From the human T2T-CHM13v2.0 reference genome, Homo sapiens: 64,000 nucleotides of DNA. The position numbers and the translations under genes are program-made. The stretch lies in NCBI RefSeq assembly GCF_009914755.1, contig NC_060930.1; one strand, given 5' to 3'. Shown here in pieces: positions 1-64,000 of the stretch. Position 1 is the stretch's first letter; each line of letters starts with the position of its first letter. The notes beneath the pieces are model-generated. The model saw nothing but the letters and a program-made list of their open reading frames with translations, did not search any database and had not been told where the DNA came from.

Positions 1-234
1 TTTTCTGGATTTTTAAGCTTCTTTCTTTCCTTCCCTTTTGCTTTGCCAGGGAAGGGATTCTACCACTTTCGCAGGATGGTCTTTCCTCATCTGTAACCTT
101 GCTAAATAATTTCTCTCTTTTATTTTCATCAAGCTCTTTCATTTATGGGATCCTTTGCCTTTGCTTATAGCCATAAGAAATTCTTCTTATCTCATTCCCT
201 CAATTCCTGGATTTTTGTTAACTCTATGTGAAAT

Positions 235-499
235 GGAAATAGAAGAAAACTACCTAAATATGATCAAAGCTACTTACAAAAAACTGTGGCATATGAAATA
301 AACATTGGGATAATTCCCACAAAAAAATCACAACTAAGGAAAAGATATCTACTAATACCACTATAATTCAACATCATTTGGGAGGCACTAGAAAATGCAG
401 TAAGAAAAACGAAATAACCAATACAACTATTGAAGAAGAGGGGACAGTTACTTCTACATACCTAAAATATGATTTTATGCCCAGAATACTTAGAAGAAT
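235..499 (+). mobile_element. Ancient L1M ORF2 fragment (continues ~1255-1760 after the LTR pair)
   Basis: Diverged match to the L1 ORF2 motif CCACTCCTATTCAACATAGTACTGGAAGTCCTAGCC (here ccactataattcaacatcatttgggaggcactag). Confidence 0.55.
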
Positions 500-880
500 T
501 AATATGGTTTGGCTCTGTGTCCCTACCCAAATCTCATTTCGAATGAAGAGATTTGTAATCCCTACATGTCAAGGGAGGGACCTGGTGGGAGGTGATTAGA
601 TCATGGGGGTCATTTCCCCCATGCTGTTCTCATGACAGTGAGTGAATTCTCAGGAGAGCTGATTGTTTTAAAGTGTGGCACTTCCTCACTCTCTTGCTCT
701 ATCTCTCTCTCCTGCTACCTTGTGAAAAGGGTACTTGTTTCTCCTTTGCCTCCTGTCATGATTGTAAGTTTCCTGAGGTCTCCCCAGCCATGTGGAACTG
801 TGAGTTAATTAAACTTCTTTCCTTTATAAATTACCCAGTCTCAGACAGTTCTTTATAGCAGGTGAAAATGGGCTAATACA
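500..880 (+). mobile_element. MaLR solo LTR, THE1D-like
   Basis: Starts taatatggtttggctctgtgtccctacccaaatctcat and ends ggctaataca; internal gattgtaagtttcctgagg. Confidence 0.88.
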
Positions 881-882
881 AC

Positions 883-1247
883 TGATACAGTTTGGCTGTG
901 TCCCCACCCAAATCTCATCTTGAATTGTAACTCCCACAATTCCCTGTGTCATGGGAGGGACCCAGTGGGAGGTAATTGAACCATGGGGGTGGGTCTTTCT
1001 CTGCTGTTCTCCTAATAGTGAATAAGTCTCATGAGATCTGACGGTTTTATAAATAGGAGTTCCCCTGCACAAGCTCTTTCTCCTTCTTTGTCTGCTGCCA
1101 TCCATGTAAGATGTGACTTGCTCCTCCTTGCCCTCTGTCATGATTGTGAGGCGTCCCCAGCCATGTGGAACTGTAAGTCCATTAAACCTTTTTTTCTTCC
1201 CAGTCTCAGGTATGTCTTTATAAGCAGCATAAAAACAGACTAATACA
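883..1247 (+). mobile_element. MaLR solo LTR, THE1A/B-like, with 5-bp TSD ACAAC
   Basis: tgatacagtttggctgtgtccccacccaaatc...cagactaataca; ACAAC at 878-882 and 1248-1252. Confidence 0.9.
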
Positions 1248-1764
1248 ACAACTGTATTAAAAAATTAGCAAAGAAGCCAGATAAAAGAAAACAATCACAA
1301 AAACAGATTTTATTTATATTAGCAATGAGTTGAAGATCCAAACTGAAAAATAAATATTAATTAATAATAGCAACAAAAATGAAAAAGATACCTGGGAATA
1401 TATTATATAAGAAAAACACAGAACTTAGATAAGGAAAATTAAATAATAGGAACACTTGAACACTTAGGAAAATATATCTTGCCTCTGAATGAAACAACAT
1501 TATTTTTAAAGTGCAATTCTTCTAGTAATAATGAATATGTAAATTTAATCCAAAACCAGCAATAATTTACTGTAATCACAATCTGGTATATTTTGTAACT
1601 CGATAAAATTAGTTTAGAATTTTTATAAAAAATAAATCACTGTGAAGAGACACAAATATCTTGAAAAAGAGGAAAATTGAAAGGTAAACATACTTTAACA
1701 TATATTAACGTGTTATAAAGCAAACACAATTCCAAAAAATATATATATTTGTCAGTGGAATACA

Positions 1765-2696
1765 AAAAAAATACCTAGGAATACATCTAACCAAGAAGGT
1801 GAAAGACCTCTACAAGGAGAGCTACAAAACATTGGTGAAAGAAATCATAGATGATACAGACAAATGGGAAAACATTCTATGCTCATGGACTGGAAGAATC
1901 AATGTCATCAAAATGTCCATGCTGTCCAAAGCAATCCACAGATTCAAGACAATTCCCATCAAATTACCAATATCATTCCTCACAGAATTAGAAAATAGTA
2001 TTCTAAAATTCATATACAACTAAAAAAAAAAAAAAAAAAAAAAAGCCTGGCTAGCCAAAGCTATACTAAGCAAAAAGAACAAAGCCAGAGGCATCACGTT
2101 ACCCAACTTCAAACTATAAGGCTACAGTAATCAAAATAGCATGGTACTGGTACAAAAACAGACACATGGACCAATGGAACAGAATAGAGAACCCAGAAAT
2201 AAAGCCATAACCCTACAGCCTTCTGATCTTTGGCAAAGTTGACAAAAATCAGCAATGGGGAAAGGACTCCCTATTCAATAAATAGTGCCGGAATAGCTGG
2301 CTAGCCATATGCAGAAGATTGAAACTAGATCCCTACCTTTCACCATATACAAAAATAAACTCAAGGTAGATTAAAGATTTAAATGTAAGACCTCAACCTA
2401 TAAGAATCCTAGAATAAAACCTTTGAAATACTCTACTACTGGACATGGGCCTTGGCAAATAATTTATGACTAAGTCCTCAAAAGCAAATACAACAAAAAC
2501 AAAAATTGACAATAGGGACCTAATTAAACTAAAAACTAATAGTAAAATAAACTATCAATACGGTAAACAGACAACCTACAGAATGAGAGAAAACATTTGC
2601 AAACTATGCATCCAACAAAAGACTTATATTCAGAATCTATAAGCAACTTAAACACATCAACAAGAAAAAAGCAAACAACCCCATTAAGAAGTAGGC
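1765..2696 (+). mobile_element. L1 (L1PA16/17-like) ORF2 3' region, left half, split by the SVA
   Basis: ORF 1799-2023 KDLYKESYKTLVKEIIDDTDKWENILCSWTGRINVIKM is typical L1 ORF2p; sequence resumes after 5077. Confidence 0.92.
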
Positions 2697-2827
2697 GAAT
2701 CGCTTCAACCTGGGAGGCAGAGGTTGCAGTGAGCCGAGATTGCACCACTGCACTCCACCCAGACAACAGAGCAAGACTCCGTCTCAAAAAATAAAATAAA
2801 ATAAAAGGAAAAGAAAAAAGAAATTTC
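2697..2827 (+). mobile_element. 5'-transduced Alu 3' fragment (AluS-like) with A-rich tail, inside the SVA insertion
   Basis: gaatcgcttcaacctgggaggcagaggttgcagtgagccgagat...gactccgtctc followed by an A-rich tail; begins immediately after the left TSD. Confidence 0.92.
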
Positions 2828-3193
2828 AGGCAGAGGAGGTCGCGGCGCCGGAGGCCCCAGAAGGGTCGAAGGCGCCGCGGGCTGGGGTCGGTGGCTTAGG
2901 GAGCCCGTCCGGCCATGGTGGCCGCGGCTGGTGGTTGGCGCGGCTGCGCTGCGGCCCGGGGCAGTGCGGAGCCGGGACAGTCGCGGCGCTGACGCCCGCG
3001 GGCCCCAGCTGCAGATATGAAGCGGAGCCGCTGCCGCGACCGACCGCAGCCGCCGCCGCCCGACCGCCGGGAGGATGGAGTTCAGCGGGCAGCGGAGCTG
3101 TCTCAGTCTTTGCCGCCGCGCCGGCGAGCGCCGCCCGGGAGGCAGCGGCTGGAGGAGCGGACGGGCCCCGCGGGGCCCGAGGGCAAGGAGCAG
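2828..3193 (+). other. MAST2: Captured MAST2 exon 1 (5'UTR plus first 59 codons); CpG island
   Basis: 3017-3193 translates MKRSRCRDRPQPPPPDRREDGVQRAAELSQSLPPRRRAPPGRQRLEERTGPAGPEGKEQ, which I recognise as the MAST2 N-terminus. It ends at exon-end GAGCAG, joined directly to SVA sequence. Confidence 0.93.
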
Positions 3194-3340
3194 CCGCCTG
3201 CCTTGGCCTCCCAAAGTGCCGAGATTGCAGCCTCTGCCCGGCTGCCACCCCGTCTGGGAAGTGAGGAGTGTCTCTGCCTGGCCGCCCATCGTCTGGGATG
3301 TGAGGAGCCCCTCTGCCTGGCTGCCCAGTCTGGAAAGTGA
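3017..3340 (+). CDS. Potential chimeric MAST2(1-59)-SVA peptide, 107 aa (expression unproven)
   Basis: Open frame from the MAST2 ATG through the splice junction into SVA Alu-like/VNTR sequence. Confidence 0.25.
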   Translation: MKRSRCRDRPQPPPPDRREDGVQRAAELSQSLPPRRRAPPGRQRLEERTGPAGPEGKEQPPALASQSAEIAASARLPPRLGSEECLCLAAHRLGCEEPLCLAAQSGK

Positions 3341-4535
3341 GGAGCGTCTCCGCCCGGCCGCCATCCCATCTAGGAAGTGAGGAGCGCCTCTTCCCAGCCG
3401 CCATCACATCTAGGAAGTGAGGAGCGTCTCTGCCCGGCCGCCCATCGTCTGAGATGTGGGGAGCGCCTCTGCCCCGCCGCCCCATCTGGGATGTGAGGAG
3501 CGCCTCTGCCCGGCCGAGACCCCGTCTGGGAGGTGAGGAGCGTCTCTGCCCGGCCGCCCCGTCTGAGAAGTGAGGAGACCCTCTGCCTGGCAACCACCCC
3601 GTCTGAGAAGTGAGGAGCCCCTCCGCCCGGCAGCTGCCCCGTCTGAGAAGTGAGGAGCCTCTCCGCCCGGCAGCCACCCCATCTGGGAAGTGAGGAGCGT
3701 CTCCGCCCGGCAGCCACCCCGTCCGGGAGGGAGGTGGGGGGGGGGTCAGCCCCCCACCTGGCCAGCCGCCCCATCCGGGAGGGAGGTGGGGGGTCAGCCC
3801 CCCCGCCCGGCCAGCCATGCCGTCCGGGAGGGAGGTGGGGGGGTCAGCCCCCCGCCCGGCCAGCCGCCCCGTCCGGGAGGTGAGGGGCGCCTCTGCCCGG
3901 CCGCCCCTACTGGGAAGTGAGGAGCCCCTCAGCCCGGCCAGCCACCCCGTCCGGGAGGGAGATGGGGGGGTCAGCCCCCCCACCCGGCCAGCCGCCCCGT
4001 CCGGGAGGGAGGTAGGGGGGTCAGCCCCCCGCCTGGCCAGCCGCCCCGTCCGGGAGGGAGGTGGGGGGGTCAGCCCTCCGCCCGGCCAGCCGCCCCGTCT
4101 GGGAGGTGAGGGGCGCCTCTGCCCAGCCGCCCCTACTGGGAAGTGAGGAGCCCCTCTGCCCGGCCAGCCGCCCCATCCGGGAGGGAGGTGAGGGGGTCAG
4201 CCCCCCGCCCAGCCAGCCGCCCTGTCCGGGAGGGAGGTGGGGGGGTCAGCCCTCCGCCCGGCCAGCCGCCCCGTCTGGGAGGTGAGGGGCGCCTCTGCCC
4301 GGCCGCCCCTACTGGGAAGTGAGGAGCCCCTCTGCCCGGCCAGCCGCCCCGTCCGGGAAGGAGGTGCGGGGGTCGGACCCCCGCCCGGCCAGCCGCCCCG
4401 TCCGGGAGGGAGGTGGGGGGATTCGGCCCCCCTGCCCGGCCAGCCGCCCCGTCCGGGAGGTGAGGGGCGCCTCTGCCCGGCCGCCCCTACTGGGAAGTGA
4501 GGAGCCCCTCTGCCCGGCCACCACCCCGTCTGGGA
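3240..4535 (+). repeat. SVA VNTR (GC-rich ~35-50 bp units)
   Basis: Repeated gcctctgcccggccgccc..tctgggaagtgaggagc and ccgtccgggagggaggtgggggggtcagccccc units. Confidence 0.97.
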
Positions 4536-5045
4536 GGTGTGCCCAACAGCTCATTGAGAACGGGCCAGGATGACAATGGCGGCTTTGTGGAATAGAAAGG
4601 CGGGAAAGGTGGGGAAAAGATTGAGAAATCGGATGGTTGCCGTGTCTGTGTAGAAAGAAGTAGACATGGGAGACTTTTCATTTTGTTCTGCACTAAGAAA
4701 AATTCCTCTGCCTTGGGATCCTGTTGATCTGTGACCTTACCCCCAACCCTGTGCTCTCTGAAACATGTGCTGTGTCCACTCAGGGTTAAATGGATTAAGG
4801 GCGGTGCAAGATGTGCTTTGTTAAACAGATGCTTGAAGGCAGCATGCTCGTTAAGAGTCATCACCAATCCCTAATCTCAAGTAATCAGGGACACAAACAC
4901 TTCGGAAGGCCGCAGGGTCCTCTGCCTAGGAAAACCAGAGACCTTTGTTCACTTGTTTATCTGCTGACCTTCCCTCCACTATTGTCCCATGACCCTGCCA
5001 AATCCCCCTCTGTGAGAAACACCCAAGAATTATCAATAAAAAAAT
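4536..5045 (+). mobile_element. SVA SINE-R (HERV-K env/LTR-derived)
   Basis: ctcattgagaacgggccaggatgacaatggc...gaaacacccaagaattatcaataaa. Confidence 0.96.
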
Positions 5046-5070
5046 AAATTAAAAAAAAAAAAAAAAAAAA

Positions 5071-5915
5071 AGTAGGCAAAGGACATGAACAGACACTTCT
5101 CACTCAAACGAAAACATACATGTGGCCAAGAAAAAAACTGCTCAACATCACTTATCATCAAAGAAATGCAAATTGAAAGCACAGTGAGATATCATTTCAT
5201 ACCAGCCAGAATGGCTATTATTAAAAAATCAAAAAATAACAGATGCTTGCAAAGTTAAGGACAAAAGGGAATGCTTATACACTGCTTGTAGGAATGTAAA
5301 TTCCACAGCCACTGTGGAAAACAGTTTGGAGATTTCTCAAAGAACTAATAATAGAATTACCATTTGACCCATCAATCTCATTACTTGGTGTCTATCCATA
5401 GGAAAAATCATTCTACCAAAAAGACACCTGTACTTGCATGTTTACTGCAGCGGTATTTACAATAACAAAGACATGGAATAACCCAGGTGCCCATCAATGG
5501 TGGATTAAAAAAAAATGTGATACCTATACACCATGGAATACTATGCAGCCATAAAAAGATTGAAATCACATCCTCTGCAGCAACACAGATTGCAGCTAGA
5601 GGCCATTATCTTAAGTGAATTAACGCAGAAACAGAAAACCAAATACCATGTGTTCTCGTTTTTAAGTGGGAGCTAAACCTTGGGTACATATGAACATAAT
5701 GCTGGGAACACTGGGGACTCCAAAAGTGGGGAGGGAGTGAGGAGAGCAAGGCTTGAAAAATGATCTGTTGGGTACTATGCTCACTATCTGGGTGACAGGT
5801 TCAATAGAGGACCAAACCTTAGCATCACGCAATATATCCATGTAACAAACCTGCACACATACTCCCTGAATCTAAAATAAAATATTTTTAAAAAACCAAA
5901 AAATTAAAAAAAAAT
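5071..5915 (+). mobile_element. L1PA16/17-like 3' end, right half
   Basis: ggcaaaggacatgaacagacacttctc...gggtactatgctcactatctgggtgac...acaaacctgcac..ctgaatctaaaataaaa. Confidence 0.92.
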
Positions 5916-6044
5916 CAGTAGAACAACAGAGTACAAAAATAGACCCAAATACACACAAATGCTTAAAATTTGCAAAATTTTAGCAGGGAGTATTTGAGAT
6001 GATGAAACAGCAATGATGATGATAATAATGATGATCATCAGAAC

Positions 6045-6530
6045 TGTGTTATTTTGGGTGTCCCCGAAAGGGAGAGCAGAGTCAAGAACCTGGCTGCAGG
6101 AAGTTTATTTGGGAGTTGGCATCTGGGAGAAGTAAGGGGGAAGTAAGACAGGAAACAAGGAAAAGCCAACCTAAAGATGCTTCACTGAGGTTGCTGCTTT
6201 GCAATCAATTTCTCTGGGACTGCTTGGGACATGAGCAGAATGCCTCTCACAATTGTCCCCCTAAAGAATGAAAGAGGGGCATACACCTACCAGTTACTAC
6301 CCCTCAGTGGTTAAAGAGTGTCTCTAGACATTAAAACTTCCCCACCCCCACATGTGGGCTGCACTTGAATGAAGGAGGATAATAGAGAAGAGGGCATGTG
6401 CCCTTGAGGTAGGACACTGTCGGGTGAGGTGAGCATGAGGTTGTCTGCAACTGTGCAGTGCAGCTGAACTAAACTCGGAGGTTGGTCATGGGGATGCTGA
6501 TATGGTGTGGGAACCAGAGGTCCATAGTGT
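6045..6530 (-). mobile_element. Ancient ERVL-class LTR (LTR16/LTR33 type)
   Basis: ggaagtttatttgggag...gggaagtaagacaggaaacaaggaaaagccaa motif typical of these LTRs read in reverse. Confidence 0.6.
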
Positions 6531-7094
6531 GCTGGGAAACATTTAGCATAGCAGCCTAACTCTACCAAATAGTCACCCTGGAGAAATCATGGGTAAGGGC
6601 ATTAGGAAGTAGCTTTCCTTAGTGATAAGCTGCTTCTTCATTGTAACCTCATTACATACCATTATGGTATGGTTTGATTCTATGTAGTGAGTCCCATTGG
6701 GTCACCTGAAGAACAACTGACCACCAATGAAAAGACCAAGATACATATAATTGATTTCCATAATGGATGTTCTCCTGACTCCCAAATCTAATTTTACAAG
6801 GTGCTTCCAGTATTCTTGTTTTTTGACTTGTTATTATAGGGGACATTTTGGGTAACATACCTTCCAGATTAATAAAAAATCATGGATGTTCAAATGTTGG
6901 ATTCTTGACTTTCAGCTAAAACATAAGCATTTCTTAAGCATCTTAGTACAAGTGAATCAATGTTACAGTCTCAGACTGTTGGGCCTTGGGCCTGTTCTTC
7001 ATTCAGCAGCCCAGCATATGTCAGATTAGAAAAAAAATCTAAGAAAAATTTAAATGCAACTTGAAGAAAGAAGAAACCTAGTTCCCATGAGCTT

Positions 7095-7315
7095 TTCAAA
7101 TATGAGAACAATAGACTCTGAGGCTTTACTTGAGGGGTGAGGGTGAGAGGAGGATGAGGGTCAAAAAACCACCTATCGGTTACTATGCTCACTACCTGGG
7201 TGCCGGAATCATTTGTGCACAAACCCCAGTGACACACAATTTACCCATGTAACATGCCTGCACATGTATTCCCTGAACCTAAAATAAAAGTTGAAAAAGT
7301 AACAGAAAAAAAAGA
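7095..7315 (+). mobile_element. L1PA15/16-like 3' end fragment
   Basis: tactatgctcactacctgggtg...cctgcacatgtattccctgaacctaaaataaaagttg. Confidence 0.85.
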
Positions 7316-7574
7316 TTAGTAATAGCAATTTCTCTGGAGCAAAGTTATAGTACAAGAAAATAAAGTTGGCAAAAGAAGCAAAGTATAATGAATACTAGAA
7401 AATACTAGGTTATTAATACTCTCCAGAAAATAGTTGTCATTCTTATGGTAGTTAAGATATTTGTCATAATCTGGTTTATCTTCAATCATGACTGACTTTT
7501 CTACATGGATTCTACTTCTTAGGTTCTGCTGCTCATTTCCTCACCTGAAATGTCCACCCTATTTATCTGTGTCT

Positions 7575-7845
7575 ATTTTATTTATTTATTTGGGGGACAG
7601 AGTCTCTGTCTGTTGCCCAGGCTGGAGTGCAGTGGTGTGAGCTCGGCTCACAGCAACTTCCACCTCCTGGGTTCAAGCAATTCTTGTGATTTAGCCTCCC
7701 AAGTAGCTAAGACTACAGGCACGTGCCACCAGCCCAGCTAATGTTTGTATTTTTAGTAGAGACAGGGTTTTGCCCTGTTGGCCAGGCTGGTTTCAAACTC
7801 CTGGGCTCAAGCGATCTGCCTGCCTTGGCCTTCCAAAGTGCTGTG
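7575..7845 (-). mobile_element. Alu (AluJ/S), 5' end missing
   Basis: Reverse Alu gacagagtctc...ttccaaagtgctg. Confidence 0.92.
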
Positions 7846-8265
7846 GTTTGCCAGACAGATCTCCCCTTAAGGGCTGAGGCCCTCATTGTTCCAGATGTTG
7901 AGATGTTGGCTGCTAACAGCTCACAGATGAGTTCTTCTCTGGACATTGGTCTTTGTAGATGGGAGCTGCCTCAGCCAAGGTTACCCCTATTCCCTAGGCA
8001 CAGTCCACATCCAGTGTAGTAAAGAGGACTGGCTTAAAAAGGATTGGCATACTTGCCTAGATTCAGGACAACACTGACAGGTCATCTCAACTCCAGAGGA
8101 TCCTCTGAGGCCTCCATTAAAACTGAATCGTAGTTTAAATTCCCTGCTTTGCCCAATCTTGCATCCCTCACTCCTCACAGACATTTCTCTCAAGAGCACT
8201 CACCATTAATTGCTTGCACACAAATTTGTGCTTCAGTCTGTTTCCTGGAGAAGTTGGAGATCACA
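7846..8265 (+). mobile_element. ERVL LTR16-like LTR
   Basis: gctgctaacagctcacag...gggagctgcctcagccaagg...ttgcacacaaatttgtgcttcagtctgtttcctggag. Confidence 0.65.
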
Positions 8266-8542
8266 AAAATGTCTTTGATATTATCCAAATAATATTACTT
8301 AATGCTTTAGTCTTTTTTGTGTTTCATACTTGAAAATAACACTCTGATACATGGTAGCTACCAAATCTAGTCTCAGAAGGAGGAATAGGAAATTGAACCA
8401 CAGGATAATTTAATTGACTGAATTGACCAGCTTTGTTGGCATTATTCATTTTGTCACAAAAAATAAAAATTAATCAATACAAGCATAATTAACCATTACA
8501 AAGAGCTATATTACAACAATTATAAATTGTTTTTATGTATAT

Positions 8543-8827
8543 ATTTTTTGAGACAGTCTCACTCTGTTACCCAGGCTGTAGTGCAATGGCACAATCTTGG
8601 CTGACTGCAACCTCCACCTCCCGGGTTCAAGTGATTCTCCTGCCTCAGCCTCCTGAGTAGCTGGGATTACAGGTGCCTGCCACCATGCCTGGCTAATTTT
8701 TGTCTTTTTAGTAGAGACGGGGTTTCACCATGTTGGTCAGGCTCGTCTTGAGCTCTTGACCTCGTGATCTGCCCGCCTCGGCCTCCCAAAGTGCTGGGAT
8801 TACAGGGGTGAGCCACCATGCCCGGCC
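8543..8827 (-). mobile_element. AluS
   Basis: Full reverse Alu ending gagccaccatgcccggcc. Confidence 0.95.
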
Positions 8828-9194
8828 TATGATTTTTTATTAACGGGATTTAAATTATTTGGTTTTAATGGTTCATTTTGCTTGTAACTTTTAAACTATT
8901 TATATGAAAAGACATCATAATATTTAATCCATAAGCATCATAGATGTAAGATTTTAAAATGGTATAATCATATCATTTCTTATGAGAGCAGAGTTGGATT
9001 ACCAAAAATAACAAATTTATTTTTATATAATGTAGTTACCTTTGTAAATGTGGACTGTAGTTTCTGGCCATTGGAGTGTTCATTGGGTTGATGATGCATT
9101 AGCTTTGTCAGGAATACTGTGCTCGTGGAAAGTAACACAGTAATATTTTGGTTTTAGTCTAACATAATAATAGATTGTACTAGAGAGTATCTAC

Positions 9195-9666
9195 TGACCG
9201 TCTACAGCAATCCCTCCTCCTCCTCCTTTCTTGTATTTCAGGTTTGTAAGACTAAATGCTGTGTTTCTGAAACTCCTGCAACTGGAGAGATGATTCTGTC
9301 CCTGGGTGTGATTTAAGTGCTCCCGATGAAAAGCGCTGTCATGAGATTTAAGAGGTGGAAGGGTGGGAAGCCCCCATGTGGGCTCATCAGGAGCTCTGAT
9401 AGACTGGGGGTCTGCAAGGGCCAGACTCCATGTTCCTCTGTCTATCCCCAGCCTCCCGGGTGTCAGTTGAGAGGGCAGCAGTCTCCTGACCAATGGATTG
9501 AAGCTGCAGTGGTGCAACTTGGAAACAAGTGTCCAGTTGCAACCCGACTTCGGCTCCTCTAGCCTTTCCACTGGCTTTATAAACACCAGATTCCCTATGT
9601 TAAACCCCATGCACTTGAACTGCTTACACTAGTTTCTTGATCTTTCACTGAAACCTGACCGATACA
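9195..9666 (+). mobile_element. Ancient ERVL LTR (LTR33-like)
   Basis: 3' end ttccctatgttaaacccc...gaaacctgaccgataca. Confidence 0.55.
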
Positions 9667-10183
9667 TTTTCCTACCTACAAAAAAAAGTCAACCTGGTTT
9701 TACTTAAACCATGACTACTGCTGTTAACACAAATGAATAAATAAGTGCATATGTGACAATTTGCTCTCCTTCCTTTGTAATGTAAGAAGGTATATCCTCT
9801 CCATCAAACCACATTTTGGGGGAGATTTCAATGTATTTTTCTGGAAAAAAAAAAAAGGCCTGCTGAGATAAGTGAGAGCTAAGGCTCTAGAATAAAGATG
9901 AGCCTAGAGATCTCTTCTCCTGAGAGCACTCAGCACTAACTGCTTTCACACACATTTCTGCTTCAGTCTCTTTCCCGGGGGAAGCTGGAGGCCGCAAAAA
10001 TTTCTTTGATATCATCCAAATAATATTAATTTTAATTGTTTGCAAATAATTAATTACAAATAATTAACATTAAGAAAATGCAACCAAACCCAAAGCATCC
10101 AGTCCTATCACCAGAGATAAGAACCGTAAGATCTTACACTTCTTACGTTGCCTCCAAGACAGCTGTGTCCAGTGCATGAGGCC

Positions 10184-10608
10184 TGTATTAGGGCATTCTT
10201 GCACTGCTGTATAGAAATAACTGAGACTGAGTAATTTATAAGAAAAGAAGTTTAACTGGTTCAGCATTCTGCAGGCTGTAGAGGAAGCATAGTAGCATCT
10301 GTCTCTGGGGAGGCCTCAGGAAGGAAGCCTCCAATCATGACAGATGGCAAAGGGGGAATAGGCACATCACAGGGCAAAAGCAGGAGTGAGAGAGAGAGAA
10401 AGCAAGGGGGATGTGCCACATGTTCTTAATCAGCCAGATCTCCAAGAGGTTACTCATTATCACGAGGACAGCACCAAGGGGATGGTGATAAACCATTCAT
10501 GAAAACCATTCCCATGATCCAACCACCTCCCACCAGGCCCCAGCTCCATTCCTGGGGATTACAATTCCACATGATATTTGGGTAGGGACACAGATACAAA
10601 TGATATCA
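10184..10608 (-). mobile_element. MSTA/MSTB solo LTR, TSD AGGCC
   Basis: tgtattagggcattcttgcactgctg...gatacaaatgatatca; AGGCC at 10179-10183 and 10609-10613. Confidence 0.9.
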
Positions 10609-11204
10609 AGGCCTTAAAGTCAGGTAGAAACTGACAAGGATGGGTCACAACTGGACCTTCCATGCTGAAGTTTCTCCTCAGTCAGAAATGAGAGACTAGC
10701 CACATGGGTTCTGGCAAACCTGGCTCTGTAAGACTCCAGAGGTGGAAGGAGAGAGGTTGTCCACACTGCCAGATAACTGCAATATTGAATGCAGAGCCCT
10801 TGTCTCTGTCGGCAGTTGTGCCTTCACCACTATGCCCCATGCCTGATTCCTTCTAGACAGAGAATAGGATAGTCTAGCAGACACGTGGCTTAGCAAACGG
10901 CTCATCTACTGCAGACTAACTGATGCCTAACATGCAAATATGGGCTTGTAACAGTGATAATTAAAATAATGATGTCTTTGAAAGATTTCTTTGACATAAA
11001 ATAGAGAAGATGCTTCATCAGTCCCACAACACTGACTTCCTCCTAGGTGTATTTTCCTAAAGGTGAATGGGAGAGCAATACTGAAGTATGGTTTATCAAT
11101 GACACAAGCCAGCCTACGATGGGATATTACACAGTGGACCCCAAATATGATATATGTTATAATAAGAAAAACATTTAAAATTGTTAGTATTGAGCTTAAA
11201 AGAA

Positions 11205-11540
11205 AAACACTTCAGTCAGAGGATCTGGGTTTGAATCCAGCCCAATTCCACATTTACAGGTTATGAATCCTTAATAAATTACTTAACCTTTCTGAGCCCC
11301 AGCTTCCCCATCTCTAACACAAGGACATTTTAGAGGTTATGTAGGCTCCAGAAAGGCAAGCTGATTTGTTCTCAGCTATCTCCCCAAAATTAAGCATTTA
11401 ACTCGGCACAGTGTAGGTTTCTATTCATATTTGTTGAGAATGAATGGATAGTTACCTCGTATAATTGTAATAAGGATTAGAGAAAATACAGGTAAAGTAC
11501 ATGGAACATAGAAAGCCCTCAATCAGTAATTGTTTCTAAT
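11205..11540 (+). mobile_element. MIR split by an L2 3'-end fragment (~11335-11449)
   Basis: MIR core (ctgggtttgaatccagc, ttacttaacctttctgagcc), then L2 tail (ggcacagtgtagg...tatttgttgagaatgaatg), then MIR resumes (acctc..taaggattagag). Confidence 0.7.
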
Positions 11541-14407
11541 ATGAAAAGCCCCTAGTCTTGAGTCTTCCTTCCTTCTTTAATCATGAACGATCCTTTTAAT
11601 CTGCACACGTTCTGATGAATTCACATCACCTAATGATGCCATGCTTGTCTCAGCCCAACTGCAGCCATCTTGAGCCTTATCTGGCAGAAATTAAGGCTTA
11701 ACTGCTAATATTCACACCAGCTCCTCCTTCTAGGCAATCTGAACTCTGCCTCTTCCAAGATGGGTGCCCATTTGACATGGCAATTGTCTTTAGGTTCATA
11801 TAAGACTCAGGGGATGGGATTGGTGGGGATAGTCCCTGCCTTGCAATTGATTGGAGCCCATACTGAAGTTTGGGGCAGCACAGATGGTAGCAGTGTGGGT
11901 GAGGGCTGCTCTTTTGACTTTAGAAAGACAAAGGAGACTACACAGTAAGGACTTCTGGAGCAGAGTCCCAACCCAAGAGTCCAAGGCCTGATGCCTCAGT
12001 CTCAGCCTCCTCAGCCTAGTGCTGACTTCAGGCAGCAGAAGAGGAGACACCATTAGCCTCTGCTGCCAAGGATTGTCTTTGAAGAATCCCAGATAAGCTG
12101 GCAGCCTCCAGATTCTCTCCCCAGGAAGGTGTGAGGAATTCAAGTCTTGCTTGAAGACGCTTCAGCTACTGTGGTTAAAGTATGCGATGCCTGCTGGCTG
12201 TTCTTTACCTACAAGAGTGTGTGTTTGCTGCACTGTGGAAAAACCAAGGCCGAAGTCTGTTCTAAGTAGAGTTGCTCTTGAGATTTCTGCCCCTCCTACT
12301 GGTTGCCTCTTAATCCAAATTTGATGTAACATTCCATCATCCACTTGGTCTGCTGATGTGGTAGTATTAATTGCTCAAATATCATTTCATGTGGGCAGGA
12401 AAGGCCACAGGTTAGAGATGGGATGCAAGCAAGTGGTCCCCCTGCATGGTTGGCTATTATTAAAGGGGCCTTGTCACTAAGGGGTTGTTTTATATCTCCA
12501 AAGGTCAGTAGCAATGTGGCTGAACTCTCCTTCTGGAAATCCTCCCATCTCTAACTCTTACTCCTGCAGGTGGGTATAATTCTGGAAATTTTATAACTTC
12601 TCTTTATAAGGAAGTCACAGGGTAAGAGCAGAGTTGGAAAGAGATGATGATATAATAAAGGAACTACAAAAGAAGTTCTCTCAAACTTGTATGTCAAAAG
12701 AACTTCCCTCGTCTTGTATTGTTTATTTTCTATAACTAAGATAATAAAAGGTAATAAAGAATCAGAGGCACAGGATTTCAAGCAGTATTTTATTTTTTTT
12801 CTAATCTCCTTGCAGAATTGACTAAATCATTTTAGAATATTTTTGCTTAAAGTTTCCAAAACTCTTTTGTAATTTTTCTCTCATTTGTGTTTTGCTTTAT
12901 TATTTGCTTTATTATTCTTTCATTCTGTGCTGTAATTGTTACAAGGTCCATTAATCCTGGCCTCATGCTTTATTAGGTAGAACAACAGCCTCGCAGATGA
13001 TTGCCAATAGTTAAGTAAACTTTCTGTGAAGTTCAAGGCTCTACATGTATAAAACTGAATTCCTGAAACAAGTGTCCTCTATGATCCCTCAGTGCAAATC
13101 GTGAGGTCATGATTGCCCTCTCCTCCAAAATGAGAAAAGTGGCCAGAACCGATATTAGAAACTTCATGTTTTGTGTTGACTGCTACTGATTTCAGAATCT
13201 TAATTTTGCTGTCATTTTTGAAGATTACCACAATTTTATTAAATAAGCAAGCTTTAAAAATTACATATGTTAGTTTCACCTTAATCATCCAATTTTTTAT
13301 TGAAAATCAAAATAGAAAAAGATTCTAAAGATAAAAACAACAAATACTTAAATGCACTGTCAGCTCTGTGGTAATGCACTTTTTGACAACACCCACAAAC
13401 AGGTCTGTAAGCTACAATAATTCACTAAATTGTTTGCTGCTTTACAATCGCTGGCAGGAGAGGAGAGGAAAGTGCCATAGGGCCGAAATGAAGCAAATTG
13501 AAAGCTATATAAATAAAAAGCATAAAGCATTGTAAATTCATTGTAATTGGAGTGGTTTTGAGAGGAATAAAATATGCCACCCATCTGCTTTAAAGGAAGG
13601 CAATTCAAACATCCCATTCATTAAATAAAATAATAAAAACAAATTTTAACTTCAAGATAGAGTTAAGAGAGTCGAAGAGGGAGGAGAAATAGACATGCAA
13701 GGAGACCACACACAGTCACATAGGGGAGATAAAGAGAGAGGCCCCATGGAGGAAGAGACACACAGCCATTAACACAGAAAGGAGAAAAGCAGGGCAGATT
13801 TTCACAGAGAAGGACCTTCATCTGTGATCTGTGGTCTTTGAATTTTTGATCCTTGAAACCCATGAAGTTAGTGCATGCTTTCCACAGAAGCAGCAGAGAG
13901 CCTTGTCACCTGGGGCTCCTGGACTGTGGGCTGAACTTTAAGTCAAGAACCAGATGGGATTCATGGGCCAGCCCTCCCAATTTCTTGTTTGTTTGACCAG
14001 ATGAATAAAGTCTATCTGCTTGCACCAATTTCCACGAGAAAGAAGGCTCACATACTCCGCTCATTCCCTTGTTTCTAAAATGTCAAATGTAAAGCTGATG
14101 TTAATATTTTTCTTTGAAAAAAAAAAAAAACACAAAAATGAATGCTATTTACTCTAAGAACCAGTATGGTTTTTAAAGGAGGAAATGAAGGAAGAAGGAT
14201 GTTTACTGGTTTTATATGTATCTTTTCTTAAAGAATTTCATTGAGAACATTAAGCCCTGAGAAAAATATGTCAGAGAGAAAAAGAGCAGAAAAAATGAGA
14301 GAAAAAGAAGCAAGCCACAAAAGCAATAGCCACCTTACACGACCACACACCTACAAGCTAGGGAAAGCAGGGAGATGCCGGAGAAAGATCAGTGGACCCA
14401 CCAGTGA

Positions 14408-14787
<380 letters not shown>

Positions 14788-15546
14788 TTGAAACGATGCA
14801 TTTAAAGATGAAGCTGATATAAGTTTACACCATTTAGAGATTTTTAAAACAGCTTTATTGAGATGTCATTGACATACATAAAGTGCACATATTCAAAGTG
14901 TAGAATTTGAACTATTCCTACAAAATAGGGAACATACTCATCACTCCCAAAGGTTTCTTTGCACCACTTCATAATCCCTTCCTCCAATACCTCCTCACCT
15001 CTCTTCTGGTAACGCTGATCTGTTTTCTGTCAGTTTACATGTGCTTGCATTTCTTAGAACTTCATAAAATTGGAATGAAATAGGATTTAATCTCTCTTTT
15101 TTTGCTGACTTCTTTCACTCAGCCTAATTACTTAGATTCATTCATATTGTAGCATATATCAGTAGTTCATATTTATTAATGAGTAGCTTTCCATTGGATA
15201 GATATACCATATACCACAATTAGTTTATGCATTCATCTATTGATGGCAATTGGAGTTGGTTCCACATTTTGTCTATTATAAATAAAGCTTGAATGTGCAT
15301 TTGTGTGCAAATCTTTATAAGGACTTGTGCTTTCATTTTTCTCTTGGGTAAGTAACTAAGAGAAGGGATAGATCATGTGATAGTTATATGTTTAACTTTT
15401 TACCAAACAGACTGGTTTCCAAAGTGGTTGTGCTATTTTACATTTCCACCAGCAGTAGGTAAGAGATCCACTTTGCTGCCAACATGTGGTGTGGTCAGCT
15501 TTTAAAATTTTAGCCATTTTAATAGGTCTGCAGTGGCATCTCATTG

Positions 15547-16397
15547 GGGGAGGAGGGTTACCAAATTACTTTATTTGAAAACATAGTACACATGAAAGAA
15601 CTTAAATGGATGTCTTGGTACAACTTATAGAAAAAGATAAAGATAAACCCAAATGCATGCACTGCCTTGGTGGAAGTCACTCCCTTGGCTATGAGGGAAC
15701 CAACCTAAGGTTAAGCTGTCAGCATCACTGTCTCTCAGGGTGAGCTTGTCGAAGACATACTTGGCCGTGCCAGATTCCAGGGCCCCTATCTCATGCAAGC
15801 TGGTTTCAGTGGTCACTCACGTTTACTGGATTTTACCTACTCATTCAGGTAATGAATATCAATGAAGCCACACAAATGGGGTCTCTTTTTTTCAGTGATC
15901 ATTTGTAGCTGATTCATGCTTTTATTCAAATGCAACGTATGCCGTTGCATTCGGCCCACTCTCCCAGTGGCCATGGCCTAGTTTCTTGATATCCTGAAGG
16001 AAGATTTGGCCACTTTGTTGGTTCTGCAACTTCAACAGTTTCTCAGCATGTCCCCTCTCCTCATGAGATTGGTGAGGAAATTGTCAAAGTTTTTCAAAGC
16101 CACATAATCGCAGTTAAAATAACAAGACATTGACAGGTAGATGGGGAAGTGTTGAGCTCAAAGTTGATCTGGTGGTTGACGGTGACCTCCAAGTTCTGGT
16201 GGTAGTTCTTGTGCACCTGCTTGGGGGACCAGTCACCATGGCAGGTGACAGGGAACTTGGCACTGCCTAAGGGACCCATGAGAAAGTTGTAAGCAGCCAG
16301 CCATCTGGGTGGGGAATGAATTAAGAGGAGGACCAGGTTCCATGCAAGCACTTTGAAAGTAGGAAGACACTCTGACCCCTGAGAAGAACCTCTGCTC
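15547..16397 (-). pseudogene. FTH1: Ferritin heavy chain processed pseudogene (near full-length mRNA copy)
   Basis: Minus-strand peptides QVHKNYHQNLEVTVNHQINFELN and GALESGTAKYVFDKLTLRDSD match FTH1 ([44 protein letters not shown]). Intronless and frameshifted, ATG at 16239-16237. FTH1-like 3'UTR with AATAAA and 5'UTR present. TSD CATCTCATTG at 15537-15546 / 16398-16407. Confidence 0.95.
16336..16368 (-). promoter_or_regulatory. Degenerate iron-responsive element (IRE) remnant
   Basis: Minus strand gtcttcctactttcaAAGTGCttgcatggaacc versus FTH1 IRE gtttcctgcttcaaCAGTGCttggacggaacc. Confidence 0.8.
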
Positions 16398-17092
16398 CAT
16401 CTCATTGTAGATTTACTTGTATTTCCTTAAATATATTAAATATCTCTCTTGTGCTTATTTGCCATTTATGTATCTTCTTAGATATGGTGTTGGTTTAAAA
16501 CTTTTGACCATTGGAAAAAAACAGGTACTTTTTTCTCATTACTGATGTTTAAGAGTTCTTTATGTGTTCTAGATACTAGTCTCTTATCAAATGTATGCTA
16601 GGCAAAGATTTTCTCTCAGTCTTGGCTTGTCTTTTCATTATTTAACAATGATTTTCAAAGAATTTCTTAAATTTTTATGAAGTCTATGTTATTAATTTGT
16701 TCTTCTATGAATTATGCTTTTGGTTTTGCATCTAAGAAATCTTTGCCTAATCCAAAATTACAAAGGTTTCTCCTATGTTATATTCTAGAAGCTGTAGAGT
16801 TACAGGTTTCACATTTGGATTCATGACCCATTTTGCATTAATTTTTGCTTATAGTGTAACGTACGGATTAAAGGGTTTTTGTTTATTTATTGCACGTGGA
16901 TATCCAATTGTTTCAGCACTTTCTATTGAAAAGACTGTCCTTTCACCGTTGAATTACCTTTGCATCGATTGAAAATCAATTGCCATTTTCTAGACTATTT
17001 TATTTCATTGTTCTATTCTCTATCTTTGTACCAATACCGCACTACCTTAATTACTATTGCTTTATAATAAATCTTAAAATAATACGGTATTT

Positions 17093-17217
17093 GGCCGGGT
17101 GCGGTGGTTCACGCCTGTAATCCCAGCACTTTGGGAGGCCGAGGAGGGCAGATCATGAGGTCAGGAGATCGAGACCATCCTGGCTAACACGGTGAAACCC
17201 CGTCTCTACTAAGAATA

Positions 17218-17250
<33 letters not shown>

Positions 17251-17460
17251 AGCCGGGCGCGGTGGCGGGTGCCTGTAGTCCCAGCTACTCGGGAGGCTGA
17301 GGAGCAGCTACTCGGGAGGCTGAGGCGGGTGCCTGTAGTCCCAGCTACTCGAGGAGGCGGAGCTTGTAGTGAGCCGAGATCGCGCCACTGCACTCTAGCC
17401 TGGGTGACAGAGCAAGACTCCGTCTCAAAAAATAAATAAATAAATTAATTAATTAAAAAT
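17093..17460 (+). mobile_element. AluY with rearranged right monomer and 30-A linker
   Basis: gagatcgagaccatcctggctaacacggtg; TSD-like aata[c/a]ggtattt on both sides. Confidence 0.95.
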
Positions 17461-18379
17461 AATAATAATAAGGTATTTGTGCTCTAACTCTATATTTTGT
17501 TTTCAAAGTTGTTTTAACCATTCAAATAGACTTGGAGTTATTAAAACCTACAAAAATCAAAACCTCGCATTTCCTCCCAATTCTTATGATGCTAGCACCT
17601 TTAATTAGGAATTGAATTTAGGTATAACTAGATGCATATAAATTTATATTATCCATTTAGCAGTCTTGTTATCCCATACCCAGAAGCTGTATTATTAGGA
17701 GAGTCCTGTTAGGGAGAATAGTCTCCAAACAGGAAGAACCAACTTGGGTTAGAAGGAGTTAAAGCTTAAGATGGAAAATAAGAAAATGAGAGCACATTTG
17801 ATTATCTTTATTCATATTCCAATTCCAAAGACACTATATTCAGGGCCCTGAAATAACCTGGAGATGTTATCTTTAAGGCACTGGTAAAACAGCTTAAAAA
17901 TTGTTTATGTTTTAGGAAGAAACTAGAACAACAGAGATTAGCCCAAACTGTTACTTTACAAGAAGAGAATGACACCACAGGCTAGAACAATTAGTCAATT
18001 GCTGGAATATTCTACGATGTAACATTAAATAATTCTTTGTATTTAAAATTTTTTTAAAAATTGTGTACTTTTAAAAAATAACTTTCTGCTCATGTTGTGT
18101 TGGAGTACTAATAAACCAAAGGGGACTCAGCAGGCTTTCTGCTGTATATCCTTATTATGGCATAAATCACATCAGTGTATGGTAGAATACTGGAACTCAG
18201 AACATCTGCCTAATGAAATACATAATAGTAATAAAGTGAGAAGACTTTAATAAACAAGATGGAGACTCAGAAAACCTGTGAGAAAGGCAGACGTATTTGC
18301 TTTGTCATGTAAAAACTTGAAATATACAACAAAAGAAACCATAAAGAAGCTCTAGTGGAAAAAAGTCTGACTGGTGTTT

Positions 18380-18570
18380 AGAAAAAAAGAAAAAGAGAGA
18401 CACAGATAAGAGGGAAGAGAGAGAAGGAGGGACAGAGAATAAGACAAAGGGTGGAGGGAGAGAAGGAAGGAAGAGAGGGAGGGAAGGAGGGAGGGAACAG
18501 AGATGAAGACAGAGATGGAAGGAGGAAGGGAAGAAGGACAAGAAAAAGAAAACGATAGAGGTGAAAGAAA
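18380..18570. repeat. GA-rich low-complexity polypurine tract
   Basis: gagagaaggagggacagag...ggaggaagggaagaagg. Confidence 0.85.
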
Positions 18571-18574
18571 GAAC

Positions 18575-19260
18575 ATCTACAAATTGATTGAAAAAATTAA
18601 AATTACCCAACAGAAAAACAGGCAAATAATATTAATAGGCAAACACTGTCAAAGAGGTTTATATAAGCGAATAGATTTTTTAAGAAAAACTCAAATTTAC
18701 CACTAATGAGGGAAATGCAACTTAAAGTGTCATGATGACAAAAATTTAAAAGATTGATAATATCCAGTACAAATGAAAATTAGAGGAAGTTAGTACTCTC
18801 ATGCACTGGTTTAGGAAATATTTCAAGAAAGGAGTCTAGAAATATTATTAAAATATAAACTGTATGTTGCCTTTGACCCAGTGATCCCACATTTGAGATT
18901 TTCTCCTACAGGGAAAAGAAAAAAGATTATTATACAAAGTTTGAGTTTATTGAAGCATTGTTTATAGGGGCAAAATACTGGAAATAATTAGACTGTTTAT
19001 GAATAAAAGCTAATTAAATAAATTAGAGAAAATTAATAAGATAGAATATTGGGCACTCCAAAAAATGAGTTGGAGGGAAAATCCAGAGAGCTGTCTATAA
19101 TACATTAAGTGGAAAAAGACAGGTTACAGATTCATGAATAAATATGCTCTCATTTTACAACATGGTTGCCTGTTTATATATGTTTGTGTGAATGCAGAGG
19201 AGTGATACATTAGTTATCTACTGGAGGTGGGTTTGGAAAAAGATGAAGGGAGGGGTGAGA
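18575..19260 (+). mobile_element. L1ME-like 3' fragment
   Basis: cactaatgagggaaatgcaa; tttgacccagtgatcccac; gaagcattgtttata. Confidence 0.7.
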
Positions 19261-19944
19261 CTGTAAATGGCATTCTTCTTAGATCTGTTTTCTGTCTAAC
19301 ATACTACATAATACCAACTACAGAGTCAAAACAAAAATATTTGTTCTTTGGAATCATTACAAAGTCAAACAAATGCTTTGAAAATTGAATAGAGAAGAAA
19401 ATATTGAAAAGCACAGTAAGAAATAGATAACATGTCTCCCAGACTGAAATTAGAATGGTGCATTTGACTATGTACATATCAGTGATAATAATATAGAGAA
19501 AGAAAAGTTGTATCAATAGGAGTGGAGGATGGATTAGTGATTGGCAAAGGACCACAGAATGATGGTGTTTATTGAGCCAAACTTAGGCAATAGAAGCTCA
19601 GCTCAATCAAGCTCCCAGCTTACTCTCAGCGAGTCTATGTCTCTTGCAGAAGTGAATTTTTAAGACAAGTTTATCCTAGCCCCTTCTACTTGCTCTAATC
19701 CCACACTAACCAAATAACCTAAATTCTAAGTGGTTTTTCCATATGCTTTCCTGTTGGGTGAAAAGCCAACTGATATTATATACCAGCATATTTGATATTT
19801 TAATTTGTATGTCAATATCTCATAAATTTGAAAAATATGAGTCAGTCTCTCAGAATCTGATCAACTCCAAGGCTTAAACAGCAACAAATTTTTGAATCTG
19901 TGAAACTGAGCACCAATCTCCAAGCCTTAGTAACTTTTTAAAAA

Positions 19945-20237
19945 AATTTTTTGAAACAGGGTCTCACTCTGTCGCCCAGGCTGGAGTGCAGTGGCACGAT
20001 CATGATTCACAGCAGCTTTGGCCTCCCTAAGCTCAGGTGATCCTCCCACCTCAGCCTCCCCAGTAGCTAGGACTACAGACAGGTGCCACCATGCCCAGCT
20101 CATTTTTTGTCTTTTTACCAGAGACAGGATTTCACCATGTTGCCCAGGCTGGCCTCAAATTCCTGGGCTCAAGCAATCCTACCACCTTGGCCTCCCAAAA
20201 TGTTGGGATCACAGGTGTAAGCCACTGCTCCCAGCCT
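19945..20237 (-). mobile_element. AluJ
   Basis: acagggtctcactctgtc; ctcaagcaatcct. Confidence 0.93.
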
Positions 20238-21137
20238 CGTTGATGACTTGTCTAAGATCACAGCCCAGTGTGAGGTGATGTCTAGGCAGCCACCAGTCTA
20301 CAGCACCAGTTCCTCTCCCACTACCTCCCACATATCTCAAAGGCAGACCCTCAGTTTTGCAGGTCCAGAAACTTACCGTTTGCATTTTAGAGTTAATCAG
20401 ACTCAGATAGACTAACTCATATTTTCCCAAATGACAAAATATTGATAATAGTGTCTCCATGTGCCTTAACAGCAACTACTCAGTTACAAAGATGCTAATG
20501 AGGTGGAAATATAGAGCAAGATCACATCTTAAGTGGCCGAGGCATAGAACAAGTAAGCTGTTTCATCCAGAAATCAAACTTCATATACCTCGAAAAGCAG
20601 TTGATCTTCACTGATGTCTCAAAAACAAACCAAAGAGAGAGTAATAGAATATAACCTATGTCAAAATTCCTAAAATCCCCTGCACTTGTGTCTCTCAGAG
20701 TCTGCAATCCCAGGCAATTGTCCTCATATCTTTCTCTTCTCATAAAACTCACCCCACAAACTGCTTATGTGAGCTCAAACTCGTCCCTCAGTATCCTGCT
20801 TTCTAAGCCGTTTCTGGCTCTCTGCAAAGAGCTCCTTGTCTTTCTAATGTAAACCAGTCTACAGCCTCCTGCCTTCCAGTTCTCTTCTTCCCTTAGCATA
20901 ACAAAGGCTCAGGACCTGAGCAGGACAACAAGCTGAAAAAGACATTAATATTCATAACTATACATTAATACTTTTCTCTGTCCCAGAGAGAAATTCCCAG
21001 AATGGCAGTGGGAAGCTTATAAGATGAGCCAGCTGTTCTTGGGTGGCCATTTTCAGTTAAGTGACATGCTAACATAAATTAAGCATATGTGGTTTGAGAA
21101 CTGTTTTGTAAAGAACTTCCTTACAAGTGAATCTAGA

Positions 21138-21443
<306 letters not shown>

Positions 21444-23249
21444 ACTAGACAAGTTTTAAGATCATGTGCTTCCCAACATGAAGAGTTCAAAAATAGACCA
21501 GAGGACCATCATCCTGGGTGTTGTGGAGGAAATTCCACACTGAGTGAGTGGTGAATGCTGCTGACCTGGAAGGTGATCCTATGCCAAAAATGGATGGTTT
21601 TTGGACCAGTCGTCATGGCATAATTACAATAGGTGAGTAATTTCCACACTCTATTTAACAGTGTTCCAACATCCCTGTGTGCAAAGAGATAGCATTATAT
21701 ATTCTGTTTCTTTACTCAGTTCTGCCCTAGCAGAGTACCACCAGGGACTGGATGAACAAAATTCATTAGGAGGTTAGCATTAGTATAAAACTCAAAGATA
21801 TTCTTTCTCCATTCTTTTACACTCTTGCTCATATAAACAGATGTTGGTTTGGGGTGATTCAAGCCACGTTTCACCCTTGAGCAGCCCACCCTTCTGTGGG
21901 AATTTTTGTTTTGCTCACATGAAGGGCCACGTGAACTATTTTGGAATTCTGCAAGATGCAGCAATAAAAATGACTTTGGCTCAACATGTATGCCTGTGGA
22001 GCTATCTACCCCAGATCAAATAGTTTTCACTCTATAAATAAATGGTTGACCTGTTCATTTTAGCCAGCTTGTCTAAACATGGCAGTTTAGTAGAGAAGTG
22101 ATCCAGATTTCAAGTGTTGAGGACTTACATATATTGCACACATTTGCACACATAAGCAGCTTGTGTACACACATGTGCACAAATGGAGCCAGAACGCATC
22201 CTGGCATTCTTCCTCCTCTAATCATCTTGGGAGCATCTGGCTTCTGCAGAGGGATCACTGAGTGAATAATCAGTGCAGGGAGGAAGAGTGATCCTAGGAT
22301 TTTTTTCTAGAGCACCTCTGGCTCAGTAGGCATTACAATGAAAAATGGGGCAAATACCAACCTTAAACTGCATTGGCTATTTAGTTTTCAGCCAGAAAAG
22401 CAAAGATGGAAAAGGGGAGTACCTGTGGCCAAATGTCTGTGATTACTGCGGTGGCAGGCTTCCAGAGACACCAAGCCTTAACTTTGTTTCATCAGGATAC
22501 TTCCTAAGTTACTATTGAGAAGTATTTTCAACAATCTCATTTTTATTAGCCGTTTGTGCCCATTATAGTTTTCTAGTTGCTAGTTTGTTATGGCTTTAAC
22601 ATAAATAAGGTTCTAAAAATGTCTCACATGAGTAGTTGCAGAGCTGGGTATGCTATTTAGACCATATAAAAAGCCCATGCAAAGGATTTCCCTTGTAATG
22701 GGACTCTTTTATATTTAATAGAACTGTCATATAAACATATACTAGCATTTAAAATGCAGTTTCTGGGCCATAAAATAAACACCATTTCTAATATTGCTGT
22801 TGGCTTTCACATGCATGGAGCTCAGTTCATTAAATGCTCTTTACTCCATTTATGTGAAATTTGTTTTTACCACCAGAGCAGCAGATAAAGTGCATTATCC
22901 CTTGAAATGCAGCCATGATCAAGGAAAGAATTGTGAAACTCAGACATACCAAATTTTTTATGTAGATTCAAACAAATTATAGTTAATTTTAACACCTTGT
23001 CTAACACCGCAAATCTGGTAAGCTTCTAATGAATTATTAAGGATAATGATAACAGCATTTGTATATAGAAATATAAATGTGAACATACCACACAGAAATG
23101 ATTATAGCTGTATTTAGAGATATATTCATATTCAGTGTTTGCCTGAAAGTTGTGTAGTAGCAATACTTCATTTATATTATAAATTAAAATAAAGCACATT
23201 TAAATAAAGTGACTCTGCATTGACTATCTTCATAAACTTAAGTAAAAAT

Positions 23250-23405
23250 TCACTATAATGTGGTCTATTATCTCATCTGAAAAATGAAAGATAATGCTAT
23301 TCCCCTGACTCATAGTTTCCTTATAAATGAATTAAAACATATAAAGTTCTTAGATCATTGCCAGGCTTACAATCAGTAATCAATGAGTGTTAGCTAGCAC
23401 CGTTA
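23250..23405 (+). mobile_element. MIR fragment
   Basis: ctcatctgaaaaatgaaagataat...taaagttcttaga...caatgagtgttagct. Confidence 0.6.
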
Positions 23406-23719
23406 TCACTTTTTTAGAACTTTATTTTAGAGGCACCAAAAGTCAATATTTTGTTGCATAGGTTGGAAAATTTTGGCTAGAAATCATGAGTGTAAATTTT
23501 GTGATAGGTATAAAATGCTATGTTATTTACAAATACATATCAATCAACCAATCTAGATCAATATATCCATTCATAAATATTTAGTTTTTATGAAATTTGA
23601 GGAGTTTGGGAGACCACAGGATACAATCACTGTCTTTAAGAAATTCATGTGAACGTGAAGAAATTAATACTATTAATGAATTTTAAAATAATATAATTAA
23701 TTTAAAAAAAACACAGTGT

Positions 23720-26110
23720 CACTACCAAATGGTTGGGAAATTATTGGCACTTTGACACATGTTGTAGAATAACTGGCTATTCCTAATAAGGCAACACAGA
23801 AAAACAAACCTGGTAAATTAAAGACATAAATATAAAAATTAACACTGCAAAAATTTTAGGAGAAAAATTAGAAGGATATCTTTATGATATCAGGATAGAG
23901 AATAATTTGTTAAATCAAAACTACACAGGAAAAGATGTTTGAAATTTAACTATCAAAATTTAAAATTTCTGTGTGATAAATGACAACATAAAAAAATTAA
24001 GACAAGTTACAGACTAGAAGATATTTGCAGGCATATTAAAATCTCCTTTCTCTCAAATAGTATCTCTCAAATAGTTCTTCATGTATTATAAACCAAAAGA
24101 CAACCCAATAAATAGTGGGCAAGGAGCTCACAGAGAAGAAAACACAATGGCCAGTAAATATATAAAAGTACTCTCAACCTCTCTATAATAAATGGTTATA
24201 CAAACAAAATAACAATCATAGGGTTTTTACTTGTAATGATAGCTGACTAACTTGCATGAAACTAAATATTTTAATGTAAGACAACAAAAATAACTGGAAA
24301 TTTTTTAAAAATCAGTTTTAAGATGTCACAGAACAATCAAAATAGTTAGGATATTAGGAACCAATATTGCAAGGAGATCAGAACAGTGATATAAGATCAA
24401 CATTTACTATTGCCTGGACCATAGAAATATTTGCCAATCCATAACTTTTGGCCAAGAGGCTAGAGGTCTAACAAAAACTGGTAATTAAAATGAAAAACAG
24501 TGGAGAATTTTGACAGTCTCAAAAGCTGGGGAGAATAATACTGGAGTTCAAACCTCATCATAGGTAAAATACTCCAGACATTCCCTTTAAAGCCCAGAAA
24601 GTCTATACTCTTGGGCTAAGGGAAATGGAAATAGAGTACTTCTCACTATTATTAAAACAAACAAACAAACAAAAAACAAAATAACCTTGTGTCAGTTCAG
24701 TACAAGACCAATTAAGTTTACCTATTTCTCTTCTAATTGGCTATCTGCCAGAAGCAAAAATTTGTCCTCCATGTAGAAAATCAGCTACATCAGGAGCCTC
24801 ACGTTATCTTTAAATCTTTTCATATACAGTGTCTGACATCCAGTAAAAATTATCAATCATACCAGACACAGAATCAAATCACTGAAAACAAGGAGAAAAA
24901 CTTGGGATAATAGAAATAATAGAATAATAGAAATAGATGCATAATTGATAAAATATTAGTTATCAGACACAGACTTTAAAATAATGTGATTAACCTGTTC
25001 AAGAAAAATACATGACACAATAGAGTTTTTCAGCCAAGAAATAGAATAAAGAAAAAATCAGATAGAAATTCTACTTGGAAAAATAGATTAGCCAAAATAA
25101 AGAACTCAATGGATTGATTAAACAGAGGACTGAACACTGCTAAAAAGAGAATTAATGAACTGAAACATATATAGGCAATTATTCTTGCATAAAAGCCCAC
25201 TTTTTCTAATGTTATATATCAACTTTCTTTTGGTTAATATTTGTGTATACAGCTTTTTTATTAATTTTTTTCTCTTTTAAATTTGCTTTCAACATTTCTA
25301 CAGCCTTACATTTAAAATGCATCTCATGTATGTCATAAATGTCTGGCTTAAAAAAAAAACTGACAAATCTTTTAATCACAGTATTTAGACTGCTTACATT
25401 TAATTAAAACTCTCATATATTTTTGTTTAAATTGACTATCCTACTATTTACTTTCTTTTTGTTCTGATATGGTTTGGCTGTGTCCACATCCAAATTTCAC
25501 CTTGAATTGTAATAATCCCCACATGTCAAGGGCAGGGCCAAGTGGAGATAATTGAATCATGGGGAGGCTTCCCCCAAACTGTTCGAGTGGTAGTAAATAA
25601 GTCCCATGAGATCTGATGGTTTTATAAATGGGAGTTCCCCTGAACAAGCTTTCTTGCCTACTGGCATGTAAGACGTGACTTTGCTCCTTATTCACCTTCT
25701 GCCATAATTGTGAGACCTCCTCAGCTATGTGGAGCTGTAAGTCAATTAAACCTCTTTCCTTTATACATTACCCAGTCTCGCCTTTGTCTTTATTAACAGT
25801 GTGAGAACAGATTAATTTTTTTATTTTTCCTCAATTTTAGTCAAGTATTAATCAAGTACTATTCCACAGTCTCTACTACTTTATAATTCATTTTACTATT
25901 CTTTTATGGATTACCCTAAAGATTAAAACATACATTTTTGATTTATTTTTTAATATTTATTATTTTTGCTATGTCCCCAACAATGCATATACTCTTTTCC
26001 CACCTTTTGATCTATTAGTTGTCATGTATTTTACTTATTCAAATATTGTAGACCATACAATGTATTAAATAATATATTAGCATTTATTCAATTGTACTTA
26101 TATAATGTAT
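23720..26110. mobile_element. Mosaic of ancient L1M fragments (+ strand to ~25170, then - strand)
   Basis: gacaagttacagactagaagatatttgc; agaactcaatggattg...gagaattaatgaactgaa (ORF1-like); tttagactgcttacatttaat. Confidence 0.6.
25465..25816 (+). mobile_element. THE1B/C solo LTR
   Basis: tgatatggtttggctgtgtcc...gtgtgagaacagattaat. Confidence 0.9.
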
Positions 26111-27399
26111 GTAATTTTCCATGTTTCTCACCCTCCCATAGTTTCAAAACTTCTTTTCTGTTCATCTAAAAATGTTTTCAACTAATTTTAATTAATGTAT
26201 CATTTTAAATTATCAGTTGGATCTTCAGGTGGAAAATTTGATTAACATTTTCATGACTGAAGAAAAATATCAATAGAACTTATCACATTTAGGCTAGCTG
26301 AATTTTTAAGTGAAGCATCTTCTTGGACTTGAGTTTGTTTAATGAAACAGAGGTCTTGTATAGTTTTGCTCTTCACGTCTTTTCTAGATGAACACGGGGG
26401 ACAGAAAAGGAACCAGAGAGACCCCGTTATAGTTTTACCTTGGAGAGCAGGCTAAGATGTGGGGTAGAAAGATTATAGAAGCAAGATTTTTCAATTGGAT
26501 GTCTAATTATTTTTAAGGCACTATGTTTCTCTTAGCCTGATTTACATTAAATCCAGAATACGCTGTCTTTCATTAAAACAATTTTTGGTAACACGAAGGC
26601 AGAATTATTAATAGCTTCATCATTCTTCTTATCCAATGCTGAAACATTCAAGATAGACTTTTAAATTATTGGTACTGAAAAAAACTCATTTCCTTCATCA
26701 TTTAAAGTTGTTGATTTCCCAAATTAACATTTAGCCCTTTCTTTAATGAGACACACAGAAATAAAAGGGAGGTAGAGACTTTTCTCTTGCATTTGGACCA
26801 AAATGACTTTATTACTTAGTATAGTTAAAATCATCAAAGACAGCTTCCATGTTTTAACAATGGATTCTCTGCAGTTTATAGGGATATTGTTCTACAGAGG
26901 AAAAACAAACTGAGGACTTTTATAAGAGGGCATTCTTGGTTCAGGGTGCATTATAAATGATACACTATCACTTTCAGACCTGATAATAAAAAGAGACAAG
27001 GTTTTAATGTTAAAACACTAAAATTGATTTATTGATATTATACTTGTCAAGTACAGGAGGAACCAGCTTATAGTGTTGATAAGGTGAGCATAGAATTTAG
27101 TTTGGTTATAGATACAGTTTATTATGCAATGCAATTACACAACCAATTTCTTGAGGGTTCTCTGAGGGTAGACTGAGTTGAGGCAGCCCACTAGAACTGG
27201 ATCCTGAGTAATCTGGAGAATAATAATGACCCCATCGTTTCAGGCAGCTAAACTTCTCTACCTTCATACCTAAGAGTTCACATAAGTGCATGATAGCCAA
27301 GCCTGCCAAACTAATTAATTACAGTCAGTTTTGAAGGGACTGAAATGAAATTTTGATCAATTTCATTCTCCAGCTCTAATCTCTTCTCCAATTTATTTT

Positions 27400-27905
27400 A
27401 GTCTAGATTTCTCTAAAGAGAACCCCTAATACAAAGCCTTACCCACAGATAGTTTATTTGGGGAGTGATACAAGTGAGAAAGGGAGGGGGCATGAGGATT
27501 GAGACAGGAGAAAGGGAAATAATCCAAGGGTGCATGTTGAATTGGCCATCACTATGGAGGGCTGATGCACCATGTAGCCAGGAATTTCTCAGGAATCTCA
27601 TGGAACATGTCTCAGAATTGTCCAAACAGGGAACAAAAAAAGAGAAAAGCATTTATGACGTGGCCCCATTTCCCCCATTAGTAAAGGAAGCTCCTACAGA
27701 TCTGTCATCTCTGCAGTCCTGGTTTGTACATTCATGAAAGCTAAGTGGGTTCGTGCAAACATCCTGTGCTGCAGCATCAGAGATGTTCTGGGGAAAAAGT
27801 GACAGCAGGTCTGAGTGAGGTGTTGTCAAGAAGCTCCTGAGGAAAGCTGGTGGATATCTACATGGAAGATATGAAGTGACACACAAGAAAGGTATGATGT
27901 AGTCC
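27400..27905 (-). mobile_element. ERVL 3' LTR (LTR16-type) of a decayed provirus
   Basis: gatagtttatttggggagtgat...gagacaggagaaagggaa; directly adjoins ERVL-like internal sequence. Confidence 0.6.
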
Positions 27906-28529
27906 ATCCTTTGTGTTTTTTAAATGCAGTTATGATCCATTAAGTCAAGCCCATCATAGGGTTCCCTTCTAGGTCAAAACCAGCAGCAGTATCTGTAAGG
28001 ACTTTATACACATGGCTTATTGTGACAAGCTACTGCAGTTCGTTCTGAGACTGAAATTGATATTTCTCATCTCACTCCTCCACTACCCATTCTAGAAATC
28101 TTTCATCCTTTGACAGCGCCTTAGCTTGCTTAGTGTGGTGACCTAATTCTTCTTCCTTAAAGAGTCTAAGCCTTAGTAACTTTCCCTTTTCAAACAATGG
28201 TTGTTACATATCCATTCACCATTGTCACTGAGCACAGAAACACCAAGAGACATCCCAGAAATACCTAGCAGTTGAGATATACCTCTCTGTTCTCGTCATG
28301 TAACAGCAAACCTACATCTTCAGTGCAATTAGAGTTGATTACTTTAGGTTACTCCTTTTCTTGCTGACATGGGAAGCCCAAAGTGGCCGGGTGCTAGTTG
28401 GAACTTTAAATTCAGAGTACTCTTTCCTATGTGCTTTAGTGGAAGTGTTCCCTTCCCTGAGAACTGGGACACTTGATCTGGCAGAGCAGAAATGGGAAAC
28501 ACAAATTCCAAAAGAGGGTCACCATGATG

Positions 28530-29023
28530 GCGAGGGTGATGGGGGCAGGTGAGCCCCAAAGTGGAACTTAGTTCATGAGGGTTCCTGGCTTTTCCCAGGA
28601 AAAAATTCAAGGGCAAGCCAGAGGTAGAAGAAAACAGCTTTATGGAAAACTGTGTTACAGCTCTGACAGTGTTACAAGTCTGTGATTACTCCTGCAGATT
28701 AGGGCTACCCCACAGGCAGAGAGTAGCAGCTCATGGCAGTTTTGCAGTCATATTTACACCCACTTTTAACTGCATCCAAATAAGGGGCAGTTGATGCAGA
28801 GATTTCTAGGGAAGCGGTAGTAACTTTTGGGTCACTGGGTCATTGTCACGGAAAGGGATGGTAACTCCTGAGTGTTGCCATGGCAATGGTAAATTGACAT
28901 AGCACACTGATGTGTGTATCTGATTGAAAGCTGCTTTGACCTTGGCCCTGTTTTAGCTAGTCCTTAATCTGGTCCGTTGTCGCAGCCCTGCCTCTGGAGT
29001 CAAGTCCCACCTCCTACATCAAC
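28530..29023 (-). mobile_element. ERV1-class solo LTR nested in the ERVL remnant (subfamily not resolved)
   Basis: cccaggaaaaaattcaagggcaagcca...gttgccatggcaatggtaaa...cccacctcctacatca. Confidence 0.65.
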
Positions 29024-29970
29024 AGGATCCGGTATTTCTTCTGTGCTTTGGTTGCCAGACCCAAGTATTCTAATGACTCTGCCCCAAACATCCAATACTG
29101 GACAAGCAAACATACCACATCCTGGACAATGACAACCCACTTTGCTGGTGCCTCAGTTGAACTGCTTCTGAGCGATAAGATTTATAGTCTGGTACCAGAT
29201 GTCCCTTGTCATAAAATAAGCACCTCAATCTCAGCCATTGCTAGTTGGGATACCATACCAATGATTGGCATTTTGTAATTCCTTGCATGATGGTGCTGGC
29301 TGAGGCACTGCAGGTAAGAAAAGCAAACTCACATCCAGTGTGGATGCTATTTCTGGTCAGGATACATCACTGCCCCCTCTGGGGTCTGAGACAGATGTCT
29401 GGTATCTCAAAGGATCGTGCCACATTCAGGTTTCCAACCAGCTTTTCTCTGAATCATTGTCACTGAGGTCCTAACGGCAGACACTCAGACTCTGCAAGGG
29501 CTCAAGAACACACTAGGAACTGCTTTTAAACAGCAAGTTGTTGATTCTCTGCTACAGCAGGTATGCCCCAGCTCTAGGTGTCTGATGGTAGGTGTCTGAA
29601 CTGTGACTCCCCTGATGGAGGTTGCTAGACCTTCCACCTGCATCCTCATCCACCGTGGATACCTTTAGGACTCTCAGATCTGCGATACAAATGGCTCAAG
29701 GGTCACGACAACTTTCACTGAGTCTGGATCTGGCACACAATTCTCCTTCATGCTGGGTCCTTCTCAAAACTGGTAGCCTTCTGAGCCATGTGACATGTGA
29801 GCCAGAGCAGTATTCCCACATGCAGTAGAAGCTGCCTCAAAATCCAGAGGGCTGAAAAGCATCACACTTCTTTTGTAATGAGAATGGCTGCAAGAAACAG
29901 CAAGTTGTCCCTTATCTTAGAAAGGATGTTCCATTTTGCCCCAAACCACTGGACTCATAAAAACCTTATT

Positions 29971-30295
<325 letters not shown>

Positions 30296-30578
30296 CTAAA
30301 ATAAATCAATGTTTATTTCATGTCCTCTGCTGTTCATCAGTTTTACTAAGTATCCAAAGTACTTTCCACTATCTGTTTATCCGGTACGGTTAGCATGATG
30401 TAATCGTGTTGTGGACCAGTGTTGTGGACAAACAGAAAACATTAATTGGGTAATTGGGTTTTAGATATGATAAAATGGTTGTAACAACAGATTTCTGTGT
30501 AATAATGTCCATCCGGCAACTACAAATGTAATTCTTGTGAAGTAAAATATAAGACAGAGGAATATGAATGAAGACATT

Positions 30579-30932
30579 TGATATGGTTTGGCTGTGTCCC
30601 TACCCAAATCTCATCTTGAATTCCCATGTGTTGTGGGAGGGAACTGGTGGGAGGTAATTGAATCATGGGGGCAAGTCTTACCTGCGCTGTTCTCGTGATA
30701 GTGAATAAGTCTCATGAGATCTGATAGTTTTAAAAAGGGGAGTTTCCCTGCACAAGCTCTCTCTCTTTGCCTGCTGCCATCCATGTAAGATGTGACCTGC
30801 CCCTCCTTGCCTTCCACCATGATTGTGAGCCTCCCCAGCCATGTGGACGTGTAAGCCCATTAAGCCTCTTTCTTTGTAAATTGCCCAGTCTCAGGTATGT
30901 CTTTATCAGCAGCATGGAAACAGACTAATACA
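30579..30932 (+). mobile_element. THE1A/B solo LTR
   Basis: tgatatggtttggctgtgtccc...cagactaataca; TSD acatt/atatt. Confidence 0.92.
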
Positions 30933-31172
30933 ATATTAGTTTGGCAACAGATTGTAAAGATATGATAAGGTCATCTAGGAATGAATTCGTCCTCAGAAGA
31001 AAAAGACAAAAGAACAGTAAACCAACTCTGTCCTTTTAAGCTGTTGCATGTCTTTATGCTGTCTCCATTTTTTAATTAAAGGATAATTTTTAATTCTTTT
31101 AAAATTAAACTGAAGGCAGTGCACTGGGATCTACATTTTAGGAAAATAAGTCTGAATAAATACAGTTTAAGA

Positions 31173-31446
31173 GGCTGGGCACAGAAGCTTATGCCTATAA
31201 TCCCAGCAATTATGGAGGCTAAAGTGGGAGGATGGCTTGAGGACAGGAGTTTGAGACCAGGTTGGGCAAATTAGAGAGACCCTGTCTCCACAAAAATAAA
31301 ATAATAATTAGTCGAGGGTGGTGGCACATGCCTGTAGTCACAGCTACTCAGGAGGTTGAGGCAGAAGGATCACTTGAGCCCAGGAGTTTGAGGCTGCAAT
31401 GAACTATAATCATGCCTGGGCGACAGAGGGAGACCCTGTCTCTAAA

Positions 31447-31453
<7 letters not shown>
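31173..31453 (+). mobile_element. AluJ
   Basis: ggctgggcacag...gatcacttgagcccaggagtttgaggctgca. Confidence 0.92.

Positions 31454-31492
<39 letters not shown>
31454..31492. repeat. (CA)n microsatellite in Alu tail
   Basis: About 19 uninterrupted AC units. Confidence 0.97.
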
Positions 31493-31495
<3 letters not shown>

Positions 31496-32239
31496 TTTAA
31501 GGATTGGGGAAAGTGAAAACAAGTTGTCAGCTTAAGGGCCATCGGCATAAGTCTGCCTGGGAAGCAGTAGTTTATCCATGTCCTGGGAAGAAGACTGTTT
31601 CGGTTTAGCCAATTTGATGAGACATGTTTGGTATGGGGAGTTAGCTTCCAGGGTAAGGCCATAAAGCTGATGCATGAGATAAGGTAATTTTTAAAATATG
31701 TTTAGGAGATCTCAACAAGCTAGCTAGGGAGGAGAAGGAAAAACACAAGATTGGTGAAGAAAAGAAACATGATGGGGAATGGCAATTCAACAAGAGGAGA
31801 TAAACTGAAAAATTTCCAGCAGAAGATTTTGGGGGGAAGAGGAGATAAGGATAATGGAAAAGAGTTTAAAGTTCAGAACTTTATATTTAAGTTAAATAAT
31901 CTGCATAAGCCTCTTGCCTTGCCCCATTTGCTCTAAATCATCAGTAAAGGTCTATGACCTACATTGGCTTTTTGTGAGTGTTTTGAGAAGAAATTAAGGC
32001 AGGGGGCTTGTCTTCCCCATCAGGATCAACGGAAGGTATACAAAAGAAAATAGAAAAAAAGAAAGGAAATAAAAGAGAGAATTTCTCAGAAGTAGAAAAT
32101 CAGAGATAGAAGTGTGTAGATACTGGGGGAAAATGTTTATTATCCCATCCCACACAAAAAGGATGGTGGGGGTGGAATCCAGGAAAGGATTCCAACTGAT
32201 ATCTGGGTATCACCTTACCTGTATTCCTAAGCAGCTAAC

Positions 32240-35200
32240 AATTGTTTTTATTAAGGAAAAAACAGTTTTAAAGAAAGTGTTTATACTGAAGTCTACCACA
32301 CATATGTCAAAGTGCAAAAATCCCAAGAGTACAGCTCCATAAATTATCTCAAAGTGGAACATACCCATAAGACCACCCAGATCAGTAAAGAGATGGTTAC
32401 CAAATCCCCAGAAGTTCCCACCCTACTCCTGCCTCCTCACCCAACATAATCACCATCATGAGTTTTAAAACCATAGACTAGTTTTGCCTTTTTTTGACTT
32501 TCACGTCAATAATTTCATAGCATACCTTATGTATGTCTGGCTTCTCTAGCTCAATTTTATGATTGTGAGAGTCATTCACATTGTACTGTGTACCACTAAT
32601 TTTCATGGTTGTATAGTATTCCATTGTATGATTACTACACTTTATTTATCCATTCTACTGTTGACAGTCATTTGAGTAGATTCCAGTTTTTGGCTATGGC
32701 ACATCTTTTGGTGAACATATGTTCCCATTTCTAATGGGGTACATACCTAGAAGTGGAATTATTAGGTCAAATTATATATATAATATATGAATTATATATT
32801 TTATATATAATATATATAGAATATATATAACACTCTAGTAGATAATGCCAAATAGTTTTTAAGTGGTTGTACCTATTTATACTCTGGCCAGCAGTGTATG
32901 AAAGTACCAGCTGCTCTGCATCTTGACCCATCACAGTCTTGCCCATCTTTTACTTTAGCCATTGTGGTGAATGAATATGGTATTCATAGTAGTATTAATT
33001 TGCAATGCTTTGATGATTCATGAAATTGAGCACCTTTTGAAGGATTTATTGGAATTTTTGATATCGTCTCTTATAAAGTACCTACACAAGTCTCTTGCCT
33101 ATTTTTCTACCATGTTGTTTGTCTTTTTCTATTTGATCTATAGTGTACTCTGGATATGAGTCTTTTCATATTTATATATGTGTTGCAATTATTTTCTCTC
33201 ATACTGTGGCATGTCTTTTCACTATGTATTTTCAACTTTTTATTTGGAAATAATTTTAAACTCATAGAATATTTGCAAAAAATAATAAAGAGAAATCATA
33301 TGCAGCTTCTCCTTATGTTAACCATTTACATAATTGTAGTAAAATTAGCAATGCCAGGAAATTAACATTGGTACAATACTATTAACCAAACTGCATATGT
33401 TATTCTAATTTCATCAATTTTTCTTCTAATGCCATTTTTTATTTGTTTATGTCAAGATGTAATCTCAGATACCACATTGTATTTGGTAGTTATGTCTCCT
33501 GAGTCTCCTCCAAACTATGGCAGTTCCTCATTCTTTCCTTGTCTTTCATGACCTTGACAGTTTTTATGAGTACTGATTAGTTTTTGTAGAATATCTGTTA
33601 ATTCAGTTTGTTTGATATTTTCTAATAGTTATATTGAGATTTTGCATTTTCTGGCAAGAATACCATAAAAGTTATGTTTAGTTCTTAATGCAACATAGAA
33701 GTAGGGAGTACATGAGGTCAATGTGTCGTATTACTGGTGATGTTAACTTTGAACACTTGATAAAGGTGTTTTCTACCAGGATTCTCCACTGTAGTTATTA
33801 TCTTGCCCTTTTTAATTGATAAATATCTTGGGAAAGATACTTTGACACTATTTAAATGTCTTTTTTCTTCTCAAACATTTCCCCATGAATCCAACAGTGC
33901 ATCTTACCTGCAACAATTATTATCGTGGTATTTGCCTAATTTTGCATTTACATTTCCCTCTTCCATTGACATTTATTAATTAAATTTATACTGTAAGGTG
34001 GAGCTGTTGCTTATCCTCCATTTATTTATTTGATCAATTATTCATTTATGTAAGTATGAGCTCACAAATTCTTTATTTTATTCTATAGGCTATAAGACAA
34101 TACAATCATTATTTATTTTGTGGCTCAAATTGTTCCACATTTGGCTATTGAGTGCTTCAACCTGTGGCCTTTGGCATGCCCCATCTTTTTTGAGTTCCTC
34201 ATTATTTCCTGGCACCAAGTTTATCTTGTATTTTTGCTGCTCACTCCTGGAATTAACCACTTTTCAAAGAATTATTTATTTTATTGGAGAACGGTGTTTA
34301 GAAACCAATAACTGGGTGCAACACATGCTCATTGCTACTGGGATGTCATTACTCCTAGGTCCTCTCAGCAGACAGAGCTGTGAAATACATGTATGTGCAC
34401 TGAAACATTCATGCACACACATCTATATTTATTTCTATGTTTAACTCTCTGTATGAAACCCTGAATTCAAATGGATAGCTCTGATTCCAACTCAACACCG
34501 GAACATTCATTCTAGATTTCCCTTTTTCCTTATTTTTATATTCTTTCTCCAATAGTGAGAATCTGGCTCTCATTATCTATTTACAATATATTCATTTATT
34601 TACTCAATCACAGTATACACATAAAAGAGCTATAAAATTGCTAATTCAAACTCCTATTAGAAACAGATTTACTAAACAGAGTACAGTGTTTTTGTATAAT
34701 TATTTTTGTCTTTAGCTTTACAGTAGCCCGTAAAAATACTGTTTTGCCAAGGTTACTTACGTGAATTCTTTTGCACCCCCTTTGGTGTGATTATTTTGTT
34801 AATTTTTAAGATGGCTAGCTTCATTTGTTAGTGTTCATGTTCCATTTTGGATCTCCTTACATCTCAGTTGATTCAAATTATTTATTTACTTGAGTGAGGG
34901 AGGATATGTAAAAACTGTCACTATCTTCCTAAGAGGCAAAGACATACAAAAAGATATGCTTGGAGAAGTGGTTCTCCCTTCTCATCCATGGTAATACATT
35001 CTCTTTCCTCCTTTCTTTCCACCCCTTTCTCATCGCCACCTGTAGGTAACCCATATCTTTAGCTTCTGGTTTACTATTTTTAATTTCTTTTCCACAAATG
35101 AGCAGATACCAGTGTGTTTTCTTAAATCCTTTTATTTTTTAACAAAAGGGTGGCATAATATAGATACTCTTTAGTACTTTGCTTTTGTCACTTATCAGTA

Positions 35201-35750
35201 TAACCTGGAAATCACTCTAATTGGTTCATAGAGAGCTCTTCCTAATTCTTTGTTTTCTTTTTCATAGCTGCATAGTACTTCATTATGTGGGTATATCAGA
35301 TTTATTCATCCACTTTTTTATGTTTGGGTATTTTATTTATTTCCAATATTTTGCAACTATTATATCTTCTGCAGTTCCCCACCAACAATGTATGAGAGTG
35401 TCTGCTTTTACTAGCCTAAACAAAGAAAGTGTCATTATGTTTTAAATCTTTGCCAATATGATAGATGAGAAATAGCAGCTCAATGTTCCATTTCTCTTTA
35501 ATTAGGCTCAACATTTTTTATATGTTTGAGGGCCATTCTCATGCGTTTTTTATGGTGAATCATCTGTGGCACAGTATGTAACATTTGTACATTAGTCTTC
35601 CACCATCATTCCTGCCATTAAATCTTCAATGTACATCATTATGTTTTAAAATGCTCACCCTCAAACTTTTGCTGAAATTTTCCCAGTCATTAAAATGGTA
35701 GATTCCTCAAAAAGGGCTAATTAGTCCAGGATTTCCTAGATTCTTGTAAG
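32240..35750 (-). mobile_element. Nested old L1ME/L1MC fragments, with a TA-rich tract at ~32770-32830
   Basis: tagtattccattgtatg; cctagaagtggaatt; aattaacattggtacaatactatt; ccccaccaacaatgtatgagag. Confidence 0.75.
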
Positions 35751-35765
35751 TTAAAACTGTTTTTC

Positions 35766-35838
35766 GCCATTGCACTCCAGCCTGGTCAATAAGAGCAAAA
35801 CTCCATCTCAAAAAAAAAAACCAAAAAACGAAAACAAA
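35766..35838 (+). mobile_element. Extremely 5'-truncated Alu (44 bp body plus tail) with 13-bp TSD
   Basis: gccattgcactccagcctggtcaataagagcaaaactccatctc; AAAACTGTTTTTC at 35753-35765 and 35839-35851. Confidence 0.92.
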
Positions 35839-37146
35839 AAAACTGTTTTTCTACAGCCTTGATATTTGAAGTACAGCTTAAGAACCAGGATACTTGGTAT
35901 GGAAGAAAGAAGATATGGTTATATTATTAATTGGCTAAATAAAATATTTATAATACTAAATTTAAATTGGAAATATTAGTACAAATGTATAAGGTATCAT
36001 ATTTATGTGTGTACATGTAAGTATATGTGTGTCTACATATATTTCTCTGTACATTGAGTCTTAGAATCATTGATTAATGCAGTTAGGAATGAGAATCTCT
36101 AGTGCCCATACAGATTATGTTCTTAAAATACTTAAATTAGTTCAGGAAATGTTCAAGATGAGACTGAACCATCTTGTCATATCTGATTGATAGCTAGATA
36201 GCTAGAAATCTGTCAAAGCACTAGTGTCATGTCCAAAAGACTGAGGAGCTAACTTGAAAGGATCTTACTGTTCAAAGATGGAATAGCTTGAGCTTAAATA
36301 AAGATAATAATTACAGTGGATTGAAACTTATTAAATGTATTTAAATTCATGAGTTGATAATAATATCCATGAACTAATTGGTCACTTTTAAGAGAAATAG
36401 GAAACCAATTCATTAGCCAGAATAAAGATAAAGACAGGGAAAGATTCAGGAATTTATATTTCCTTTTTAATAACTGTACCCCAGGGTAATTTAATAGGTG
36501 ATTTTTTTAAAAAAAGTCTCTCCTTAAAAAGCAAAGCTAATAAGTAGGAATTGACTGCGACTTCTGATTTCAGCCTGGGCATGTAAGAAGCTTGGAAATC
36601 ATCACTCATGTATTTACAAGAAGAAAAAAACTGAACAAACTGAAAATCATTGGCTCTCCATCAACACTCAGAGGACTGAAGCTGCATGGCAATTTGACAC
36701 CCTGAAATCTGGAGAGACAGATGGATACAGAGAGTCACAGCCAAGATCTCACCAGGAGCAGATGCCTCTGGAGCCACAAACTGGTAAAAACACTTACATG
36801 GTAATTTTGACAGACTGCAGGAGACTGAATGAATATGGACTAGTATGAGAGTTAGAAAGTCCTAAGGGCCACAGTTTTTCATGGGTCTTATGTCCAGGAA
36901 CCGCACCATGTTCTACCAGTGAAGATACGAGGATTCCCTCCAGATTCTGGCAGGGGGGAAGGGAAAAATGATCTCCTCCCCAAAACTCATAACCCCAGTC
37001 TAATCATGAGAAAAATATCAGACTAACCCCAATGCAGGAACATTCTACAATACTAAAAACTCTCAAGGTTATCAAAAACAAGGAGTCTCAGAAACTGTGA
37101 CAGCCAAGAGAAGCCTAAAAGAAATGATGACTAAATGTATTATGGT

Positions 37147-37920
37147 TGTTATGGATGGAATATGTGTATTCTCCCTAAATTCATATATGTTGAATCCCTA
37201 ACCCCCAATGTGATAGTATTTGGATATGCAGGCCTTTGAGTGATAATAATAGTTAGATGAGATCACGCAGGTGGGGCCCCCATGATGTGATTAATGCCCT
37301 TAAAAGAGGCACCAGAGAGCTTGCCCTCTCTCCTTGCCATGTGAGGATGTGGGAGAAAGGCAGCTGCATGCAATCCAGGAAGAGGGCCCTCACCAGGAAT
37401 TGAATCAGCTAACACCTTGATCTTGAACTTCCCAGCTTCCAGAACTGGAAGAAACCAACCCACTGGTCCTATAGGCTGATCTTTTGATAAACATAGAAAT
37501 TGACCCTTCTGGTCTTAAGGCTTGAAACTTATATTTGTTCTATCTGCGTTCCTTCCTTTGGACAGGACCTTCAGGCCTCTAAATAAAGTATTAAAGAACT
37601 GAAACTCACCAGATCACCGCATCAGATGTGGGACCCCTCATTCACCACGATTGCTTCCTTGCCCCTCCCTAGTTCTTGTTTTCTTACACATTGTTACAGT
37701 TCTCCCCTGCTATATAAACCCCTAGTTTAAGTCAGTCAGGGAAATGGATTTGAGACTGAACTCTCACCTCCTATCTCCTCAGCTGCAGCATCCAATTAAA
37801 GCCTTCTTCCTTGGCAATACTTGTCTCAGTGATTGGCTTTCTGTGCAGCAAGCAGCAGGACCTAGACCAAACCCCTAATGTTTCGGTAACAGTATTATGG
37901 TGGCCCAAGCAGGCTAAGAT
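37147..37920 (+). mobile_element. MLT1A-like LTR, interrupted near its 3' end by a second ERV LTR (~37446-37891)
   Basis: tgttatggatggaatatgtg...ttcccagcttccagaactg, then the insert ending cctagaccaaacccctaatgtttcggtaaca, then gtattatggtggcccaagcaggctaaga. Confidence 0.75.
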
Positions 37921-38346
37921 GGGATCCTGCCACATAAAAAGGGCATTAGGTATAGTTAATAATCTTATATCAATATTGGTTCATTAATTATAATAACCAT
38001 ACTGTACTATCGTAAGATAGTAACAGGGGAAACTGGTTATATGGAGAGAAGGGAATGTAGGCACACTGTACTATCGGCTCACTTTTTCTGTAAATCTAAA
38101 ACTGTTCTAAAAAATAAAGTGCATTTAAAGTTGAAATATAATAAATTAAAAATAATATGTGGAATTTAAAAAACTATCCTTTTGTAACCCAGAACTAATT
38201 GATCCAGGCATATGGCATCAATAGTAGCTAAAAATACCTCCCAAAAAAAGATAACCAGACATTATTTGCTTCCTGATGAAATAACACTTCGTATATCTTG
38301 CAAAAAAAAAAGGTTTCATTTAAGTCAGATCAAAACTTTGAATTCA

Positions 38347-38672
38347 AGCCAGCCACAGTGGCTCACAGCTGTAATCCCAGCACTTTGGGAGGCTGAGGTG
38401 GAAGCATAACGCTTGAGTCCCAGAGTTCAGACCAGCATGGGCAACATGATGAGACCCTATCTCTACAAAAAAAAAAAAAATTAAAAATTAGCCAGGCATG
38501 TTAGTGTGTGCCTGTAGTCCCAGCTACTCAGGAAGCTAAGCTGGAAGGATCCCTTGAGGCCAGGAGTTTGAGAGTTTGAGGCCGCCATAAGCCCTGATCA
38601 CACCACTGCACTCCAGCCTGGGCAACAGAGGAAGACTCTATCTCAAAAAAAAAAAAAAAAAAAAAAAAAAAG
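38347..38672 (+). mobile_element. AluJ with long poly(A)
   Basis: gccagccacagtggctcacagctgtaatcccagc...gactctatctc(A)n. Confidence 0.93.
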
Positions 38673-39554
38673 ACTAAATTCATCTGCCAGTTTGCAGAAA
38701 ATACAGAGAACAGAGAAACATGTTGAACAGCACCATGAATATGCACTCAGCAGGTCCAGATGGTAGAAACTACAGGGCACATGGCCCAGATTCCTCAACA
38801 AATAAACTGTAAAGAAAATGATAGAAGAGGATTTTGTATTATGAAGAACCCAAAATTCATTACATTTTAAAAAGGCTAGACTAAAAAATACATTAAATAT
38901 CTTCCTTCTTTTTCAATGGTCCAGCATCCAAATCCCTGTGTAATGTTTGAGGACTTTGCATCATGAGTCAGATATTCTATTTACCAATCTCCTTTGGGAA
39001 TAGGGATGGGAACATGACCTAGATGCAGCTGGTCAGATGACTCCACCAAAATCACCTAGACTTTCTACCCTGTCATCAAGTGTCAAGAGAGGTCTGCACA
39101 CTGGGAATAACCACCAGCTTCTCCAAAAATCTTAACTCTATTAACATATTAAGACAGACCCTAAAAACCCAAAATAAGCAGACATCTCTTCCAATAAGTG
39201 CACTGAGTCTGAGGCCACTCTCTCCCTGGGCCTTTGCCACCATTTTCAGGGGCCAGAAAGGACCTGCAAATTAAGCCTAAGACAAAGCTACCCCAAATTT
39301 ATTTTCCTCTAGTCCACACTCTCTGCCTTGAATCCATCCAGGAATACTCTCATTTAGCCCTTTTTCTCTGTTTATATCAATTAGCAAAAAAAGCCCCATG
39401 CTCCCAGTTAACCCCCTTATCTCTTTATTCCCCATAAGGCTTAGCACATCCCTCATTCTTACCTCCCTCCCACCCTCCCCAATCCCAGAAATCATTTCCT
39501 TGTGCCTTCTGAAATGGTCCACATGCCATATTGTATGTTTTGCAATGGGCACAA

Positions 39555-39950
39555 CAAGTTCTCTCATTCCTATGCTTCTGCAAATCTTTGCTTGAATGTC
39601 AGCCTTTTCATGATACCTTCCTGACCACACCATTTAAAAACTGCACATGTAAGCCCCTCTACACCCACCCTTCTTATCTCCTGTAATGGTTAATTTTATG
39701 TGTCAACCTGACTGTTTTTCTGAAGAACCCTAACACATTCCACTTACTCTGCTCTCCTTTTTTCTAAAACATTTATCACTTACAATCATCTTACCTAACT
39801 TACTTCTTTATGGTATCCATTGGTATGGTCTGTCTCCCAATAACTCACTCTCCCCGACCCTAACCTAGAGTATAAGTTTCAAGAGGGTGGAGGCATTTGT
39901 TTATTTCCTTCAGAGATATTTCTCGAGTACCTAGAATGGGGTCAGGCACA
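39555..39950 (+). mobile_element. L2 3' end
   Basis: tctttgcttgaatgtcagccttttc...cctagagtataagtttcaagaggg...cctagaatggggtcaggcaca. Confidence 0.7.
39682..39737 (+). mobile_element. Termini-only MLT2 (HERV-L LTR) remnant
   Basis: tgtaatggttaattttatgtgtcaacctgactg (MLT2 5' end) fused to tttttctgaagaaccctaacaca (MLT2 3' end). Confidence 0.65.
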
Positions 39951-40999
39951 GTCAGTTTCCTGGGACTGATTATGCAGCCACCTCAATGATCTTGTAAGTG
40001 AGACAAAATCCTTTTGAATAATTATATTTCTGTTTAAGTCAGCCAGTGAGGATTTCTGTTTCTTTGCTAACAACTAAGAACACCCAAGTATTGGTCTTTC
40101 GAAAATGGATGAGGAAATTTCTGAAATATTCATAGGTTCAGAAAAATATCACTAAAACTGAAAGAGAAAATAGTACAAGAGGAGGTGGTCCATCTAATTA
40201 ACAATCAACATATGATGCTGATGAGACAACTGATCAAGAAAACTCAGAGTGGAGAAAGTTACAACATGTGGATTTAAATGTCCTTTACATTTGATCCAAC
40301 ATCACCTAGGCAGCCTATTACTTTACTTCCCTTTTTAGAACTGGCCAGGAAGACACAGCAGAGAAAAGACCTCTCATAAAAGGCCATGCCTGGGAAAGCC
40401 CCAGCATGGATCCATATGGTTTGTGAGTCTTTTTCCCTGTGACATTTTTATGAAGGTTATGTATATGTCCCGTTCATCTTCATTCTCCCGGTGCTAATTG
40501 CTGTCTATTGGACCCTGCTACTGTGTACAGAGACCACATGCTTCCCCTGACACTGCCCCGGCTGTGGTGTGCCACATGGCCCTGCTGTCCTCAGATAAGA
40601 ACCTGCTGCTGTCTGACCACAACAGCTGGAAATGTTCTGCCTTGAAGAGCTTATCGTGTGGACACTCAAGTTGAGCTATGACAGTCGACAAGCACACAAA
40701 ATGAGTGGATTCTCTGGGGGCAGCGTATGGCAACTGAAAGCTTCCCATGTCCTGTTGGACATGAGCTTCATGTTTGGAGTTGATAATGAGGTTTTGCCTG
40801 GACACTTCCTGTGAAGAAAGCATTGTGTTGAAGGCAGCAAAAAGTTCAAGAGAGACATGACCGCAATTTCTCTAACAATCGGACTTTCTCTGAGCCTCTC
40901 AGTTATTTATTTCTCCTTGTTGAGGACTAGAAAGAAATGAAAGAAGATAACCCTTAACATCTTCCTTTCTCCTCTATGTCCTTAATATGATATTTGATA

Positions 41000-42020
41000 T
41001 ATACAAAAGAATATGTGTGACCTCTTTATGAGTCATAAAGTGTCCACAATCCAAGAATTACTACATCGCCAAAAATTAGCCTCCACTGGGTATTCTTTCC
41101 TAGCCCTCCCTCTCTGCCTCCCCCAACCCAGGATGACCAGGATCCAAAGTCTTATGTTTTTAATTTCCTTGCTTTCAAAAATGATTCTATCACATATGCC
41201 TATATCTTAACAAGATAGTGTTTAGTTTCTGAGTGTTCTAAAAGTGGTATCATACTATCTATAGTATTCGGGACTTGCCTTTTCATCACTTAACATTTTG
41301 TTCTAAGTTTTATGCATGCTGCTCTGTGGTCATTCACTTTCACTGTTGTGTACTAGGACTTTGTATGACTAGACCAGGTTTATTTATTTGTATCCCTGTT
41401 GGCATTTGGGTACTTTCTCACTTTTTAGAAGTCTGAACAGAGTTGCCGTATTATTCTGTTTTCACAGTGCTATAAAGACATACCAGAGAGGGTAATTTAT
41501 AAAGAAAAGAGGTTTAATTGACTCGCAGTTCTGCATGGCTGGGGAGGCCCCAGGAAACTTACAATCATGGCAGAAGGGGAAGAGGCACCTCTTACATGGC
41601 AACAGGTGAGAGAGAGAAGTGCATGAAGGAGGAAAAGCCCCACACTTATCAAACAAACAGATCTCATGAGAACTCACTCACTATCATGAGAACATCATGG
41701 GGGCAACTGCCCCCAGGATCCAATCACCTCCCACCAGGTTTCGCCCACAACTCATGGGGATTATGGGGATTACAATTCAAGATGAGATTTGGGTGGGGAC
41801 ACAGAGCCTAACCATATTAGTTGCTCTAAACATTCTTGTCTTTGGCTCCTGGTGCACTTGGGCTACTCTATGTCCACCTAAGAATGGATTTACTGGTTAT
41901 TTGCATGTTTTGCTTTACAAGATAGCACCAAATTGCTTTTCCAAAGCAATTATTCTACTTTACCAGCCATGTATGAGGTCCCAATGATCCACGTTCTCTC
42001 AATATTTGGTATATGTGATT
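41000..42020 (-). mobile_element. L1ME fragment split by a THE1 LTR
   Basis: ttgccttttcatcacttaacatt; caaattgcttttccaaag; ccagccatgtatgagg. Confidence 0.65.
41447..41819 (-). mobile_element. THE1C/D solo LTR
   Basis: gctataaagacatacc...gggtggggacacagagcctaaccatatta. Confidence 0.9.
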
Positions 42021-42169
42021 ACTCAGAAGATTTGTTTAGTGAGAGGGAAGAAATTTTCTCTAATGTGAGCGAATGAACTAGCTAATGCCACTCAGGTTGA
42101 GAAAGCTGCTACCAGCTACCAGGCTTGCACTTTGAGATGCATGACTCCTTTTTGTTTTAATATGTATTT

Positions 42170-42792
<623 letters not shown>

Positions 42793-43107
42793 CTTAAGAT
42801 GTATTATTTACACTTGTCAATGCAGCGGTTCCTTAGGTGTGGGACATGCCAGAAAGTAACACGTGAATGATTCAGTTGGAGAGAAAACACAGATATACTT
42901 ATTTTATGGACCATTCTAGAACTCCCCATCTTGGAAGAAAGAAAATTTTAGGGCTCCCTGACCCTTGCACTGATGATAGAAAAAACGTAAAGCAGGTGAT
43001 GTGTTTTCTAGATATCTTCACTGCTCTGATGCTGATGATAGCTCTGTGCTGATGTCCCTAAGCTTATTCCATCATTCAGAACACTCAGATTTGCTTTTTT
43101 CAGGAAG

Positions 43108-43109
<2 letters not shown>

Positions 43110-43151
<42 letters not shown>
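43110..43151. repeat. (TG)n microsatellite
   Basis: About 21 GT units. Confidence 0.97.
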
Positions 43152-43155
<4 letters not shown>

Positions 43156-44359
43156 TTGAGAATACAGCCTTCAGTTTTCTCCTTTTACTGGCATTAAAGT
43201 ATGTGTGTTATCCTCAGAAGCAAGGCATCAACTCAATAATGCCCTGGTCTGCTCTGTACTAGTGAGAGGCTAGCATCCTGGTCTAGGTTACATGTAGGAA
43301 TTTTGTATAGTGAAAATTTCAAGTTAGGCAGGAAAGAGGACAAGGCAGAAAGGCAACTGGAAAGGCCATAACACCAGTTAGTAAGTAGCCAGTTAGTTGA
43401 CTCACACTTGAGGCTAAATCAAATCTCATTTTGAGAAAATTTAGGCAGACTCAGATTTGCTGATTCACTTACATGCATTTAATTTAAAGTCTGAACTTTT
43501 TCTTTCAAATATCAAACATTCCTATATTTGGAAAATCCACATTTAGAGCTGCAATTTCTAGTAACCAACTGGCTGATTCATATTACACAAACACAAATTT
43601 TAATGTTTAGTGAGTTTTCTGCCTCTAAAGTTTTTCAAAAGTCCTGGAAAATACATGATATATTCAAGGTCACAATTTGCTCTTGGGATTTCTGAAAATA
43701 TCTTTGCTGATTTATGGCACAGTAGCCCTTCTCAAGCAGAAGAGATCTTGCTCATTGGGTATGCACACTTGGATAAAGATGTCCTTTTGTAAAAATGGAA
43801 ATATTTTTCTGTTGAAAAAGTAGTGTAGAAAAGAAGGAAACAATGGAATTGACAAGCTAAAGAAGATTGTGAATTGTGAAAATTAAATGCTATGGCCAAA
43901 AGATACTTCCTCTCTTGTTCCTTGTCATGAGAAGTATGTACTTGTGTAATAAATAAGCTATTTGCCATGCTTTTTATTCTTTGACTTTTAAATTCACTAA
44001 ATGTTTTCCAAATTAAGCAAAGGAAATTGGAAGATAAATTTATGACTACAGTTTCTGGGGAATAAACTTGAGGCCAGTTGGATATGACTTGAGTGAAGTA
44101 ACGGTGGTGCAATAGAGCAGTGAAATCAGAACAGTCTAACTAGCCAATAAGGATGAATCATAATGCAATATAATCCTAGGTTTGGAGGGATTTTAAAGGC
44201 CATCTAGCCCAGCAGCATGATTTATACTATAGAATATTTTAGCTCAGCAATAGAAAACCAAAATTGTGAAGTTTTTTGTTTTTTAGAACCAATCCAAATT
44301 GTTCTGGCAAAATCAGACGTGTATTCTAAGCTCAAATTCCAATATATTAGTTTTTTGAT

Positions 44360-44565
44360 CTATAATCTGTGGATGCACCACAAAGGGAATCAAGGGGCCC
44401 TTTGAAGTGGAATGCAAAATTTTGTGGGATTGTGTGCATTTACGCTTTTGTCTGATACAGTAAATATTGATCAATATCACACAAATAAACAAAAGGTCTT
44501 TGGAATCCTCAGTATTATAAAAATGTTTAAAAGAGTCCTGAGATCAAAGAGTTTGAGAACTATTG
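44360..44565. mobile_element. hAT-Charlie MITE fragments
   Basis: Terminal gagatcaaagagtttgagaactattg resembles a Charlie-type TIR end. Confidence 0.45.
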
Positions 44566-44616
44566 TTTTATACATTACTGTTATTTTTCATTTCCTCCAC
44601 AAAATAAATTCTAGTA

Positions 44617-44702
44617 CAGTCACATGCCACATAACATTTCCGTTCATGACAGACCACATATACAACAGTGGTCTCATAAGATTTTTTATACCATACTTTA
44701 AC
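44617..44702 (+). mobile_element. Tigger5/MER47-like terminal fragment
   Basis: ta-cagtcacatgccacataacatttccgttcatgacagaccacatatacaacagtggtctcataagatt. Confidence 0.7.
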
Positions 44703-45022
44703 TGGGTGGAGTTTAGCTGCACCTACTGCAATTTTCTCAGAATAATATGGAGATTGTTGATACAACTTAGTCAGAGAATTGGAATGAAATGAACATCCAG
44801 AAGGCCTGTAGTGACAGTGGTGGAAGCAGTTGTTACACAGACAGCTTGCCAGGTGACCCTAGCTGGCTCTAAATGAACATGCTTTGGAAAAGAAAAAAAA
44901 TGGAAAAGTAGAATGGCAGGAGAAAAAACATGAAACACAGGAGACACCAATCTCTCGAGGCAAGGGTATTCTCGATGTTTCTCATTGCCACTGCTTTTCA
45001 AAACAAAGCACTAAAGGAAGAC

Positions 45023-45386
45023 TGCTATGGCTAGAATGTTTGCCCCCTCCTAAACTCATGCTGGAATTTAATTCTCACTGTAGCAATATTAAGGAGGGCC
45101 TTTACGAGACGATTAGGTCATGAGAGCCCTGCCCTCATGAGTGGATTAAGACTGTGATTGTGGGAGTGGGCTCCTGATAAAAGGATAAGCTCATCCCCCA
45201 TTTGCTGTCTGTCTTGTGTGCTCACTTGCCCTTCTGCCATGTTATGATGCAGCAAGAAGGCCCTCACTAGATGTAGATCCTCGATCTTGGACTTCTCAGC
45301 CTGTAGAACCTTAAACCAAATCTCTTTCCTTTATAAATTACCTGATTTGTGGTATTCTGTGGCAGTAGCAGAAAACAGACAAAGAA
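45023..45386 (+). mobile_element. MSTC/MSTD-like solo LTR
   Basis: tgctatggctagaatgtttgcccc...gtagcagaaaacagac. Confidence 0.85.
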
Positions 45387-45699
45387 GATCCTTTATGGAT
45401 TTTTTTGTTTTGCTGGAAAATAACATTTTAGGAGACAGCTGTTTTGTAATTGACCTTATGGGGCTTAAAGTTTGAGAACCATATTTATATTAAATGCAAT
45501 TTCACATTCTGTCACAGTTTCTGTTACTGTTTTCACAAAGAGTTAACTTAAAATACTAAAAAGAAGAGAAAGGTAATTTCTCTTCTGATTTTCTACTATG
45601 GGAACAAATTGAAAATTGAATGATGTAATGTATTTACAGTAATGTATATATATGCTGTATTTACTTGTGTTCACATAATCTAAATTAACAAATGTTGTA

Positions 45700-45925
45700 G
45701 GAGAAGCATGTTTGAAGTCAGGCAGACTTATGTTTGAATAAGTGTGATCTTGGGAAAGTACTTAATATTTCTTGATATTTGCTTCTTCATCTATAAAGTG
45801 GAATGTGAAATAGCTCCCTAGCAGAATTGTGGTAAGATTTGGAACAAGAGATGTAAAGGACCCTAAGTACCACACTGGAAATAGTCTATAAACTCAGTAA
45901 GTGTTTGCATATTACTTTTATTGCC
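45700..45925 (+). mobile_element. MIR
   Basis: gtgtgatcttgggaaagtacttaa...ttcttcatctataaagtgg. Confidence 0.7.
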
Positions 45926-46189
45926 ACTATTACTAATTCATTGTTATTGCTGATGATTTAACAAAAGACTTATTTTAAAGTATGGATACAGTAGATTTGA
46001 CAATTTTTCTATGAGTGCATTCAAAAACAATATAACACTAAAGCAAGTTACAGAAAACCACCATAATGCTCTTATCAGCAGCAGCAATAAACATATGTTT
46101 AGTACACACTATCCATAGAAAACATCTAGGTCTCAAATATATAATAATTTAGAAACAAATAGCTTGTTCTTAAGAAATTTTATAAGCTG

Positions 46190-46612
46190 TATGTCGAAGG
46201 ACAATGTGTTATTTTTATCAGGGGCAACAAGCATGCTTTGCCTGTTCCCCTGTATCCCATGCTGGAGCTGGAATCAAGGAGCACTTCTTCCAGAATCCCT
46301 TGCCAGCAGGATTCTGGTTCAGAGCCTGAGAACAAGAGGCATTTACATGGAGTGTGAAAGGCTGAGGGAAGGCAGAGCCATTACTACCCCTCTAGCAAGT
46401 GGCTTTGACAGATGGTGCAGTTCTGTTGTGGTGTGAGCAATTTCCTTCAAATCACTCACTGATGGTGTGGGCAGCTGAAATCTTGACTGTGGTTTCCTGT
46501 GATTTCTGAAAGCTACTGTGGGTTTCCTCAGCAACAAATTCGGCGTATTCTGTTTATTACTGCTGGTAATACTTAAAATTGTTTCTGTATTGCTGAGCCG
46601 TCTATGAGTTAA
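46190..46612 (+). mobile_element. Ancient ERVL LTR (LTR33-like)
   Basis: ttccagaatcccttgccagcaggattctggtt; end aatacttaaaattgtttctgtattgctga. Confidence 0.55.
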
Positions 46613-47679
46613 AATGCTTAATAAAGTATCTGAATGACGTTACTTCAAGATGACTCACTAATCAGGGATGAACCAAGAAAATTAACAACGAACTCAAAAT
46701 AAGGCAACCTGGTTTTGTATACAAATCTGCAATCATATAAGCATAAGTCAAAAATGTCATTCTACACATGTGTTTTCCTATTTGTCAAATGTAGATACTT
46801 AGAAAATTCTCACTTAATTCACTGAGCTTACATGAAGATTAAAACCATAACATTGAGGAAAATGTTGTGAAGACTGGAAACTCAAAGTGTCATATTGACC
46901 TACCACATTTATAAGTTTAGAATATCTCTCTTGTTTTCCTTCAGTTTAATTATTATAATAATAGCCTATACTAACTCAATCAACCCCCTGATAAAATTAA
47001 TGTGCATCTTTAATATCACTTGAATTAATAAAACTCAATTATATGTAGCATATAGTATTCAAAATTCTGTAGACTTAAGTATATGGTATATTTGTTTATA
47101 ACAAAATTTTACCATATCCTCAAGCTTCTACTTTAAATCTCAGAATGTAAATATAAAATTCAGAAAGTCTATTCTCAGATGCTTCCCTCTTCTTCATTAT
47201 TCTATATTTATTGGAGGCATATAATTCATTTATTAATCATTTATTTATTAATGATTTTCTCAAATTTCTGTACTAGTATTTTTTTCCTTTCTATAAGGTT
47301 CATAGTAATTGCCTTCATCTTTGATGATATTTTATACATAAGTCAGACTCATTCATTATCTTCAACATCATCCTACTTTCCCTAATTCACCACCACTGTA
47401 TCTGTTCACTATATTCATTTCTAATTAGGTGAAATGTACATATTTTAACATAATATAGTTATTAATATAATATTCTGATATAACACACAGGTTTTATTTC
47501 ATCCTTGAAAGTTTCTATGAAAATCATCTTCCTAGAAATAGAAGAGCTGACAATAACAAGCCCTAAACCTAAGCTAAGAAACCTGAATCCTAGTTCTGCC
47601 TGTGTCATTAACTATGGACCTTGGGTAAGTTGCCTAACTGTTTTGTTATCCATAGGAGTTAAGTCATTAGACCATATCA

Positions 47680-48896
47680 TTTCTTTCTTTTTTCTTTTTT
47701 TTAACTTTTATTTTAGGTTCGGGGTACATGTACAGGTTGGTTATATAGGTAAACTTGTTGCACAGGGATTTGTTGTACAGAATATTTTGGCACCCAGGTA
47801 CTAAGCTTAATACTCAATAGTTATTTTTTCTGATGCTCTCCCTCCTCCCACCCTCCATCCTCAAGTGGACCCCAATGTCTATTGTTCCTCTCTTTGTGTT
47901 CATGAGTTATCATTTAGTTCCCACTTATATGTGAGATGTATTTGGTTTTCTGTTCATGTGTTAGTTTATTAATGATAATGGCCTCCAGCTCCATCCATGT
48001 TCCTGAGAAAGACATTATCTTCTTATTTATTATGACTGCATAGTATTCCATGGTGTATATGTACCACATTTTCTTCATTCAGTCTGTCATTTATGGGCAT
48101 TTAGGTTGACATCATGTCTTTGCTTTTGTGAATAGTGCTTCAATGAACATTCACATGCATGTGTCTTTATGGTAGAATGATTTATATTTCTCTGGGTATA
48201 TACCCAGTAATGGGATTGCTAGGTCATGTGATAGTTCTGCTTTTAACTCTTTGAGGATTGGCATACTGCTTTCCACAATGGTTGAACAAATTCACACTCC
48301 CACCAACAGTGTATAAGCATTGCCTTTTCTCTGCAACCTCCCCAGAATCTGTTATATTTTGATTTTTTAATAACAGTCATTCTGAATTGGTGTGAGATGG
48401 TATCTCATTGTGGTTTTGATTTACATTTCTCTAATGATACTGAGCTTTTTTCATAGGCTTGGTGGTCACATGTATGTTTTCTTTTGAAAAGTGTCTGTTC
48501 ATGTCCTTTGCCTACTTTTTAATGGGATTGTTTTTTGCTTGTAAATTTGTTTAAGTTTCTTATAGATGCTGGATAATAGACCTTTGTTGGATGCACAGTT
48601 TGCAAATATTTTCTTCCATTTTGTAGGTTGTCTGTTTACTCTATTGATAGTTTCTTTTGCTGTGAAGAAGCTTTTTACTTGAATTAGATCCCACTTGTCA
48701 ATTTTTGCTTTTGTTGCAATTGCTTTTGACATATTTGTCATGAAACCTTTGCCCGTTCTTATGTTGAGAAACATATTGCCTGTGTTATCTTCTAGGGTTT
48801 TTATAATTGGGGGTTTTACATTTAAGTATTTAATTCATCTTGAGTTGATTTTTGTATATGGTGTAAGAAAGGGGTCCAGTTTCAATCTTCTGCATA
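47680..48896 (-). mobile_element. L1PA13-16-like 3' 1.2 kb
   Basis: ORF 48499-48774 [43 protein letters not shown] is L1 ORF2p; reverse 3'UTR ggggtacatgtacaggtt. Confidence 0.93.
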
Positions 48897-49492
48897 TTAC
48901 ACCATATTATGTCTAAGTTACTTCCAGTTGTAAATTTTCTTTTTATTTACATATTTATTGCACATATACTATTGCAAATTTGTTGCAAAATATTTGTACT
49001 AAGTACTATGATAAAAATTGTTTAAAAGATTCATAGAGCCTGTTTAAAGAGTCTATATTCTGGAAGGGGAGTAAGATAATTCAAAATAGTTGAATGGAGG
49101 AAGAGAGAAGGGAAGGGACCTCTTCATTCTTGTTCCTTATTGTACATGCAATGAATTACACAAAGTCTGATACACAATAATAAATATTGAATAAATCAAT
49201 CAATATAGAGAAGGCGTAAATGTGCACTAAGTTGCACTTATATAGACTGAGTCTTATTTGATTATTAAAAGTATAATTCAAATCCTGGGTACCGGCTATT
49301 AATCTCAACTCCAACTCCATCATTTTATATTATGATTCCTAATTAATTGTTTTCTCCACTAGTGATAGTAGCCATGCCCAAGGAATGAAAAAAATCTGAG
49401 AAAGAAATATAGTCAAATGGACTATGAACTACTTAGTACGGATACCAGTTCAGCTGGTTAAATGATTTGATATCAATTTTTCAGATATTAGT

Positions 49493-49862
49493 TGTATTAG
49501 TCCATTTTCATGCTGCTAATAAAGACATACCAAAGACTGGGTAATTTATAAAGAAAAGTGGTTTAATTGACTCACAGTTCAACATAGCTGGGGAGGCCTC
49601 AGGAAACTTACAATCATAGTGGAAGGGGAAGCACGCACGTCCTTCTTCATATGGCGGCAGGGAGGGAAAGAATGAGAGCCAAGCAAAGGGGGAAGCCCCT
49701 TATAAAACCATCAAATCTTGTTATAACTTACTATCACAAGAATAGCATGGGGGAAACTGTCCCATGATTCAATTATCTCCCACTGGGCCCCACCCATGGC
49801 ACTTGGGGATTATTGCAATTCAAGGTGAGAATTAGGTGGGGACACAGAGCCAAACCATATCA
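49493..49862 (-). mobile_element. THE1C/D solo LTR, TSD TTAGT
   Basis: tgtattagtccattttcatgctgct...caaaccatatca; TTAGT at 49488-49492 and 49863-49867. Confidence 0.93.
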
Positions 49863-50164
49863 TTAGTCATAGTAATAACTCTAAAATTTGACTCACATGG
49901 CTGACTTAAATCACTACTCACAAAAAAGGTCTTACTTAATACTTGTGTAATATGAATTATTATTCAATAAAATATGTTGTTATTAATAATGATAAATTAT
50001 TTTAAAAATATAATTGCAAGAATCTTTTTTGTGTATGTGGAGGGGAGGACCCTAGGAGCACTGCAGTTGGACTTTCCCTTATTTCATCAAATAGCCATTT
50101 GGTCTTACCTTAAAGGCAGGATTAAATATTCTACCTCAGATAATACAAAAGATTTTTCCTTTTA

Positions 50165-51402
50165 TTTTTTCCTACTTTTTTTTGGTTTTATTTTATATAG
50201 TTAAAGAGTGCAACATGATGTTCTGATATACACACACATCGTGAAGTGATTATTACAACCAAGCAAATTAACATAACCACCATCTCATATAGTACCTTTC
50301 TTCTTTTTGTGGTAAAGTAGTAAAATCTATTCTCTTGGTAAATTTCCACTATACAATGCATTAACTATAGTTTCCATGTTACACGTTAAAACTCTAGACT
50401 TATCCATCCTATATAACTACAAGTTTGTCCCCTTCAACCTACATCTCCCCATTTCCCCCCTCAGCTCCCATCCCTAGTAACCACCATTTTACTCTCTGTT
50501 TCTATGTATTTGATATATATTTTTTAGATTCCACACATAAGCAAGAACATCCGGTATCTTTCTTTCTGTGCCTGGTTTATTTCACTTAGCATAATGTCCT
50601 CCAGGTCCATCCATGTTGTGGCAAATGGCAGCATCTCTAATCCTGCCATTATATTCCTGCCCATAATATTCTACTATATAATGGAATATTCTTCAGCCTT
50701 AAAAACATTATATATATATATATATGGTGTATATATATATATGGTATATGTGTGTGTATATATATATATGTACCATAACAATTGTGTGTGTATATATAGA
50801 TCACATATATATGCTTATATAATTGTATATATATAACATTGTCTTTATTCATTCATTCATTGATGGTCATTCAGATTGTTTCCATATCTTGGCTAGTATG
50901 AATAATGCTGCAATGAACATGGAGTGCAGATGTCTTCACAAGGTGGTGATTTCATCTCCCAGAAGAGAGAGTGTAGGTCATATGGTAACTCTATTTTTAG
51001 TTTCTTTAGGTACCTCCACACCATTTTCCGCAATGGCCACACCAATTTTGCATTCCCACCAGCAGTGTACTAGATTTCCCTTTACACCACATCCTAGTCA
51101 ACACTTATCTCTTGTCTTTTTGATAAAAGATATTCAAACAGGTGTGAGGTGATACCTCATTTTGGTTTTGATTTGTACTTCCTGATAATTAGTGATGTTG
51201 AACACCTTTTCATACACCTGTTGGCTATTTCCATATCTTCTTTGGAAAAATGTCTTTTCAGGTCCTTTGCACATCTTTTAATCAGCTGTTAGTTTTTGTT
51301 TTTGCTGTTGAACTGTATGAGTTTCTTATATATTTTGGATATTTACCTTTTATCAGATATATAGTTTGCAAATATTTTCTCCCAATTGATAGGCTGCCTT
51401 CT
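50165..51402 (-). mobile_element. L1MA-like 3' end with internal micro-inversion and TA/TG-rich tract (50708-50835)
   Basis: caacatgatgttctgatatac; ttcacttagcataatgtcctccaggtccatccatgttg; cattcccaccagcagtgtac. Confidence 0.88.
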
Positions 51403-52091
51403 CAAAAACTTTGTTTCAACAAGAATCTCAGAGGGAACAGATTAATGCAATAACTTTAATCTGGTTTCATCATTAATTCACCTCCTCCAAATTTCTTTAC
51501 ATTGAACACTAAATTGAATTCATTAATCTTTTCTGCTTCCAATGTGTATGTTACATTTTTAAACAATTCTTGCTATCCTGAAGCAGCAACATTAAATTCT
51601 TTTTCTCCCCCAAATTACAGTTTTAGATGACCATTTATCAGGTATATATTATAGTGCAATTTTTAGAAATTCCATTTGTTATATGCTGTTTGTGATCTTT
51701 GCACAGAACTTTCATTTGTCACAGGATTTAGCTCTCAGCAGTGTTTAGTTTTTAGGTCTTCAGAACAAGTCAATCCATATTCAGACACCTAATGACATAA
51801 CTTATGCAGTGCAAAGACTTGACTGCCCTCTATCAACCTCTCTTTAGACAAGTCCTTTGAATGTAGTAGGGTAACATATAAAAAATGTACCTCTTGGCAA
51901 ACCTCAAAGTTTCATTAAAAACATGACTTTATGGCTTAGACTTAAACACATTTGGCACAATGTCAGAAACTTCTAGAATATTCACTTATCCAACACTTGC
52001 CCAAAATAACCAATGTCCAAATGTGTCTGTGGATTTGTTTTGAAATCTGTTCAAAACTAAAATGTTAGAGACTGGTAACACTAAATTCCAT

Positions 52092-52214
52092 GAAATGAAA
52101 AAAAAAAATCCTACAACATGTATGACCAAGAATCATGGCAGTGTCTTTCATAGGAAATGAAAAAAAAAATCCTACAACATGTATGACCAAGAATCACGGC
52201 AGTGTCTTCCATAG
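52092..52214. repeat. Tandem duplication of a ~61-62 bp unit
   Basis: gaaatg(A)ntcctacaacatgtatgaccaagaatca[t/c]ggcagtgtctt[t/c]catag twice. Confidence 0.95.
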
Positions 52215-53282
52215 GAAGCTCTTTTCTAGGTATAAGGAAAACATAATTTATAAAGTAACAAATTATCCCCTGCATCCTTTTTAAAAATATAATTGTAAAA
52301 CAAATAAGAGCTGATCAGGGGATCACCTAGCATTGAGTGTCTAGTTCATTTGAATAACTACTGACTAATTTTAAAATTGAGATCTTAATTTATCTCATTA
52401 AGATTTATCTTGTGCTTTAAAAACTGAATTGGACACTTCATCAATCATTTTGCTTGTGAAAGGCCCCGAGGTGTTCCAATCCTTATTCAAATGGAATTTT
52501 ATCATGTATTCATTTCCATTTCAACTTTATTATATTACTTTGCCTCTATAAAAGAAATCTTTATGCTACCATTAATTTTATCTTAATTAATTGCAATTAG
52601 TATACTGAGTTGTTGATTTCAAATAACTTTCCACCTTTCCATAAAGCAAAGATTTATTAAAAGATAGTAGGCACTCTGAAGTTCAGGACATAAAATATTT
52701 TACAAATATTTTAAATTTCTAAGTGCCTATTTGGAAGATCCATTCCTAATGACCTAATGTTTTTTTAGCCTTTAGATGAATTAAAATACATTACCAAAAT
52801 CTACGTGATTTTGGCTACTGATCCTTACCATAGTTCATTATAAATGGAGTCTAGATACTCATCATAAATCCATGTCTGAAATGTGGATGCTGATATAATT
52901 AGTTAATATAGGAATTATACTGATTTTAAAATGTACATGAAAAGCCTTGGAATACCACAAAACATGAACTAGCCAAATTATCCATGAAAGTATGCATCTC
53001 TCAAATGGATGTTAAATGAATGGTTATTATTTACAAAGGGAGGGCTAGGTTATCGAAAGGCCTACCCCATAAACATGTAGGCTTAATAGATTTGCCTTAT
53101 AAATGTCAATTAATAGAGAATTAAGATGGTTATTATGCTTCTGCTAGCCTGAGATTAATCTCTGACAGTGGAGAATGAAAGGAACTTGTGATTTCTGCAT
53201 TGCCCCGGAGGCTGACCTCATCTTCTACCCCTCAATCCCCCGTAATATAAACAGGGCATGCATAGGCTGATGCTTCTTACAT

Positions 53283-53522
53283 CAGATTTTTCAAACGCTT
53301 TTGACAGCAATCTATAAGAAAGATGTTTTGCATTGCAATCCAGTGTGGGCACACGCACACAAACACACAATAAAAATAAAATAATTCCTACTATTACAAT
53401 TGACATACACATATTTTCTCTATTATTTTATCATATTCTATTACATTTTTTTAAAATGCTGTTTTCATACCACCAATTTCATGACACTTAATTGGTCATG
53501 GACTAGAGTTTGAAAAACACTG
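53283..53522. mobile_element. hAT-Charlie MITE
   Basis: TIR-like ends cagatttttcaaac ... gtttgaaaaacactg; flank tcctagac resembles the hAT target motif. Confidence 0.65.
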
Positions 53523-54201
53523 TCCTAGACCATATTTGTTACGGCTGCTGTCAAGAATTTATCATAGAAGATGGGCAACTTAGAGGATGATGGTCTGGAG
53601 CACTAGCAATAGAGGCTTCTCACATTAGCTCAGGGTCAGAGATAACAATGGCCTTGACTGGTATTCATGTACTTCCTAGGTTTTAAGGGTTTACATGGTG
53701 CTTTTCAACTTAGCCCTGGAGGGAAAATATTTGCTAAAAGTCATCTTTGGTTCTTTTCTCCTTTTTGTTCCTTACATTCAATATTTCACCAGCTCTTCTG
53801 ATATATCTCTCGGACTTTTCCTTTCCTTTCTATTACCTTTGTCTTCACTCCAGTCCAGTACCTTATCACCCAATACCTAGATCATTGCAGCAGCCCCTTG
53901 TTGCTCACCCATCTGCAACTGCTGCAAGATATATCTTTGTAAAGCATTGTTTCAATTATTTCATTCATTCTGATTAGAACTCCATAACGATGCTGTACTT
54001 CCTAACATGTGAGGAGAGCAAACGAGATCAACATTTGCAGAACATTTACTTCATAGAAGGAATTGACTTGTGTTCCTTTTTACTCAGTATTTTCTGTAAT
54101 TTGGAAAACTATCCTATAAGATACATAATAATTAGCTTGTCTACAGTAATTCGGAAAGAAACAGAATTATAGTTTTCTAAAAAACAACCACATGGAGCAT
54201 T

Positions 54202-54712
54202 TGTATTAACTTCCTATTGCTATTGTTCTCTGAAAAGTACAACGAATTCAGAGAACAAACACCACAAACCACAAATACAAATATAAATTTACTACCTTAT
54301 AGGACAGGAAGTCAGAATTCTCACTAAGCTAAAATGATGGTGCTGGCAGGCCTGCGTTGCTTCTGGAGGCTCTAAGGAAGAATCTTTGCTTTTCCAGCCT
54401 CTAGAGGCTGTCCATGTTCTTGGGTTTATGGCCCCCTACCATCCTTAAAGCCAGCAATCATATTTTTCCAATCTCTACTACCATGGACATCTTCTCTGAC
54501 TCTCCTGCCTCCCTTTTATAGTCCTTATAAAGGAGTAGAAGAACCAATGTGATAACATTATGCCTACTCAGACAACCTAGAATAATCTCTCCATCTCAAG
54601 ATCCTTAACTTAAGCACATTAGCAAAGACCCATCTTCCAAATAAGGTAACATTTGCAGGTCTCAGGGATTAGGACCTGATATCTTTGGGGCCATCATTCA
54701 GCCTCCTGCCAG
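54202..54712 (-). mobile_element. MLT1C/D LTR
   Basis: tgtattaacttcctattgct; ttctggaggctctaaggaagaatc; ggggccatcattcagcct. Confidence 0.82.
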
Positions 54713-55050
54713 CAGAATAAATGTTCTTTTTAAGTGTACATGAAACATTTATTTAAATAGACCACATTCTGGTCCATAAACCTAGTCTCAATATCTTTTT
54801 TAAAATTTGCAATATACAAACTATCTTTTCTGACAAGAGGGAAATTAAACCAGAAATCAGTATGAGAAACATATCTGAAAAAAATCCTCCAAAAACTAAA
54901 AGTTATATAGTGCCAAATCATTCCAAGATCAAAAAATAAGTCACAAGGAACATTAAAAAATATTTTTAACTAAAGAAAATGGAAACAACACCCAAAAAAT
55001 TTTGGGATGTTACCGAAGTACTGCATTAAATGCTTATATTACATTAAAAG

Positions 55051-55525
55051 TGTCAAAGTCAAATAAAAATACAGACACAAATCTCTAGGCAAAACATTTT
55101 TTCTGGGAATGCACATATATAAAAACAGAATTGCAATTCGGGTCATACACACAGAGCAGGGTAGTCTTTGGTACATTCAAAGAAGAAAAGGTTGAGAGTT
55201 TTATTAGAAAGAGAAATGTTACATATTGTTTTGAAAGAAAGCTAGGGCCAAGAAGATTTGGCACTAGCAAAGTTTTGGGGAGCTGGCAAGCTCTGATTGG
55301 TGAATGATGGCCATAGGTAAAACCAATCTTGGAGGCATGGCACGTTGTTTAGCAGCTACTAGGTAAACTGGTACTGGGGCTATAGCAGACTGTTTCAGTA
55401 GTTAGGCTTGCAGATAATTCTTGGAACTGGTGCTATATTCCCTGAGTGATTTTTCCTCCTGGCCCTTAACTCTGATTTAGTTCGGTATGACAAGAATAAC
55501 ACAAGGTATATAATTAATTTTCACA
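55051..55525 (-). mobile_element. ERV1-class solo LTR (MER65/66/72-type) with 4-bp TSD AAAG
   Basis: tgtcaaagtcaaataaaa...ctctgatttagttcggtatgacaagaat...tttcaca; AAAG on both sides. Confidence 0.7.
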
Positions 55526-56062
55526 AAAGAAAGGTCTAAAAATCAATAATCTACATTTCACCTAAAGAACAATAAAAAGGGGGAAAATTAAACTCGAAAT
55601 AAGTAGTAGGAAGGAAATACTAAATATAAAATCAGAAATCAAATAGTTTATATCTCTAAATGCCTATTTTGGGGGTTCATTCTTAACGACCTAAAGAAAT
55701 TTTTTACCCTTTGACTGAATGAAAAACCTTACCAAATTCATGTGATTTTAGCTACTGGAGACTACCAAGTTCATTACAGATGAAGCCTAAACTACCCATC
55801 ATAAAAGCATGTAAATTACCTAGAATAGCCAAAGCAATTTTTAAAAAGAAGAATAAAGTTGGAGGACTTAAACTATCAGATTTTAAGACATGTTACAAAT
55901 ATAAAGCTCTAGTGTTAATATTAGATTTAGTATTAATATAAAGCTCTAATAATCAATAAAGTATGGTAGTGGTATAAGGGCATAGATAAAGAACAGACAT
56001 ACAAATTTGAAAAGAAGATTTCAGAATAAAATATACATATATAGTTGAAAATTAAGTATTTA

Positions 56063-56426
56063 TACCATGGAACACTATACAGCCATAGAAAAGAATAAGA
56101 TCATATCCTTTGCAGAGGCATGGATGGAGCTGGAGGCCATTATCCTTAGCAAACTAACACAGAAACAGAAAACCAAATACTGCTTGTTCTCATTTATAAG
56201 TGGGAGCTAAATGATGAGAACACATGGAAACCTGGAGGGGAACAACACACACTGGGGGCTTTTGGAGGGTAGAGGATGGGAGGAGGGAGAGAATCAGAAA
56301 AAATAACTAATGAGTACTAGGCTTAATACCTGGGTGACAAAATAATCTGTATAACAAACCCCCATGACGGAAGTTTGCCTATGTAACAAACATGCACTTG
56401 TACCCCTGAACTTAAAAGTTAAAAAA
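56063..56426 (+). mobile_element. L1PA (PA10-14-like) 3' end, TSD TAAGTATTTA
   Basis: taccatggaacactatacagcc...gtacccctgaacttaaaagtt; TSD at 56053-56062 / 56427-56436. Confidence 0.92.
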
Positions 56427-56967
56427 TAAGTATTTACTAGTTATTAATTATCAATTTTCAACTATATATATTCTACTTTGGACTCTCTTCTTTCCCATTA
56501 ACTTCTACATATTATATATATATATATGTACACATATATATAAAGTGTGTATATGTATACATATATACTTAATTTTCAACAAAGAATCCAGGACATGTGA
56601 ATGTGAAAAGGAATGTCTTTTCAATAAATGCTGTTGGAACCACTGGATATTCATAAGAAAATAAATGAACCTAGACCCTTAATTGACACTATACACAAAA
56701 ATTAACTCCAAATGAATCAGACTTATATATAAAAGTCAAAGCTATAAAACTTGTAGATTAAAACAAATCCAAAATCTTTGTGACCTTGAAGTAGCCAAAG
56801 TTTTCTGAAATAGGATACAAAAAGCATGAACCCTTTAAAAATGTTGACAAACTGGATTTATATAAAAATTTAAAATATCTGCTCTTTGGAGAACACGAGA
56901 AAATAAAATACAAGACACAGAATAGGGAAAAAACGTTTCCAATAAATGTGTCATACAGACAAGACAT

Positions 56968-57179
56968 CAGGTTTAACAAATAAAAACAAAGAACATCCAC
57001 ACATCCAAGGGTACACGTGCAGGTTTGTTCCATTCACATTTTGGATACACAACAAATGATTTTTTGAGCCTAAGTTTGTCTCATGTAATATTAGGACCAT
57101 AGATTTACTGACACATTATTCGTTGTTTATCTGAAAGTCAAAGGGAACTGGTTGTCCTGTACTTTATCTGGCAATCCTG
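56968..57179. mobile_element. MER53 palindromic MITE
   Basis: ttattcgttgtttatctgaaagtcaaa...ctggttgtcctgtactttatctggcaatcctg matches a MER53 arm. Confidence 0.8.
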
Positions 57180-57997
57180 CTTATAAACAATGTGTATTCA
57201 GAATATATAAAGAACTCTTGATATGATTAGAAGACAAGCAACCCAACAGAAACTGGGCAGGGGATATGAAGCCAATGATATGCTTAGATGTTATAGTGGT
57301 GGAGATGAAAAGTTCTAAAACCACTTTGGGAAATAATTTGCCAGTCTCTTATAAAGTTAAACTTATACTAGTCATACGACTTCATAATTTCACTCCTAAG
57401 AATTTACCCAAGAGAAATGAAAATATATGTATTCACAAAGACTAGTAGACCAATGTTTACAGCAACTTTATTCATAAATGTCAAAAACTAGAAACAACTT
57501 AAATGTCCATCAATGAGTAAGTGGATAAACAAATTGTGGTATATTGATACAACTGAATATCACAAAAAGAAACTACTACTCATGTACACAACAATGAGAA
57601 TAAATCTCAAAAATATGCTGTGCCAAAAAGCCAAACACAAAAGAGTCACATTATATTAATTATATTGACCCCTCCTTCCCCACAAGGAAAACAACCTAAC
57701 CTAAGGTGAGGCAAAGCAGAGTCATGGTTATCTGGGTTGGGTAGTGAGGGTGGGAATGAGAGGCAGAGGTGAGATCGAGGCACAAAGAGCACAAGGGAAG
57801 TCTTGGGAGTGATGGAATGGCTTCATATTGTGTGATAGTCACACAATTGCTCAAATCAGTCAAAACTCATCAAAATGTACAGCAAAATATGTGCCTGTTT
57901 TCCTATAAAAATTATATCTTAATGAAGATAATCAAGAAATAAAGATATATGTCATAAGTCATTGTAATAACCAGGAAAATAAATATCTTTCAAATCA

Positions 57998-58345
<348 letters not shown>

Positions 58346-58449
58346 GAAAATACAGAAAAGAAAGTATGGTAAATAAAAACTGTGAAATGAAATTACAGAA
58401 ATAAATTTCTACAGTGTGATAAGTGAGTTCATCAAAACTTACTTGGTTT

Positions 58450-59670
58450 ATCAGGAAAATTTGATACAGTTGAACCAGTTCCTTCTAGGACCCTGCAATC
58501 TTCCAATTTTCCTTCTACTTCATTAACCTGTCCTTAATCACTCGTACAGATTTCACCTCATCTCCATGGTTTCTGAATATTCTAGTACTCCAGATCTCAA
58601 ACCTTGAACCTTTCCTCTTCACTGCACTCAATTCATTTTGTGGTATCATTCTACCCCAAGGCTTTAAATACCATCTACAAGCTAACAACTCTTAAATGTA
58701 CATCTTCAGCAATTTTCCATTGAGGCCTCAACTTGTGTGTCTAAACTGCCTGCTCATTAGTTTCTTCTGAATGTCTAATTAGAATCTCAAACTTAGCACA
58801 TACTGAGCAAAACCAAAACCCGACCTCTATCCTCCTCTCAGACACACTCTTCTTGCTGTCTCTTGCTGATATTGGCAACTCTCTCTTGTTGCTTAGGAAA
58901 ATTAAAATCCTTGAAGTCATCTTTGTCTCTGCTTCCTCTCACAACACAACCAATCCATCATCCAATCCAAGCTTTCCAGCTCTGCCTTCAAAATATATTC
59001 AGAATTTCATCACTTCTCAGCACCTTCACGTGAGCACACTGGTCCAAGCCATCACCTTTCCTCACCTGTATTATTATTTTATCAATCTTCCCTACTTCTA
59101 CCCTCTAGAATTCATTCTCAACAAAAAAAAAATAGAAAGAATCTGTTAAAATGTAAATGGGATCACATCAATCCTCTGCTCTAAATCCTGCACTGGCTTC
59201 CAATCACAGTAAAGTCCTTACTTGGTTGTACAAGACCATACGCATTCTGGCCTCCCCTGCCTTCTCTGCATTCATCTCTTACCACTCACCATTCAGTTAT
59301 TCAATTCCAGGCACACTGGCCGCTTCTTTGTTCCTCTAGTTCACATCTGGGTTTTGGCAATAGTTTTTTCCTCTCCCTAAAATTCTCTTTCTTCAACCGG
59401 ACCCTGACTCACTTTATTACCTCTTTCAGGTCTTTGCTGAAATCCCACCTTATCAAAGAGGCCTTTTCTGATCAATGTCCTCCTCTCACTACTTTCACTT
59501 TCCTACTTTATTTTTCTTTATAACATTTATCATATTACTATATATTTTACTTAAACATTTTGGTGGGGCTGTGTGTCCCACCTAGCACACACATTCCACA
59601 CAACAAGGATTCTTATCTGTGATCAATGTCTGACACACAGTAAGCATACATAAGTATTTACTGAATATAT
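58450..59670 (+). mobile_element. L2 (L2a-like) 3' 1.2 kb
   Basis: ggctttaaataccatcta; atctcaaacttagca; ctggtccaagccatcacc; tgtctgacacacagtaagcatacataagtatttactgaat. Confidence 0.85.
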
Positions 59671-60284
59671 GCATGACTTGGCCTAAAAGCAGAGACATTC
59701 AAAATTGGAATTTAAAACATTCAGAGATATTTTCAACAAACACATACTAAAAACTAACTAATATAGAATACTTAAAGTAAAGGAATAAAAAAGATATACC
59801 ATAAAAATATACACCAAAAGAAAACTTGGCTTCAACTTAAGATGGAAAACATTATAAAGCACTGAGATGGATACTCTTACAAGTAAAATAAGTAACTGAT
59901 CAAAAAGTTTTAATTATCCTGAATAAATACGCATGGAACCATGTAACTTCAAAATATAAAAAGGAAAAACTGAAATAACTATGGAGAGATACAGGCAGAA
60001 CAACAACGGAGTTACTAATATTAATGAATATTTATCTTGATTATTAAAGCAAATAAAAAATACATGAAAATGTAAATACGAGTACCATGATCACAAAGCT
60101 CATAGTAATAAAAAGATTTCCTGAAATATTTATAAAAATTTCATGCTCTGGGCCACAAATAATCCCAGGAATTCAAACTGAAAGAAACTAAATTCTCTAA
60201 TCATAATACAATAAAAAATAAATAAAAACCATTAACAGTAAAAAAAAAAATCAGAAAAAATACACAAGAAAACAATGTACTTTA

Positions 60285-60840
60285 TGAGTAAAGATTCAAG
60301 ACAGGATGCAGAAACACACTGAGTTATAGAATGATGATTTACTACAGAAGTTAAACTTCATTGTAGGAGGAAGTGCGGAAGCAAATTTCCAAGAGGAAAG
60401 TTTGGAGACCAGAGGAGCCCCCAGTCAATCAATCTGAGAAGCCTAGCATATTTTGCCATCTAAATCAGACTGGAAGGGGAAGGTTCCTGAAAAGGTCTAT
60501 GAGAAGCTGTCCTTTTATGTTGCTAACACCTCTATAGTTTTGCTCCTAAGAATCTGGTGATGGATCTGGGATTGCTATTAGTCAATAGGGTCAGGAGTTG
60601 GGAAGAGCTGGATGTGAAACAGACAATACTGAAGATAAGCTGGAACCCGATGCCACCTCTGTGTCTCTTTGTCACTGCAGCTAAGCACAATAACTGTCAG
60701 ATCATAATGACCACTTCTCACTTTAGCTTTCCAAATCTCACACAAACTCCTCTCTTGACCAACTCTAGACAATATGCAAACATACAGGGAAAGGAATTCT
60801 GAGAAACATAGTTCCAATTTGACCAAGCTGACACAGTACA
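60285..60840 (-). mobile_element. Ancient ERVL-class LTR
   Basis: aagattcaagacaggatgcagaaacacact...ggaaaggaattctgagaaacatagttcc...gacacagtaca. Confidence 0.5.
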
Positions 60841-61094
60841 AAGTACTACAGACACCATTCATTATAGTAACAGAAACAAAGAAACAAATGGAATTCAGGA
60901 ATGAATCTAAAAAGAATGCACAAGGAGACTTCATGGATAATTGTTAAAGTTTAATTTTAGAACATAAAAAAAAAATAAAATAAAATAAAATCTCAATAAA
61001 TGAAGAAAAGATTACCATGTTCATGGATGGAGTGACTTAACCTAATAAAGATAATGATCTTGCTCCAAATTTATCTTCAAATTCTTTACACTCC

Positions 61095-61475
61095 CGTATT
61101 AGCCCATTCTTACATTGTTATAAATAACTAACTGAGACTGGATGATTTATGAAAAAAGAGGTTTAATTGACTAACACTTCCTCAGGCTGTACAGGCAGCA
61201 TGGCTGGGAGGCCTCAGGAAACTTTCTGTCATGGCAGAAAGGCGAAGGGAAAGCAAGCATGTGTTCACATGTCAGAAAGGGGAAGAGAGCAAAGCGGAAA
61301 GTACTACACACTTTTAAACAACCAGATCTCATGAGAACTCACTCACTATCATGAGAACAGCAAGGGGGAAATGTGCCCCCATGATCCAATTACCTCACAT
61401 CAGGTGTATCCTCCAACACTGAAGATCACAATTTAACATGAGATTTGGGTGGGGACACAGAACCAAACCCTATCA
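61095..61475 (-). mobile_element. MSTA solo LTR
   Basis: gtattagcccattcttacattgttata...ggggacacagaaccaaaccctatca. Confidence 0.9.
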
Positions 61476-62563
61476 ACTCCCAATCAAAATTCAAAATGAA
61501 TATTTTAAAGACCCTGACATACGTATACCAACAACTGTGTAAATAACTATTCAACAAAAAGCTGAGTCAATTTTGATAAGGAAGAACAAATAGGAGGGAC
61601 TCCAGCCTAGCCTATGAGATGTTAAGATGCACCACAAAGCCATAATAATAAAAACAGTATGATATCGATAGAGGAATTGACAAATAGATCAGTGAAACAG
61701 AATAGAATGCTTGCCAACAGGCCAACGTATTTATGGAGACGCTCTACATGCTAAATATTATACTATAAATCATTGAGAAAAATGGATTGCATAGTTGAGG
61801 GGTTGGGAAAATTGGGGCTTATTTTTTGGAAAAAAAGTGGATTTCAATCTTAAAACATATGGCAAATATGAATTTGAGATAAATATTTCAATGTAAAAGG
61901 TAAATCTATAAAGTTTAAAAAGAAGAATAATGCCTTTGAAATCTTTAGAACTTAAGATGCTAAAAACATGAGCTCTAACTTGAAAAAAGATGAATATTTA
62001 TTAATTCACTGCAATTACATTTTTCAGTTCAACAAAATATACCACATACAAGGTTAATATGTGAATGACAGATTAGTAGACTATATTTGTAAATATCTAA
62101 AACTGATGAAGGATTAGTATCCGGAATATATAAGGAACTCCTGCAAATGAAAAATAAAAAGCAAGAAATGTAAAAGAAAACAAACAAATGATATAAATTG
62201 GCAGTAAAAACATTCAATATGTAGAGATATTAGCCTCACTCAATGTCAGATAAAAATAAAATAATAATGAGATACCACTTTATGCCAAGAGATTGTAAGA
62301 TTTAGGAAGGTGGAAACAGAAATTTCATGCACCGCAGGTGGGAGCCTACCTACAGGGCAATTTCTGTCCATCTGATGACCCAGGATTTCCACTCAGGGGT
62401 ATACACCTGAAAGAACTGAACAAGGATATGCATTATGGCACCAACTGGGGGCACCTTAAGTGTTCATAACCAGGAAATGTGGAAGGGTATTTGGTAGATG
62501 TATACCTTGTAGTGTTAGGTACCAATTAGAAATAAAACCAATAAATGTATACATAACATATGA

Positions 62564-63227
<664 letters not shown>

Positions 63228-64000
63228 TAGCACAATGCTACTGTAAATATAAAACCCATATGTACCAAAGCAATATATATATTATGAGAATATACAAATC
63301 TAAAATGTGTACATCTATCATAACAGCATATTGCACCCCATAAATATATATGATTATCTGTTGATTAAAAATTAAATTAAATTATTTAAAATGTACATAT
63401 ATATCCAAAGATATAGATCATGCACTACATGCTGGTCTAAGGAAATATAAAATGAAACAACATAGAAACCCCTATGGACTGAGGATGAGAGTGTGCCATG
63501 AACTGAGAAAGATGGTTAATGCAATTATCTACTCTCTGAGAACCGAAAGAAAAAAATTAATGAAGTGTTCCCAATGAGTGTACTTTTTTTTTTCAGTTCT
63601 CCAAGGATACAAAGATGAATGGATGAGGGTGGCTCTGTTAAGTTGGAATACATTTAAGAAGATGAGGCATCTCCCTCATGGTAAAGGAATTCAAGGAATG
63701 TGTGAAATATTTCCTTCTTTTTAAGAATACACAGTTATTTGGGGCTGAGATATACCACGGAACTTGAGTAAGACCCATGTATTCGTACCAAATGTATGCC
63801 AAAGGATAAAAATACAGAATAAAGATGCGCAATCCATGTTCGTGGTAGTGTGGGTGATCACTTGTTTGCCCTGAGAGGCCCAGCAACTTGCTAAGGAGTT
63901 GGCTACATATCAAAGACTACTTGAGAACCACCCCAGGCTTCCCTTTTAGGTATAACTAAACAACCACTTACATAAATTTATATGTGAACGAGTTTTCTAA

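What the first reader, a model, noticed from the sequence alone, without database searches (positions are those of the whole stretch)
2689..5077. Three-part mobile cassette: Alu + MAST2 exon 1 + SVA under a single TSD
Seen: one TSD (AAGTAGGC; 11 bp with one mismatch) brackets a truncated Alu, about 365 bp of CpG-rich exon and an SVA lacking its CCCTCT head. The host L1 reads continuously once the insert is removed (ccattaagaagtaggc|aaaggacatgaac). Known: SVA_F1 arose when MAST2 exon 1 was spliced into an SVA. It is human-specific, and one subgroup carries a 5'-transduced Alu. Inference: this copy descends from such a source element, is recent (CpGs intact, clean poly(A)) and may be polymorphic or still mobilisable. 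It is a known class but the most active-looking system here.
Basis: partly seen in the sequence, partly recalled or inferred. Interest (0 to 1): 0.8.

Follow-up and report, generated by a model that had tools for sequence, protein, structure and literature searches.

The report
SVA_F1 retrotransposon with transduced Alu
This is one young copy of a well-described human jumping element (an SVA that long ago captured the first exon of the MAST2 gene and later a neighbouring Alu), pasted as a single piece into an old L1 repeat, so it is a correct but ordinary observation.

Summary
Window 2697-5069 is one L1-mediated insertion flanked by a target-site duplication: AAGTAGGC exact, 11 bp with one mismatch.

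From 5' to 3' it contains:
- a 5'-truncated Alu with its tail and linker (2698-2829);
- 364 bp matching MAST2 exon 1 at 99% (2830-3193), ending exactly where the gene on chr1 has its GT donor;
- a 36-bp Alu-like remnant that starts where a canonical SVA has an AG acceptor;
- a 1.31-kb VNTR, the SINE-R, AATAAA and a 19-A tail.

Six other copies in this genome carry the identical Alu/MAST2 junction. Each ends at a different point at its 5' end, so the Alu is a transduced part of the element and not a separate insertion.

The full-length version sits on chr10, the published source element H10_1. That copy is itself an insertion, and its 523-bp 5' part comes from 9p13.3. This origin is already in print (Vogt 2014).

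Our copy keeps the ancestral G at 2974 and has no chr10 3' transduction. It has one private substitution in about 1,075 non-VNTR bases. I found no offspring of it in this genome.

It belongs to the described SVA_F1 / CH10_SVA_F class. Polymorphism and current activity were not testable here. Interest is low.

The parts
2686..2696 (+). Left target-site duplication inside an old L1 ORF2 fragment. The exact core AAGTAGGC is 2689-2696; the 11-bp form AAGAAGTAGGC is preceded by TT.
   Evidence: both flanks map onto the same 11 bases of uninterrupted L1 paralogues.
2697..2697 (+). A single G at the 5' junction that matches neither the target L1 nor the source Alu, which has A here. It is either an untemplated or cap-derived base, or a point change.
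   Evidence: column 2697 is G in this copy and A in the chr10, chr5 and chr3 copies.
2698..2829 (+). 5' transduction. It comprises the 3' part of an Alu (body to 2785), the A-rich tail (2786-2806) and a 23-nt linker, ggaaaagaaaaaagaaatttcag (2807-2829). All of it is native sequence of the 9p13.3 locus, carried by the chr10 element H10_1.
   Evidence: 100% identical in 5 of the 6 siblings and 99% in chr19. At chr9:33.47 Mb the sequence continues into its native flank.
2830..3193 (+). MAST2 exon 1, from near the transcription start to the exon's last base, including the ATG at 3017.
   Evidence: 99% to the chr1 MAST2 locus, which continues with a GT donor. ORF 3017-3340.
3194..3229 (+). Remnant of the SVA Alu-like region, starting at the cryptic splice acceptor.
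   Evidence: the canonical SVA at chr18:7.26 Mb reads ...cctcccag|CCGCCTGCC at this point.
3230..4539 (+). SVA VNTR, 1,310 bp with units of about 37-49 bp. It is among the shortest of the copies compared and has a private loss of one unit of about 49 bp near window 3808.
   Evidence: TRF; pairwise VNTR alignments.
4540..5034 (+). SINE-R module. It differs from other SVA_F1 copies by one private substitution, 4902 G>T.
5035..5069 (+). Polyadenylation signals (AATAAA at 5035-5040 and 5043-5048) and a 19-A tail (5051-5069). There is no 3' transduction.
5067..5077 (+). Right target-site duplication. The exact core AAGTAGGC is 5070-5077; the first bases merge with the poly(A).

Best explanation
Window 2697-5069 (T2T chr6:134,852,697-134,855,069, + strand, antisense within a TARID intron) is one retrotransposed copy of the human SVA_F1 subfamily. 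It belongs to the subgroup that carries the 9p13.3 Alu as a 5' transduction, known as the H10_1 group or CH10_SVA_F.

**History, and what rests on what**
1. A MAST2 transcript spliced from the exon 1 donor into a cryptic acceptor in the Alu-like region of an SVA_F. Both boundaries are shown here. That it happened only once comes from the literature.
2. Such an element sat at 9p13.3, directly downstream of an Alu. It was transcribed from upstream and landed on chr10 with a 523-bp 5' transduction. Shown here, and already in print.
3. An RNA of this lineage that included the Alu was reverse-transcribed by the L1 machinery at a TTCTT/AA-like nick in an old L1. This produced the 8-11 bp TSD, the poly(A) tail and a 5' end inside the Alu. 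The hallmarks are shown; the mechanism is inferred from the established TPRT model.

**Source copy, unresolved.** It was either an early or variant allele of H10_1 still carrying G at 2974, or the 9p13.3 progenitor or another early sibling.

**Status of this copy.** It is structurally complete apart from the 5' truncation. I found no sign in this genome that it has produced offspring.
For: - **One event.** The TSD brackets the whole unit, and the host L1 is continuous without it.
- **Alu is part of the element.** 7 loci including this one carry the same 101-bp Alu-tail/linker/MAST2 junction, 6 at 100% and chr19 at 99%. Their 5' ends fall at seven different points of the same Alu or its flank.
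- **MAST2 identity and splice.** 99% to the chr1 locus, which continues with GT. A canonical SVA has AG immediately before the junction base.
- **Lineage variants.** 2865G and 2928C are shared by 12 of the 26 SVA_F1 copies that cover these sites. They are absent from the MAST2 gene and from the other 14 copies.
- **chr10 copy is itself an insertion.** It has a TSD, AAGAATGGACTTT, and its first 523 bp match chr9:33.47 Mb at 99.6%. PMC4229983, Fig. 2 legend (passage), describes H10_1 the same way.
- **Youth.** No private change in the 534-bp 5' block and one in 541 bp of SINE-R. All 54 CpGs of the exon are retained.
- **Class is described.** PMC12593883, PMC3287187 and PMC10681720 (passages).
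Against: Nothing contradicts the single-insertion reading. The limits are these.

- The right TSD copy lacks the G of AAGAAG. The TSD is therefore either 8 bp, with a less canonical nick site, or 11 bp with one mismatch.
- The G at 2697 is unexplained.
- This copy lacks the chr10 3' Alu transduction and keeps the ancestral G at 2974. All 9 other typed lineage members outside its small subgroup, H10_1 included, have A there. Descent from the present chr10 allele is therefore not supported.
- Human specificity and population frequency were not tested.
- The genome search scores only the best candidates: 40 of 80, 18 of 18. Copy counts are therefore lower bounds.
Confidence: 0.95

Rival explanations
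1. The copy is an offspring of the chr10 element H10_1 itself. It was made when that locus, or an allele of it, still had G at 2974, using the SVA's own polyadenylation signal.
For: - The literature treats Alu-5'TD SVA_F1 copies as chr10-derived. It reports 15 of 65 non-reference members with only the 5' transduction (PMC12593883, passage).
- 4 of 8 typed 2974A offspring also lack the 3' transduction, so its absence is not diagnostic.
- 0 of 3 against 4 of 8 gives a one-sided hypergeometric p of about 0.21 (my own arithmetic).
Against: - The chr10 allele in this genome has 2974A, 2911C, 4803A and 4914G. This copy carries none of them.
- The three 2974G copies all have short VNTRs (1,183-1,413 bp), against 1,764-2,725 bp in the 2974A copies.
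Confidence: 0.5
2. The copy descends from the 9p13.3 progenitor, which is absent from this genome, or from another early sibling. It would then be a sister lineage of H10_1 and not its offspring.
For: - It has the ancestral state at every site that distinguishes H10_1 and its descendants.
- It has no chr10 3' flank.
- Its short VNTR architecture is closest to chr9:124.68, which is also 2974G and has no 3' TD.
- The 9p13.3 site is empty in this genome, so a lost or polymorphic progenitor must have existed.
Against: - The only difference seen inside the Alu between the 9p13.3 and chr10 versions of the transduced segment lies upstream of this copy's 5' end, so it cannot be typed here.
- 2974 is a CpG site, and a single marker is thin evidence.
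Confidence: 0.4
3. Two independent events: an Alu fragment was already at this site and an SVA_F1 later inserted next to it. Alternatively, the block arrived by segmental duplication.
For: None found. Alu-rich DNA makes adjacency plausible a priori.
Against: - The Alu, its tail and the 23-nt linker are identical in siblings on six other chromosomes with unrelated flanks.
- The single TSD encloses Alu plus SVA, and intact L1 paralogues have nothing between the two flanks.
- The flanks outside the TSD match no sibling locus.
Confidence: 0.01

Closest known systems
SVA_F1 (MAST2-SVA; Damert 2009, Hancks 2009 and Bantysh & Buzdin 2009, as cited in PMC12593883)
   Same: MAST2 exon 1 replaces the CCCTCT hexamer and most of the Alu-like region at the same splice junction. 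The VNTR, SINE-R and poly(A) are present, and CpGs are intact.
   Different: Nothing structural. The VNTR, at 1.31 kb, is at the short end of the copies compared here.
H10_1 source element on 10q24.2 and its transduction group (CH10_SVA_F in xTea; PMC3287187, PMC4229983, PMC10681720)
   Same: It carries the same 9p13.3-derived Alu, tail and linker in front of MAST2. It also shares the lineage variants 2865G and 2928C.
   Different: - It is 5'-truncated inside the Alu.
- It has no 3' AluSp transduction.
- It has the ancestral 2974G and lacks the chr10-allele variants 2911C, 4803A and 4914G.
- Its VNTR is about half as long: 1,310 bp against about 2,675 bp in this genome's chr10 copy.
Canonical SVA_F
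   Same: The sequence is identical downstream of the junction, from the Alu-like remnant onward. Mobilisation is L1-dependent, with TSD and poly(A).
   Different: It lacks the hexamer repeat and about 90% of the Alu-like region, and has an exon and an Alu in their place.
5' transduction by non-LTR retrotransposons (upstream-initiated transcripts)
   Same: Upstream flank of a source locus is carried inside the TSD of the offspring.
   Different: Here the transduced flank is itself a repeat (Alu). It has been passed through at least two rounds: 9p13.3 to an intermediate, then to chr6.

Membership tests
SVA_F1 | MAST2 exon 1 sequence at the 5' side, ending at the exon's donor boundary | tested here: met
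   2830-3193 is 99% identical to chr1:45,680,907-45,681,270. That locus continues with gtagg.
SVA_F1 | Junction into the SVA Alu-like region at the cryptic acceptor, shared by all members | tested here: met
   The junction GAGCAG|CCGCCTGCC is identical in all 7 sibling loci displayed and in 2 further F1 copies. A canonical SVA has ...cccag before the same base.
SVA_F1 | No (CCCTCT)n hexamer array | tested here: met
   No period-6 array in 2000-6000, and none visible in the sequence.
SVA_F1 | VNTR, SINE-R, AATAAA and poly(A) of SVA_F type | tested here: met
   TRF array at 3230-4539. The SINE-R is 98.7-99.8% identical to the 14 other SVA_F1 copies compared. AATAAA and 19 A are present.
SVA_F1 | Human-specific insertion (absent from apes) | not testable with these tools
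   No ape genome is held. Only indirect support: one private substitution in about 1,075 bp.
H10_1 / CH10_SVA_F transduction group | 5' transduction of the 9p13.3 Alu with its linker directly upstream of MAST2 | tested here: met
   The 101-bp junction probe is 100% identical to the chr10 copy and 4 others, and 99% to chr19. The segment continues into native flank at chr9:33.47 Mb.
H10_1 / CH10_SVA_F transduction group | 3' transduction of the chr10 flank (AluSp); optional in published descriptions | tested here: not met
   The poly(A) is followed directly by the TSD. The literature counts 5'-only members in the group (PMC12593883, passage).
H10_1 / CH10_SVA_F transduction group | Descent from the chr10 locus itself | tested here: inconclusive
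   This copy has 2974G against A in chr10 and 8 others, and lacks chr10's 2911C, 4803A and 4914G. This fits either an earlier chr10 allele or the 9p13.3 progenitor.
L1-mediated (TPRT) insertion | Target-site duplication, poly(A) tail, T-rich nick site, variable 5' end | tested here: met
   The TSD is 8 bp exact, or 11 bp with one mismatch. With the 11-bp TSD the bottom strand reads TTCTT/AA. The tail has 19 A. The 5' end lies inside the transduced Alu.

The most novel reading that the evidence does not exclude
The chr6 copy, together with chr19:13.83 Mb and chr9:124.68 Mb, may be a surviving pre-H10_1 branch. All three have 2974G, short VNTRs and no chr10 3' flank. They would have been launched from the now-absent 9p13.3 progenitor. 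If so, part of what is catalogued as 'chromosome 10-derived' SVA_F1 is a sister lineage of the chr10 master element and not its offspring, and the Alu-bearing form was already mobile before it reached chr10.
Probability: 0.35. Interest if true: 0.3.

Novelty: already known. Interest (0 to 1): 0.15.

Why it matters
SVA_F1 elements with Alu transductions are reported as the most active SVA lineage in living humans, and they cause disease insertions. A correctly annotated, nearly unmutated copy in a TARID intron is a candidate presence/absence variant, and it lies near TCF21 regulatory DNA. The class, its mechanism and the 9p13.3-to-chr10 history are all published, so this copy adds one catalogue entry. 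It also gives a small hint about the branching order of the lineage.

Tried and rejected
- **Offspring search.** The 30-mer around the private 4902T occurs at 9 places in the genome. The 8 others are only 92.4-96.5% identical over the SINE-R. They are old, unrelated SVAs and not offspring.
- **Separating chr10 from 9p13.3 origin by the transduced segment.** The only difference seen inside the Alu lies upstream of this copy's 5' end, so it is uninformative here.
- **Separating them by 3' transduction frequency.** 0 of 3 against 4 of 8 is not significant.
- **VNTR alignments.** They show that this copy has the short architecture. Repeat arrays align ambiguously, so I did not use VNTR mismatches for dating.
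- **Primary papers.** Damert 2009 and Hancks 2009 are not held, so I could not check whether this chr6 copy is in their lists of 84 SVA_F1 or 13 H10_1 offspring.
- **Polymorphism.** The non-reference SVA table of PMC12593883 has no chr6 entry starting 13364-13368. My GRCh38 coordinate, about chr6:133.66 Mb, is an estimate from recalled gene positions, so this is weak evidence that the copy is in the reference.
- **Paper search for TARID with SVA.** It gave 4 papers, none about this element judging by titles and abstract openings.
Full report
**Anatomy (TRF)**

The left flank is an old L1 ORF2 fragment ending ...cccattAAGAAGTAGGC at 2696. The insert then runs as follows:
- a single unmatched G (2697);
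- the last ~88 bases of an Alu (2698-2785);
- its A-rich tail (2786-2806);
- a 23-nt linker, ggaaaagaaaaaagaaatttcag (2807-2829);
- 364 bp of CpG-rich sequence (2830-3193);
- 36 bp of SVA Alu-like sequence (3194-3229);
- a 1,310-bp VNTR (3230-4539);
- the SINE-R (4540-5034);
- two AATAAA signals and 19 A (to 5069).

AAGTAGGC follows at 5070-5077, and then the L1 resumes. No CCCTCT array is present.

**Is the TSD real?**

I aligned the two flanks separately to 11 uninterrupted paralogues of the host L1, which are 82-84% identical (fetched). In 6 of the 11, the last base of the left flank and the start of the right flank map onto the same 11 subject bases. In L036, for example, the left flank ends at 1722 and the right flank starts at 1712. 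In the remaining 5 the right-flank alignment begins too far inside to judge. The host L1 therefore loses nothing and gains only the insert plus one duplicated stretch.

The exact duplicate is 8 bp. The 11-bp form has one mismatch (G against A) where the TSD merges with the poly(A). With the 11-bp form, the bottom-strand nick site reads TTCTT/AA. This is close to the L1 endonuclease preference (established knowledge, not tested here).

**MAST2 and the splice**

A genome search with 2828-3193 returned 40 scored matches out of 80 candidates. One is chr1:45,680,907-45,681,270. That locus is preceded by GC-rich, promoter-like sequence and followed by gtagggcgg, which makes it the genuine MAST2 exon 1 with its donor. 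Our copy differs from it at 2 of 364 positions and keeps all 54 CpGs.

Every SVA_F1 copy displayed continues after GAGCAG with CCGCCTGCCTTGGCC. In a canonical SVA at chr18:7.26 Mb the same bases are preceded by ...acctccacctcccag, a pyrimidine tract followed by AG. Both splice boundaries are therefore visible in genomic DNA. This matches the published origin of SVA_F1 (PMC12593883, passages).

**The Alu is part of the element**

A 101-bp probe across the Alu tail, linker and MAST2 start found 7 loci including ours, 6 at 100% and chr19 at 99%. They lie on chr16, chr10, chr7, chr6, chr5, chr3 and chr19 (18 of 18 candidates scored). Their flanks are unrelated, and each copy starts at a different point of the same Alu:
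- chr7 within ...ttgcaccactgc;
- chr19 at acctggg;
- chr16 at cttcaacc;
- ours at aatcgcttc;
- chr3 at cccagctactc;
- chr5 near the start of the Alu;
- chr10 with the whole Alu plus about 190 bp of unique upstream sequence.

This is the pattern of 5' truncation, or variable start, of one RNA species. It rules out an independent Alu insertion.

**Where the Alu came from**

The chr10 copy is the published source element H10_1 on 10q24.2 (PMC3287187 and PMC4229983, passages). In this genome it is itself bracketed by a TSD, AAGAATGGACTTT. Its first 523 bp match chr9:33.47 Mb at 99.6%. At that chr9 site the linker ...aaatttcag is followed directly by another Alu, with no SVA.

The transduced Alu is therefore native to 9p13.3, and a progenitor SVA_F1 must once have sat there. 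I worked this out before finding that the Fig. [quoted passage not shown] It is confirmation, not discovery. PMC10681720 names the class CH10_SVA_F (passages).

**Position of this copy in the lineage**

- **Lineage markers.** 26 SVA_F1 copies cover 2865/2928. Of these, 12 have the G/C pair, including all 7 Alu-bearing copies. The other 14, and the MAST2 gene, have C/G.
- **Site 2974.** Within the 12, position 2974 is G in three copies: ours, chr19:13.83 and chr9:124.68. G is also the state in the gene and in all the other F1 copies. The other nine have A.
- **Sub-branches of the A group.**
  - chr10 and chr16 add 2911C, 4803A and 4914G.
  - Six copies add 2910T, and three of those add 3069A.
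  - chr14:28.90 carries none of these added variants.
- **3' transduction.** The chr10 3' flank is transduced in 4 of the 8 A-type offspring and in 0 of the 3 G-type copies. This is not significant: hypergeometric p is about 0.21 (my own arithmetic).
- **VNTR length.** The G-type copies have the shortest VNTRs, at 1,183-1,413 bp, against 1,764-2,725 bp in the A-type copies.
- **Within the G group.** chr19:13.83 and chr9:124.68 share three further SINE-R changes that ours lacks.

Our copy therefore carries the unmodified early form of the Alu-bearing lineage. It comes either from an early or variant H10_1 allele, or from the 9p13.3 progenitor or an early sibling. The data here do not decide between these.

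**Age**

Our copy has no private change in the 534-bp 5' block. It has one, 4902 G>T, in 541 bp of SINE-R, plus a private loss of one VNTR unit. At 0.5-1.0 x 10^-9 substitutions per site per year, the point estimate is about 1-2 Myr. The Poisson interval runs from about 0.02 to 10 Myr. This fits a human-specific insertion but is too coarse to tell a fixed copy from a polymorphic one.

**Activity**

The 30-mer carrying 4902T occurs at 9 places in the genome. The 8 others are only 92-96.5% identical over the SINE-R, so no offspring of this copy is detectable in this genome. The literature reports that an H10_1 construct without the 3' Alu is mobilised about 12-fold above pseudogene background, and that the 3' Alu adds about 25-fold (PMC3287187, passages). 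Our copy lacks that 3' Alu.

**Context**

According to the hub's gene table, the insert lies antisense in an intron of the lncRNA TARID and overlaps no listed RefSeq functional element. A paper search for TARID with SVA gave nothing relevant.

**Verdict**

The element is a member of a well-described class. The only mildly new point is its basal haplotype.

Noticed in passing
L016 / L033 (G000 chr9:33,473,4xx-33,473,921): The 9p13.3 donor site of the 5' transduction is empty in this genome. The linker ...aaatttcag is followed directly by another Alu. The progenitor SVA_F1 is therefore absent, lost or polymorphic.
   Followed up: partly
L028 (G000 chr10:100.72 Mb, H10_1): The VNTR of the chr10 source element is about 2,675 bp in this genome. 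PMC4229983 quotes 2,093 bp for the hg19 copy. This points to a VNTR length difference between haplotypes at the source.
   Followed up: no
L027 (G000 chr16:85.89 Mb): This copy shares three variants otherwise seen only in the chr10 allele (2911C, 4803A, 4914G). Its interrupted poly(A) and 3' flank are identical to chr10's. It looks like a very recent direct offspring of the chr10 locus.
   Followed up: partly
L066, L067 (G000 chr15:61.28 Mb, chr1:214.11 Mb): In two SVA_F1 copies the MAST2 part is only 91-93% identical to ours (21-24 differences in about 300 bp), while all the other copies are 97-100%. The cause was not examined; heavy CpG decay, conversion or another origin are possibilities.
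   Followed up: no
window 3017-3340 (+): The MAST2 start codon opens a 107-codon frame: 59 residues from MAST2 exon 1, then 48 residues read from SVA Alu-like and VNTR sequence. There is no evidence that it is translated.
   Followed up: no
L049 (G000 chr17:45.03 Mb): This non-CH10 SVA_F1 copy (2865C, 2928G) also has Alu-like sequence just upstream of its MAST2 start, only about 92% identical to ours. It is possibly a different Alu transduction or an insertion beside an Alu.
   Followed up: no
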